Of a stretch of 64,000 nucleotides of DNA, positions 1 through 64,000 are shown piece after piece. Below the pieces are notes generated by a model that was not told the origin of the DNA, did no database searches, and saw only the letters and a program-made list of their open reading frames with translations. Each line of letters begins with the position of its first letter. Position 1 is the stretch's first letter. This DNA is from Anaeramoeba ignava BMAN (Eukaryota; Protista; Anaeramoebae). A program made the position numbers and the translations under genes. The DNA lies in contig JAPDFW010000022.1 in assembly GCA_028826165.1 (NCBI GenBank), positions 752,758-816,757 on the forward strand, written 5' to 3'.

Positions 1-650
1 AAATAATTTTATAATTAATTTTATAAATAATTTTATAAATAATTTTATAAATAATTTTATAAATAATTTTATAAATAATTTTATAATTAATTTTATTAAT
101 AATTTTATTTTAAATTTTATATTTAATTTTATAAATAATTTAATAAATAATTTTATATATAATTTTATAATTAATTTTATATTTAATTTTATAAATAATT
201 TTATATTTAATTTTATAAATAATTTAATAAATAATTTTATATATAATTTTATAATTAATTTTTATAATTAATTTTATAATTAATTTTATAATTAATTTTT
301 ATAAATAATTTTATAAATAATTTTATAAATAATTTTATAAATAATTTTATAAATAATTTTATAATTAATTTTATAATTAATTTTATAATTAATTTTATAT
401 TTAATTTTATATTTAATTTTATAATTAATTTTATAAATAATTTTATAAATAATTTTATTAATAATTTTATAAATAATTTTATAAATAATTTAATAAATAA
501 TTTTATAAATAATTTTATAAATAATTTTATAAATAATTTAATTTTAAATTTTATTAATAATTTAATAAATAATTTTATTTTAAATTTTATATATAATTTT
601 ATAAATAATTTTATAAATAATTTTATTTTAAATTTTATTTTAAATTTAAT
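1..650. repeat. 12-nt tandem repeat (ATAAATAATTTT)n in the Rab intron
   Basis: Visible periodicity; the reverse complement is the same unit as at 53760-55825. Confidence 0.9.
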
Positions 651-656
651 AAATAC

Positions 657-729
657 CAACACCACTATCTCCAATTAAAACAATTTTAACAGAATCTAAA
701 GATTCTTCATTTAATAATCTATCTCCCAT
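657..729 (-). CDS. Rab/Ras-family small GTPase, exon 1 (gene continues beyond the window start)
   Basis: ATG at 729 (minus) gives MGDRLLNEESLDSVKIVLIGDSGV-G, the Rab-type P-loop KIVLIGDSGVG(K); GT donor at 656-655. Not in the ORF track. Confidence 0.85.
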
Positions 730-839
730 TTTTAAGAATGTAAAAAGAAAAAAATGAAAAAAAAAAAAGCAAAAAAAAAAACTTTTTCCTTAATTTTTTT
801 TTTAATTTTTTAAATTTTTATTTTTTTTTTATTCCTAAA

Positions 840-3639
840 ATGGCTGATGAAGAATATCAAAAATTAATTGAAAAACCGAAATACACAAAATTGAATGAAC
901 CAAATGAACCAATTAATTTAGTACAAATACAAGAAGATGATAATGATTCAGATTTCTCACTTGAATCAAATTCAGACAAAGAAAAACAAAAAAAACGAGA
1001 AATAAGTAAGAGTGATTTTGAAATGAACAGCGATCAAGACCGAGAAGATCTCAAGCACATCTTCTACGAAGTAGTTATGATTTTTGACGAACCAAAAGAA
1101 GATCAAGGAAAATGCAAAAAAAAAAAAGCACTTTCTTCAATCCAAAAAATAAAGAAAAAACAGCAGATCATTCTGGATAAAATACTGGAAGCGGGATTGA
1201 AATACCGCGAAAAGATATCACCAAGCAACGCAAATCGGCGGTTTGTTGTAATAGGGACAACTATTGAAAAGCTTGAAGAATGGGGAGAAAAACTTGAAGT
1301 GAAACTACGACTTTCATCAGGAATGGATGAAGGCGAGACAGGCCACATCCGCTGTCAATACACAGAATTCTTCCGAGACCAAAAGGAACATTTCGACGAA
1401 TATGTGGAGGATCCACCTTGCGTATTCCCTTCAGCAACACGTCAGTTTATTCTAACAGAAATTTTGAAAGCAAAACGAGGAGAAGGCGGATGCAAAATTA
1501 ACATTACAAAAAGTCTTCATAGCGGTGTGATAACGGCGTACTTTGGGTTGCATGACCACCAGGAAAGAAACATCCTGTATTCTCAATGGACACAAAAATT
1601 TGGGGATCGTGTGATGTTCCGGCAACCGACAGACAAAATTCGCGATTATTTTGGCGAGAATATTGCGTACTATTTTTCTTATTTGTCTCTTTATTCAAGA
1701 TGGCTGATTGTGCCTTCTATCATCGGAATCATCCTGACTATTCTCAAGTACTCGTCTTCTAGCATCGAAAACAAGTTTGGATATATCAGTCTTATTTATT
1801 GCTTGTTTAACGCACTTTGGGTCACTCTTTTTATCGAATATTGGAAACGTGATTCGATGACAATCGCGTCAAATTGGGATTTACTTGATTATAAGGCATC
1901 CAAAGAAAGCGATCGTCCGCAATTCAAGGGCGAGCTCCGACCGTCTCCAATTATCCCTAATTCCCAGGAATTATACTATCCTTCTTGGAAACGCAAAATC
2001 AAATATTTACTTTCATATTCCATTTCTTTTGGAATGATGGCTTTTGCCGCGTTCTGCTCAATTCGGATCAACTGGGACAAGCTCACGGGAAAGAAGCAAA
2101 GCACAGGCAAGAAATACGGGACTGGAATCGCGACCGGTGTTGTCATCTTTGTGCTCGACTTCATCTATCGGAAACTTGTTGATAAACTCAATGATTATGA
2201 AAATCATCAAACAGAGACATCTTATCAAAACTCGCTCATCATCAAGATATTCATGTTCCAATTCGTCAACTCATTCTCATCCTTATTTGTGATTGCTTTT
2301 GTAAAAAGAGACGGAAAAATGCTCGATTCCCAATTACTTAGTTTGCTCATTACGAGACTTGTCATTCAAAACGGCCAAGAAATATTTATTCCTTGGCTCA
2401 AGGGAAAACTCAAAATGTGCTGCGGTTCAAGCTCAAATGCAACCACTAGCGCTATGCAAGGTGAAACAGAGCGTATCGAAACTCAAACAAAGCAACCTGT
2501 CTATGAAAATACTATTGATGACTACTCTGAATTGATGCTTCAGCTAGGCTATATTTCTTTGTTTTCTGTTTCGATGCCAGTTGTTGTTGCTCTCGCTTAT
2601 ATTAATAATCTTGTTGAACTTAAGGTGGATTCAAAAAAACTTCTTGTTATGCAGCGTCCTATTCCAAGAATTTCAATTGGAATTGGTAGTTGGAGTGATG
2701 TTCTTAGTGCTGTTAGTATTCTTGTTGTTGCTTGTAATGCTGGTAAGTTTCTGAATTCAATCAAATCCAATTTAAATCAATTAATAAAATTTAATAATAA
2801 AATTTAAAATTTAATATTAAAATCAAAATTCATTAATAAAATTAAAATTAAAATTAAATATTAAAATCAAAATTAAAATTAAAATTAAAATTAAAACTAA
2901 AATTTAAAATTTAATATAAAATTAAATTCAAAATTAAAATCAAAATATAAAATTAAAATTCATTTATAAAATTAAAATTAAAATTAAAATTAAAATTAAA
3001 AATTAAAATTAAAATCAAAATTAAAATTAAAATTAAAATTAAAAATAAAATCAAAATCAAAATCAAAATCAAAATCAAAATTAAAATTAAAATCAAAATT
3101 AAAATTAAAATTTAAATTAAAATTAAAATTAAAATTAAAATTTAAATCAAAATCAAAATCAAAATCAAAATCAAAATCAAAATTAAATTCAAATTAAAAT
3201 CAAAATCAAAATTAAAATCAAATTCAAAATTAAAATCAAAATCAAAATCAAAATATAAAATCAAAATCAAAATCAAATTTAAATTAAAATCAAAATCGAA
3301 TATAAAATTAAAATCAAATATAAAATCTAAATCAAAATAATTAAAATCCTTTTAGCTTTAATCACATTCACTTATTCAGATTCTTTTGGAAATATGATTG
3401 GTGATGTTTCTTTATCTACTCGCTTATGGTGGTTTATTGGAATTGAACATATAATTTTCTTCTTCAAATTCGCTTTACAAACAGTGGTTCCTGATGAAAC
3501 AGAAGAAGTCAAAATTGCTCAAGCAAAATTAGAATACGAAAGAGAAAAATACGCTCTAGAAAAACAAAAAGGTGTTTTCGTAGATGATTTTGTTGACAGC
3601 GATTTAGCTGAAGAAAATCAATTAAAAAAAAGAAAATAA
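840..3639 (+). CDS. Anoctamin/TMEM16 family channel or scramblase; exons 840-2742, 3356-3639
   Basis: Motifs QPTDKIRDYFGENIAYYF, FIEYWKR, ENHQTETSYQNSLIIKIFMFQFVN, DDYSELMLQLGY, NNLVELKVD, IEHIIFFFK; a phase-1 GT-AG intron joins the two ORFs in frame. Confidence 0.93.
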
Positions 3640-3879
3640 AAAGGAATCCAATTCTATTCAATTTAATTCAATTTAATTCAATTTGATTCAATTTGATTTG
3701 ATTTCAATTTCTTTCTTTCTTCTTCATTTTTAAAAAATGGATTAGTTGATTTCAATAATTATTTGATTTTTCTTTCTTTCTCTCTTTTTTTGTGTTTTTT
3801 TTGTGTCTTGTTTTGAATTTAAAATTCAATAATAATAAAAAATGAAGAAGTTTTATTAATGTTTTATTTATATTTTCCT

Positions 3880-6702
3880 CTAATTAAATCTCTTTAAAAA
3901 TTGTTGATATTTTTGATTAGTTTCCATCAATAAAATATTTAAATAAGAATTCTTATTTAATTGATAAAAATCATGAGCATCAAAAAGTTGATTTGTTATT
4001 TCTTTAGAAATATGTTTAGAAGAAAAATCATCCAAATAGAAAAACCTAATCAATTCCTCCAAAGCATCAAAAGTTTTCCCACTATAATCACTAACAGATC
4101 CAGAAGAATCATTTACATTCAAAAACATTTCTCGAAATAACTCACTTCTGGCAAGCAAAATAACCTTATGAACCAAAAGCGGTTTCTCTTCAACAAGAAT
4201 TGTAAAGTCTTTTGTTGAATCATCTTGATACAATACTTCCAAGTCTGAGACGAGTTGCGACTTCCCAAATTTCTCAGAGATCCATTTCTGAGAAAATTGC
4301 ATATGTTTAACAAATTTCTTTAAAAATTTCCAAACTAGAGAAAAATTTTCAAGTGGAATTCTTCCTGAATAAATGAATTTGAGAAGAACTAACCCTTCAT
4401 CTTTGCTGTGTTTAATTGCAAAAGTCCTCAAGCGATTTGTAACTTGTTCAAAATATTCAGCGTTTGAAATATTATTAATCAATCGATTCCTCAAGATGAT
4501 TGAATGAACAGAAATTTTCCCATCAAGAAAATCAATTGAAATATCAGTAAACTCTTGCCGAACTAACAAATACTCCATATCTTCTTGGATTGTGCAATAG
4601 CTTTTGAGGATAATTTTGTTTTTGGGATGCGTTATATTCGCAAAAGAATCGATATTTCTCATTGGAAAATAACCTAAAAGAAATTTGAGAAGTTGATGCT
4701 GTTTTGATTTCAATAAACGCTCAGCAAAATCACGAAATTTCGAAATATCAAATGGAACTCCAATTTGGAATAGTTTCTGCAATATGCTTTGATGAATTTT
4801 CTTTATGTATAAAAGGGATTGCAGAAAAGTTTCAGAATTTCCAGGAAAATCAGAAATATCATAACAATCAGAAATCAATAATTCAACCATTTTGGGAAAA
4901 TTAGATGAGTTTGGAATTGAATCAAGAGGGGTTCTTTGGTAATTACTTTTGATGCGAATATCTGCACCAAGACTGATGAGATTTTTCATTTCCTCAAATA
5001 GTGAGTTTTCACAAGCAATATGAAGTGGGGTTTTTCCAAGATTATTTTTTGAATTGATATCTAACCCCTTTTCCAATAGAAATTTGATTGCATCCAACTC
5101 ACAAGGATGCTCCACAAGAAGATGAAGAAGATTATTATGTCCGTATCGGGTAATCTGTGCGAAATCAGTGTTCTCATTTGAGAGAATCCTCAAAATATCA
5201 ACCGAATAAGGTTTTTTACATGCTTTTTGCAAAGCAATTTCTTCTTCAATATTTTTCAAATTCACATCAACTCCTTTCTCAACCATTTTCTTCAGGAAAT
5301 ACTCCTTTTGAGAACAAGAAGATTCCAGAACTTTACACAAAATGGGGTCATTTTGCTGTTTAGAGTGATTAATATCAGGACACTTATCAACCAAATAATC
5401 AAGAATTTCAAACCGAATATTGTGTGATGAAAAAGCGTAATATAATCCACATTCCAATCTTACGCGTTGGAGATGAAGTTGTGATCCATGTTTGAAGAGT
5501 AATTCAATTATTTCAATATCAGGATCATAAGAAAATGTTGTGAATAATGGTGTAAATCCTCCTTGATTAAAAACATTCAATTCTGTTCCGTTTTCCAATA
5601 AAAACTTAAAAATCTCATACAATTCCTTCTTCGGATGCTTGCAGAGAATATGAATAGGAAGCGATTGAGAGATGCTTCTCTTGTTAATCAACTTATTTTT
5701 TAATGAATTTTCTGAAGGAATCATTACAAGAAGTGTTTCGAGATTGGAATTCCCAGATCCACAGAAACCGTGGACACAATTCTTCTGGCGTGAAGTTTCT
5801 TCGAGAACATCAGCTCCATATTTTATGCAAAATTGGATAACTTCTGGGGGTGTATTCGGGTTTTTCGATACAACATAAAGTGGTGTCACAAAATATCTTG
5901 AATAAGTTCTCCATTGTTTTTTCAATTTTCTTTCGTATATCAGCTTGAAAATATAAATAGCAATTATAAAATCCTTCTTAACATTATCCTCTAAATTAAT
6001 ACCAAACTCGCTCTTTTTATTCTGTTTCTCCTCTATGATTTTTTTAAAGGAATTTAAATCCAAATTTGCGATGATTTGATTTTCTTCAATGGTTTTATTC
6101 GTATTATCTTTTTGATTGTTTTGATTTCCAGAATCACTTGATAGAAAATTTGACTCAGATGAATTTTTTTGGATCAATTCAACGATTTTAATTGCCTCAG
6201 AAGTTGGTGGAATGTTGAGTAATTGCAATAATAAAAAAATATCCAATTTTTGTGTTTTTTGGATCATAAAAATCAAAATATCAAATCGGCATCTCATTCC
6301 AATAGCTTTTTGCAAAATAGGCAAAGAAACATTCACTTTGCTTGAAACTATTCTCTTGAGAAGATTCAGAGAACATTTAGCGTTTAAAGCGAATAAAAGG
6401 CAATCTGGAACCAAAGACAGATCTGCTCCAGATGAAATCATTAAATCAGCAATTTTTTCATTAAATCGTTTTTTATTCGAAAGTAAATAATAAATTGGTG
6501 GATTCGAATAATTATCAAGATTGTTGATTGGAACCCCAATTTCAATTAAAAATTTAATTAATTCTGGTTCTGGATTTGTTATTGTACAAGCAATATGTAG
6601 TAAATTTTTGGATTCAAAATTTTTTGATAAAAGAATTTGTTTATCAAGTGATTTTATTTGTGGAAATTGATTTTTAAGAAAATTTCGATCAAAAATTTCC
6701 AT
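3880..6702 (-). CDS. Intronless ankyrin-repeat protein with C-terminal tandem BTB/POZ domains (940 aa)
   Basis: Many ANK motifs (GKTPLHIAC, GFTPLF, NLLHIAC); BTB motifs FTDISI..ISVHSIIL and DFTILVEEKPLLVHKVILLARSELF. Confidence 0.9.
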   Translation of the reverse strand: MEIFDRNFLKNQFPQIKSLDKQILLSKNFESKNLLHIACTITNPEPELIKFLIEIGVPINNLDNYSNPPIYYLLSNKKRFNEKIADLMISSGADLSLVPDCLLFALNAKCSLNLLKRIVSSKVNVSLPILQKAIGMRCRFDILIFMIQKTQKLDIFLLLQLLNIPPTSEAIKIVELIQKNSSESNFLSSDSGNQNNQKDNTNKTIEENQIIANLDLNSFKKIIEEKQNKKSEFGINLEDNVKKDFIIAIYIFKLIYERKLKKQWRTYSRYFVTPLYVVSKNPNTPPEVIQFCIKYGADVLEETSRQKNCVHGFCGSGNSNLETLLVMIPSENSLKNKLINKRSISQSLPIHILCKHPKKELYEIFKFLLENGTELNVFNQGGFTPLFTTFSYDPDIEIIELLFKHGSQLHLQRVRLECGLYYAFSSHNIRFEILDYLVDKCPDINHSKQQNDPILCKVLESSCSQKEYFLKKMVEKGVDVNLKNIEEEIALQKACKKPYSVDILRILSNENTDFAQITRYGHNNLLHLLVEHPCELDAIKFLLEKGLDINSKNNLGKTPLHIACENSLFEEMKNLISLGADIRIKSNYQRTPLDSIPNSSNFPKMVELLISDCYDISDFPGNSETFLQSLLYIKKIHQSILQKLFQIGVPFDISKFRDFAERLLKSKQHQLLKFLLGYFPMRNIDSFANITHPKNKIILKSYCTIQEDMEYLLVRQEFTDISIDFLDGKISVHSIILRNRLINNISNAEYFEQVTNRLRTFAIKHSKDEGLVLLKFIYSGRIPLENFSLVWKFLKKFVKHMQFSQKWISEKFGKSQLVSDLEVLYQDDSTKDFTILVEEKPLLVHKVILLARSELFREMFLNVNDSSGSVSDYSGKTFDALEELIRFFYLDDFSSKHISKEITNQLFDAHDFYQLNKNSYLNILLMETNQKYQQFLKRFN

Positions 6703-6749
6703 TTCAAAATGAAAAATGAAAAAAAAGAAAAATAAAAAAATGAAAAAAA

Positions 6750-7241
6750 ATGATTTTAATTTTGATTTTAATTTTGATTTTGATTTTGATTTTATTTTTA
6801 ATTTTAATTTTAATTTTAATTTTAATTTTAATTTTAATTTTAATTTTAATTTTGATTTTGATTTTGATTTTGATTTTAATTTTGATTTTGATTTAATTTT
6901 AATTTTGATTTTGATTTTGATTTTGATTTTGATTTTAATTTTGATTTTAATTTTGATTTTAATTTTGATTTTGATTTTGATTTTGATTTAGATTTTGATT
7001 TTAATATTAATTTTGATTTTGATTTTAATTTTGATTTTGATTTTAATTTTAATTTTAATTTTAATTTTAATTTTGATTTTAATTTTGATTTTGATTTTAA
7101 TTTAAATTTTAAATTTTAAATTTGATTTTGATTTTAATTTTGATTTTAATTATAATTTTAATTTTGATTTTAATTTTAATTTTAATTTTGATTTTGATTT
7201 TGATTTTGATTTTTATTTTAATTTTGATTTTAATTTTGATT
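6750..7241. repeat. (TTTTGA/TTTTAA)n microsatellite
   Basis: Visible hexamer periodicity. Confidence 0.9.
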
Positions 7242-7547
7242 TTAATTTTTAAATTTGTTAATTAATAAATCAAATAAATTTGGATTTGTTTGATTTAATT
7301 GAAAATAATCAATTCCAGTTTTTATTTCATTAATTATTTCTTGTGTAATTTGAATTTCATCTTTAATTTGATTTGAATAAATCCAATATTCAAATATTTG
7401 AAATGATTTATTACTTAATTCACTTATTAGAAGTATATTCATTTACAGATAAAAGCATTCCTCGATATAATTCACTTCTCATTATTAATATTAATTTAGG
7501 GAATTTATATTGTTTTTCTTTTCTTTCAATTATAAAATCTTTTTCAT
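7242..7547 (-). pseudogene. Orphan 3' fragment of an RCC1-BTB-type gene (last BTB domain only)
   Basis: Near-identical to 11690-12005 (DFIIERKEKQYKFPKLILIMRS...SELSNKSFQIFEYWIYSNQIKD...DYFQLNQTNPNLFDLLINKF) with a frame-disrupting deletion near 7430-7445; the 5' side abuts a tandem repeat. Confidence 0.8.
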
Positions 7548-8110
7548 TAATTTATTTCAAAAATGGAATAAAGAATATTAAATAATTAAATTTGAAATTA
7601 ATTATATTTTATATATTTTATTAATATTTATTTATTTAAAATAATATAAAATTATTCCCAATAATTTAATAAAATAAATAAAATATTTTAATTAATTTAT
7701 TTCAAAAATGGAATAAAGAATATTAAATAATTCAATTTCAAATTAATTTTATTTTATATATTTAATTAATATTTCTTTATTTAAAATAATATAAAACTAT
7801 TCTCAATAATTAAATAAAATAAATAAAATATTTTAATTAATTTATTTCAAAAATGGAATAAAAGAATATTAAATAATTAAATTTAAAATTAATTATATTT
7901 TATATATTTTATTAATATTTCTTTTATTTAAAATAATATAAAACTATTATCAATAATTAAATAAAATAAATAAAATATTTTTATTAATTTATTTCAAAAA
8001 TGGAATTAAGAATATTAAATAATTAAATTTAAAATTAATTTTATTTTATATATTTTATTAATATTTCTTTATTTAAAATAATATAAAACTATTCCCAATA
8101 ATTTAATAAA
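7548..8110. repeat. About 145-bp tandem repeat, about 4 copies
   Basis: TTTATTTCAAAAATGGAAT recurs near 7551, 7696, 7841 and 7988. Confidence 0.85.
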
Positions 8111-8925
8111 ATTGAGAAGAAAAATTGAAATAATTTAATAAAGATAAATATTTAATTTTAATAATATTTAATAATAATTTAATTTAAATTTATTTTATTT
8201 TAATTTGATTTAATGTTTTTATTTATTATTTTAATATTTTTAATTATTTATTATTCCAATTTTAATTATAATAAAATATATTAAAAAGTGGAATAAATAT
8301 TTTAATAAATATAAATATTTAATTTTAATAATAATTAATAATAATTTAATTTAAATTTATTTTAATTTAATTTAATTTAATAATTTTAATTTATTATATT
8401 AATATTTTTAATTATTTATTATTCCAATTTTAATTATAATAAAATATATTAAAAATAAAATTAAAAATTAAAAATTTTTAAATAAATTGAATTTAACATG
8501 ATTGAATAAGATAAACTTTCTAAAAAAATAATTTACTAATTATTCTATTTTTGATTTTGATTATAATTTATTAATATTTAAATATTAATTAATAATAAAT
8601 TTTATTTGATTTTTTTTATTTTAATATTTTAATTAATGAATTTAAATTTAATTATTATTAATTTCTATTTTCAATTTTTATTTTTATTTATTATATTAAA
8701 AATATTCAATTTTTTAAAATTTATTATTTTTTTTTTTTGGATTATTTTTTATTAATTAAATTTTTAATAAATATTTTAAATTAAAATTAAATTATTTAAA
8801 ATTAAATTTGTTTCTTATTTATTGTTTTAAAGAAATTAATTTGATTAAAAGTAAATTAAAATTGAATTAAATTTTGAAAAAAAAATTAAAAAAAAAAGTT
8901 TGATTTTCTTATTATTAATTAATTT

Positions 8926-10506
8926 TTAAATGAAATAAGATTCAACTTCATCAACAACCCATGAAGAATAAGAACCAGCTAAATAACTTTTAGCTTCATT
9001 TGTTCCATAAGTAATTCCATTAGGTAGATTATAACTATAACCAAAATTTGAATAACCAGGTTGTAAATTAGAATTTAAACAAAAATCATATGGATAACCA
9101 CCAAATAATGGACCATAACTTAAATTAGAATAAATTGCACTATTTTGTTTATATGTAAACTTTGCAGGTATTCTATCCCCTTTATCATTTCTTAATGAAA
9201 AAATAAATGCACTTGAGTCATTAATTTTTCCTGTATTTCCATTAAATCCAACTTGAGTAAAACCTCCAAAAATAAAATTATCTTTTGTTTTGATAATAAT
9301 TAATGTTTTTCCTTTCCCATCAACTGCTTTATGCCAATTTTGAGAATTAAATCCATCTCTTTTTGCTGAAAATCCTTTTTTCATTTTAGAAAAAAAATCA
9401 TTATCATTTATCCATTCTTGTAATTTCTTAACATATTCAATATCTTGAACAATTTCTGAATCTGCAAAAATCTTTTGTAATTCCATTTCTTGTTTCATTT
9501 TCTCAACTTCTTTCTCCTTGTTTTCAATTTCCTTCTCTTTGTTTTCAATTTCTTTGTTTTTATCTTCAACTTCTTTCTTCCATTTCTCTTCAATTTCAAT
9601 TTTCATTTGTTGATTTTCTTTCTCTTTGTTTTCAATTTCTTTGTTTTTATCTTCAACTTCTTTCTTCCATTTCTCTTCAATTTCTTTCTCTTTGTTTTCA
9701 ATTTCTTTTTGATTATCTTGAATAACTTTGTTTTGAATATCAACTAAAAAAGATTTAGGAAAAAAATCAAATTGTTTTAATTTATCAAAATCTTGTTTTG
9801 AAATTGAATCTTTATCAAATAATGAAAAAAAAGAATGAAATAATCTTTTCTTTTCAATTCCCTTTTCTTTTTCTTTTTCTTTTTCTTTCTTTCCTTTTAA
9901 TCTTTGATTTCTTTTTTCAATCCAATTATTTAAAAATTGAAAAAAATCAAATTGAAAAATTTCTTTTTTTTCTTGTTTAAATTGAATAAATTTGATAATT
10001 TCTTCTTTAGTTAAATTGAATAAATTTTCATTATTTTGAATTTGGGAAAAATTTTGATTTATTAATTCAAAACATTTTATTTCAATTTCATTTGAATTTA
10101 AATTTCGATTTTGGAATAAAAATTGGAAAAAATTTGAATAATTAATTGAATTTAAAATTTTTTTTTGAATAATTTCTTTCAATAAATTTAATTTAAAATA
10201 AATTGAAATTTCCAATAATTCAATAAAATTTTCTTGATTCTCAAAAGAAATATTTCCATAATAAATATAACTCAAAATTGATTCCATTTCTTTTTATTAA
10301 ATTGATTTAAAAGAAATAGAAAGAGATTCTTGCCTTAATGATTCATTAAAAAGGAGATCTTGAAGATAAAATTGATTTATGAACTTTAATTTCAAAAGGA
10401 TTTGATTTATTCTCAACAAAAATTGAAAAATCTTTAAATGAATTTCCATTTAAAAGGTTTGAATAATTTTTAATTAAATTTTTGTTACTTTTTCTAAATT
10501 TTTCAT
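8926..10506 (-). CDS. BTB - coiled coil - TLDc domain protein; 5' part frameshifted at homopolymers
   Basis: TLDc motifs FSAKRDGFNSQNWHKAVDGKGKTLIIIKTKDNFIFGGFT and GPLFGG. An upstream ATG at 10506 gives MKNLEKS..FKDFSIFVENKSNPFEIKVHKSILSSRSPF (BTB start), broken by indels at about 10290-10352. Confidence 0.8.
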
Positions 10507-10964
10507 TTCATTTTCATTTTGATTTTGATTTGCATTTTTTGAATTTGGTTATTATTATTATTATTATCCATTTTGTTTTTGTTTTTGTTTTTTGTTTTGT
10601 TTTTAAAAAGGAAAAATGAAAAAAAATTTAAATAATAAAAATGAATAAAAAGTGGATTTTGAAAAAATAAATAAAAATATAAAAATGAGAATAAATTTAA
10701 ATTAATAATTAATTTAATTTTCTTTTTAATTTATTATTTTAAATTAATTTATTAATAAATTATTATTATTTTTTATTAATTTTTATTATTAAAAAAAAGG
10801 AAAATTATTTTAATTTAATTTTTAATTTAATTTTTTTTTTGGAATTTAAAAATTATTAATAAATTTAAATTTTAAAACAAATTTCCAAATTAATATTAAT
10901 TCAATTTAATTCAAAAAAAAAGATAAAATTTTAATTTCAAAAATCAATTTTCAAAATATTTTTA

Positions 10965-11610
10965 AACAATAAAATATTTAAATCTAAAAACAATAAATTA
11001 TTATTTTAATAATAAAATTAAATATTAAATTATATTTTTAAATTAATTTATAAATTAAATATTAAATTAAATCTATTCTTAATTTTTATATTTATATGTT
11101 AAATATTTAAATAATAAAATATTTAAATCTAAAACATTAAATTATTATTTTAATAATAAAATTAAATATTAAATTATATTTTTAAATTGTTTTATTAATT
11201 AAATATTAAATTAAATCTATTTTCATTTTTATATTTTATATGTTAAATATTTAAATAATAAAATATTTAAATCTAAAACATTAAATTATTATTTTAATAA
11301 TAGAATTAATTTAGAAATTATATTTTTAAATTAATTTATAAATTAAGTATTAAATTAAATCTATTCTTATTTTTATATTTATATGTTAAATATTTAAATA
11401 ATAAAATATTTAAATCTAAAACAATAAATTATTATTTTAATAATAAAATTAAATATTAAATTATATTTTTAAATTAATTTATAAATTAAATATTAAATTA
11501 AACCTATTCTTATTTTTTATATTTATATGTTAAATATTTAAATAATAAAATATTTAAACCTAAAGCAATAAATTATTATTTTAATAAAAATTAATTTAGA
11601 AATTATATTT
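10965..11610. repeat. About 143-bp tandem repeat, about 4.5 copies
   Basis: AATAAAATATTTAAATCTAAAA recurs about every 143 nt. Confidence 0.85.
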
Positions 11611-11676
11611 TTAAATTTAATTTTGATTTTAATTTTGATTTTAATTTTAATTTTAATTTTAATTTTGATTTTAATT

Positions 11677-13443
11677 TTAATTTTGATTATGATTATTAAA
11701 TTTGTTAATTAATAAATCAAATAAATTTGGATTTGTTTGATTTAATTGAAAATAATCAATTCCAATTTGAATTTCATCAATTATTTGTTGTGTAATTTGA
11801 ATTCCATCTTTAATTTGATTTGAATAAATCCAATATTCAAATATTTGAAATGATTTATTACTTAATTCACTATAATCTGTAACTTTATTTGATTTATCTT
11901 CTGTTACAGATAAAAACATTCCTCGATATAATTTACTTCTCATTATTAATATTAATTTTGGAAATTTATATTGTTTTTCTTTTCTTTCAATTATAAAATC
12001 TTTTTCATTTTCATTTTCATTTTCATTTAAATAAATTCTTTTCATTGTTTCTTCAATTTTTTCATTTGAATTTATAATTTCTTTAATTTCAGAATATAAT
12101 TTTGGATTTATTTTGGAATTGTTTGAATAAATCATTTCAAATATTTGATTTGATTCTTTAATTGATTTTTTTGAAATAATTTCTTGAAGTTTTTCAATTT
12201 CAATTTCATTTTGATTTAATCTATATTTCAATATTAATTTATGAGCTTTGATTATTTCTCCATTTTCTGTTTTAAATGAAATATCACAAAATTCTTTTCT
12301 TTCAAATAATTTTATCAAATCTTCTTCAAGATTGGAAAAAGAAGGAGGAGAATAATAAAGAAATGAATTGTTATATCTATAATTAACATGATAATTGGAA
12401 ATATCTTCATTAAATCTTAATTTAGGAAGTTCAATTTGAATTGGAATTAATTGATTATTTGTATTTCCATTTCCTAATTGACCAAATTCATTTCCAAATG
12501 TTATTAATTTCCCTTTGGAAGTTAAAATCAAAGCATTTTCATATCCACAAGAAAAATCAAGAATATTATCATTTTCAAATAAAGATGATTTGATTTCAGT
12601 AAATTCATTAGTAATTTTATTTTTACCAAGTCCATTATATACACAATATCCACATGAATAAAGTTTTCTTTTTGGATTTCGATTTTCATCTTCTTCTTCA
12701 ATCAACATTATTGAATGATTTAATTCACATTGAATATCAATTATTTTACCTTTTGGAATATTTTGTATTTTGGTTAATTTTCGGACTCCTTTTCTTATTG
12801 TTATTGATTCTGGTAATGCAACTTGATTAGTTTCATTATATCCGCATCCAAATAATTCTTGATTTGAATTTAAAAGAAAAACATAATAAGAAGAAATTCC
12901 TGAAAATATTTTAGAAACATTTTTCATCATTAAAATTGGTTTTTCTGTTTTATAAAGTGTTTCAGAATCAAAACCAAGTTGTCCATATTCATTTGAACCA
13001 ATTCCATAAACATTTTGATTTGAACTTAATAAGTAAATTGTATTATATCCAGAAACAATATCTTCAATTATTCTATCATTTGTATCTTCAATTAATGATG
13101 AAATATTGATAAATTCATCTGGATTTTGTGGATCTATATATTCTCCTTTGGCAAATACATTTCCTTCTATTGTTAAAATAGTTGTATTGTAAGCACCAAC
13201 AGTTACTTTTTGAATATTTTCAATTTGGATTTTATGAGGATTTTGAATTGAATATTCTGAATATTCGATTGCTTTTCCATTTTCAAAAAGTAAAATTATT
13301 GAAAAATTTCCTGTTGCAATTTGTTTAACTTCATTTTCATTTTCATTTTCATTTTCAAATTGAATTAATTTTGCTATTTCATCTGGTTTATTTTTTATAC
13401 GTATTGGTTTTTCATTTAAATTAAAAAATAAAAAATTTTTCAT
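11677..13443 (-). CDS. RCC1-repeat protein with C-terminal tandem BTB domains (588 aa, intronless)
   Basis: RCC1-like motifs VYGIGSNEYGQLG, LYSCGY, LITFGNEFGQLGNG; BTB motif FCDISFKTENGEIIKAHKLIL. Confidence 0.88.
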   Translation of the reverse strand: MKNFLFFNLNEKPIRIKNKPDEIAKLIQFENENENENEVKQIATGNFSIILLFENGKAIEYSEYSIQNPHKIQIENIQKVTVGAYNTTILTIEGNVFAKGEYIDPQNPDEFINISSLIEDTNDRIIEDIVSGYNTIYLLSSNQNVYGIGSNEYGQLGFDSETLYKTEKPILMMKNVSKIFSGISSYYVFLLNSNQELFGCGYNETNQVALPESITIRKGVRKLTKIQNIPKGKIIDIQCELNHSIMLIEEEDENRNPKRKLYSCGYCVYNGLGKNKITNEFTEIKSSLFENDNILDFSCGYENALILTSKGKLITFGNEFGQLGNGNTNNQLIPIQIELPKLRFNEDISNYHVNYRYNNSFLYYSPPSFSNLEEDLIKLFERKEFCDISFKTENGEIIKAHKLILKYRLNQNEIEIEKLQEIISKKSIKESNQIFEMIYSNNSKINPKLYSEIKEIINSNEKIEETMKRIYLNENENENEKDFIIERKEKQYKFPKLILIMRSKLYRGMFLSVTEDKSNKVTDYSELSNKSFQIFEYWIYSNQIKDGIQITQQIIDEIQIGIDYFQLNQTNPNLFDLLINKFNNHNQN

Positions 13444-13536
13444 TTTAGAAAAGAAAAAAATGAAAAAAATGTTTTCGTTAAATTTTTTAATTTCAATTTT
13501 TCATTTTTTTCTTGTTTTCTTGTTTTCTTTATTATT

Positions 13537-16500
13537 ATGGTTTTAGTTCAAATTAAAAATCTTTTTCAATTTTTTCAAAATTTAGTTAATTCTCAAGAAA
13601 AACAACCAATTTTAATTTTTGTTGCACCAGATTGTGATTCTATTTGTTCTTGTAAAATTCTTTCTGTAAATTTCCATTTCAAATCAAAATTAAAATTCAA
13701 AATACAAATTCAAACTTAAATTCAAAATTTAAAACAAAATTCAAATTAAAATTAAATTCAAAATTAAAATTCAAATTCAATTTAAATTAAAATTCAAATT
13801 CAATTTAAATTAAAATTTAAATTCAAATTCAAATTCAAATCAAAATTCAAAATCAAATTCAAATCAAAAATCAAATTCAAAAATTAAATTTAAAATTCAA
13901 ATCAAAATCAAAAACAAAATTCAAAATCAAATTCAAATTCAAATTCAAATTAAAATTAATATTAAAATCAAAATTAAAATTCAAAATCAAAAATTCAAAA
14001 TTAAAATTAAAATTAAAATTAATATTAAAATCAATTCAAAATTAAAATTCAATTCAAATTAAATTCAATTCAAAATTTAAATTAAAATTCAAATACAAAT
14101 TAAAATCAAAATTAAAATTAAAATTAATATTAAAATCAAAATCAAAATCAAATCAAATTAAAATTTAAATCTAAAAGTTTCTATTTCAAACAGAAATGAT
14201 CTCATATTCAATTCAACCAGTTGAAGGATATGATGAAATTGAAGAAATTACAAGTAAACTTCGAGATTCAGGAATTGTAAAAAAATTTTAAAAGAAAAAA
14301 AAAAGCGAATAACTTTTAATAAACTTCATATACAAATAACAAATAAAAAAATTTTATCAACAGATAAATCAAACAATCATTTGCATTAATTGTGGAGGAA
14401 ATTCAGATATTTATAAATTTTCCAATTCAGAACTTGATTGGAAATTCTTTATTTTTGATTCACATCGACCAATCCATTTAGAAAATGTTTTCTCCAAAGA
14501 TCAAGTATATGTTTTTGATGATGGTTCAATTCAATTAGCAATTCCAACACTTGAACCAGTAAATACTGAATTGATTTCACCATTTTTATCTAAAGAATTA
14601 GAGGAGGATTTATCATTTGAAAATGATGAAGATTTAGAAGATTCTGATTTTTCTGATATTGAAAATAATGAAAATATTGAAAATATTGAAAATTTAAGTG
14701 AAAATAATGAAAATAATGAAAATAATGAAAATATTGAAAATATTGAAAATTTAAGTGAAAATGAACAAAATTCTGATGATTTTGAACAAGAAATTATTTC
14801 TGTCAAACGAAGAAGAAAAAAAAAACCGAAAAAAAAAGATCAAAAAACAATGAAAATTTCTCCACTTATTGAAAATGATGAAGTTATTTCAGAATTAGAT
14901 AAATATAAGAAAAATAAGACTAATATTGAGAAGTATTATTCAACAACAACTTATGGATTAAGTACTTCCGTTATGCTTTATACTTTATCAACTCAACTTA
15001 ATCGTAAAAATCCAAAATTGCTTTGGTTTGCAATTCTTGGGTTAACAGAGCATTATTTATTAGAGAAAATTGGACATAGAGATTATTTAGAAATTGTAAA
15101 AGATTTTCAAGAAGAAGTTAGTTATTATTTTCCTGTGAATAATCCTGAAAAATCACAATCTTTAGATAGTTTAAGATTTGGAGATGAGTAATTTTATTTG
15201 GAAATTCATTTATAAAATTAAAATTATAATTAAAATTAATTTGAAATTAATTTATAAAATTAAAATTGAAATTAATTTATAAAATTTAAAAAATTAAAAT
15301 TGAAAATTATAAATTTATAAAATTGAAATTCATTTATAAAATTAAAATTAAAATTCATTTATAAAATTAAAATTAAAATTAAAATTCATTTATAAAATTA
15401 AAATTAATTTGAAATTAAAATTCATTTATAAAATTAAAATTAAAATTCATTTATAAAATTAAAATTAAAATTATCCTTTTTATTATATTTATAAAAAAAA
15501 AAAGATACCGCCTTATGCTTTTTAGACATTGGAATATCTATGAAAGTATGCTACATTCTTCTTTTGTTGCTAGTAGATTGGGAGTTTGGAAAGAATCAGG
15601 ATTTTCTAATCTTAATGTTATGTTAGCCAAAATGGGACTTCCATTAGATGAATGCAAACAAGATTATCAATCAATGAATTTGAAACTAAAAGAACAACTT
15701 CCACAAACATTCCGCAAATTTGCACCACAATTTGGTTTAAAAGGATTAATTTTCCCATCATTTTTTAAGAAATCAGCTTATGATGTTGAAGTTACTGCTT
15801 CGGATATTGTTTATTTAATCACATCTTTGATTGAATCAGCACATTTAAATATTCCTCAAATTTCTGATATAAATAAAAATTTCAATTCAAATGAATTTTC
15901 AACTCAAAATGAATTCTCAACTCAAAATGATTTCAAAATGGAAAATTTTTGGAAAGCTTATGATTCTCTTTCAAATTGTTCAAGTGATCTTTTTAAAAAT
16001 GGAATTCAGTTGGCTATTCGTATTCAAAAACAAATTGTTTCTGAAGGAATTAATTTAATTGAAAGACATTCAATCGTTTCTTCTCGTTCATTCAGACATG
16101 CTTATTTAACAGAATTATCAGGAGATCGTTTGTTCTTTAAAAGTGCAACTAATTTATCAAAACTTGGACATTTTCTTATTGATATTTTTCGAGTAAATTT
16201 ATTTAAAAATTTATTTAAAGATTTATTTCAAAATCGGATAAAAATTTATTTAAAAGTTTATTTAAAAATCGGATAAAAATTTATTTAAAGATTTATTTCA
16301 AAATCGGATAAAAATTTATTTAAAAATTTATTTAAAATATTTATTTTAAAAATTTATTTAAAAATTTATTTAAAATATTTATTTAAAAATTTATTTAAAT
16401 ATTTATTTAAAAATTTATTTCAAAATATATTTAAAAATTTATTTAAAAATTTATTTAAATATTTATTTCAAAATCGGATAAAAATTTATTTAAAATATTT

Positions 16501-17695
16501 ATTTAAAAATCTATTTAAAAATTTATTTCAAAATATATTTAAAAATTTATTTAATAATTTATTTAAAAATTTATTTAAAAATTTATTTAAAAATTTATTT
16601 AAAAATTTATTTAAAAATTTATTTAAAAAATTTATTAAAAAATTTATTTAAAAATCGGATAAAAATTATTTAAAATATTTATTTAAAAATTTATTTAAAA
16701 TATTTATTTAAATATTTATTTAAAATATTTATTTAAAAATCGGATAAAAATTTATTTAAAATATTTATTTAAAAATTTATTTCAAAAATATATTTAAAAA
16801 ATTTATTTAATAATTTATTTAAAAGTTTATTTAAAAATTTATTTAAAAATTTATTTAAAAATCGATAAAATTTATTTAAAATTTATTTCTTTAAAAATCG
16901 GATAAAAATTTATTTAAAAATTTATTTAAAAATCGGATAAAAATTTATTTAAAAATTTATTTAAAAATTTATTTAAAAGATTTATTTAAATATTTATTTA
17001 AATATTTATTTAAAAAATCGGATTTAAAAATTTATTTAAAAATTTATTTAAAAATTTATTTAAATATTTATTTAAAAAATATTTATTTCAAAATCTATTT
17101 AAAAATTTATTTAAAAATTTATTTAAATATTTATTTAAAAATTTATTTAAAAATTTATTTAAAAATTTATTTAAATATTTATTTAAAATATTTATTTAAA
17201 TATTTATTTCAAAATCGGATAAAAATTTATTTAAAAATTTATTTAAAAATTTATTTAAAAATTTATTTAAAAATTTATTTAAAAATTTATTTAAAAATTT
17301 ATTTAAAAATTTATTTAAAAATTTATTTAAATATTTATTTAAAAATTTATTAAAAAAATTAGCAATCAAAAAAAGAAGTCAAACCTTTAATTTTATCTTC
17401 TTTAATTAAAGAACAAAATATTTATCTTGTTGTTGGTGTTTCTGGAACTCGTAGTTTTGGAGATATTTCAAGAAAGTAAAGAATAAATTTTTATTATTGA
17501 TCTTTTTTAAAGAAAATTTAAATCTTTTTATTTTATTTTTTGTTGTTGTTTAGTAAATTTGGTCAAGCTTTTCTTAATGCAGCAACTCAAATAAAAGCAC
17601 AAATTAAAAGAGATCGTTTTGAATCATCTGTTATGGAAATTTCAATTGAAAATATGAAGAATTTTATGCAAGTTCTTCATACTTTACTTAATTAA
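13537..17695 (+). CDS. CDC45: Cell division control protein 45; exons 13537-13665, 14178-14276, 14364-15187, 15505-16192, 17363-17475, 17554-17695
   Basis: IFVAPDCDSICSCKIL, CINCGG, IFDSHRPIHLENV, LWFAILGLT, EYRLMLFRHWNIYESM, LAKMGLPL, NKFGQAF; GT-AG introns keep the frame. Confidence 0.95.
16193..17362. repeat. 12-nt satellite (AAAAATTTATTT)n with TCGGAT variants, filling a CDC45 intron
   Basis: Visible periodicity. Confidence 0.9.
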
Positions 17696-17802
17696 TTAAT
17701 TAATTAATTTTAATTGTAAAAAAAATTTTTTTTTTTAGAAGAATTTTTTTATTTTTTTTGCTTTTTTTTTTCATTTTTTTTTTTCATTTTTTTCCTTTCA
17801 AA

Positions 17803-18626
17803 ATGAATTCACAAGATAATGAAATTAAAATAAAACAAGAAAAACCTAAAATATTTATATTTCAAGATAATGGTTATGTTTGGGATCTTGAAAGTAAAAT
17901 TTCCTTTTAAATCAATTTACGAAAAATTTTTTTTTTTTGCTTTCTTTTCTTTTAAAAATTCTTTTTTGAAAATAAAATGTTTATTTACCAGGTTTAAAAA
18001 TTTTGAGAGAAAAACATCGCATTCTTGGCTCATTTCTTGGAACAACACCCCAATATCATTCTCAAAATGAATTTTTGGTTTTTCCAGTTCTTTTAATGAA
18101 AGAAGAACTTTTTCTTTGTGTTTCCAATGATTGGGTTGATTTATTTGAATGGGAAAAAAATGGATTGATCAAACAATTTGAAAATTTCGAAGAAGATGAA
18201 TTCCAAGTCAAACGGTTAAAAACAACAAGTTCATCTTTAATTGAAATCAAAACGACAAATGAAAACAAAACATATTCGAAAATTTCAAAAGAAAAAATTG
18301 GTTTTTTTAAATCAAAAGAAGAAAAAATGAGAGCAATTATTTTTCGCGATCTTTGGCAAAGAGGTTATTTTATAAGTTCTGGATTGAAATTTGGTGGAGA
18401 TTATCTTTTGTATCCAAATGATCCAGGTAAATTCCATGCTAGTCACATTGTAAAAGTAGTTTCTTCAGAAAACGTTTTAACTCCAAAATATTTGATTAGT
18501 TCTGGAAGACTTGGAACTTCTGTTAATAAAAAAGTTATTTTCGCTTCTGTTGATTTTTCTGATGAGAATAATGAAAAAAATTGTTTTCCCAAATATCTCT
18601 CTTTTAATTGGGCAGGCAAAATGTAA
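17803..18626 (+). CDS. TSEN34: tRNA-splicing endonuclease catalytic subunit Sen34; exons 17803-17893, 17992-18626
   Basis: LREKHRILGSFLGTTPQ, IFRDLWQRGYFISSGLKFGGDYLLYPNDPGKFHASH, GRLGTSVNKK (Y/H/K catalytic triad). Confidence 0.9.
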
Positions 18627-18784
18627 AACAAAAAAACAAGAGAAATTATTCAAAATTGAGCAAAATTTTTATTTTTATTTTTTAATCCAATTTTGATGAA
18701 TTTTTTTAAATTTAATTAAAATTCAATTATTCGATTTACGTTCTTTTTGGATTTATTTTTTAAAAATAGTTTTTTTTTTTAAAA

Positions 18785-19835
18785 AGAAAAAGAATTTCTT
18801 AAACAAATATTGAGTTTGAGTTGGAATTGAAAAATAAAAAGGAAAAAGAAATCTTAAAAAATATTGAGATTGAGTTGGAATTGAAAAAATAAAAGGAAAG
18901 GAAATCTTAAAGAATATTAAGATATTTAAATTAAGATTTCAATTCAAATTTAAAAAAGAAATCTTAAAGAATATTGAGATATTTCAATTAAGATTTCAAA
19001 TCAAATTTAAAATTTAAAAAAAGGAAATCTTAAAGAATATTGAGATATTTCAATTCAAATTTAAAAAGGAAATCTTAAAGAATATTGAGATATTTCAATT
19101 CAAATTTGAAATCAAATTCAAATTTAAAAAGGAAATCTTAAAAAATATTGAGATATTTCAATTAAGATTTAAATTCAAATTTAAAAAGGAAATCTTAAAG
19201 AATATTGAGATATTTCAATTTAAATTTAAAAAGGAAATCTTAAAGAATATTAAGATATTTCAATTCAAATTTAAAATCAAATTTAAAATCAAATTTAAAA
19301 GGAAAGGAATTTCTTAAACAAATATTGAGTTTGAGTTGGAATTGAAAAATAAAAGGAAAGGAAATCTTAAAGGATATTGAGATATTTCAATTCAGATTTA
19401 AAAAGGAAAAGAATTTCTTAAACAAATATTGAGTTTGAGTTGAAATTGAAAAAAAAAAGGAAAAGGAAATCTTAAAGAATATTGAGATATTTCAATTCAA
19501 ATTTAAAATAAAATTTAAAAAAAAAAGAGGAAAAGATATTTCTTAAACAAAAAGGAAGTTTGAATATTGAGATATTGAAAAATTAAAAAGAAAAATCTTA
19601 AAAATCTTAAAGAATATTTCAATTCAAATTTAAAATCAAATTTAAAATCAAATTTAAAAAGAAATCTTAAACAAAAGAGTTTAGTTGGAATTGAAAAAAA
19701 AAAGGAAAGGAAATCTTAAAGAATATTGAGATATTTCAATTCAAATTTAAAAAAGAAATCTTAAAGAATATTGAGATATTTAAATTAAGATTTAAAATCA
19801 AATTTAAAAAGAAAAAGAATTTCTTAAAGAATATT
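18785..19835. repeat. Complex intergenic repeat built on GAAATCTTAAAGAATATTGAGATATTTCAATT modules
   Basis: More than 15 imperfect copies with variable spacers. Confidence 0.8.
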
Positions 19836-20024
19836 AATTATATCTCTTAAAAATACAATTTATTTTTTTAAGAGATTTTTTACTTAATTTTTATTTTTAA
19901 TTTTAAATAAAAATCAACAAAAAAATTTTTTCCATTTTTTTCTTTTCTTTTCTTTCTTATTTTCTTTCTTCTTTTCTTTTTTTTTGGTTTTGATTTTAAC
20001 GAAAAAAAGAAAAATCAAATTTAA

Positions 20025-23000
20025 ATGAAAATATTTTATTATTTTTTCCTATTTCTTTTTATTCAAATTTTAACAACAAAACCATTTACTCCACCAATTT
20101 ATGAATTAAATCTAAGTCTTGGACCATATGATCGATGGAAAACAATTTTATCACATTATTCACAATCAAATTTCAATGTGATGAAAAATTTTTTAACTTC
20201 ACTTCCTACTTCAACTCAACAAACCTTTGATTCTTATTGGAATTCATATTTTACAAATCATGTTGGAGATATTTTTGGAAGTGAGATTTATCTTGAAATA
20301 CAATATATTAGTTTTGTTACCAATTTATCAATTAAAGAGGTTTTTGAATTGAATATTCTTTATGAATTGGAAACTTTTTGTAGTGTTTTGATTGGTGTTA
20401 ATGATAATGGTGTTCCTTGGTTGGGTTATAATCAGGAATCTGATGACCATAATTCTATTAGAAATCTTGCTATGTTGTTGAAAGTTACAAAAAGTGGTTC
20501 TACTTTGTTTTATGGTTTAACTTATCCGGGGTATTTTTTTAATTCAAATTCAAATATAATTTCAAATTTATATCAAATTTATATCAAATTTATATCAAAT
20601 CTATTTCAAATTTATATCAAATTTATATCAAATTTAAATCAAATTTATATTAAATTTATATCAAATTTATATCAAATTTAAATCAAATTTATATTAAATT
20701 TATATCAAATTTATATCAAATTTAAATCAAATTTATATCAAATTTATATCAAATTTATATCAAATTTAAATCAGATTTATATCAAATTTATATCAAATTT
20801 AAATCAAATTTATATCAAATTTATATCAAATTTATATCAAATTTAAATCAAATTTATATCAAATTTATATCAAATTTATATCAAATTTATATTAAATTTA
20901 TATCAAATTTATATCAAATTTAAATCAAATTTATATCAAATTTATATCAAATTTATATCAAATTTATATCAAATTTATATCAAATTTATATCAAATTTAA
21001 ATCAAATTTAAATCAAATTTAAATCAAATTTAAATCAAATTTAAATCAAATTTAAATCAAATTTAAATCAAATTTAAATCAAATTTATATCAAATTTAAA
21101 TCAAATTTATATCAAATTTATATCAAATTTATATTAAATTTATATCAAATTTATATTAAATTTAAATCAAATTTATATCAAATTTATATCAAATTTATAT
21201 TAAATTTAAATCAAATTTATATCAAATTTAAATCAAATTTAAATCAAATTTAAATCAAATTTAAATCAAATTTATATCAAATTTATATCAAATTTATATC
21301 AAATTTATATCAAATTTATATTAAATTTAAATCAAATTTATATTAAATCTATATTAAATCTATATCAAATTTATATTAAATTTAAATCAAATTTATATCA
21401 AATTTATATCAAATTTAAATCAAATTTATATCAAATTTATATCAAATTTAAATCAAATTTAAATCAAATTTATATTAAATTTATATCAAATTTATATCAA
21501 ATTTATATCAAATTTATATCAAATTTAAATCAAATTCATATCAAATTTATATCAAATCTATTTCAAATTTATATCAAATTTATATCAAATTTATATCAAA
21601 TTTAAATCAAATTTATATCAAATTTATATCAAATCTATTTCAAATTTATATCAAATTTATATCAAATTTATATCAAATTTATATCAAATTTATATCAAAT
21701 TTATATCAAATTTATATCAAATTTATATCAAATTTTATATCAAATCTATTTCAAATTTATATCAAATTTTAAATCAAATTTATATCAAATTTAAATCAAA
21801 ATTTATATCAAATTTAAATCAAATTTATATCAAATTTTATATTAAATTTAAATCAGATTTAAATTAAATTTATATCAAATTTATATCAAATTTATATCAA
21901 AATTTATATCAAATTTAAATTAAATTTATATCAAATTTATATCAAATTTATATCAAATTTATATCAAATTTATATTAAATTTATATCAAATTTATATCAA
22001 ATTTATATCAAATTCAAAATCAAATTTATATCAAATTTAAATCAAATTTATATCAAATTTATATCAAATTTATATCAAATTTATATCAAATTTAAATCAA
22101 ATTCAAATCAAATTTATATTAAATTTATATCAAATTTATATCAAATTTATATTAAATTTAAATCAAATTTATATTAAATCTATATTAAATCTATATCAAA
22201 ATTTAAATCAAATTTATATCAAATTTAAATCAAATTTATATCAAATTTAAATCAAATTTAAATCAAATTTAAATCAAATTTTAAATCAAATTTATATTCA
22301 TATCAAATTATATCAAATTTTATATCAAATTTATATCAAATTTAAATCAAATTTATATTAAATTTTAAATCAGATTTATATCAAATTTATATCAAATTTA
22401 AATCAAATTTATATCAAATTTATATCAAATTTAAATCAAATTTATATCAAATTTAAATCAAATTTATATCAAATTTAAATCAAATTTATATCAAATTTAA
22501 ATCAAATTTATATCAAATTTATATCAAATTTAAATCAAATTTATATCAAATTTATATCAAATTTATATCAAATTTATATCAAATTTAAATCAAATCTATA
22601 TCAAATTCAAATCAAATTTATATCAAATTTAAATCAAATTTATATCAAATTTAAATCAAATTTATATCAAATTTATATCAAATTTATATCAAATTTAAAT
22701 CAAATTTATATCAAATTTATATTAAATTTAAATAAAATTTATATCAAATTTATATTAAATTCAAATCAAATTTATATTAAATTTATATCAAATTTATATC
22801 AAATTTAAATTAAATTTATATCAAATTTATATCAAATTTAAATAAAATTTAAATCAAATTTAAATCAAATTTAAATCAAATTTATATTAAATTCAAATCA
22901 ATTTGATATTAAAATCAAAAAAGTCTTTTTGGAGTATTTTCAATATACAGAAATTCAAGTTTTGCAGCAGCATATACAACAAGAAACATATCAACAGGAA

Positions 23001-23899
23001 CACTTAGTGGAAATTTACTAGCAATCCAAAACGGGGCGTATCCAATATTATCATTACTTCGTGGAACAGGAGAAAACTGCACGACATTTTCACTTGCGAA
23101 CACGACACTTGCAACGAAAAAACTAGCATCACCCGCATATTTTGGAGTTATAGGAATCAACACAACTGATGGATCAAATAAAGCTCAAGCATCAATTTTA
23201 ATTCGAGATCGTGACACAATTTCTCAAGTGATTACTCCAGTTCGTTTAACGACAAATTGGTGGGCTTATCAAGACAACACAGACCCCTCAAAATCACCTC
23301 CTCCTGGAGATCTACGAAGATCTAAAGTAAATTCCTCAATGGTTCTTGCAGATCCACAAAAATGGAGTTTGGATTATTTGGTTCAATTTATGAATTTTTA
23401 TCCGATTAGATCTCAAAAAACCGTTTGGTATTTCGCTGCAATCCCGAATAATAACTCTTTACAAACCCAGATTGTCAAATGCAATCCTGTTTATAATTCT
23501 GCTTATATCGAAACTTCATGCACTATTTGTGACACTAATTGCAATCAAGGAAAATGTAATGAAGTTAAAGCTACTTGCACTTGCAATTCAGGTTTCAAAG
23601 GAACAAATTGTGATCAACTTTCCGTTTCGGAAACTTCTACAAGTTCAACAAAAGATGGATCTGCTCGCGCTCTTGGTGCAATTTCATTTATTGGTTTTCT
23701 TGCTATAACTTTTGTTATAATTTTTCAATGGTGGAAAAATAAAAGAGAAAACGATAATGAAGATAATGAAGATGAAGATGAAGATGATGATGAAGATGAG
23801 GATGATGATGATAATGAAGATCATAATGGTAAAGGTAAAGGTAAAGGTAAAGGTAATGAAAGTGATAGTGAAAATTCTGATTGGGTTGAACATATTTAA
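20025..23899 (+). CDS. Acid ceramidase/NAAA-like Ntn hydrolase with signal peptide, EGF-like domain, TM helix and acidic tail; exons 20025-20530, 22924-23899
   Basis: PPIYELNLSLGPYDRW, LNILYELETFCSV (autocleavage Cys), LASPAYFGVIG; CNQGKCNEVKATCTCNSGFKGTNC; TM ALGAISFIGFLAITFVIIF. Confidence 0.8.
20550..22900. repeat. 11-nt satellite (AAATTTATATC)n filling a 2.4-kb intron
   Basis: Visible periodicity. Confidence 0.95.
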
Positions 23900-24142
23900 A
23901 TCAAAATAATCCACAAAAAAAATCTTTAAATTGACTTTTCCTTTCTTTTCATGTTTTCTTTTTCTTTTTCTTTTTTCTTTTTTCTTTTTTCTTTTTAAAT
24001 AAATTAAAATCGGAAAATTCTCCTTTTTCTTTTTTTTATTTTTTTTCTCCTTTTTTTTAATTTAAAAAAATTTTTTTTTTTTCATTTTTTCTTTTTCATT
24101 TTTTTCTTTTTTCTTTTATTTTTTTTTTAGAATTAAACAAAA

Positions 24143-27100
24143 ATGAGTAGATCAAGAGGTTCAACTGTTTGGGTTGGAAATTTAAGTTATAGAGCAACTT
24201 CAAGAGATTTATCGTAATTAATTTCAAATAAAAAATTAAAAATAAATTTTAACGTTTTATTTATTAATTTTTAATTAATTTTTTAGTAAAACTTTTTCTC
24301 AATTCGGAACAGTTATTAGAGTTGATATTCCTTATTTACCTGGAACTGATAGACCAAAAGGATTTGCTTTTATTGAATTTGAAAAGTAACAAAATCTTAT
24401 TTTTTATTTATATTTTTTTTTTAACATTTAAAATTGACGTCTTTATTTATATTTTTATTTTTATTTATATTTATATTTTTATTTATATTTATATTTATTT
24501 TTATTTTTATATTATTTTTAGACGTGATGATGCAGAATATGCAATTAGAAAAATGCGTAAATATTTATCATTTTCCTTCTTTTATTCTTTATTAAAAATT
24601 TTAACGTCAACTTAATATTTAAATTTTTTATTTTAAAAAAAAAAGATCGAACAAATTTAGATGGAAGACAAATTGTTTGTGAATGGGCTGGAGCACCTCC
24701 AGCAAGAAGAAGATCACCTAGAAGGTAAATAATAATAAAATAATAATAAAATAATAATAAAATAATAATAAAATAATAATAAAATAATATTAAAATAATA
24801 TTAAAATAATAATAAAATAATAATAAAATAATATAAAAATAATTATTAAAAATAATATTAAAATAATATTAAAATAATAAAATAAAATAATAATAAAATA
24901 ATTAAAATAAAATAATTAATAAAAATAATAATAAAAAAATTAAAATAATAATAAAATAATAAAATAAAATAATAAAATAAAAAAATAATAAATAAAATAA
25001 TAATAAAAATAATAATAAAAAAATAAAATAATATTAAAATAATAAAAAATAATAATAAAAATAATATTAAAATAATATTAAAATAATAATAAAATATTAA
25101 AATAATATTAAAATAATATTAAAATAAAAATAATAATATTAAAAATAATAATAAAAAATAATTAAAATAATAATAAAAATTAATAAATAATAAAAAATAA
25201 TAAAAATAATATTAAAAATAATAAAAAAAAATTAATAAAATAATAATAAAAATAATATTAAAATAATAATAAAAAATAATAATTAAAAAATAATAAAATT
25301 AATAATAAAATAATAAAAATAAAATAATAATAAAATAATATTAAAATAATAATAAAATAATAATAAAATAATATTAAAAAATAATAAAAATAATATTAAA
25401 ATAATAATAAAATAATATTAAAATAATATTAAAAATAATATTAAAATAATATTAAAATAATATTAAAAATAATATTAAAAATAATATTAAAATAATAATA
25501 TTAAAATAATAATAAAATAATATTAAAAATAATATTAAAATAATAATAAAATAATATTAAAAAAAATAAAAATAATTAAAAATAATATAAAAATAAACAA
25601 TAAAAATAAATTAAAAAAATAAAATAAATAACAAAAAAAAAAATAAAATAAATTAAAATAATAATAATAATATGTAAAAATAATAATAAAATAATAATAA
25701 AAATAATATTAAAAATAATAATAAAAAATAAAATAATAAAAAATAATATTAAAAAATAATAAAATAATATTAAAATAATAATAAAAATAATAATAAAATA
25801 ATATTAAAATAATAATAAAATAATATAAAAAAATAAAAAAATAATAATAAAATAATAAAAAAAAATAATAATAAAATAAATAAAAAAAATAAAAAAACAA
25901 TAATAAACAAAATAAAAAAAAATAACAATTAAAATAATAATAAAAATAATAATAAAATAATAATAAAATAAATAAAAAAACAATAATAAAAATAATAAAA
26001 ATAATTAAAATAATAAATAATAAAAATAATAATAAAATAATATTAAAAACAAAAACAATATCAAAAATAATATAAAAAAAATAATATTAAAAATAAATTA
26101 AAATAATATTAAAATAAAATTAAAAATAATATTAAATAATATTAAAATAATATTAAAATAATAATATTAAAATAATAAAAAAATATTAAAATAATATTAA
26201 AATAATATAATAAAATAATAAAATAATAAAAATAATATTAATAAAATAATAATAAAATAATAATAAAATAATATTAAAATAATAATAAAATAAAAATATT
26301 AAAAAATAATAATAAAATAATATTAAAATAATAATAAAATAATATTAAAATAATAATAAAATAATAATAAAATAATATTAAAATAATAATAAAATAATAA
26401 TAAAATAATAATAAAATAATATTAAAATAATATTAAAATAATAAATTAATTTTCCTTTAAAAATAATCCAAATCAAATAGATATAGAAGAAGTCCACCAA
26501 GGTATAATTATTTTTTTTAATTTACTTTTTATATTTTTTTTTGTTTTGATATAAAAATAATTTTTATAGATCAAAAAAGAAATATTCTTAAACATCAAAA
26601 CAATCTATATTTTTTGATCAAAGCAATCAATTACTTTTTAAAAATATATATTTGTTCTGAATGAGTTCTACTACTTTTCTTTCTTATATTTGGTTGGATT
26701 TTTCCTCCTTCTTTGTTCTTTATTCTTTTTTATCTTTTCGAATTTTTCTTTCTTTTGGAATTTGTACTTATTTCCAATTGCCGTGTTTCATTTCTTCTTT
26801 TCTTTCTTTTCCTCCTTCATCAAAAATAACATTTAATTGGTTTCTGTTGGCATTTTTTTTTTGAATGATCCAGAAAAAAGGATTTAATATGGATAATTGA
26901 ATTTTTTTATTAAAAAACTATATTTTTTTTTGAAAATAACAATATTATTATTAAATATCAAAAACAAACAAAATCAAAAATCAAAAATCAAAAATCAAAA
27001 TCAAAAATCAAAAATCAAAAATCAAAAATCAAATATCAAAAAAAAATCAAAAATCAAAAATCAAAAATCAAAAATCAAAAATCAAAAATCAAAAATCAAA

Positions 27101-29856
27101 AATCAAAAATCAAAAATCAAAAATCAAAAATCAAAAATCAAAAATCAAAAATCAAAAATCAAACAAAAACAAAAACAAAATCAAAAACAAAAACAAAATC
27201 AAAAATCAAAAATCAAAAATCAAGAACAAAACATATGGATCTATTCAATCTTTTCGGATATTAATTAACAAATTTCAAATATTAATTCAATTACATGACA
27301 AACAAAATATGAAATGAAACAAGAAAAATACACGGAAATATTTTGGAAAACAAATTCAATTTCAAATCGAAACAAACCTTTTTCAAAGAAAAAAAATTCG
27401 AAAAAAAAAAACTGTTTTTTACATATTAAAAAACAAGAATCTCCTTCGACTCCGTCATTTCTGATTTTATGGCGTTACTGTCGATTCTTTTCATGTTCTT
27501 GTTTCTTCTTCTCTTTTTCCTGTTTCTCCTTTTCTCTTTCATTTTTGATCTCCTTTTTCTTCTTTTTTCTCCGTTTCAAGTTTTTTTTTTTGTATTTTTT
27601 CTTTCAGAACTGTCCTTTCATTTTAATATATTTTTTTTAATTAATTTCATTAATATATTTGGCTAATATTCATTCTTTTCTTTCTTTCTCTTTCTCTTTT
27701 ATTTCTATTAATTATCATTAGTTATAGATATTCTCCTTATAGAAGTCATCGAAGGTATTTTTATTTAATTAATTTTATTTAATTTATTTATTTTATTTTA
27801 ATTTATTTATTTAAATTTATTTATTTAATTTAATTTATTTATTTAATTTAATTAATTTATTTAATTTTATTAGAAGTCCTCATTCATCTAGAAGAGAACA
27901 TTCACCTCGAAGGTAAATTTAAAAAGAAAATATTCAATTACATGAAATATTTAATTTGAATTTGAAAAGAATATTTAATTTGAATTTAAAAAGAATATTT
28001 AATCTAAATTTAAAAAGAATATTTTTTATAAATTTAAAAAGAATATTTAATTTAAATTTAAAAAGAATATTTAATTTAAATTTAAAAAGAATATTTAATC
28101 TAAATTTAAAAAGAATATTTAATTTGAATTTAAAAAGAATATTTAATCTAAATTTAAAAAGAATATATTCAATTACATGAAATATTTAATTTGAATTTAA
28201 AAAGAATATTTAATTTAAATTTAAAAGAATATTTAATTTAAATTTAAAAAGAATATTTAATCTAAATTTAAAAAAAAGAATATATTAAATTACATGAAAT
28301 ATTTAATCTGAATTTAAAAAGAATATTTAATCTAAATTTAAAAAGAATATTTAATTTGAATTTAAAAAGAATATTTAATTTAAATTTAAAAAGAATATTT
28401 AATTTGAATTTAAAAAGAATATTTAATTTAAATTTAAAAAGAATATTTAATTTGAATTTAAAAAGAATATTTAATTTAAATTTAAAAAGAATATTTAATT
28501 TGAATTTAAAAAGAATATTTAATCTAAATTTGAAAAGAATATTTAATCTAAATTTAAAAAGAAAATATTTAATTTAAATTTAAAAAGAAAATATTAAATT
28601 ACATGAAATATTTAATTTGAATTTAAAAAGAATATTTAATTTAAATTTAAAAAGAATATTTAATTTGAATTTAAAAAGAATATTTAATCTAAATTTAAAA
28701 AGAATATATTCAAAATGAAATATTTAATTTAAATTTAAAAAGAATATTTAATTTGAATTTAAAAAGAATATTTAATTTGAATTTAAAAGAATATTTAATC
28801 TAAATTTAAAAAGAAAATATTTAATTTAAATTTAAAAAGAAAATATTAAATTACATGAAATATTTAATTTAAATTTAAAAAGAATATTTAATTTGAATTT
28901 AAAAAGAATATTTAATTTGAATTTAAAAAGAATATTTAATCTAAATTTAAAAAGAATATTTAATTTGAATTTAAAAAGAAAATATTAAATTACATGAAAT
29001 ATTTAATTTAAATTTAAAAAGAATATTTAATTTGAATTTGAAAAGAATATTTAATTTAAATTTAAAAAGAATATTTAATCTAAATTTAAAAAGAATATTT
29101 AATTTGAATTTAAAAAGAATATTTAATCTAAATTTGAAAAGAATATTTAATTTAAATTTAAAAAGAAAATATTCAATTACATGAAATATTAAATTACATG
29201 AAATATTTTTTATAAATTTAAAAAAAATAAATAGAGGAAGAAAACATTCAATTTCACCATATGGAAGAAGATCACCTTCAGATTCACTTTCACCACGTCG
29301 AAGAAGAAAATCATATTCACGTTCACCATCACCAAAAAATAAGTATTCAAAAAGCGATTCACGTTCACCATCACCAAAACATAAGTATTCAAAAAGCGAT
29401 TCACGTTCACCATCACCAAAGCATAAGTATTCAAAAAGCAATTCACAATCACCACCAAAAGAAAAGCATTCAAGATCACCTTCACCAAAAAGAAGCGATT
29501 CAAGATCACCTTCACCTAAAAGAAAGGATTCACATTCACATTCACATTCACATTCACATTCACCTTCGCCTAATCAAAAACAAAAAGATTCACATTCACA
29601 TTCACATTCACATTCACATTCTCGATCACCTTCACATTCACATTCTTACTCAAAATCTTCTTCACCTAAAAGAAAAAACTCAAAATCTCATTCAAGAACT
29701 CCTTCTTTACCAAGAAATTCAAGATCTCATTCTCCTTCTCAATCTCCTAATCAAAAAGACAAAATTCAAACACCAGATTCTCCTAAAAATGATGTAGAAG
29801 AAACTCATGATTCTTCTCCTAAAAATGATGATACAAAAGATGATAATCAAGTTTAA
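24143..29856 (+). CDS. SR splicing factor (RRM + RS domain); exons 24143-24213, 24287-24385, 24522-24556, 24646-24724, 26481-26501, 27722-27754, 27874-27912, 29235-29856
   Basis: RNP2 VWVGNL, RNP1 KGFAFIEF, DDAEYAIRKMHRTNLDGRQIVCEWA, followed by RSP/SRSPSP repeats. Missed by the ORF track. Confidence 0.88.
24725..26450. repeat. 11-nt degenerate satellite (TAAAATAATAA/TAAAATAATAT)n in the SR gene intron
   Basis: Visible periodicity. Confidence 0.85.
27913..29210. repeat. 24-nt satellite (AAAAGAATATTTAATTTAAATTTA)n in the SR gene intron
   Basis: Visible periodicity; source of the spurious NLKRIFNL ORFs. Confidence 0.9.
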
Positions 29857-30139
29857 ATTTAATAAAAATGAAATTTTCTTTTTTTCTTTGTTCAATCAAT
29901 TGAAAAGACAACAAAGAAATTAATCCAAATTCCTTTTTTTCTTTTTTCTTCTTTTTCCTTTTTTCTTTTTTCTTCTTTAAAAAAACAACAATCAATAAAG
30001 AAAAATTTTTCTTTTTCTTTTCTTTTCTTTTCAACGGATTAACGTTTTTTTTTTCTTTTTTTTTTTCAATTTTTCTTTTTTCATTTTTTTTCTTTTTTCA
30101 TTTTTTTTTTTTTTTTAAAAGGAAAATTTTTAAAACAAA

Positions 30140-33100
30140 ATGAATCCAGATCGTTCGACATTCCAAATTTCAAATTTTTTCAAAATTATTCCAAAAAATA
30201 AAAATAAAAATAAAAACAATAAAAACAAAAACAAAAACAAAAACAAAAACCACAAAACAAGAAAAGTATAATAAAAAAAAATATAAAAAATTAAGATTAA
30301 GATTAAGATTAAGATCAAATAATGATAATAAAAAACAATATAAAAAATAACAAACGTTTTATTAATATTCAATCTTATATCTCATCACAAAATTAATAGC
30401 AAAATAAACTCTTCATCCAAAGTTAATTTTTATGGACAAACTCATTTTTTTTCTTCAAAAAACCCATTAATTAATCCCCGAATCAAAATACAACATTTCC
30501 ATTTACCTCAATCACCAAGAAAAACAAAGTCAGAAACTCAAGAGCAAGAACCCAAATCAAATATAATTCCACTAAATAGTGAACTAAATAATTCGTTAAT
30601 TAATCCTATTAATGGTTTCAAAAATGATTCGGATGATTCAAATTATAATTTAAAAAATATCCCAAAAAATAAACCAAAAAAAAGAAAAGATTCTTCAAAA
30701 GATGATTCACTCCAAAAATTCAAGTCTGTTTCCCAACATAATTTAAGCAAACTCCAAAATTTCAATTATTTTTATGATTCTCCAATCCTCAAAAAAAGAA
30801 AAACAAAAAATTCCAAGAGAAAAAAACAAAGTGATTCAATTCACAAAGAAAAAACTCAATCAACACCAAAAACATCCAAAAATAAAAAAACACATTCTCT
30901 ATTCCAAGAAATGGAACAAAAACCACTTTCCCATTCCCCAAAAAGAGTTTTAAATAAACCACAAACCAAAAATTCAAAATCTCCACTTTCATTTCAAGCA
31001 AAAAATGAAAAAACAAATTTATCATCAACTAATTTAAACATAATAAAGTCTAATTCTTTGCAATTACAACAAAAACCAAAACTCCAAAGAGTTTTTCGGC
31101 CTTTTATGAATATGAATATGAATATGAATATGAATACTTCTCAAAACAAATTTTCAACTCCAAATATAAAGTCAAAAAAAATCTCGCAAAACAAAAATAT
31201 CAATTTAACTTCACACATTAACCAAAAAAAGACACAATCAAACGATAGTTTTGATAAAAGACTAACAAAGTCATTGAACAAAAATAACGAAATTATTTCA
31301 AACAAAAATCGTAATAATGATTCATTTATCTCAAATAGCCAAATTTTTAAGCACTTCAATTCTTATCCAAAGCCAAAAAAATCATATTCCTTTTTGAATC
31401 TGAAAAACATAAAATCGGAATTTTCTTTTGATTCTTTATCACAATCCCAATCGCAATCCCAAAGCTCTTCAATTTCTTCTCCATTAAATTTAACACAAGA
31501 AAAATCAAATTTATTATCAAGAAACAGCATTCAAAAAGAAACAAGTTCCTTACTAAAAAGTCCTTCTTTTGAAAACTCAGGCTTAAAAAATGCTGATTCT
31601 TATATTTCACATTTACAAAAATTAGAAAACCAAAAACAGAACATGATCACTAACAAAATGAATACAAAGGAAAATCAAAACTTATACAAACAAGATAATG
31701 ATGAATTTTTGGGTGATTTGAATCAATCTCAAAGTTATCATTCTGAAGATGAATCAAATATAAATCATGAATTCCCACCTAAAGATAATTTTAACCAAGA
31801 TGTTTATCCATTTGAATATGAGATGGATAAAAGTAGTTATAATTCTGGAGATGAATCAAATCATGATATTAACAGTCCAGTTGAATTAGAAATAGAAATA
31901 GAACCAGAATTAGAATTAGAACCAAAATTAAATCCAAATAATAATGAAAAAAATAAATAAAATAATGAAATAAATCAACAAAATAATAATGAAATAAATC
32001 AACAAAATAATGAAATAAATAAAGAAAATAATGAAATAAATCAACAAAATAATGAAATAAATCAACAAAATAATAATGAAATAAATCAAGAAAATAATGA
32101 AATAAATCAAGAAAATAATGAAATAAATCAAGAAAATAATAATGAAATAAATCAAGAAAAAATAATGAAAATAAATCAACAAAATAATAATGAAATAAAT
32201 CAAGAAAATAATAAAATAAATAAAGAAAATAATAAAATAAATCAACAAAATAATGAAATAAATCAAGAAAATAATAAAATAAATCAACAAAATAATAAAA
32301 TAAATCAACAAAAAAATAATGAAATAAATCAAGAAGAAAATAATGAAATAAATCAAGAAAATAATAAAATAAATCAAGAAAATAATGAAATAAATCAAGA
32401 AAATAATAAAATAAATAAAGAAAATAATGAAATAATTCAAGAAAATAATAAAATAAATCAAGAAAATAATAAAATAAATCAAGAAAATAATAAAATAAAT
32501 CAACAAAAAAATAAAATAAACCAACAAAAATATAAATCAAAAGATGAATTAAAACAATATAAATCAGAAGATGAATTAAAACAATATAAATCAAAATATG
32601 AATTAAAAAATTATAAATCAGAAGATGAATTAAAACATTATAAATCAGAAGATGAATTGAAAATAGAAATTTATAAATCAGAAGATGAATTAAAATATTA
32701 TAAATCAGAAGATGAATTAAAACATTATAAATCAGAAGATGAATTAAAACATTATAAATCAGAAGATGAATTAAAACATTATAAATCAGAAGATGAATTA
32801 AAACATTATAAATCAGAAGATGAATTAAAACAATATAAATCAGAAGATGAATTAAAAAATTATAAATCAGAAGATGAATTAAAACAATATCAATCAGAAG
32901 ATGAACTAAAATATTATAAATCAGAAGATGAACTAAAACAATATAAATCAGAAGATGAATTAAAACAATATCAATCAGAAGATGAATTAAAATATTATCA
33001 ATCAGAAGATGAATTAAAACAATATAAATCAGAAGATGAATTAAAACATTATAAATCAGAAGATGAACTAAAACAATATCAATCAGAAGATGAATTAAAA

Positions 33101-35221
33101 CAATATAAATCAGAAGATGAATTAAAACAATATCAATCAGAAGATGAATTAAAATATTATAAATCAGAAGATGAACTAAAATATTATCAATCAGAAGATG
33201 AATTAAAACATTATAAATCAGAAGATGAATTAAAACAATATCAATCAGAAGATGAATTAAAAAATTATAAATCAGAAGATGAACTAAAACATTATAAATC
33301 AGAAGATGAACTAAATCATTATAAATCAGAAGATGAATTAAAACATTATCAATCAGAAGATGAATTAAAAAATTATAAATCAGAAGATGAATTAAAAAAT
33401 TATAAATCAGAAGATGAATTAAAACAATATAAATCAGAAGATGAACTAAAACATTATAAATCAGAAGATGAACTAAAACATTATAAATCAGAAGATGAAC
33501 TAAAACAATATCAATCAGAAGATGAATTAAAACAATATAAATCAGAAGATGAATTAAAACATTACAAATCAGAAGATGAATTAAAACATTATCAATCAGA
33601 AGATGAATTAAAATATTATAAATCAGAAGATGAATTAAAATATTATCAATCAGAAGATGAATTAAAACATTATCAATCAGAAGATGAATTAAAACATTAT
33701 AAATCAGAAGATGAACTAAAACATTATAAATCAGAAGATGAATTAAAACATTATCAATCAGAAGATGAACTAAAATATTATCAATCAGAAGATGAATTAA
33801 AATATTATAAATCAGAAGATGAATTAAAATATTATCAATCAGAAGATGAATTAAAACATTATCAATCAGAAGATGAATTGGCATATTATCAAAATAATTT
33901 ATCATACCATTTAAATACTAATCAAGGAATCATTTATAATATAAACAAAATATCTCAAAGACAAAAAGATTTTATAAGAAATAAATCAATTGAAGATCAA
34001 ATTAAAAACCGAACTTATTTCCAAAAATTCATACCAAAAAAACATCAAAAAAACCTCAAAATCCAAAAAGAAGTAAATTATTTTAAACAAAAATCAAAAA
34101 TCACTTAAAATATTAATAATATTTTCATTTTAAATAATTGATTTTATACATTTTTTATTGAATAGAATTTGGACAGATATCTTGAAACAAATAGATTGAA
34201 ACTTCAAGAAAATTACGAAGATATTTGGCTTAGAATTGCAAAAAAAAAACTTAAAACAGAAAAATTAGAAGGTCAAATTGCAACAGAATATTTCAAACTC
34301 AATTCTAAATGGTTTGCTAAAACCAATATAAAAAATTCAACAGTTAAAAATACACGAAAAGTAATTTTTAAACATTTCATAAAAAAGAAAAAAGAATAAA
34401 AAATTTATAAATCCAATTTTTGATTTAGACGAAGAAAGAAAACTTTAAAGAAAAATATCTCCTTAAATTTTATAATAAACTCAAAGCTGAAGTTCCTCCA
34501 ATGATTATTGATGAAAAAGAAAGAAAACGGAATTATTTTAATTCAAAAAATTCATTAATTATTCCAGAAAAAATTCATGAAAGTCATAGAAATAAATTTT
34601 GGACAAAAGAAGAAAAAGCAATATTTTTTGAAAAGTAACCAATCAAAATTATTCATTTATTCTTTTAATTATTTATTCTTTTATTCTGTTATTTATTCTT
34701 TTAGATTTTCTTCAAATACAAAAAATTTTAGAGAAATTTCACATTTTCTTCCAAACAAAACAATTCCTGATATAATTCATTTTTTTTATATTAACAAAAA
34801 AAAACCTGATTTCCAAAAAAATTTCAAAGAAAATCATAAACAAAAAGGAGATAAAAAATTATTTGATGAAGGAGCAATTAAACCTAAAAAAATCAGAAAT
34901 CCAAAATCAAAACCAAAATCAAAATCAAAATCAAAATCAAAATCAAAATCAAAACTTCAAAAAGCTTTTTGGTCAGAAGAAGAAAAATTACTTTTTTTTC
35001 AACTTTTAGCTCAAAATGGAAGAAATTGGGATTTTATTGCTCGAAATTTTCCATCAAAATCACGTCAACAAGTTATGAATTTCTATCATAATTATAAAAG
35101 AAATTATGACTTATCAGAATTTGAAAATCACTTTCAAAATTCTCATCATAGAAATAAATCAAAAAAAGAAAAAATTGATCCAGAAGAAATATATAAAAGA
35201 ATTAAAAAGAAAAATTTGTAA
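30140..35221 (+). CDS. NCoR/SMRT/Snt1-like two-SANT-domain co-repressor with a long repetitive N-terminus; 3' exons ..34072, 34166-34360, 34429-34634, 34705-35221; 5' end uncertain
   Basis: AEVPPMIIDEKERKRNYFNSKNSLI..FWTKEEKAIFFEKFSSNTKNFREISHFLPNKTIPDIIHFFYINKK resembles the DAD/SANT1 domain; WSEEEKLLFFQLLAQNGRNWDFIARNFPSKSRQQVMNFY is SANT2. Apparent homopolymer frameshifts near 31955-32165. Confidence 0.75.
32531..33890 (+). repeat. Coding 24-nt minisatellite, about 56 copies of Y[K/Q]SEDELK[Q/H/Y/N]
   Basis: TATAAATCAGAAGATGAATTAAAACAT-type units, open in frame with the downstream exon; preceded by NNEINQE repeats (31960-32530). Confidence 0.92.
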
Positions 35222-35300
35222 AAAAAAAAATAAAAAAAAAAGGAAAATAAAAATTTTCCCTATTAATAAAAAATTTTTTTTTTTTCTTTTCTTTTCTTTT

Positions 35301-37780
35301 TTAAAAATCTGTAAAAGCAAAAATATCATCTTCAAAAAGTTGATTTGCTGAAGATTTCAAATTTTTTTGATTTTTTTTAACTAAATTTGTTTTTTTCTTC
35401 TTTTCAAAATTTTTCTTTTCAGCTATAATTCTTTTTCTTGTTAAAGAAGGATTAATTTTGTTTATTTTTGAATTTTTTGTTTTTGGTTTTTTTTTTGGAT
35501 TTTTTTCATTTGAATTAATTAAAGATTTTGATTGAGAATTTTTAACATTTTTTTTAACATTTTTCTTAACATTTTTTTTAACATTTTTCTTTTTCTTTTT
35601 TTTTATCTTATCTTTTGTTGAATTTCTTTCTTTTGTTGAATTTCTTTTTGTTCAATTTCTTTTTGTTCAATTTCTTTTTGTTCAATTTCTTTTTGTTCAA
35701 TTTCTTTTTCTTCATTCAAAATAATAATTTTTTTCTTTAATTCTTCAATTTCTAACTCTTTTTCTTCGGTTACTCTTAACATTTCTTCATCCATTTTTTG
35801 TAATTCTCTTGCCATTACATCTTTAATTCTTTGAATTTCTTCTTCATTTTGTTTTTTCATTTCTTCAAGTTTTTCAAGTTGATTTTGTTTAATTTGTTGT
35901 TCTTGTTTTCCCAATTCTTGTTTTAATTTTTGGATTTCTGATTTTTGAACTAATAAATTTTGATCTTTATTGTTGATTAAATTTCTTAATTTTTCATTTT
36001 CATTCTCAATTTCCAAAATCATCAATTTATTTTTTTCTTGTTCTGTTTTAAGAAGAGTAACTATTCCTAATAAATTTTTTCTGTTTTCTTCTTTTTCAAG
36101 TAAACTGTCATTTTCTTCTTCGAATTCAGATATTTTTTGTTTAAGTTCAATAATTTTATGTTCATTTTCTTTGGATATTTTTTGAAGAGAAGAAATTTCT
36201 TTTTGATGATTTGTTTTTTCAACTTCTAGATTCATTTTCTCTTTTTCTGTTTCTTTTGAAATCATTTCCAAATTTTGGAGTTGTTGATTCAAAAGAGAAA
36301 ATTCCTCTTCTTTTTTGGATAATAAAATATTCAAATTGTGCAATTCTTTGATTTGAGAATCAATTATGTTTTGTTTAGAAAATGATTGATTTTGTTGATT
36401 TTCAATTTCCATTTCAAAATCATTTTTAATTTTTTGATTTGATTCAATTAAATTTTGGATTTCTTCTTTTAATTTCAAATTTTCCTTTTGAAAAACTTGA
36501 TTTATTGATTGAAGATCTTGAATTTCTTCTTTTGTTTTGGATTGTGAATCTAAATGAAGAAGGATATCTTGATTCAGATTTTGGTTTTCTTGTTTTAGTT
36601 TTTGAATATCGTTTTTGGATTCTTTGATTAATTGGATATTTTTTTGAGATTCTTTTTGGAATTGGGATATTTGAATGATTTTCTGTTCAATTTCTTTATT
36701 TTGTTGAGTAATTTGTTTGTTCATTTCTTCAATTTTTTCCAAATCTTTTCCATGTTGTATTTTTTCTAATCAAAAATCAAAATCAAATCAAAAATTTCAA
36801 AATCAAAATTTAATTGTTTTTTTTTTTGTTTTTTACCATTTTTAAGTTGATTTTCTGTTTGATCTTTCAAATTCTCAATTTTTTGTAAATCATTTTCAAT
36901 TTGAGAAATTTGATCTAATTGATTTTGAAAAATTTTTTCTAACTCTTTTGAAAATTGTTCTCTTTTTTCAAATTTTTGATGAGAAATGATTAACATTTCT
37001 GATATTTTTTCACACATTGCTTGAGTTGCTGTAATTTCAAAAGCTAATTCTTTAACATAATCTTTTTGAGCTTGATATTTTCCTAAAATTATTGCTTTTT
37101 CTTTTTCTAATTCTTGAATTTTTGAAGATTGAAGATTTTTTTGTTTTTCCAAATTTTCAATTTTTGAATTCTTTTTTTTTTTTTAATAATATTTTTTTTT
37201 TAATAATATTTTAAAATTAATTAATTAAGAATATTTACTAATATTTGTAAATCTGTTTTAGAACCAACTTGTTCAACCATCCATTTTTCTAAATAAAAAA
37301 AAATTTCGAAAAAAAAAGGAAAAAATTTTTTTGGAAAGAAATTGATCAATAAAAAAATTTTGATCAATAAATTTAATTTTAATTTTAATTTTAATTTTAA
37401 TTTTAATTTTAATTTTAATTTTAATTTTAATATTAAATTTAATTTTAATATTAATTTTAATTTTAATATTAATTTTAATTTTAATTTTAATTTTAATATT
37501 AATTTTAATTTTAAATTTTAATTTTAAATTTAATTTTAATTTTAATTTTAATTTTAAATTGGATTTTAATTTTGATTAGTTTTTGATCATTTATTTTACC
37601 TGCTGCTTTTTTTAATTGTTCAGTTAAATTTTTTTGAGAATTAATTGGATTTACAACTTTATCTTTTATAATTTCTCTTTGTTTTTGTAATGTAAATTGT
37701 TGGGATTTATTTAAATTTCTTGAAAAATTTGGTTGTTTTACTATTTTTCTTAATCTTTCAAATTTAATTGCTTGTTGCAT
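35301..37780 (-). CDS. Long coiled-coil protein, candidate ZYP1-like synaptonemal-complex transverse filament; exons 37780-37600, 37288-37239, 37170-36837, 36765-35301 (one frameshift near 35612)
   Basis: Spliced N-terminus LKKAAEKWMVEQVGSKTDLQILNSKI..ATQAMCEKISEML, long heptad region, basic tail ending QLFEDDIFAFTDF. The gene structure is better supported than the family call. Confidence 0.65.
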
Positions 37781-37914
37781 TAAAAACAAAAAAAAAACAA
37801 AATTCAAAAAAAAATAATTAAAAATTTTGTTTTTGTTTTTCTTGTTTTTTAACCATTTATTTTGATCTAAATTTAGCCAGAAAACATTTTAAAATTAAAA
37901 TTTAAAAAATCCAC

Positions 37915-38870
37915 AAAAAAAAATATTTATTTTTTTGGAAAAGATCAAAAATTAAATTTAATAATTTTAAATATTAGAAAATAAAAGGAAATTAAAAATA
38001 AAATTAAAATGTCAAAATTCTTTTTGTTTTAAAAAATTTTAATTGATTATTATTAATTAAATTTATTTTTAAAAATTGATATAAATTTAAATAAAAATTA
38101 TTTTATTTTTGGAAAAGATCAAAAATTTAATTTAATAATTTTAAATATTAGAAAATAAAAGGAAATTAAAAATGAAATTAAAATGTCAAAATTCTTTTGT
38201 TTTAAAAATTTTAATTGAAGTTAATTTAATTTATTTTTAAAAATTGATATAAATTTAAATAAAAAATATTTATTTTTGGAAAAGATCAAAAATTAAATTT
38301 AATAATTTTAAATAAAAGAAAATAAAAGGAAATTAAAAATAAAATTAAAATGTCAAAATTCCTTTTGTTTTAAAAAATTTTAATTGATTATTATTAATTA
38401 AATTTATTTTTAAAAATTGATATAAATTTAATTAAAAATATATTTATTATTTTTGGAAAAGATCAAAAAATTAATTTAATAATTTTAAATATTAAAATAA
38501 AAGAAATTAAAAATAAAATTAAAATGTCAAAATTCCTTTTGTTTTAAAAAATTTTAATTGATTATTATTAATTTAATTTATTTTTAAAAATTGATATAAA
38601 TTTAAATAAAAATTATTTTATTTATTTGGAAAAGATCAAAAATTAAATTTAATAATTTTAAATAAAAGAAAATAAAAGGAAATTAAAAATGGAATTAAAA
38701 TGTCAAAATTCCTTTTGTTTTAAAAAATTTTAATTGATTATTATTAATTTAATTTATTTTTAAAAATTGATATAAATTTAAATAAAATTTATTTTATTTA
38801 TTTGGAAAAGATCAAAAAAATAAATTTAATAATTTTAAATAAAAGAAAATAAAAGGAAATTAAAAATGGA
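37915..38870. repeat. About 173-bp tandem repeat, about 5.5 copies
   Basis: TTTGGAAAAGATCAAAAA recurs near 37935, 38108, 38275, 38452, 38625 and 38801. Confidence 0.9.
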
Positions 38871-39189
38871 CAAGTTTCTTTTTGTTTTAAAAAATCCCTT
38901 TAAAAAAAGAAACCCTTTTCTTTTATTTTTTTTTTAATTTTAAATTGTTTTTTTTTCCTTTTTTTTTTTTCATTTTTCTTTTTCATTTTTTTCATTTACT
39001 TTTTCGACAATTCAGTTTATTTTTATTACTTTAATTTTTTTTACTTTTTACTTTACTTTTCCACTTTATTCTAATTTTGATTTTTAGACATTCTTCTTTT
39101 TATCTTTTTATCTTATTATCTTTTTATTATCTTTTTATCATTCCAAAAAATAATAACAAAAAAACAATAAAACAAAACAACAAATAAAA

Positions 39190-40936
39190 ATGATTCAAAT
39201 TAATCCAAAAAGAATAACTCAATCCGGTTTTTTAAGAAAAAGAGGTTTTTTTATTATTATTTTTTAAAATTAAAATTAAAATTAAAATTAAAATTAAAAT
39301 TTTTTTTCTTTTTAAAAAATTAATATTTTTTTAGGAAAAGTGTTTAAAACTTGGAAGAAAAGATATTTTGTAATGAATGGAAAAACGTTATATTATTACA
39401 AAAAAAATACAGTAAAAAAAAAAAAAGCAAAAAAAAAAAAAAAAAAAGTGGAAAAAGAATTTTTTCTTAAAATCAATTTTTCTTTTAAAAATTAATTAAA
39501 AAATAAAAAGGATAAAACACCATTAGGAGAAATTCCACTTACAGAAAAAACAACGGTTAAAATATCCAATATCAAAAAAGAGAATTGCTTTGAAATTCAA
39601 GTTGGAAAAGAAAAAACATATTGTGTTTGTGCATCAACATCAACAGAACGACTCAAATGGATAGAAACAATCAAGTCGATTATTCTGAGTCTTACTCAAC
39701 CAAAAGTAACTATTGAAGATTTTGAGATCATTAGCGTTCTTGGAAGAGGAACTTATGGAAAAGTACAACTTGTGAAAAAAAACGGAACGCAAAATTATTA
39801 TGCGATGAAAAGTTTACATAAAGGAAAACTAGCCATTTCGAAGCAGATAGAACAAACAATTGCAGAAAAAGAAGTTTTTCTGCGAACAAATCATCCGTTT
39901 CTTGTTTCGCTTAAATACTCATTTCAAACGGATGAGAAACTGTTTATGATTTTGGATTATGTTAGTGGAGGTGAATTATATTTTCATTTAAAACAAGAAA
40001 AACGGTTCTCGAATGAACGAGTTCGTCTTTATGCTGCAGAGATTATTTTGGCTATTGAATATCTTCATAAATTGGATATTATTTATCGTGATTTGAAATT
40101 GGAAAATATTTTACTTGATTCTGATGGTCATATTAAGATCACTGATTTTGGATTAGTCAAAGAGAATATTTCGGAACAAAAAGATGGAACAAGAACAATT
40201 TGTGGAACTCCTGAGTATATGGCTCCTGAAATTCTCTTGGAAATAGGATACTCAAAGCCTGTTGATTGGTGGAGTTTGGGTGTTTTAATGTATGAAATGC
40301 TTATTGGTCTTCCTCCTTTTTATTCTGAAGATATGAATGCTTTATATCAAAAAATTTTGCGTCAACCTTTGAAGTTTCCAACTGATACTCCTGAATTAGC
40401 ACGAGATTTAATTAAAAAAGTAGGGAAATCATTTATAAAATTAAAATTCATTTATAAATTAAAAATCATTTATAATTTAAAATTCATTTATAATTTAAAA
40501 TTCATTTATAATTTAAAAATCATTTATAATTTAAAATTAAAAATCATTTATAAAATTCATTTATAATTTAAAATTCATTTATAAATTAAAATTAAAATTA
40601 AAATCGGAAAAAAATATTTAAAATTAAATTTTAAATTAGCTTTTGATTAAAAACCCAAAAAAAAGATTGGGATCAACATCAGATTCTGAATCAATTAAAA
40701 ATCATCCATATTTTGCTTGTTATGATTGGGATAAAGTTTATAATAAAGAAATTCAACCAACATTTAAACCTGAAATTAAAGAAATTACAGATATTTCAAA
40801 TTTTGATAAAGAATTTACAAAGGAAATGGGAGGAAATTCAGTACCAGAAATAAGTGTTATTGGAAGAGTAAATCAAAAACTTTTTGATGGATTTACTTTT
40901 GTAGGAGATGTTGAAGGAGTTGGAAATTTAAAATGA
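39190..40936 (+). CDS. PKB/Akt-like AGC kinase (PH + kinase + hydrophobic motif); exons 39190-39244, 39335-39411, 39511-40419, 40640-40936
   Basis: PH domain SGFLRKRGKVFKTWKKRYFVM; GRGTYGKV, YRDLKLEN, DFG, TICGTPEYMAPE; C-terminal NFDKEFT and FDGFTF. Confidence 0.92.
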
Positions 40937-41099
40937 TCTTTTTATTATTTTCCATTTTATTTCAATTTTATTTTGAAATTTTAATTATTTGGATTTTATT
41001 TCAATGTTTTTGAAATTTATTTGGATTTTATTTGAAATGTTATTTATTCTGGATTTGAATTTACAAAAGAATAAATTTTGAAGAAAAAAGCATGTTTTT

Positions 41100-42160
41100 A
41101 TATTTATAATTTATATTTATTTCTAATTTATATTTATTTATAATTTATAATTGTTTCCGATTTATATTTATTTATAATTTATAATTATTTCTAATTTAAA
41201 TTTATTTCCGATTTATATTTATTTATAATTTATTTATAATTTATATTTATTTCCGATTTATATTTATTTCCAATTTATATTTATTTATAATTTATATTTA
41301 TTTATAATTTATATTTATTTATAATTTATATTTATTTATAATTTATATTTATTTATAATTTATATTTATTTATAATTTATAATTATTTCCAATTTATATT
41401 TATTTATAATTTATATTTATTTATAATTTATATTTATTTATAATTTATATTTATTTATAATTTATATTTATTTATAATTTATATTTATTTCATAATTTAT
41501 ATTTATTTATAATTTATATTTATTTCCAATTTATATTTATTTATAATTTATATTTATTTATAATTTATATTTATTTCCAATTTATATTTATTTCCAATTT
41601 ATAATTATTTACAATTTATATTTATTTATAATTTATATTTATTTCTAATTTATATTTATTTCTAATTTATATTTATTTATAATTTATATTTATTTATAAT
41701 TTATATTTATTTGATTTATAATTGTTTATAATTTATATTTATTTTATAATTTATATTTATTTATAATTTATATTTATTTATAATTTATAATTATTTATAA
41801 TTTATATTTATTTATAATTTATATTTATTTCCGATTTATATTTATTTCCGATTTATAATTATTTATAATTTATATTTATTTCCGATTTATATTTATTTCC
41901 GATTTATATTTATTTATAATTTATATTTATTTATAATTTATATTTATTTCCGATTTATAATTTATTTATAATTTATAATTATTTATAATTTATATTTATT
42001 TATAATTTATATTTATTTATAATTTATATTTATTTATAATTTATATTTATTTCCGATTTATATTTATTTATAATTTATATTTATTTATAATTTATATTTA
42101 TTTCTAATTTATATTTATTTCTAATTTATATTTATTTATAATTTATATTTATTTATATTT
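41100..42160. repeat. 17-nt intergenic satellite (AATTTATATTTATTTAT)n
   Basis: Visible periodicity with TTCCGA variants. Confidence 0.88.
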
Positions 42161-42164
42161 ATGT

Positions 42165-42220
42165 CATTTTTCATTTTTCATTTTTCATTTTTCATTTTTC
42201 ATTTTTCATTTTTCATTTTT
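42165..42220 (+). promoter_or_regulatory. Tandem TCATTTT initiator-like motifs just upstream of the CRNKL1 ATG
   Basis: About 8 tandem TCATTTT; the same motif precedes most start codons in the window on the coding strand. Confidence 0.5.
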
Positions 42221-42230
42221 TTTATAAACA

Positions 42231-45200
42231 ATGAATCAACTTCCCAAACAATTTAAACCAAAAAACAAAAACGCAGCGAAAATACAAATCACAGCAGAAC
42301 ATTTATTAAAAGAAGCATTAGCACATCAAGAGAAGCAATCACGGCCACCTGAGCAGATAATAATGGACGAAGATGAACTACAAGAATATCGATCAAGAAA
42401 ACGAAGAAATTACGAAAACGCGATCCGAAGAACAAAATTCAACATGGGATCATGGGTGCGTTATGCGCAATGGGAAGCATCACAAGGGGAGCTTATTCGT
42501 GCGCGGTCGGTTTTCGAAAGAGCTATTAGTACAGACTACACTCATGTCCCACTTTGGCTTAATTATGTTGATATGGAAATGAAATATAAAAATATTAATG
42601 ATGCCAAAAACGTTTTTGATCGCGCTGTTTCTCTTTTGCCTAGAGAGAATAAATTTTGGTACAAATATGTTTATATGCAAGAGCTTTTGGGTAATGTTGA
42701 TGATGCTAGAAATGTCTTTAAAAGGTGGATGGAATGGGAACCTGATGAAGCTGCTTGGCTTTCTTATATTAAATTCGAAATTAGATATAATGAAATTCAA
42801 AATGCTAGAGCTATTTATGAAGGGTTTATTCGTTGTAAACCTAAAATTTCCACTTATTTAGTAAATAATTTTAAATTAAAATTAAAATTAAAATTAATAT
42901 TAATATTAAAATTAAAATTAAAATTAAAATTAAAATTAAAATTAAAATTAAAATTATAATTAAAATTAAAATTAAAATTAAAATTAAAATTAAAATTAAA
43001 ATTAAAATTAAAATTATAATTATAATTAACAAATTAAAATTAAAATTAAAATTAAAATTAAAAATTAAAATTAAAAATTAAAATTAAAATTAAAATTAAA
43101 ATTAAAATAAAAATTAAAATTAAAATTAAATTTAAAATTAAAATTAAAATTAAAATTAAAATAAAAATTAAAATTAAAATTAAATTTAAAATTAAAAATT
43201 AAAATTAAAATTAATATTCATTTATAAAATTAAAATTAAAATTAAAATTAAATTTAAAAATTAAATTTCGGATAAAAATTTAAAAATAAAATTAAAATTA
43301 AAATTAAATTTCGGATAAAAATTAATATTAAAATTCATTTATAAAATTAAAATTAAATTTCGGATAAAAATTAATATTAAAATTAAAAATTAAAATTAAA
43401 ATTAAAATTAAAATTCATTTATAAAATTAAATTTAAATTTATTATTAAAATTATTATTAAAATTCATTTATAAAATTTAAAATTAAAATTAAAATTCATT
43501 TATAAAATTAATATTAAAATTAATATTAAAATTATTGTAGAGATATGCAAAATGGGAAAAAAAATACGGAAATCCTGATTCTGCTAGAAAAATTTATGAA
43601 CGTACAGCTTTGGAACTTGGTGAAGACATTCTTGATGAATCTTATTATTGTGCTTTTGCAAAATTTGAAGAAGAACAAAAAGAAGTAAATTTAATAAAAT
43701 TATTTAATAAAATTATTTAATAAAATTATTTAATAAAATTATTTAATAAAATTATTTAATAAAATTATTTAATAAAATTATTTAATAAAAATAGTTTGAT
43801 CGAGCAAGAGCAATATATAAATATGGATTAGATCATATTTCTAAAAAACAAGCAGTTCAATTATATAAAGAATTTATATCATTTGAAAAACAAAATGGAA
43901 ATCAAACAGAAATTGAAGAAGTTATTTATAGCAAAAGAAAATTTCAATATGAAGATGTATATGAAGATATCCAACTATTTAATTTAAAAATATTCAAAAT
44001 ATTTAATATATTTAATATATTCAAAATATTTAATTTATTTAATATATTCAAAATATTTAATTTATTTAATATATTCAAAATATTTAATTTATTTAAAATA
44101 TTCAATATATTCAAAATATTTAATTTATTTAAAATATTCAAAATATTCAATATATTTAATATATTTAATTTATTTAAAATATTTAAAATATTCAAAATAT
44201 TCAAAATATTCAAAATATTCAAAATATTCAAAATATTCAAAATATTCAAAATATTCAATATATTCAAAATATTCAAAATATTCAATATATTCAAAATATT
44301 CAAAATATTTAATTTATTCAAAATATTCAAAAATATTTAATATATTCAAATATTCAATTTATTTAAATATTCAAAATATTCAAAATATTCAAAAATATTT
44401 AATATATTCAAAATATTCAAAATATTTAATATATTCAATATATTTAAAATATTTAATATATTCAAAATATTTAATATATTTAAAATATATTCAAAATATT
44501 CAATATATTTAAAAATATTTAATATATTCAAAATATTCAATATATTCAAAATATTTAATATATTTAAAAATATTTAATATATTCAAAATATTCAAAATAT
44601 TCAAAATATTCAATTTATTCAAAATATTCAAAATATTCAAAATATTTAATTTAATATATTTAATTTATTCAAAATATTTAAAAATATTCAATATATTCAA
44701 AATATTTAATATATTCAAAATATTTAATATATTCAATTTATTCAAAATATTCAATTTATTCAAAATATTTAATATATTCAAAATATTTAAAATATTCAAA
44801 AATATTCAAAATATTCAATATATTTAATTTATTCAAAATATTTAATTTATTTAAAATATTCAATTTATTTAATTTATTTAAAATATTCAATTTATTCAAA
44901 ATATATTCAAAAATATTCAAAAATATTCAAAAATATTTAATTTATTCAAAATATTCAATATATTCAAAATATTCAATTTATTTAAAATATTCAAAAATAT
45001 TCAAAATATTCAAAATATTTCAAAATATTCAATATATTTAAAAATATTTAAAATATTCAATATATTTAAAATATTTAAAATATTCAATATATTCAATATA
45101 TTCAAAATATTCAAAATATTCAAAATATTCAAAATATTCAAAATATTCAAAATATTCAAAATATTTAATATATTTAAAAAATATTCAAAATATTTAATTT

Positions 45201-46286
45201 ATTTAAAATATTTAATATATTTAAAAAATATTTAAATTTTTATTAAAGATACTCGAATCAAACCCAAGAGATTACGATATCTGGTTCGATTACATACGAC
45301 TTGAAGAGAATCATTCCGACATTAATCGAATCCGTGAAGTATACGAACGAGCAGTCGAAAACAGACCACCAGCAAAAGAAAAACGGTTTTGGAAACGATA
45401 CATATATTTATGGATCAACTATGGATTATTCGAAGAACTTCAAGCGAAAGAAATAACAAAAGCACGAGAAGTATACAAACGAAGTATTGAAGGAATTCCT
45501 GAAGAATTTTCATTTTCAAAGATATGGATCATGTACGCGCACTTTGAGATCCGGTGCAAAGACACCAAGGCAGCAAGAAAAGTATATGGAAACGCACTTG
45601 GAAGAGCGCCGAAGGATAAGATATATCGAGAATATATTCTGACTGAACTTCAACTTGGTAACGTCAACCGTTGCCGGATTTTATATGAAAAATATCTTGA
45701 ATTTTCCCCGGCAAATAGTGAGGCTTGGATCAAATTTGCTGAGCTTGAACAATCTCTTGGAGAAACTAATCGCGCTCGTTCTCTCTTTGAAATCGCAATC
45801 CAACAACCTCTTCTTGATGCTCCTGAACTCATTTGGAAATCTTATATTGATTTCGAAAATCAAATGCAGAATTTTGATAACGTCAGAAATTTGTATCAAA
45901 GACTTCTTGAAAAAACTGAACATGTCAAAGTGTGGATTGCTTATGCGAAATTTGAATGCGAAATTGATATGATTCAAAATGCTAGAGATATCTTTAAAAA
46001 TGCTGATCAGATTCTTAAAAATCAATCAAAAAAAGATGAACGTTCTCTTTTATTGGATTCTTGGATTGATTTTGAAAATGAATTTGGTGATTCTGATTCT
46101 TTGTTAATTGTTCAACAAAAATTACCAAAGAAAATTTTGAAAAGAAGAGAAGTTCCTGGTTTTGCTGGAAATATTGAAATTGAAGAATATTGGGATTATG
46201 AATTTCCTGATGAAAAAGAAGAACAAGCAAATGTTAAGTTTTTAGAAATGGCAAAAAAATGGAAAGAACAAAAAATGAAGAAATAA
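42231..46286 (+). CDS. CRNKL1: Crooked neck/Clf1 pre-mRNA splicing factor (HAT repeats); exons 42231-42860, 43541-43684, 43795-43956, 45249-46286
   Basis: KNKNAAKIQITAEHLLKEA, WVRYAQWEASQGELIRARSVFERA, NPRDYDIWFDY, WKRYIYLWINY, EEYWDYEFPDE, KFLEMAKKWK. Confidence 0.95.
43980..45240. repeat. 9-nt satellite (TTCAAAATA)n in a CRNKL1 intron
   Basis: Visible periodicity; source of the NILNIL ORFs. Confidence 0.9.
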
Positions 46287-46417
46287 AATTAAAATTAAAA
46301 TTAAAAAATTAAAATTAAAAATAAAATTAAAATTAAAAGGAATATTTTATGAAAAATGGATTTATATTTTATTTTTGTTTCTTTTTCTTGTTTTAAAAAG
46401 AATTTTTATTTTTCATT

Positions 46418-49155
46418 TCATTTTCGTTCATCTTTTTGTGTTTGATTTCTTGAAGTATGTGTTCGATGAGTTTTAATATCTGAATGATTTGAATTAATTT
46501 CATTGTTTTCAGCTGATCTTTTTCTTCGACTTCTTGAATCTGAACGAGAATGTGAATGATCTGAATGATGTGAATGTGAATATGAATGTGAATGATGTGA
46601 ATGAGAATGATAATCTGAATGAGAATGATAATTTGAATGAGAATGTGGATAATTAGAATGAGAATGATAATCTGAATGAGAATATGAATGATTTGAATGA
46701 TGAGGATCATAATGATGAGAACGAGAAATGCTTTCATTTAAATTTTGAATTGGATTTTGAACAGGATTTTGAACTAAATTTTGAACTAAATTTTGAATTG
46801 GATTTTCATTTTGATTTTGAATTGAATTTTGAATTGGATTTGGATTTTCATTTTGATTTTGAATTGGATTTGGATTTTGAGTAAAAATAGGATTAAAAGT
46901 TTCTAGATTTTGTATTGGAGGATTTAATGAAGGAAAAGAATTTTGAGGATAAAAATTCAATATTGAAGATAAAAGTTGAGGATCTAATTGATTTAATTCT
47001 TGTTCTTTGTTTTCTTGTTCTTTTTTTGAATTTAATTCTTGGTCTTTGTTTTCTGGTTGTGTTTCTGTTGGTAATTTGTTTTCATCAGAAGATTTTGTTT
47101 GAATTGCAGTTGAATTCCAAGAAATATTTGGGGTTGTATTAGTTTGTTGCGAAGAATCCCAAGGGGAAATAATTGAAGGATTCCAAGCAGGCAATATTGG
47201 ATTGATTACTGCTGCTGCATTTGGGTTTTCAAATTGAGTATCTTCTGGTTTTGTAGGAAAATGTCTTGAAGATTCATTTTGAAATTGAAAATTTTGAGAT
47301 GAAAAGTTGTTTTGATAAGGATTATAAAAATAATTTCCTTGTGGTTTGTTATGGAAATTTAATCCGTGATAAGAATTCGGATTATTTTTGTTTGGGAAAT
47401 GTGAACGTGAGTTTTTCTTTTGAGATACAAATTGATAAAGTTGAGGATTCACTTTTTGTTCTGATTCTATTAAAATTTTTATTAAATTTGATGCTTGTTT
47501 TGCAGAGTCTGCTGTGAAGAATGAGTATGCTACTCCTTTTTTACCTGCTCTTGCAGTTCTACCTATACGATGGACATAATCTTCATTACGTTTTGGGAAG
47601 TCGTAATTGATTACATATTTAATATCTTTAACATCTCTGAATATTTTAATTTTTAATTTTTAATTTTTAATTTTTAATTTTTAATTTTATTTTTTAATTT
47701 TTAATTTTATTTTTTAATTTTTAATTTTTAATTTTTAATTTTATTTTTTAATTTTTAATTTTTAATTTTAATTTTAATTTTAATTTTTATTTGTTTTTAT
47801 TCTTTAAAAAATACTTACAAACCACGTGAAGCAACATCAGTCGCAATCAAAATAGGTGGAAATCCTTTGCGAAATGATCTCAAAACATACTCTCGTTGAT
47901 GCTGAGATTTATCACCATGAATAGACAAAACAGGAAAACCATCAGACTTCAATTCATTAGCAAGTTCTTCAGCACAAACTTTAGTATCAACAAAAACAAG
48001 AATTTTGCCATCATTTCTAATTTGAGCGAGAAGATTTTTAAACTTAATTTTCTTTTCAAAATTAGGAACAACATCAACAATTTGAGTGACATTTTTATTA
48101 GCAGAGAGATCAAGGGATCCAATATTAACTCTTATAGGATGATATAAGAATTCATGTGCGAGTTTTTGGACATCTTTTGGCCATGTGGCACTCCATAAAA
48201 GAGTCTGTTTTTTGCTAACAATCTGGGAAAGTATTCTCCGAATCTGTGGCTCAAACCCCATGTCCAACATGCGGTCTGCTTCGTCAAGTACTAGATAGCT
48301 TACGCTACGCATGTTGGTTTCCCCAGAGTCTAAAAAGTCTATTAATCTCCCTGGTGTGGCGATGATAACGTGCGGATTGCGACGAAGTTCATCGATTTGA
48401 TGAATTTTTGGAATGCCGCCATAAACACAAGCGTTATGAATCCCAACAACACTTCCAAACTCATCGCACACTTCTTTGATTTGTTTGGCTAATTCTCTTG
48501 TTGGCGCAAGCACAAGAACAACAGGACCTGATCTGTATTTGTTGTCCCCACTTTCTGCCCTTATATGCTCAAATGCGGGAAGAAGGAATGCTAATGTTTT
48601 GCCGCTTCCTGTCTCAGCCACTCCAATAAAATCGTTTCCGGAAAGAACAATCGGCCATCCTTGAGATTGGATTGGTGTCGGGGTTTTCCACCCGCGATTG
48701 TAGAGTTTGTCCACAATGATCTGAGGAAACGGTGTTTGATCAAAAGAGATAATTGGCTTTGTTCCAATCCCTTCTGTTTCATCTCCAAGAACAGTGATTT
48801 CCTGTTCCTCGCGATATTTCCTCACTTGCTCATTTGTTAAGTTTTTGACTCCTGTATGCTCTTGGTATTTGGGTCTTTGTGTCCCTATTTGGCTCAATGT
48901 GGATCTGTTTTTTTCTTCTTCCCTATTTTGCGGATTATTTATACCTAAACTCGGTTGTTGTTCGTTATATCCCCTTTTCAACCCCTCTGAAACACCTATA
49001 TTTGTATTTTCTTCCCCTCTTCTTGTTGACTGTATATGTTGATCCCCTGTATTCACAGGTGTTGTGTATTGTTGTCCTGTTTGTGCGATGTTGTATCCAT
49101 ATCCATAAGGATACATTGTGTTTAATAAATCATATTGTCCGTTGAAACCGGTCAT
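46418..49155 (-). CDS. DEAD-box RNA helicase, DDX5/DBP2-like; exons 49155-47819, 47636-46418
   Basis: [61 protein letters not shown]|[17 protein letters not shown]. Confidence 0.92.
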
Positions 49156-49714
49156 TTGTGCTTTTTTTTTTGAAAAGTTCAAATTTTTGTTAATTGATTT
49201 ATTCTTTTAATATCTTATGAATTTTTTTTTAATTTTTAATTTTAAAAATGAAAATTAAATTTAAATTCATTTTAAAAATAAAAATTAAATTTAAAATCAT
49301 TTTAAAAATGAAAATTAAATTTAAAATCATTTTAAAAATGAAAATTAAATTTAAAATCATTTTAAAAATGAAAAATTAAATTTAAAATCATTTTAAAAAT
49401 GAAAATCAAATTTAAAATCATTTTAAAAATAAAATTTAAAATTATTTTAAAAATGAAATTTAAATTTAAATTCATTTTAAAAATGAAAATCAAATTTAAA
49501 TTTAAAATCATTTTAAAAATGAAAATTAAATTTAAAATCATTTTAAAAATGAAAATCAAATTTAAAATAATTTTAAAAATGAAAATCAAATTTAAAATCA
49601 TTTTAAAAATGAAAATCAAATTTAAAATCATTTTAAAAATGAAAATCAAATTTAAAATTATTTTAAAATTTAAATTGAATTGGATTTAATTTAAGTGTGA
49701 TTTTTAAAAAAAAA

Positions 49715-49836
49715 CAGCAAAATTCAAATTACCGTGACCATTTTTTTCAATTTCGTTATTCGAAAATACAACCAAATTGAATATTAATGGAGGCAAAAAA
49801 ATCAACCATTGGGCCACGTTAGTTTGAAAATTGCTG
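49715..49836. other. Imperfect 25-bp inverted repeat enclosing 72 nt; candidate structured ncRNA or MITE-like remnant
   Basis: Arms 49715-49739 (CAGCAAAATTCAAATTACCGTGACC) and 49812-49836 (GGCCACGTTAGTTTGAAAATTGCTG). Confidence 0.4.
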
Positions 49837-50780
49837 AATTTAGAAAAAAAAATTTATTAAAAAATTTATTAATAAATCCAATTCAATTTGAAAAAAAAAT
49901 ATTTTTTATTTTGATTTTATATTTATATTTATATTTATATTTGTATTTATATTTGTATTTAGATTTATATTTATATTTATATGTATATTTGTATATTTGT
50001 GTATTTGTGTATTTGTGTATTTGTATTTATATTTATATTTATATTTATAATTATATTTATATTTATAATTATATTTATATTTATATTTAGATTTATATTT
50101 ATAATTATATTTATATTTATAATTATATTTATATTTATAATTGTATTTATATTTTATATTTATTTTTATATTTTATATTTATATTTAGATTTAGATTTAT
50201 ATTTATATTTATATTTATATTTATATTTATATTTATATTTATATTTATATTTATATTTATATTTATATTTATATTTATATTTATATTTATATTTATATTT
50301 ATATTTATATTTATATTTATATTTTATATTTTTATATTTTATATTTGTATATTTATATTTTGTATTTTATTTTTGTGTATTTGTGTATTTATATTTATAT
50401 ATTTGTATATTTTATATTTTATATTTTATATTTATTATATTTGTGTATTTGTATATTTGTGTATTTTTTGTATGTGTATTTGTGTTTGTTTTCAATTTTC
50501 TTACTGTAATTAGGATTAATTTGTGCATTATAAGAATTAAAATAATTAGGATCCATTTAATAAATTATTTAATAAATTATTTAATTATTTAAAAAAAGGA
50601 AAAAAAAATGAAAAAAAATTAAAAAAAAAAATTTTAATTAACAAAATGAGTTTATTTTTTATAATAATTAGTCAAGTGTGACGAAAAATTAAAATAAAAA
50701 AAAATTTTTTTTTCTTTTTTAAATTTTTTCATTTTTCTTTTTAAAAATAAAAAAATTAAATAAAAAAAATAAAAATAAAA

Positions 50781-53192
50781 ATGGAACCAATTGTTTTAAC
50801 AATAAGTCCAGATCAAGAACCAACAGAAATGGAAAGTCTTTGTATGAATTGTATGAAGCAAGGAAAAACGCGAATTCTTTTAACAAGCATTCCATATTTT
50901 CGAGAAATTGTGATTTTTTCATTTAATTGTGAACATTGTGGATTTGTTTCAAATGAAGTTCAATTTGCAGGAAAATATGAAGAAAAAGGTTGTAAAATAA
51001 CTTTGAATGTGAATGATGTTAAAGATTTAAACCGTCAAATTATTAAAAGTGATTTTGCTTCAATCAAAATTCCCGAACTTGATTTTGAAATTCCTGAACA
51101 AACTCAAAAAGGTTCAATTAATACAATTCAAGGTGTTTTGAAATTGGCTTATTTGGGTCTTAAACAATATTATAAACAAAATGAGTTATCTTCCCCTGAT
51201 GTTGCTGAAAAAATTCGTCTTTTTGCTGAGAAATTAAAATCTTGTTCTGACGGAAAACAACCATTTACTCTTATTTTAGATGATATTTCTGGAAATTCTT
51301 ATATTGAGAATTTGTAAATAATACAATTTAATTATTTTATTATTTATTTTATTATTTATTTTAATATTTATTTTAATATTTAATTTTAATATTTATTTTA
51401 ATATTTAATTTTAATATTTATTTTATTATTTATTTTAATATTAATTTAATATTTATTTTAATATTTAATTTTAATATTTATTTTAATATTTATTTTAATA
51501 TTTATTTTAATATTTATTTTAATATTTATTTTAATATTTATTTTAATATTTATTTTAATATTTATTTTAATATTTATTTTAATATTTATTTTAATATTTA
51601 TTTTAATATTTATTTTAATATTTATTTTAATATTTATTTTAATATTTATTTTAATATTTATTTTTAATATTTATTTTAATATTTATTTTAATATTTATTT
51701 TAATTTATTTTAATATTTATTTTAATATTTATTTTAATATTTATTTTAATATTTAATTTAATATTTATTTTAATATTTATTTTAATATTTATTTTAATAT
51801 TTATTTTAATATTTATTTTAATATTTATTTTAATATTTATTTTAATATTTATTTTAATATTTATATTTTTATATTAATATTTATTTTAATATTTATTTTA
51901 ATATTTATTTTAATATTTATTCCAATATTTATTTTAATATTTATATTAATATTTATTTTAATATTTATTTTAATATTTAATTTAATATTTATTTCAATAT
52001 TTATTTTAGAAATGCTCCAAAAGAAGATCCTAAAATGAAAAGTGAATATTATAAAAGATCAGAAAATCAAGACAATTTATTAGGATTATATTATAAAGAA
52101 GATGAAAAAGAAGATGAAAAAGAAGATGAAAAAGAAGATGAAAAAGAAGATAAAAAAGAAAATGAAAAAGAAATTGAAAAAGAAGATAAAAAAGAAGATA
52201 AAAAAGAAATTAAAAAAGAAGATAAAAAAGAAATTAAAAAAGAAATTGAAAAAGAAGATAAAAAAGAAAATGAAAAAGAAATTAAAGAAGAAATTAAAAA
52301 AGAAATTAAAAAAGAAGATAAAAAAGAAATTAAAAAAGAAAATGAAAATGAAAATGAAAATGAAAATGAAAAAGAAAAAGAAAAAGAAAAAGAAAAAGAA
52401 AAAGAAAAAGAAAAAGAAAAAGAAAAAGACAAAAAAAAAGATCAAATTAAAGTCGAAATTAATCCAGATAATAAAGAAACCCTGAAACTTAACTCGAAAG
52501 ATTTCTTCAACAGACCACAAAAATTAATAATGGATAACGAAACACTAGATTTACTTGAAGAACACTTTGATCCAAAATCCGAAAGTATAGCATTTCCAAC
52601 AAAATGCCCAGATTGTAACGCAAATGGAGAATCACGGACATTACTAACACAGATCCCGCATTTCAAAGATGTACTTATCATCTCATTCGTATGCGCAAAT
52701 TGCGGGTATCGTAGTAATGATATTAAAGCAGGAGGGGAAATAAGTGAAAAAGGAGCACGAACCATTTTATATTTGACACAACAAGAAGATTTAAATAGAG
52801 ACATTTTGAAGTCAGAAACTGCTGGGATTAAGATTCCAGAAATTGACCTTGAAGTTGTACCTGGAAGTCTTGGTGGGAGATTCACTACTATTGAGGGTAT
52901 GATCCAGGAAATTCATGATCAACTTTTTAAATTCAATCCTTTTCTTATTGGTGATTCTGCTCAAGAAGATGAAAAACAAAAATTTACTCGCTTTCTTAAT
53001 AAGCTCGATGCTATTATTCATCAGGATTTCCAACCTTTTCATCTTGTTCTTGATGATCCTTTGAATAATAGCTTTATTTCTTCCCCTTATTCTCCTGATC
53101 CAGATCCAAATATGGTTATTGAAGAATATACAAGAACTGAAAAACAAGATGAAGAATTGGGTTTAAAAGATATGAAAACTGAAAATTATTGA
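50781..53192 (+). CDS. ZPR1: Zinc finger protein ZPR1; exons 50781-51313, 52010-53192
   Basis: Two Zpr1 modules: ESLCMNC..IPYFREIVIFSFNCEHCG and CPDC..IPHFKDVLIISFVCANCGYRSNDIK; C-terminus LGLKDMKTENY; E/K-rich linker. Confidence 0.95.
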
Positions 53193-53503
53193 TTGATTTT
53201 TTAAATTGGATTTTATTGATTTTATTGATTTTTAAATTGGATTTTATTGATTTTTAAATTGGATTTTATTGATTTTTTTGATTGAATTTTATTGATTGAT
53301 TTGATTGATTTGATTGGATTTTATTGATTTTTTAAATTGGATTTTTTTCATTTCAGTTTTCACTTCAAATATTTAGATTTAAATTAAATAAAATAGAACA
53401 AATTTTTTCTCCTTTTTTATTTTATTTTATTTTTTTTTCATTTTTTTTTTCATTTTTTTTTTTCCTCTTTTATTCTCGTTTTCTTTTATTTTTTTTTTAA
53501 AAA

Positions 53504-56500
53504 ATGCAATTTGAAGGTTTTTTTTGGAAAAGAGGTCAAATTCATTTTACTTGGAAAAGAAGATTTTTTGTATTAAAACAAAAAACGTTATTTTATTATA
53601 CAACAAAAAATGTAAATTTAAATATTTTCTTAATTCTTTTTATTATTCAATAATTGATACTTTTTAATTCCAATTCGAATATATAATTTCTTTCTTAAAA
53701 TTTAAATTGATTTCCAATCCCCCTTCAATTTTGAATCGATTTTATTTACAAATGGAAAATTATTTATAAAATTAATTATAAAATTATTTATAAAATTATT
53801 TATAAAATTATTTATAAAATTATTTATAAAATTATTTATAAAATTAATTATAAAATTATTTATAAAATTAAATATAAAATTATTTATAAAATTATTTATA
53901 AAATTAAATATAAAATTAAATATAAAATTATTTATAAAATTATTTATAAAATTATTTATAAAATTATTTATAAAATTATTTATTAAATTATTTATAAAAT
54001 TATTTATAAAATTATTTATAAAATTATTTATAAAATTATTTATAAAATTAATTATAAATTTATTTTATAAAATTATTTATAAAATTATTTATAAAATTAA
54101 ATATAAAATTATTTATAAAATTATTTATAAAATTATTTATTAAATTATTTATAAAATTATTTATAAAATTAAATATAAAATTAAATTATAAAATTAAATA
54201 TAAAATTATTTATAAAATTATTTATAAAATTATTTATAAAATTATTTATAAATTTATTTATAAAATTAATTATAAAATTAAATATAAAATTATTTATAAA
54301 ATTATTTATAAAATTAAATATAAAATTATTTATAAAATTATTTATAAAATTATTTATAAAATTATTAATAAAATTAATTATAAAATTATTTATAAATTAA
54401 ATATAAAATTAAATATAAAATTATTTATAAAATTATTTATAAAATTATTTATAAAATTATTTATAAAATTATTTATAAAATTATTTATAAAATTATTTAT
54501 AAAATTATTAATAAAATTATTTATAAAATTATTTATAAAATTATTTATAAAATTATTTATAAAATTATTTATAAAATTATTTATAAAATTATTAATAAAA
54601 TTATTTATAAAATTAAATATAAAATTATTTATAAAATTATTTATAAAATTATTTATAAAATTATTTATAAAATTAAACTTTATAAAATTATTTATAAAAT
54701 TATTTATAAAATTAAATATAAAATTATTTATAAAATTAAATATAAAATTAAATATAAAATTATTTATAAAAATTAAATATAAAATTATTTATAAAATTAT
54801 TTATAAAATTATTTATAAAATTATTTATAAAATTATTTATAAAATTATTTATAAAATTAAATATAAAATTATTTATAAAATTATTTATAAAATTATTTAT
54901 AAAATTATTTATAAAATTAAATATAAAATTAAATATAAAATTATTTATAAAATTATTTATAAAATTATTTATAAAATTATTTATAAAATTATTTATAAAA
55001 TTATTTATAAAATTATTTATAAAATTATTTATAAAATTATTTATAAAATTATTTATAAAATTATTTATAAAATTATTTATAAAATTAAATATAAAATTAA
55101 TTATAAAATTAATTATAAAATTATTTATAAAATTATTTATAAAATTAAATATAAAATTAATTATAAAATTAAATATAAAATTAAATATAAAATTATTTAT
55201 AAAATTATTTATAAAATTATTTATAAAAATTATAAAATAAAATTAAATATAAAATTATTTATAAAATTATTTATAAAATTATTTATAAAATTATTTATAA
55301 AATTATTTATAAAATTATATATAAATTTATTTATAAAATTATTTATAAAATTATTTATAAAATTATTTATAAAATTATTTATAAAATTATTTATAAAATT
55401 ATTTATAAAATTATTTATAAAATTATTTATAAAATTATTTATAAAATTAAATATTAAAATTATTTATAAAATTATTTATAAAATTATTTATTTATAAAAT
55501 TATTTATAAAATTAAATATAAAATTATTTATTAAATTATTTATAAAATTATTTATAAAATTATTTATAAAATTATTTATAAAATTATTTATTAAATTATT
55601 TATAAAATTATTTATAAAATTATTTATAAAATTATTTATAAAATTATTTATAAAATTAAATATAAAATTAAATATAAAATTATTTATAAAATTAAATATA
55701 AAATTATTTATAAAATTATATATAAAATTAAATATAAAATTATTTATAAAATTATTTATAAAATTATTTATAAAATTAAATATAAAATTATTTATTAAAT
55801 TAAATATAAAATTAAATATAAAATAAACTCTTTTTAGGGAACTCAAAAAGGAAAAATTAATTTAAATTATACAGACAAAGTTGGAATTATGAAATCAGTT
55901 GAAACACAAGATCGAAAATTTCCATTTTATCTTCGAACTGAAAACCGAATACTTTTTTGCGATGCAGAAACAGATGAAGATCGAGAATTATGGATTCAAC
56001 ATATAATTTTATCAATTTTTCAACCAGATTCAACTACAACATTCCCAATTTTCAAGATTCCATGCATTGAAAAAAATCAGAAAATAACATCAAAAAAAGA
56101 ACAACAAATAGCAAGAACACTTGTTATTTGTGGTGTTGATAATTCTATCACTTTGAAACAACTTAAAAATCATTTGGAATCTTTTCTTATTCCAAAATCA
56201 AAATCAAAATCAAAATCAAAATCAAATTCAAAATCAAAATTAAATTCAGATTCAGATTTAAATTCAAATTCAAATTTAAATTCAAAAAATATTCAAATAC
56301 AAAAAAATGAAAAATCAAATGAAAAATCAAATGAAAAATCAAATGAAAAATCCAAAAAAGAAACACCTTTAATAACAAAGATGAAAAAAATTTACATCTC
56401 TAGAAGAAATAGATATTGGGTCGCTGTTGAATGTGCGACACCAAGAAACTCGATTCAGATAAAAGATATAGCAACTTATCATAGTTATTATTTAACTCCT

Positions 56501-57211
56501 AAAAATAAAAAAAGTAGAATCCATTTTTCATGCTTCTATCCTAGATGCAGTTATAGCGACTTTGCAAAATGTTCAACAGACTCTCGACCCTCAAACAATA
56601 TCGACAACTCTTCAGATGTTTATATCCTCATTCCATCAGGAGAAGTGATTAGTTTCTCAATCGAGAAGAATGAGATTTATAACGACACAGAGATTCTTTC
56701 AAAATCAAATATAGGACATTGCAAACTTTTGCGGCAATTTTTCCCCAAAAGTTACAAACCTAAAGAACTAGTTTATAGTGTTGAAAAATGCGGACATTTT
56801 CTTGAGAATTTGGACACGTTTTGTGTCAACCTTCACACACTTTTAACTGGAAAATCAATTAAAATTCAATTGAAAACTAAGATGTCAAAATTTGACATCA
56901 ATAGAATTAAATCAGTGTATGAGCACTCATTAAAAGAGACAGGAAATGAGTCTCAGGCTCAATTCTCCCGCCGTAAAGAGTTCGAGGATTCTTTATTACA
57001 GGCCTGTTATCATCTTCCAAATATTTCTGATATTTTTTCACATTTGGAACCAAATGATTGGGAAATTACTCCAAATCCTCGAATTTTAATCGGTTTCTAT
57101 AATGTTTATGGTGATCATTTAGATGACCAAATTCCTTTCCAATTTAATGATATGGATGCTTTTCTTATTAATTGGAAAGATGATGATCCTTCTTTGATTT
57201 TGGATTTTTAA
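53504..57211 (+). CDS. N-terminal PH-domain protein with an uncharacterised C-terminus; exons 53504-53611, 55838-57211
   Basis: MQFEGFFWKRGQIHFTWKRRFFVLKQKTLFYY|GTQKGKINL..FCDAETDEDRELWIQHI is a PH domain. Confidence 0.85.
53760..55825. repeat. 12-nt satellite (ATAAAATTATTT)n filling the PH-gene intron
   Basis: Visible periodicity. Confidence 0.95.
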
Positions 57212-57340
57212 CTCTGTTCCACTTTTTTTTTTTTTTTTTTTTTGATTCTTTTTTTCTGTTCATTTTTATTTTTTTATTTTGAAAAATTATTTTCTTTTCA
57301 AAATAAAAAAATCATTTTTCTTTTTTCATTTTTTTTTTAA

Positions 57341-59071
57341 ATGTCTTTCTCTCAAAATTCTTTTCAAGAAATTCTTCAAGCAATTCAAAAAAATGATACA
57401 AAAAAACTTGAAATTCTTCTTAAAAAAGATCTTGAAATTCCAGTTTTTATTTCTCAAATTTTTTATAAAAGAAAAATAATAATAATTAAAAATATTTTTT
57501 TTTCTAAACAAACAAACAAACAAAAGTTATTAAAACTTTTTGTTCTTGCAATTCGACTTGGAAATAAAGAAATTGTTCAAATTTTTATTAATAAAGAATT
57601 TGATTTAAATTCTCATGATGTAAAAAGAAAGAAAAGAAAGAAATATAAATTTTCAATTAATATTTCAATTAATATTTTGCATAAAATTTAGGATGTAAAT
57701 TATTTATAATAAAATTCATTTTAAATCAAAAATAATTTAGTTTCTTTTCGTTTTTTAAAAAAAAAGGTTGTAAAAAAATTATTTATTATTTTTGTTTTTA
57801 TAAAAATATCGATCAATTTGATTTATAAATCCCAAATAGAATAAAACACCATTGCATTTTGCATTGGACAATAAAAATGCCAAGGAAGATATTATTAAAT
57901 TATTAATTGATTCAGGAGCAAATGTTAATGCACAAACTGTAGAAAACAAAATTTTAATAATTTGTTTTTTTCAATTTAAAAAAAATTAATCAAAAATCCA
58001 GAATGTAATTAATTAATTCATTCATTGTAAATTCTATTTCAGAAAAGAAACAAAATTTCTTATTAATTCTCATTTTTTTAATAATTTAGAATGTATTTTT
58101 GATTTTTATTAATTTTGATTTAATTAATTAATTAATTAATAATAATAATAAAGTTAATAACTCCTCTTCATTTAGCTTGTCGCAATTCTGTTTCAATTTC
58201 TATTATTAAATTATTGCTATCATCAAATGCTCAAATTAATCAAATTACAGTAAATAAAATTTATATTTTATTCCACTTTTTTTTTGAACAAAAATTAAAA
58301 ATCAAAAAAATATACTTTTTTAGAAAGTAATTTTATTTTGAAAAATAAGGAAAAAGAACTAATCTTTTTAAATCCTCCTATTCATTTTCTTTATTAAATA
58401 ATAAAGGATGTAAATTTTATTTATAATTTTATATTTTTAAAAAACTAAACTTTTCAAAACAAATTTAGAAAAAAACTCCATTACATTTTGTTTGTTTAGC
58501 GAATAATATTTCAAATCCAATTATAGAATTATTACTAAATTCAGGTGCAGATCCAAATATTCAAGATGTTATTATTTATATAATTTTAAATCAACAGAAA
58601 AAACAAAACAAAACAATTATTCATAAAATCTATTTTGAATTAATAGGAAGTATTTTATCTATTATATATTTATTATTTTACTTAGTGTTAATTTGTTTTG
58701 AAAGCAAGTAAATTTATTTTTTTATATAGTTTAAATTTCAAATTTAATCAAAAATTCATTCATTTTTGATTAAATTATAGTTATCAACCCCATTCCATTT
58801 ATATTGCAAAATTAGACCCTCTTTAGATATTTTAAAACTTTTCCTTAAATTTGGTGCAAATTTGAATTTAAAAGATGTAATTTTCAAATAATTTAATTTT
58901 AATTTTAAATTTATATTTTATATTTTAAATTTTAAATTTTATATTTTAGATTGTAAATTGAGTTTTTTTTTTTGCAATATTCTTTGCAAATTTTTAATAT
59001 TTCATTTTTAAAGAATGTAAATCAATAAGATCAAAAAAATGTCAAAAAATTTTTTTTATAATTATTATTCT

Positions 59072-59103
<32 letters not shown>

Positions 59104-61008
59104 ATCTATTTTTTCTGTTGAAATAAAAAGGGAAATACTCCTTTACATATTTCATGTGAAAAAAATGCAGATCCACAATGTATTCTTTTTTTAATAAATT
59201 CTGGAGCAAATATTAATGAAAAAACTGTAAAGAGAAAAATAGGATATTTTTAAAAAAAAACTTCAACTTATAATATTCTTTTTTATTTTATTTTCTTTTA
59301 GATTGTATATTCACATTTAAAAGAAATCCAAAATCTAACAAAATACGATTCATACATTTCATTTTTGTTTTAATAATAAGGATGTAAAATTTTATTATTT
59401 GAGAAAAGAAAAATATTTATGATTTAATGAATTAATTTATTTAGTCTAGAACACCTTTACATTTAGCTTGTGAAAATGATGTTAATCCAGAAATTGTGAA
59501 AGTATTAATTGAAAACGGAGCAGAAGTTAATTGCGAAGATGTAAATTAATTTTTCTTTAAATTCTCTTTCTTTTTGTTTGTTTCTTGTTTTAAACAAAAG
59601 TTCTTTTTAGGCTGTAAAAAAAAAGAAGAGAAAAAAATATAAATAAATAGAATGATTGTTTAATAAAAGAAATGGAATGGGAAAAAAAACATTGTTTTAG
59701 TTTGTAATTTCTTCAATTTTTTTTAACTAATTCTTTCTTTTATTAATCTTAATTTCTATTTTAGTATGTAATTTAAAAATTTAAAAAAATTTTTTCATTC
59801 TTTTAAATGGATTAAAAAAAAATTCCACATTTTGATTAGAAAAAAAATCCTTTGCATCTTGCTTGTAGAAAAGAAGCAAGTACATCAATAATTGCTTTAT
59901 TACTTGATAATGGTGCAAATCTTGAAAATAAGGATGTAAAAATTTTGAAAATAAAAAGAAAGAAACAAAGAAAAATTGAATTTTTTTTTATTAAATAAAT
60001 TAATAGTGGGTTTGATTTAAAAGAAAGAAAGAAAAAAAGAAAGAAAGAAATTTTGACATTTTTTTTACAATAGAAAGTAAAAAAATCAAAAAAAAAAAAT
60101 AATATAAATGGAATGATTTTATTATAAAAAAAAAATTTATTATTTAGGATGTATTTTTATAATATGCAAATTTTTAGAAATTATAATTAAAACAAAGTTC
60201 TCTTTTAACCATTTTGTAATTTAGAAAGTAATTTTATAAAATGGAATAAATTTTTTTTTTCTTCTCAATTTATTTTTGATGATCAAAACAAAACAAAACA
60301 AAAAAATAAACATTTGATGAAAAGGTTCCATTTGATTTAGCAAATGAAAAAACCAAGAAATTTATGATTTGTTATAATAGTTATGCTCAAGATATGAAGA
60401 GATTATCAAAGTTGGATCAAACCTGTGATCTTTACATAAAAAATAACGGAAAAACAATAGGATTTCATAAGTGTATTTTAAATGCAAGATTAAAAAAGAA
60501 AAAATCAATTGAAGAAATTGAAAGATATTTTGAGAAAATGAAAGACTCTGATTTATTACTTTTGAAAAGATATATTTATACAGGGTTTGTTGAAGATCAA
60601 GAAGAATTTGAACGAGTTGAAGATCATTTTAAAAAAATGGGAATTGAGGAAAAAATCAAGAAAAACAATAAAGATCAATTAGTGAAAGATATATCGCAAC
60701 TTTATTATGATCAAGAAAGCAAAGATTTTACAATTTTGATTGAATCAAGTGAAATTAAAGTTCATAAAGCGATATTAATTGCTAGAAGTGAAATTTATAA
60801 AGGAATGTTTTTGAGTGTTAATGATGATTCTAATTCTGTTCATGATTATTCTGGAAAAGGAATTGAATCTTTTAATACTTTTATTAAGTTTTTATATTTT
60901 GATTCAATTGATTCAGATCAAAGTGAAATTTTGATGGATTTGGAAGAACTTTATGATTATTATCAACTTAATGAGAATTCCCTTTTGCGTTTTGAACTTG
61001 ATTTTTGA
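57341..61008 (+). CDS. Ankyrin-repeat + tandem BTB protein (about 537 aa) with about 28 phase-0 introns; main exons 57341-57442, 57527-57619, 57840-57938, 58154-58249, 58469-58567, 58781-58876, 59131-59226, 59445-59540, 59840-59935, 60325-61008, plus 19 3-nt micro-exons
   Basis: Seven 96/99-nt exons each encode one ANK repeat (NKTPLHFA.., LITPLHLAC.., KKTPLHFVC.., LSTPFHLYC.., GNTPLHISC.., SRTPLHLAC.., KKNPLHLAC..) bounded by AG/GT. The last exon VPFDLANEK.. is in frame with ORF 60364-61008 (BTB motif DFTILIESSEIKVHKAILIARS). Confidence 0.9.
57692..60227 (+). other. Array of 19 single-codon micro-exons (AG|NNN|GT)
   Basis: Starts: 57692 GAT, 57767 GTT; 58002 AAT, 58090 AAT; 58324 AAA, 58407 GAT; 58647 GAA, 58705 CAA; 58950 ATT, 59014 AAT; 59302 ATT, 59381 GAT; 59611 GCT, 59701 TTT, 59765 TAT; 60007 TGG, 60074 AAA, 60148 GAT, 60225 AAA. 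Confidence 0.85.
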
Positions 61009-61099
61009 TTTTTGAATTTTATTTTCAACAAGATCTTTTTCAAAATCAAATTAAAATCAAAAATGATTTCCATTTTTCAATTTTAGATTAAATTTGGTT

Positions 61100-63000
61100 T
61101 TAATTTAATTTTAAATTGATTTTAAATTGATTTTAATTTGATTTAAATTGATTTTAAATTGATTTTAAATTGATTTTAATTTGATTTTAAATTTGATTTT
61201 AAATTGATTTTAAATTGATTTTAAATTGATTTTAAATTGATTTAATTTGATTTTAAATTGATTTTAAATTGATTTTAAATTGATTTTAAATTTGATTTAA
61301 ATTTGATTTTAAATTGATTTTAAATTGATTTTAATTTGATTTTAAATTGATTTTAATTTGATTTTAATTTGATTTTAAATTGATTTTAAATTTGATTTTA
61401 AATTGATTTGATTTTAAATTGATTTTAAATTGATTTTAAATTGATTTTAAATTGATTTAAATTGATTTTAAATTGATTTTAAATTGATTTTGATTTGATT
61501 TTAATTTGATTTTAAATTGATTTAAAATTGATTTTAAATTGATTTTAAATTTGATTTTAAATTGATTTTAAATTTGATTTTAAATTGATTTTAAATTTGA
61601 TTTTAAATTGATTTTAAATTGATTTTAAATTGATTTTAATTTGATTTTAAATTTGATTTTAAATTGATTTTAAATTGATTTTAAATTGATTTTAAATTGA
61701 TTTTGATTTGATTTTAATTTGATTTTAAATTGATTTAAAATTGATTTTAAATTGATTTTAAATTTGATTTTAAATTGATTTTAAATTTGATTTAAATTGA
61801 TTTTAAATTGATTTTAAATTGATTTTAATTTGATTTTAAATTTGATTTTAAATTGATGATTTTAAATTGATTTTAAATTGATTTTGATTTGATTTTAAAT
61901 TGATTTTAAATTGATTTTAATTTGATTTTAAATTGATTTTGATTTGATTTTGATTTGATTTTAAATTGATTTTAAATTGATTTTAAATTGATTTTGGTTT
62001 GATTTTAAATTTGATTTTAATTTGATTTTAAATTTGATTTTAGTTAGATTTTAAATTGATTTTAAATTGATTTTAAATTGATTTTAAATTGATTTTGATT
62101 TGATTTTAATTTGATTTTAAATTGATTTAAAATTGATTTTAAATTGATTTTAAATTTGATTTAAATTGATTTTAAATTGATTTTAAATTGATTTTAAATT
62201 GATTTTAATTTGATTTAAATTGATTTTAAATTGATTTTAAATTGATTTTAAATTGATTTTGATTTGATTTTAAATTGATTTTAAATTGATTTTAATTTGA
62301 TTTTAAATTGATTTTGATTTGATTTTGATTTGATTTTAAATTGATTTTAAATTGATTTTAAATTGATTTTAAATTGATTTAAAATTGATTTTAAATTGAT
62401 TTTAAATTTGATTTTAATTTGATTTTAAATTGATTTTAAATTGATTTTAAATTGATTTTAAATTGATTTTAAATTGATTTTAAATTGATTTTAAATTGAT
62501 TTTAATTTGATTTAAATTTGATTTAAATTTGATTTTAATTTGATTTTAATTTGATTTTAATTTGATTTTAATTTGATTTTAATTTGATTTTAATTTGATT
62601 TTGATTTGATTTTGATTTGATTTTAAATTTGATTTTAATTTGATTTTAAATTTGATTTTAGTTAGATTTTAAATTTGATTTTAATTTGATTTTAAATTGA
62701 TTTTAATTTGATTTTAAATTGATTTTAAATTGATTTTAAATTGATTTTAATTTGATTTTAAATTTGATTTTAATTTGATTTTAAATTGATTTTAAATTGA
62801 TTTTAAATTGATTTTAATTTGATTTTAATTTGATTTTAAATTGATTTAAAATTGATTTTAAATTGATTTAAATTTGATTTTAAATTGATTTTAAATTGAT
62901 TTTAAATTGATTTTAAATTGATTTTAAATTTGATTTTAAATTGATTTTAAATTGATTTTGGTTTGATTTTAATTTGATTTTAAATTGATTTTAGTTAGAT
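61100..63000. repeat. 11-nt intergenic satellite (AAATTGATTTT)n
   Basis: Visible periodicity. Confidence 0.95.
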
Positions 63001-63385
63001 TTTATGATTTTTGGAAAATCTGAGTGGAAAAATTTTTTCATTTTCTTTTTTTTTGGTTTTTTTTTTTTTTAAATTAATTTAATTTAATTTGCTATTTTTT
63101 TTGATTTGAATTTTTGTTTTTGATCATTTTCCAAATATTAAAATTTTTTAATCTAATTGTGAATAAAAAAAATAAAAATAAAACAATGATTAATCCTAAT
63201 TATTTTAATAATAATTTAATTGAAAAAAAAATAAATAAAAAAAATTTAATTTTCTCCTTTTTTTTTTCTCTTTTTTTAATTTAATTAAAAATTTTTTTTT
63301 TTTTCATTTTTTCATTTTTTCATCTTTTATTTTTTGTCTTTTTAATTAATTAATTAATATTAATATTAATATTATAAAAAAAAAA

Positions 63386-63840
63386 ATGGATATTGTTACA
63401 ACAGTTGAAGCTACAACAGATTTATGTCCAACAGTTGCATATTTTTATGGGTAAATAAAATATAATAAAATAAAATAAAATAAAATGAATTTTATAATTA
63501 ATAAAAAAAGCAAATGAAAAAATACAAAAATACCATCATTTAATTTATTAAATAATAAAAAAAAAATTTCAAAAAAAAAAAAAATAAATCAAAAATTTAC
63601 AAATTAAAAAATTAAATTAATAAAGAATTTAAATAAAAAAAAAATCAAACTCATCATAATTTTTCAATTGTTTTTTTTTTTTTTCAATTTAAAAATATTA
63701 GTTATTTAGGTTGTGCTATTGCTTTAATCTTTTCCTGTTTGGGAAGTGCTTATGGAACTGCTAAATCTGGAGTTGGTGTTTGTGCTATGGGTGTTACTAG
63801 ATCTGATTTAATTATGAAAGCAATTGTCCCAGTTGTTATG
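63386..63840 (+). CDS. ATP6V0C: V-type ATPase proteolipid subunit c, 5' part; exons 63386-63450, 63702-63840, continues beyond the window
   Basis: [55 protein letters not shown]; missed by the ORF track. Confidence 0.92.
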
Positions 63841-64000
63841 GTATTTTTCATTATATATTTTTCATTTATTATTTCAAAATTCAATATTAATATTAAAATT
63901 TAATATATAATTAAAATTAAAATTAAAATTAAAATTCATTTATAAAATTAAATTTAAAATTAAAAAAATTAAATTCATTTATAAAATTAATATTAAATTA

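Follow-up and report, generated by a model that had tools for sequence, protein, structure and literature searches.

An ankyrin-BTB gene of Anaeramoeba ignava with probable one-codon exons

We analysed a 64,000-nt stretch of the Anaeramoeba ignava genome, referred to here as the window, which is very AT-rich over its whole length. It contains a gene for a protein with ankyrin repeats and a BTB domain, for which we built a model of 29 exons (Table 1). With every micro-exon counted in, the model encodes 537 aa. The length of each of the 29 exons is divisible by three, and all 28 introns are of the GT-AG type and in phase 0, with sizes ranging from 55 to 114 nt (median 72). In the longest intron (114 nt, 59017-59130, + strand), the extra length comes from a TA microsatellite and not from a hidden exon, and we found no clear branch-point motif in the introns of the gene. 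Nineteen of the 29 exons consist of a single codon. Each of the 19 is found at a junction where the upstream ankyrin exon ends in D/T and the downstream one starts with a TPLH-type motif; none of them is a stop codon. The residues they encode are, from junction 1 to junction 8, D,V; N,N; K,D; E,Q; I,N; I,D; A,F,Y; and W,K,D,K.

Table 1. Features of the ankyrin-BTB gene; positions are those of the window.
Feature	Position	Strand	Details and basis
Ankyrin-repeat and BTB gene, Anaeramoeba ignava	57341..61008	+	29-exon model built by coordinates
Junction 1	57620..57839	+	One-codon exons GAT 57692, GTT 57767
Junction 2	57939..58153	+	One-codon exons AAT 58002, AAT 58090
Junction 3	58250..58468	+	One-codon exons AAA 58324, GAT 58407
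Junction 4	58568..58780	+	One-codon exons GAA 58647, CAA 58705
Junction 5	58877..59130	+	One-codon exons ATT 58950, AAT 59014
Junction 6	59227..59444	+	One-codon exons ATT 59302, GAT 59381
Large exon, 32 codons, ankyrin helices ending ...GAEVNCED	59445..59540	+	Boundaries as in P0001
Junction 7: intron D-to-A, 70 nt	59541..59610	+	Purine fraction 0.31; intron comparison
Junction 7: one-codon exon GCT (Ala)	59611..59613	+	AG/GT flanks
Junction 7: intron A-to-F, 87 nt	59614..59700	+	Purine fraction 0.76, 5 internal AG; intron comparison, pairing prediction
Junction 7: one-codon exon TTT (Phe)	59701..59703	+	AG/GT flanks
Junction 7: intron F-to-Y, 61 nt	59704..59764	+	Purine fraction 0.28; intron comparison
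Junction 7: one-codon exon TAT (Tyr)	59765..59767	+	AG/GT flanks
Junction 7: intron Y-to-K, 72 nt	59768..59839	+	Intron comparison
Large exon opening KKNPLHLAC, next ankyrin repeat	59840..59935	+	Coordinate-built model
Junction 8	59936..60324	+	One-codon exons TGG 60007, AAA 60074, GAT 60148, AAA 60225
Last exon, BTB/POZ domain	60325..61008	+	Pfam PF00651; identity to P0001

The public A. ignava protein P0001 is 100% identical to the last exon (60325-61005), and a Pfam search of P0001 returned only ankyrin families and BTB (PF00023, E 7.7e-46; PF00651, E 6.7e-14 to 6.4e-12). The P0001 model is devoid of all 19 micro-exon residues. At junction 4 it translates intron sequence (58568-58780), giving a spurious hydrophobic stretch with loss of the start of one ankyrin repeat. 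The same window harbors a second ankyrin-BTB gene (3880-6987, − strand), which is one unbroken frame of 1035 codons; the family thus has intronless members alongside those with micro-exons. Right after the micro-exon gene, a low-complexity repeat of the TTGATTTTAAA type extends over approximately 1.9 kb (61090-63000), and similar AT-rich simple repeats occupy many introns and spacers of the window.

One-codon sites were far more frequent in the gene than in dinucleotide shuffles. In the eight inter-repeat regions we counted 19 against approximately 0.96 expected. At junction 7 alone, the loose pattern matched three times (shuffle mean 0.197, with 1 of 1000 shuffles reaching three), as did the strict pattern TTTAG-NNN-GTAA (mean 0.003, with 0 of 1000 shuffles reaching three). 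When AG-to-GT gaps of 0 to 9 nt were compared within the gene, the 3-nt class had 20 matches and every other class 0 to 4; this class was enriched in the gene only and not in the rest of the window. A lone site of this kind, ttttaag AAT gtaaaaag at 737-739 (+ strand), lies some 100 nt ahead of the probable start codon of a long membrane-protein ORF (744-2807) and is either a chance match or a 5′ exon. Searching for two 3-nt exons ahead of a TPLH exon gave three matching sites in the window. A slightly altered version of this pattern also hit two loci on metagenome contigs, which we rejected as chance matches, being GC-rich and having no ankyrin frame. Judged from the sequence, GCT, TTT, and TAT of junction 7 are very probably real one-codon exons.

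Junction 7 and the length of ankyrin hairpins

The sequence-only reading had placed three triplets at junction 7, and each of them indeed has the form AG-NNN-GTAA (ctttttag GCT gtaaaa, gttttag TTT gtaattt, and attttag TAT gtaattt). They divide positions 59541-59839 into four GT-AG introns, all of ordinary length and with donors that score like the others in the gene. The acceptor of the Phe exon is the weakest at this junction (1.6 bits vs 5.6-6.4 bits), with no pyrimidine tract before TTT. None of the other seven junctions has more exons than the canonical spacing of four residues between D/T and TPLH allows: each of them gives exactly four, and junction 7 gives five if all its exons are used. 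At junction 8 the next exon begins at VP, so that four residues make a canonical hairpin, and four exons are present. One of them, TGG at 60007, has the weakest donor of the gene (GTTTGA, 60007-60012; -3.3 bits) yet is needed for the canonical last hairpin. As the only junction with a surplus exon, junction 7 is, as had been proposed from the sequence, the best site for testing splicing-based diversification. Its transcript forms can be written as GAAGAT, followed by a combination of GCT, TTT, and TAT, followed by AAAAAAAATCC, the all-included form being GAAGAT GCT TTT TAT AAAAAA.

The claim that this junction needs two residues proved too strict. In profile counts, hairpins one residue longer than canonical (+1 hairpins) accounted for 7 of 81 in 16 ankyrin proteins of A. 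ignava that have no short hairpins, for 6 of 81 in 10 further ankyrin-BTB proteins, and for 224 of 3781 in 266 other proteins. Hairpins two residues short occurred in 12 of the 3781. At the observed +1 rates, a gene with eight junctions would have at least one +1 hairpin with a chance of 0.39 to 0.51, that is, about an even chance. Several +1 hairpins carry Tyr at the same position as in junction 7 (QTYKQ, KKYKE, KLYNE). This match is a weak one because Tyr or another aromatic residue three positions before T is about equally common in canonical hairpins (25/144, vs 3/13 in +1 hairpins). In a single-sequence AlphaFold2 model of the paralog P0067, two +1 hairpins lie in repeats with block pLDDT values of 89 to 94; the mean pLDDT of that model is 64.5 and its BTB part is poor. 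Hairpin profile scores were 0.89 bits for F-Y, 0.19 for A-Y, and -0.75 for A-F, differences too small to separate the four possible forms.

We also looked at paralogs for which transcript-derived proteins are available. The A. ignava ankyrin-kinase genome model P0084 (771 aa) clusters with the EukProt protein P0180 (792 aa), which has a transcript-style name. The 21 extra residues of P0180 form ten 2-residue insertions and one 1-residue insertion, the two proteins being otherwise identical, and all 11 insertions are located at ankyrin hairpins. Likewise, P0179 differs from P0063 by one 2-residue hairpin insertion. The hairpins restored in P0180 (11) and in P0179 (1) are all of canonical length, none being +1. 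By analogy with P0180, one-codon pieces are likely to reach the mRNA; the paralog insertions, seen at the protein level, would correspond to 3-nt exons if the present window is a guide. Cluster look-ups of 30 proteins found a transcript-style partner for two genome models, P0084 and P0063, and among the 17 short-hairpin models looked up, for P0084 alone. For the ankyrin-BTB gene itself, four kinds of protein searches found no transcript-derived copy and only the genome model P0001; they covered longer proteins with the BTB exon, shorter ones with residues 225-335 (best identity 44%), proteins of near length, and 50% representatives.

Of 51 proteins from Anaeramoeba or similar to it that were scored with the profile, 19 had at least two short hairpins. 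Six of the 19 are assigned to A. ignava and one to A. flamelloides; cluster look-ups of ten of the remaining twelve identified all ten as A. ignava genome models, so that at least 16 A. ignava models belong to this group. From these protein sequences, the micro-exon layout is likely to be family-wide and to have been missed by annotation. In P0093 (A. flamelloides) and in P0245 and P0065 (A. ignava), hairpins are three or four residues short, which suggests three or four missed one-codon exons at these junctions. The layout may be common to both Anaeramoeba species.

Readings of the surplus codon

We lean, with slightly less than even confidence, toward the reading in which GCT, TTT, and TAT are all included in the mRNA, so that the hairpin of this repeat would have one residue more than the others (D-A-F-Y-K-K before NPLH). 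Skipped forms would probably occur at a low level beside the all-included form. A one-residue-longer loop had been the second option of the sequence-only reading, and it gains from the ordinary occurrence of +1 hairpins in paralogs. Inclusion also looks like the rule of this gene because seven of its eight junctions carry the exact exon number of a canonical hairpin, and the reading is further favored because the splice signals greatly exceed chance and do so only for 3-nt gaps. Mechanistically, each of the short AT-rich introns (55-114 nt) would be recognised singly, by intron definition, and removed in turn. A 3-nt exon would then be the mere gap between two introns, and exon recognition would never be required. 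Four observations argue against the inclusion of all three exons: the 12 of 12 canonical hairpins restored by transcript-derived paralog proteins, the weak Phe acceptor, the two strongest adjacent-intron duplexes of the gene, which sit at junction 7 and are not predicted by constitutive inclusion, and the mini-exons of Tuber, which are reported to be alternatively spliced.

The duplexes bring up a possible competition between Ala and Phe, which we consider a doubtful but serious alternative. The A-to-F intron is the most purine-rich of the 28 and its two neighbours are the most pyrimidine-rich (Table 1); a purine-rich intron between two pyrimidine-rich extremes had a permutation value of 0.003, irrespective of position. 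Among the 27 adjacent-intron duplexes, the two strongest enclose TTT (-26.7 kcal/mol) and GCT (-25.3 kcal/mol), the third reaching -15.4 kcal/mol and the pair around TAT only -7.4 kcal/mol. In the minimum-energy fold of the junction 7 region, TTT sits at the tip of a long stem. The two leading duplexes would compete because both use the A-to-F intron, which would pair with either U-rich neighbour and loop out GCT or TTT. The products would be the canonical hairpins D-A-Y-K-K and D-F-Y-K-K with a constant Tyr, and the three-codon form may coexist with them. The profile ranks both A-Y and F-Y above A-F, by small differences.

Against this competition, the pairing signal is post hoc, several features having been examined earlier, and mostly compositional, with equal pairing in 16/300 and 39/300 shuffles. 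Folding of the whole region gave a z-score of -1.6, and the per-exon values were -0.58 and -1.93, yet the unrelated exon at 58705 reached -3.97. Moreover, non-adjacent intron pairs attain equal energies, and the introns of junction 8 are also purine-rich (0.66-0.68) though its four exons are all required. The unusual A-to-F intron could simply mark a recently gained exon. If junction 7 has a switch, Ala/Phe is more likely than Phe/Tyr. The F-Y form, which was missing from the transcript forms first listed for this junction, is made plausible by the predicted intron pairing.

It is less likely that one of the three exons, most probably TTT, is dormant or nearly always skipped, leaving a single canonical hairpin, probably A-Y. 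The spare codon would then be a reserve or a relic. The weakest acceptor of the junction with no pyrimidine tract ahead, the strongest enclosing duplex, and the exclusively canonical hairpins of the 12 restored in paralogs all point to such a fate for TTT. However, the donor of TTT scores with the best (7.8 bits) and its TTTTAG is unbroken, acceptors weaker than that of TTT (-4.0 and -0.1 bits) serve exons required by residue count, and skipping of TTT would require an intron of 151 nt, when the maximum among the 28 is 114 nt.

Even less probable is the first option of the sequence-only reading, in which TTT and TAT are duplicates used in a mutually exclusive manner to give A-F and A-Y loops. 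The two exons do have near-identical contexts, with 13 identical flanking bases, Phe and Tyr are a conservative pair with codons one base apart, and A-F or A-Y would each make a canonical hairpin. Nevertheless, the shared context is that of the splice consensus: 4 of 171 micro-exon pairs share it, the AAA exon at 58324 has the same 13-nt context as TTT and as TAT, and longer runs (14 and 15 bases) are common to two further pairs. Over ±25 nt, 132 of 171 micro-exon pairs match as well as TTT/TAT or better. The flanking introns are unrelated; by alignment score, the similarity of the introns before F and before Y ranked 370 of 378 and that of the introns after F and after Y ranked 152 of 378, and a repeat finder returned a 16-nt core only. 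We rejected a recent tandem duplication as the origin of the pair on these grounds, an old one with introns that have since diverged being possible. No mechanism for the exclusion is visible either. Five other introns are as short as the 61-nt F-Y intron or shorter (55, 59, 61, 61, and 61 nt), and they flank exons required by residue count. All forms are in frame and all introns GT-AG, leaving no frame or intron-class barrier, the introns around TAT pair weakly, and the A-F form has the lowest profile score. Thus, from the initial interpretation of junction 7, the real one-codon exons, the choice of test site, and the longer loop held up, while the duplication, the need for just two residues, and the Phe/Tyr exclusion did not.

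Finally, it is very improbable that the triplets are unused, as in the public model, or that the gene is silent or misassembled here: P0001 skips all 19 and the protein searches gave no transcript-derived copy, but 19 sites stand against about one expected, none is a stop codon, the counts are exact at seven junctions, without the triplets all hairpins would lack two residues (as do only 12/3781 hairpins of other proteins), and the transcript-derived paralog P0180 restores exactly such residues.

Known systems and biological meaning

One-codon exons in ankyrin-repeat genes have a precedent. According to PMC4986451, PMC13449251, and PMC9815663, the NACHT-ankyrin (nank) genes of Tuber melanosporum carry codon-sized mini-exons by the tens or dozens, and these undergo alternative splicing; the original report is Iotti et al. 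2012 (PMID 22289772), known to us through citing papers. As far as these sources describe them, the two systems share 3-nt exons in ankyrin-repeat genes, an expanded family, a symbiotic eukaryotic host, and exons that are in frame by construction. In the A. ignava gene, 3-nt exons with canonical splice signals lie inside ankyrin repeats, all 19 at hairpins. Unlike Tuber, A. ignava is a metamonad amoeba and its proteins are ankyrin-BTB or ankyrin-kinase. Pfam found no NACHT domain in P0001, which is not a member of the nank family. Extensive alternative splicing is reported in the Tuber sources at our disposal, whereas seven of the eight A. ignava junctions have the exact exon number. By analogy, the A. 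ignava gene may work like the nank genes.

Brown algal ROCO-LRR and NB-ARC-TPR receptors diversify by shuffling of repeat-per-exon units (Zambounis 2012, Teng 2023/2024; PMC13449251), in the portions of this work we could read. In both cases a separate phase-0 exon encodes each repeat body; the algae swap or skip entire repeats, whereas the extra exons of A. ignava are single hairpin-tip codons. We saw no spare repeat exons in the A. ignava ankyrin-BTB gene.

In Drosophila Dscam1, clusters of mutually exclusive exons are reportedly chosen through pairing of docking sites with selector sequences. The proposed Ala/Phe competition resembles this arrangement in having one intronic element with two possible partners, each looping out a different exon. 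It differs in that the pairing joins low-complexity A/G-rich and U-rich sequence, the exons are single codons, and no exon is duplicated.

In the papers readable without subscription, we found no report of micro-exons in ankyrin genes of Anaeramoeba or of other protists. The main text of the Anaeramoeba genome paper (PMC11550330), which describes stranded paired RNA-seq reads of 100 bp, has 0 matches for microexon, micro-exon, ankyrin, or BTB. Micro-exons are not mentioned in the accessible parts of that paper (11 of its 15 supplements), of its bioRxiv version (10.1101/2023.03.03.530753), or of the A. pumila preprint (10.64898/2026.04.11.717937). The available part of PMC8229355 held nothing further on loop insertions. 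The ankyrin binding surface consists of the hairpin (beta-turn) and first-helix positions, with positions 2, 3, and 5 among the most variable, according to the sections of PMC4308713 that we consulted.

Like ABTB-type proteins, the product of the A. ignava gene has ankyrin repeats followed by BTB/POZ; unlike them, it belongs to a large Anaeramoeba-specific family with intronless and micro-exon members. A role as Cullin-3 substrate adaptors is known for ankyrin-BTB proteins of the ABTB type. A comparable role is predicted for the A. ignava protein, with the hairpin tips as the portion of its ankyrin binding surface that varies. With the numbering D1-x2-x3-G4-x5-T6, we take the micro-exon codon pair to be ankyrin positions 2 and 3. 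Because each piece is a whole codon, its gain, loss, or skipping alters a hairpin tip by a single residue and leaves the reading frame intact. With such a layout, target binding is likely easier to adjust in evolution, and perhaps also through splicing.

The presence of one-codon exons at ankyrin hairpins in a metamonad, within a different protein architecture, suggests that such a layout originates again and again at one position in the structure. The mostly exact counts suggest, in turn, that it is not always a machine for splicing diversity. For annotation, this means that the very residues predicted to contact targets are absent from no fewer than 16 public models of A. ignava and probably from one of A. 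flamelloides. The family-wide layout is the solid result of this work and the specific Phe/Tyr switch is unlikely. More speculatively, and with no great confidence, Anaeramoeba could have independently evolved both family-wide, codon-by-codon loop exons (in ankyrin-BTB and ankyrin-kinase genes) and competing intron pairing at spare-codon junctions. If so, mutually exclusive one-codon exons, in this case Ala or Phe ahead of a constant Tyr, would swap one residue of a recognition surface in an amoeba that houses symbionts. Junction 7 bears on whether one-codon exons serve to vary proteins inside a single cell or act solely on the evolutionary time scale.
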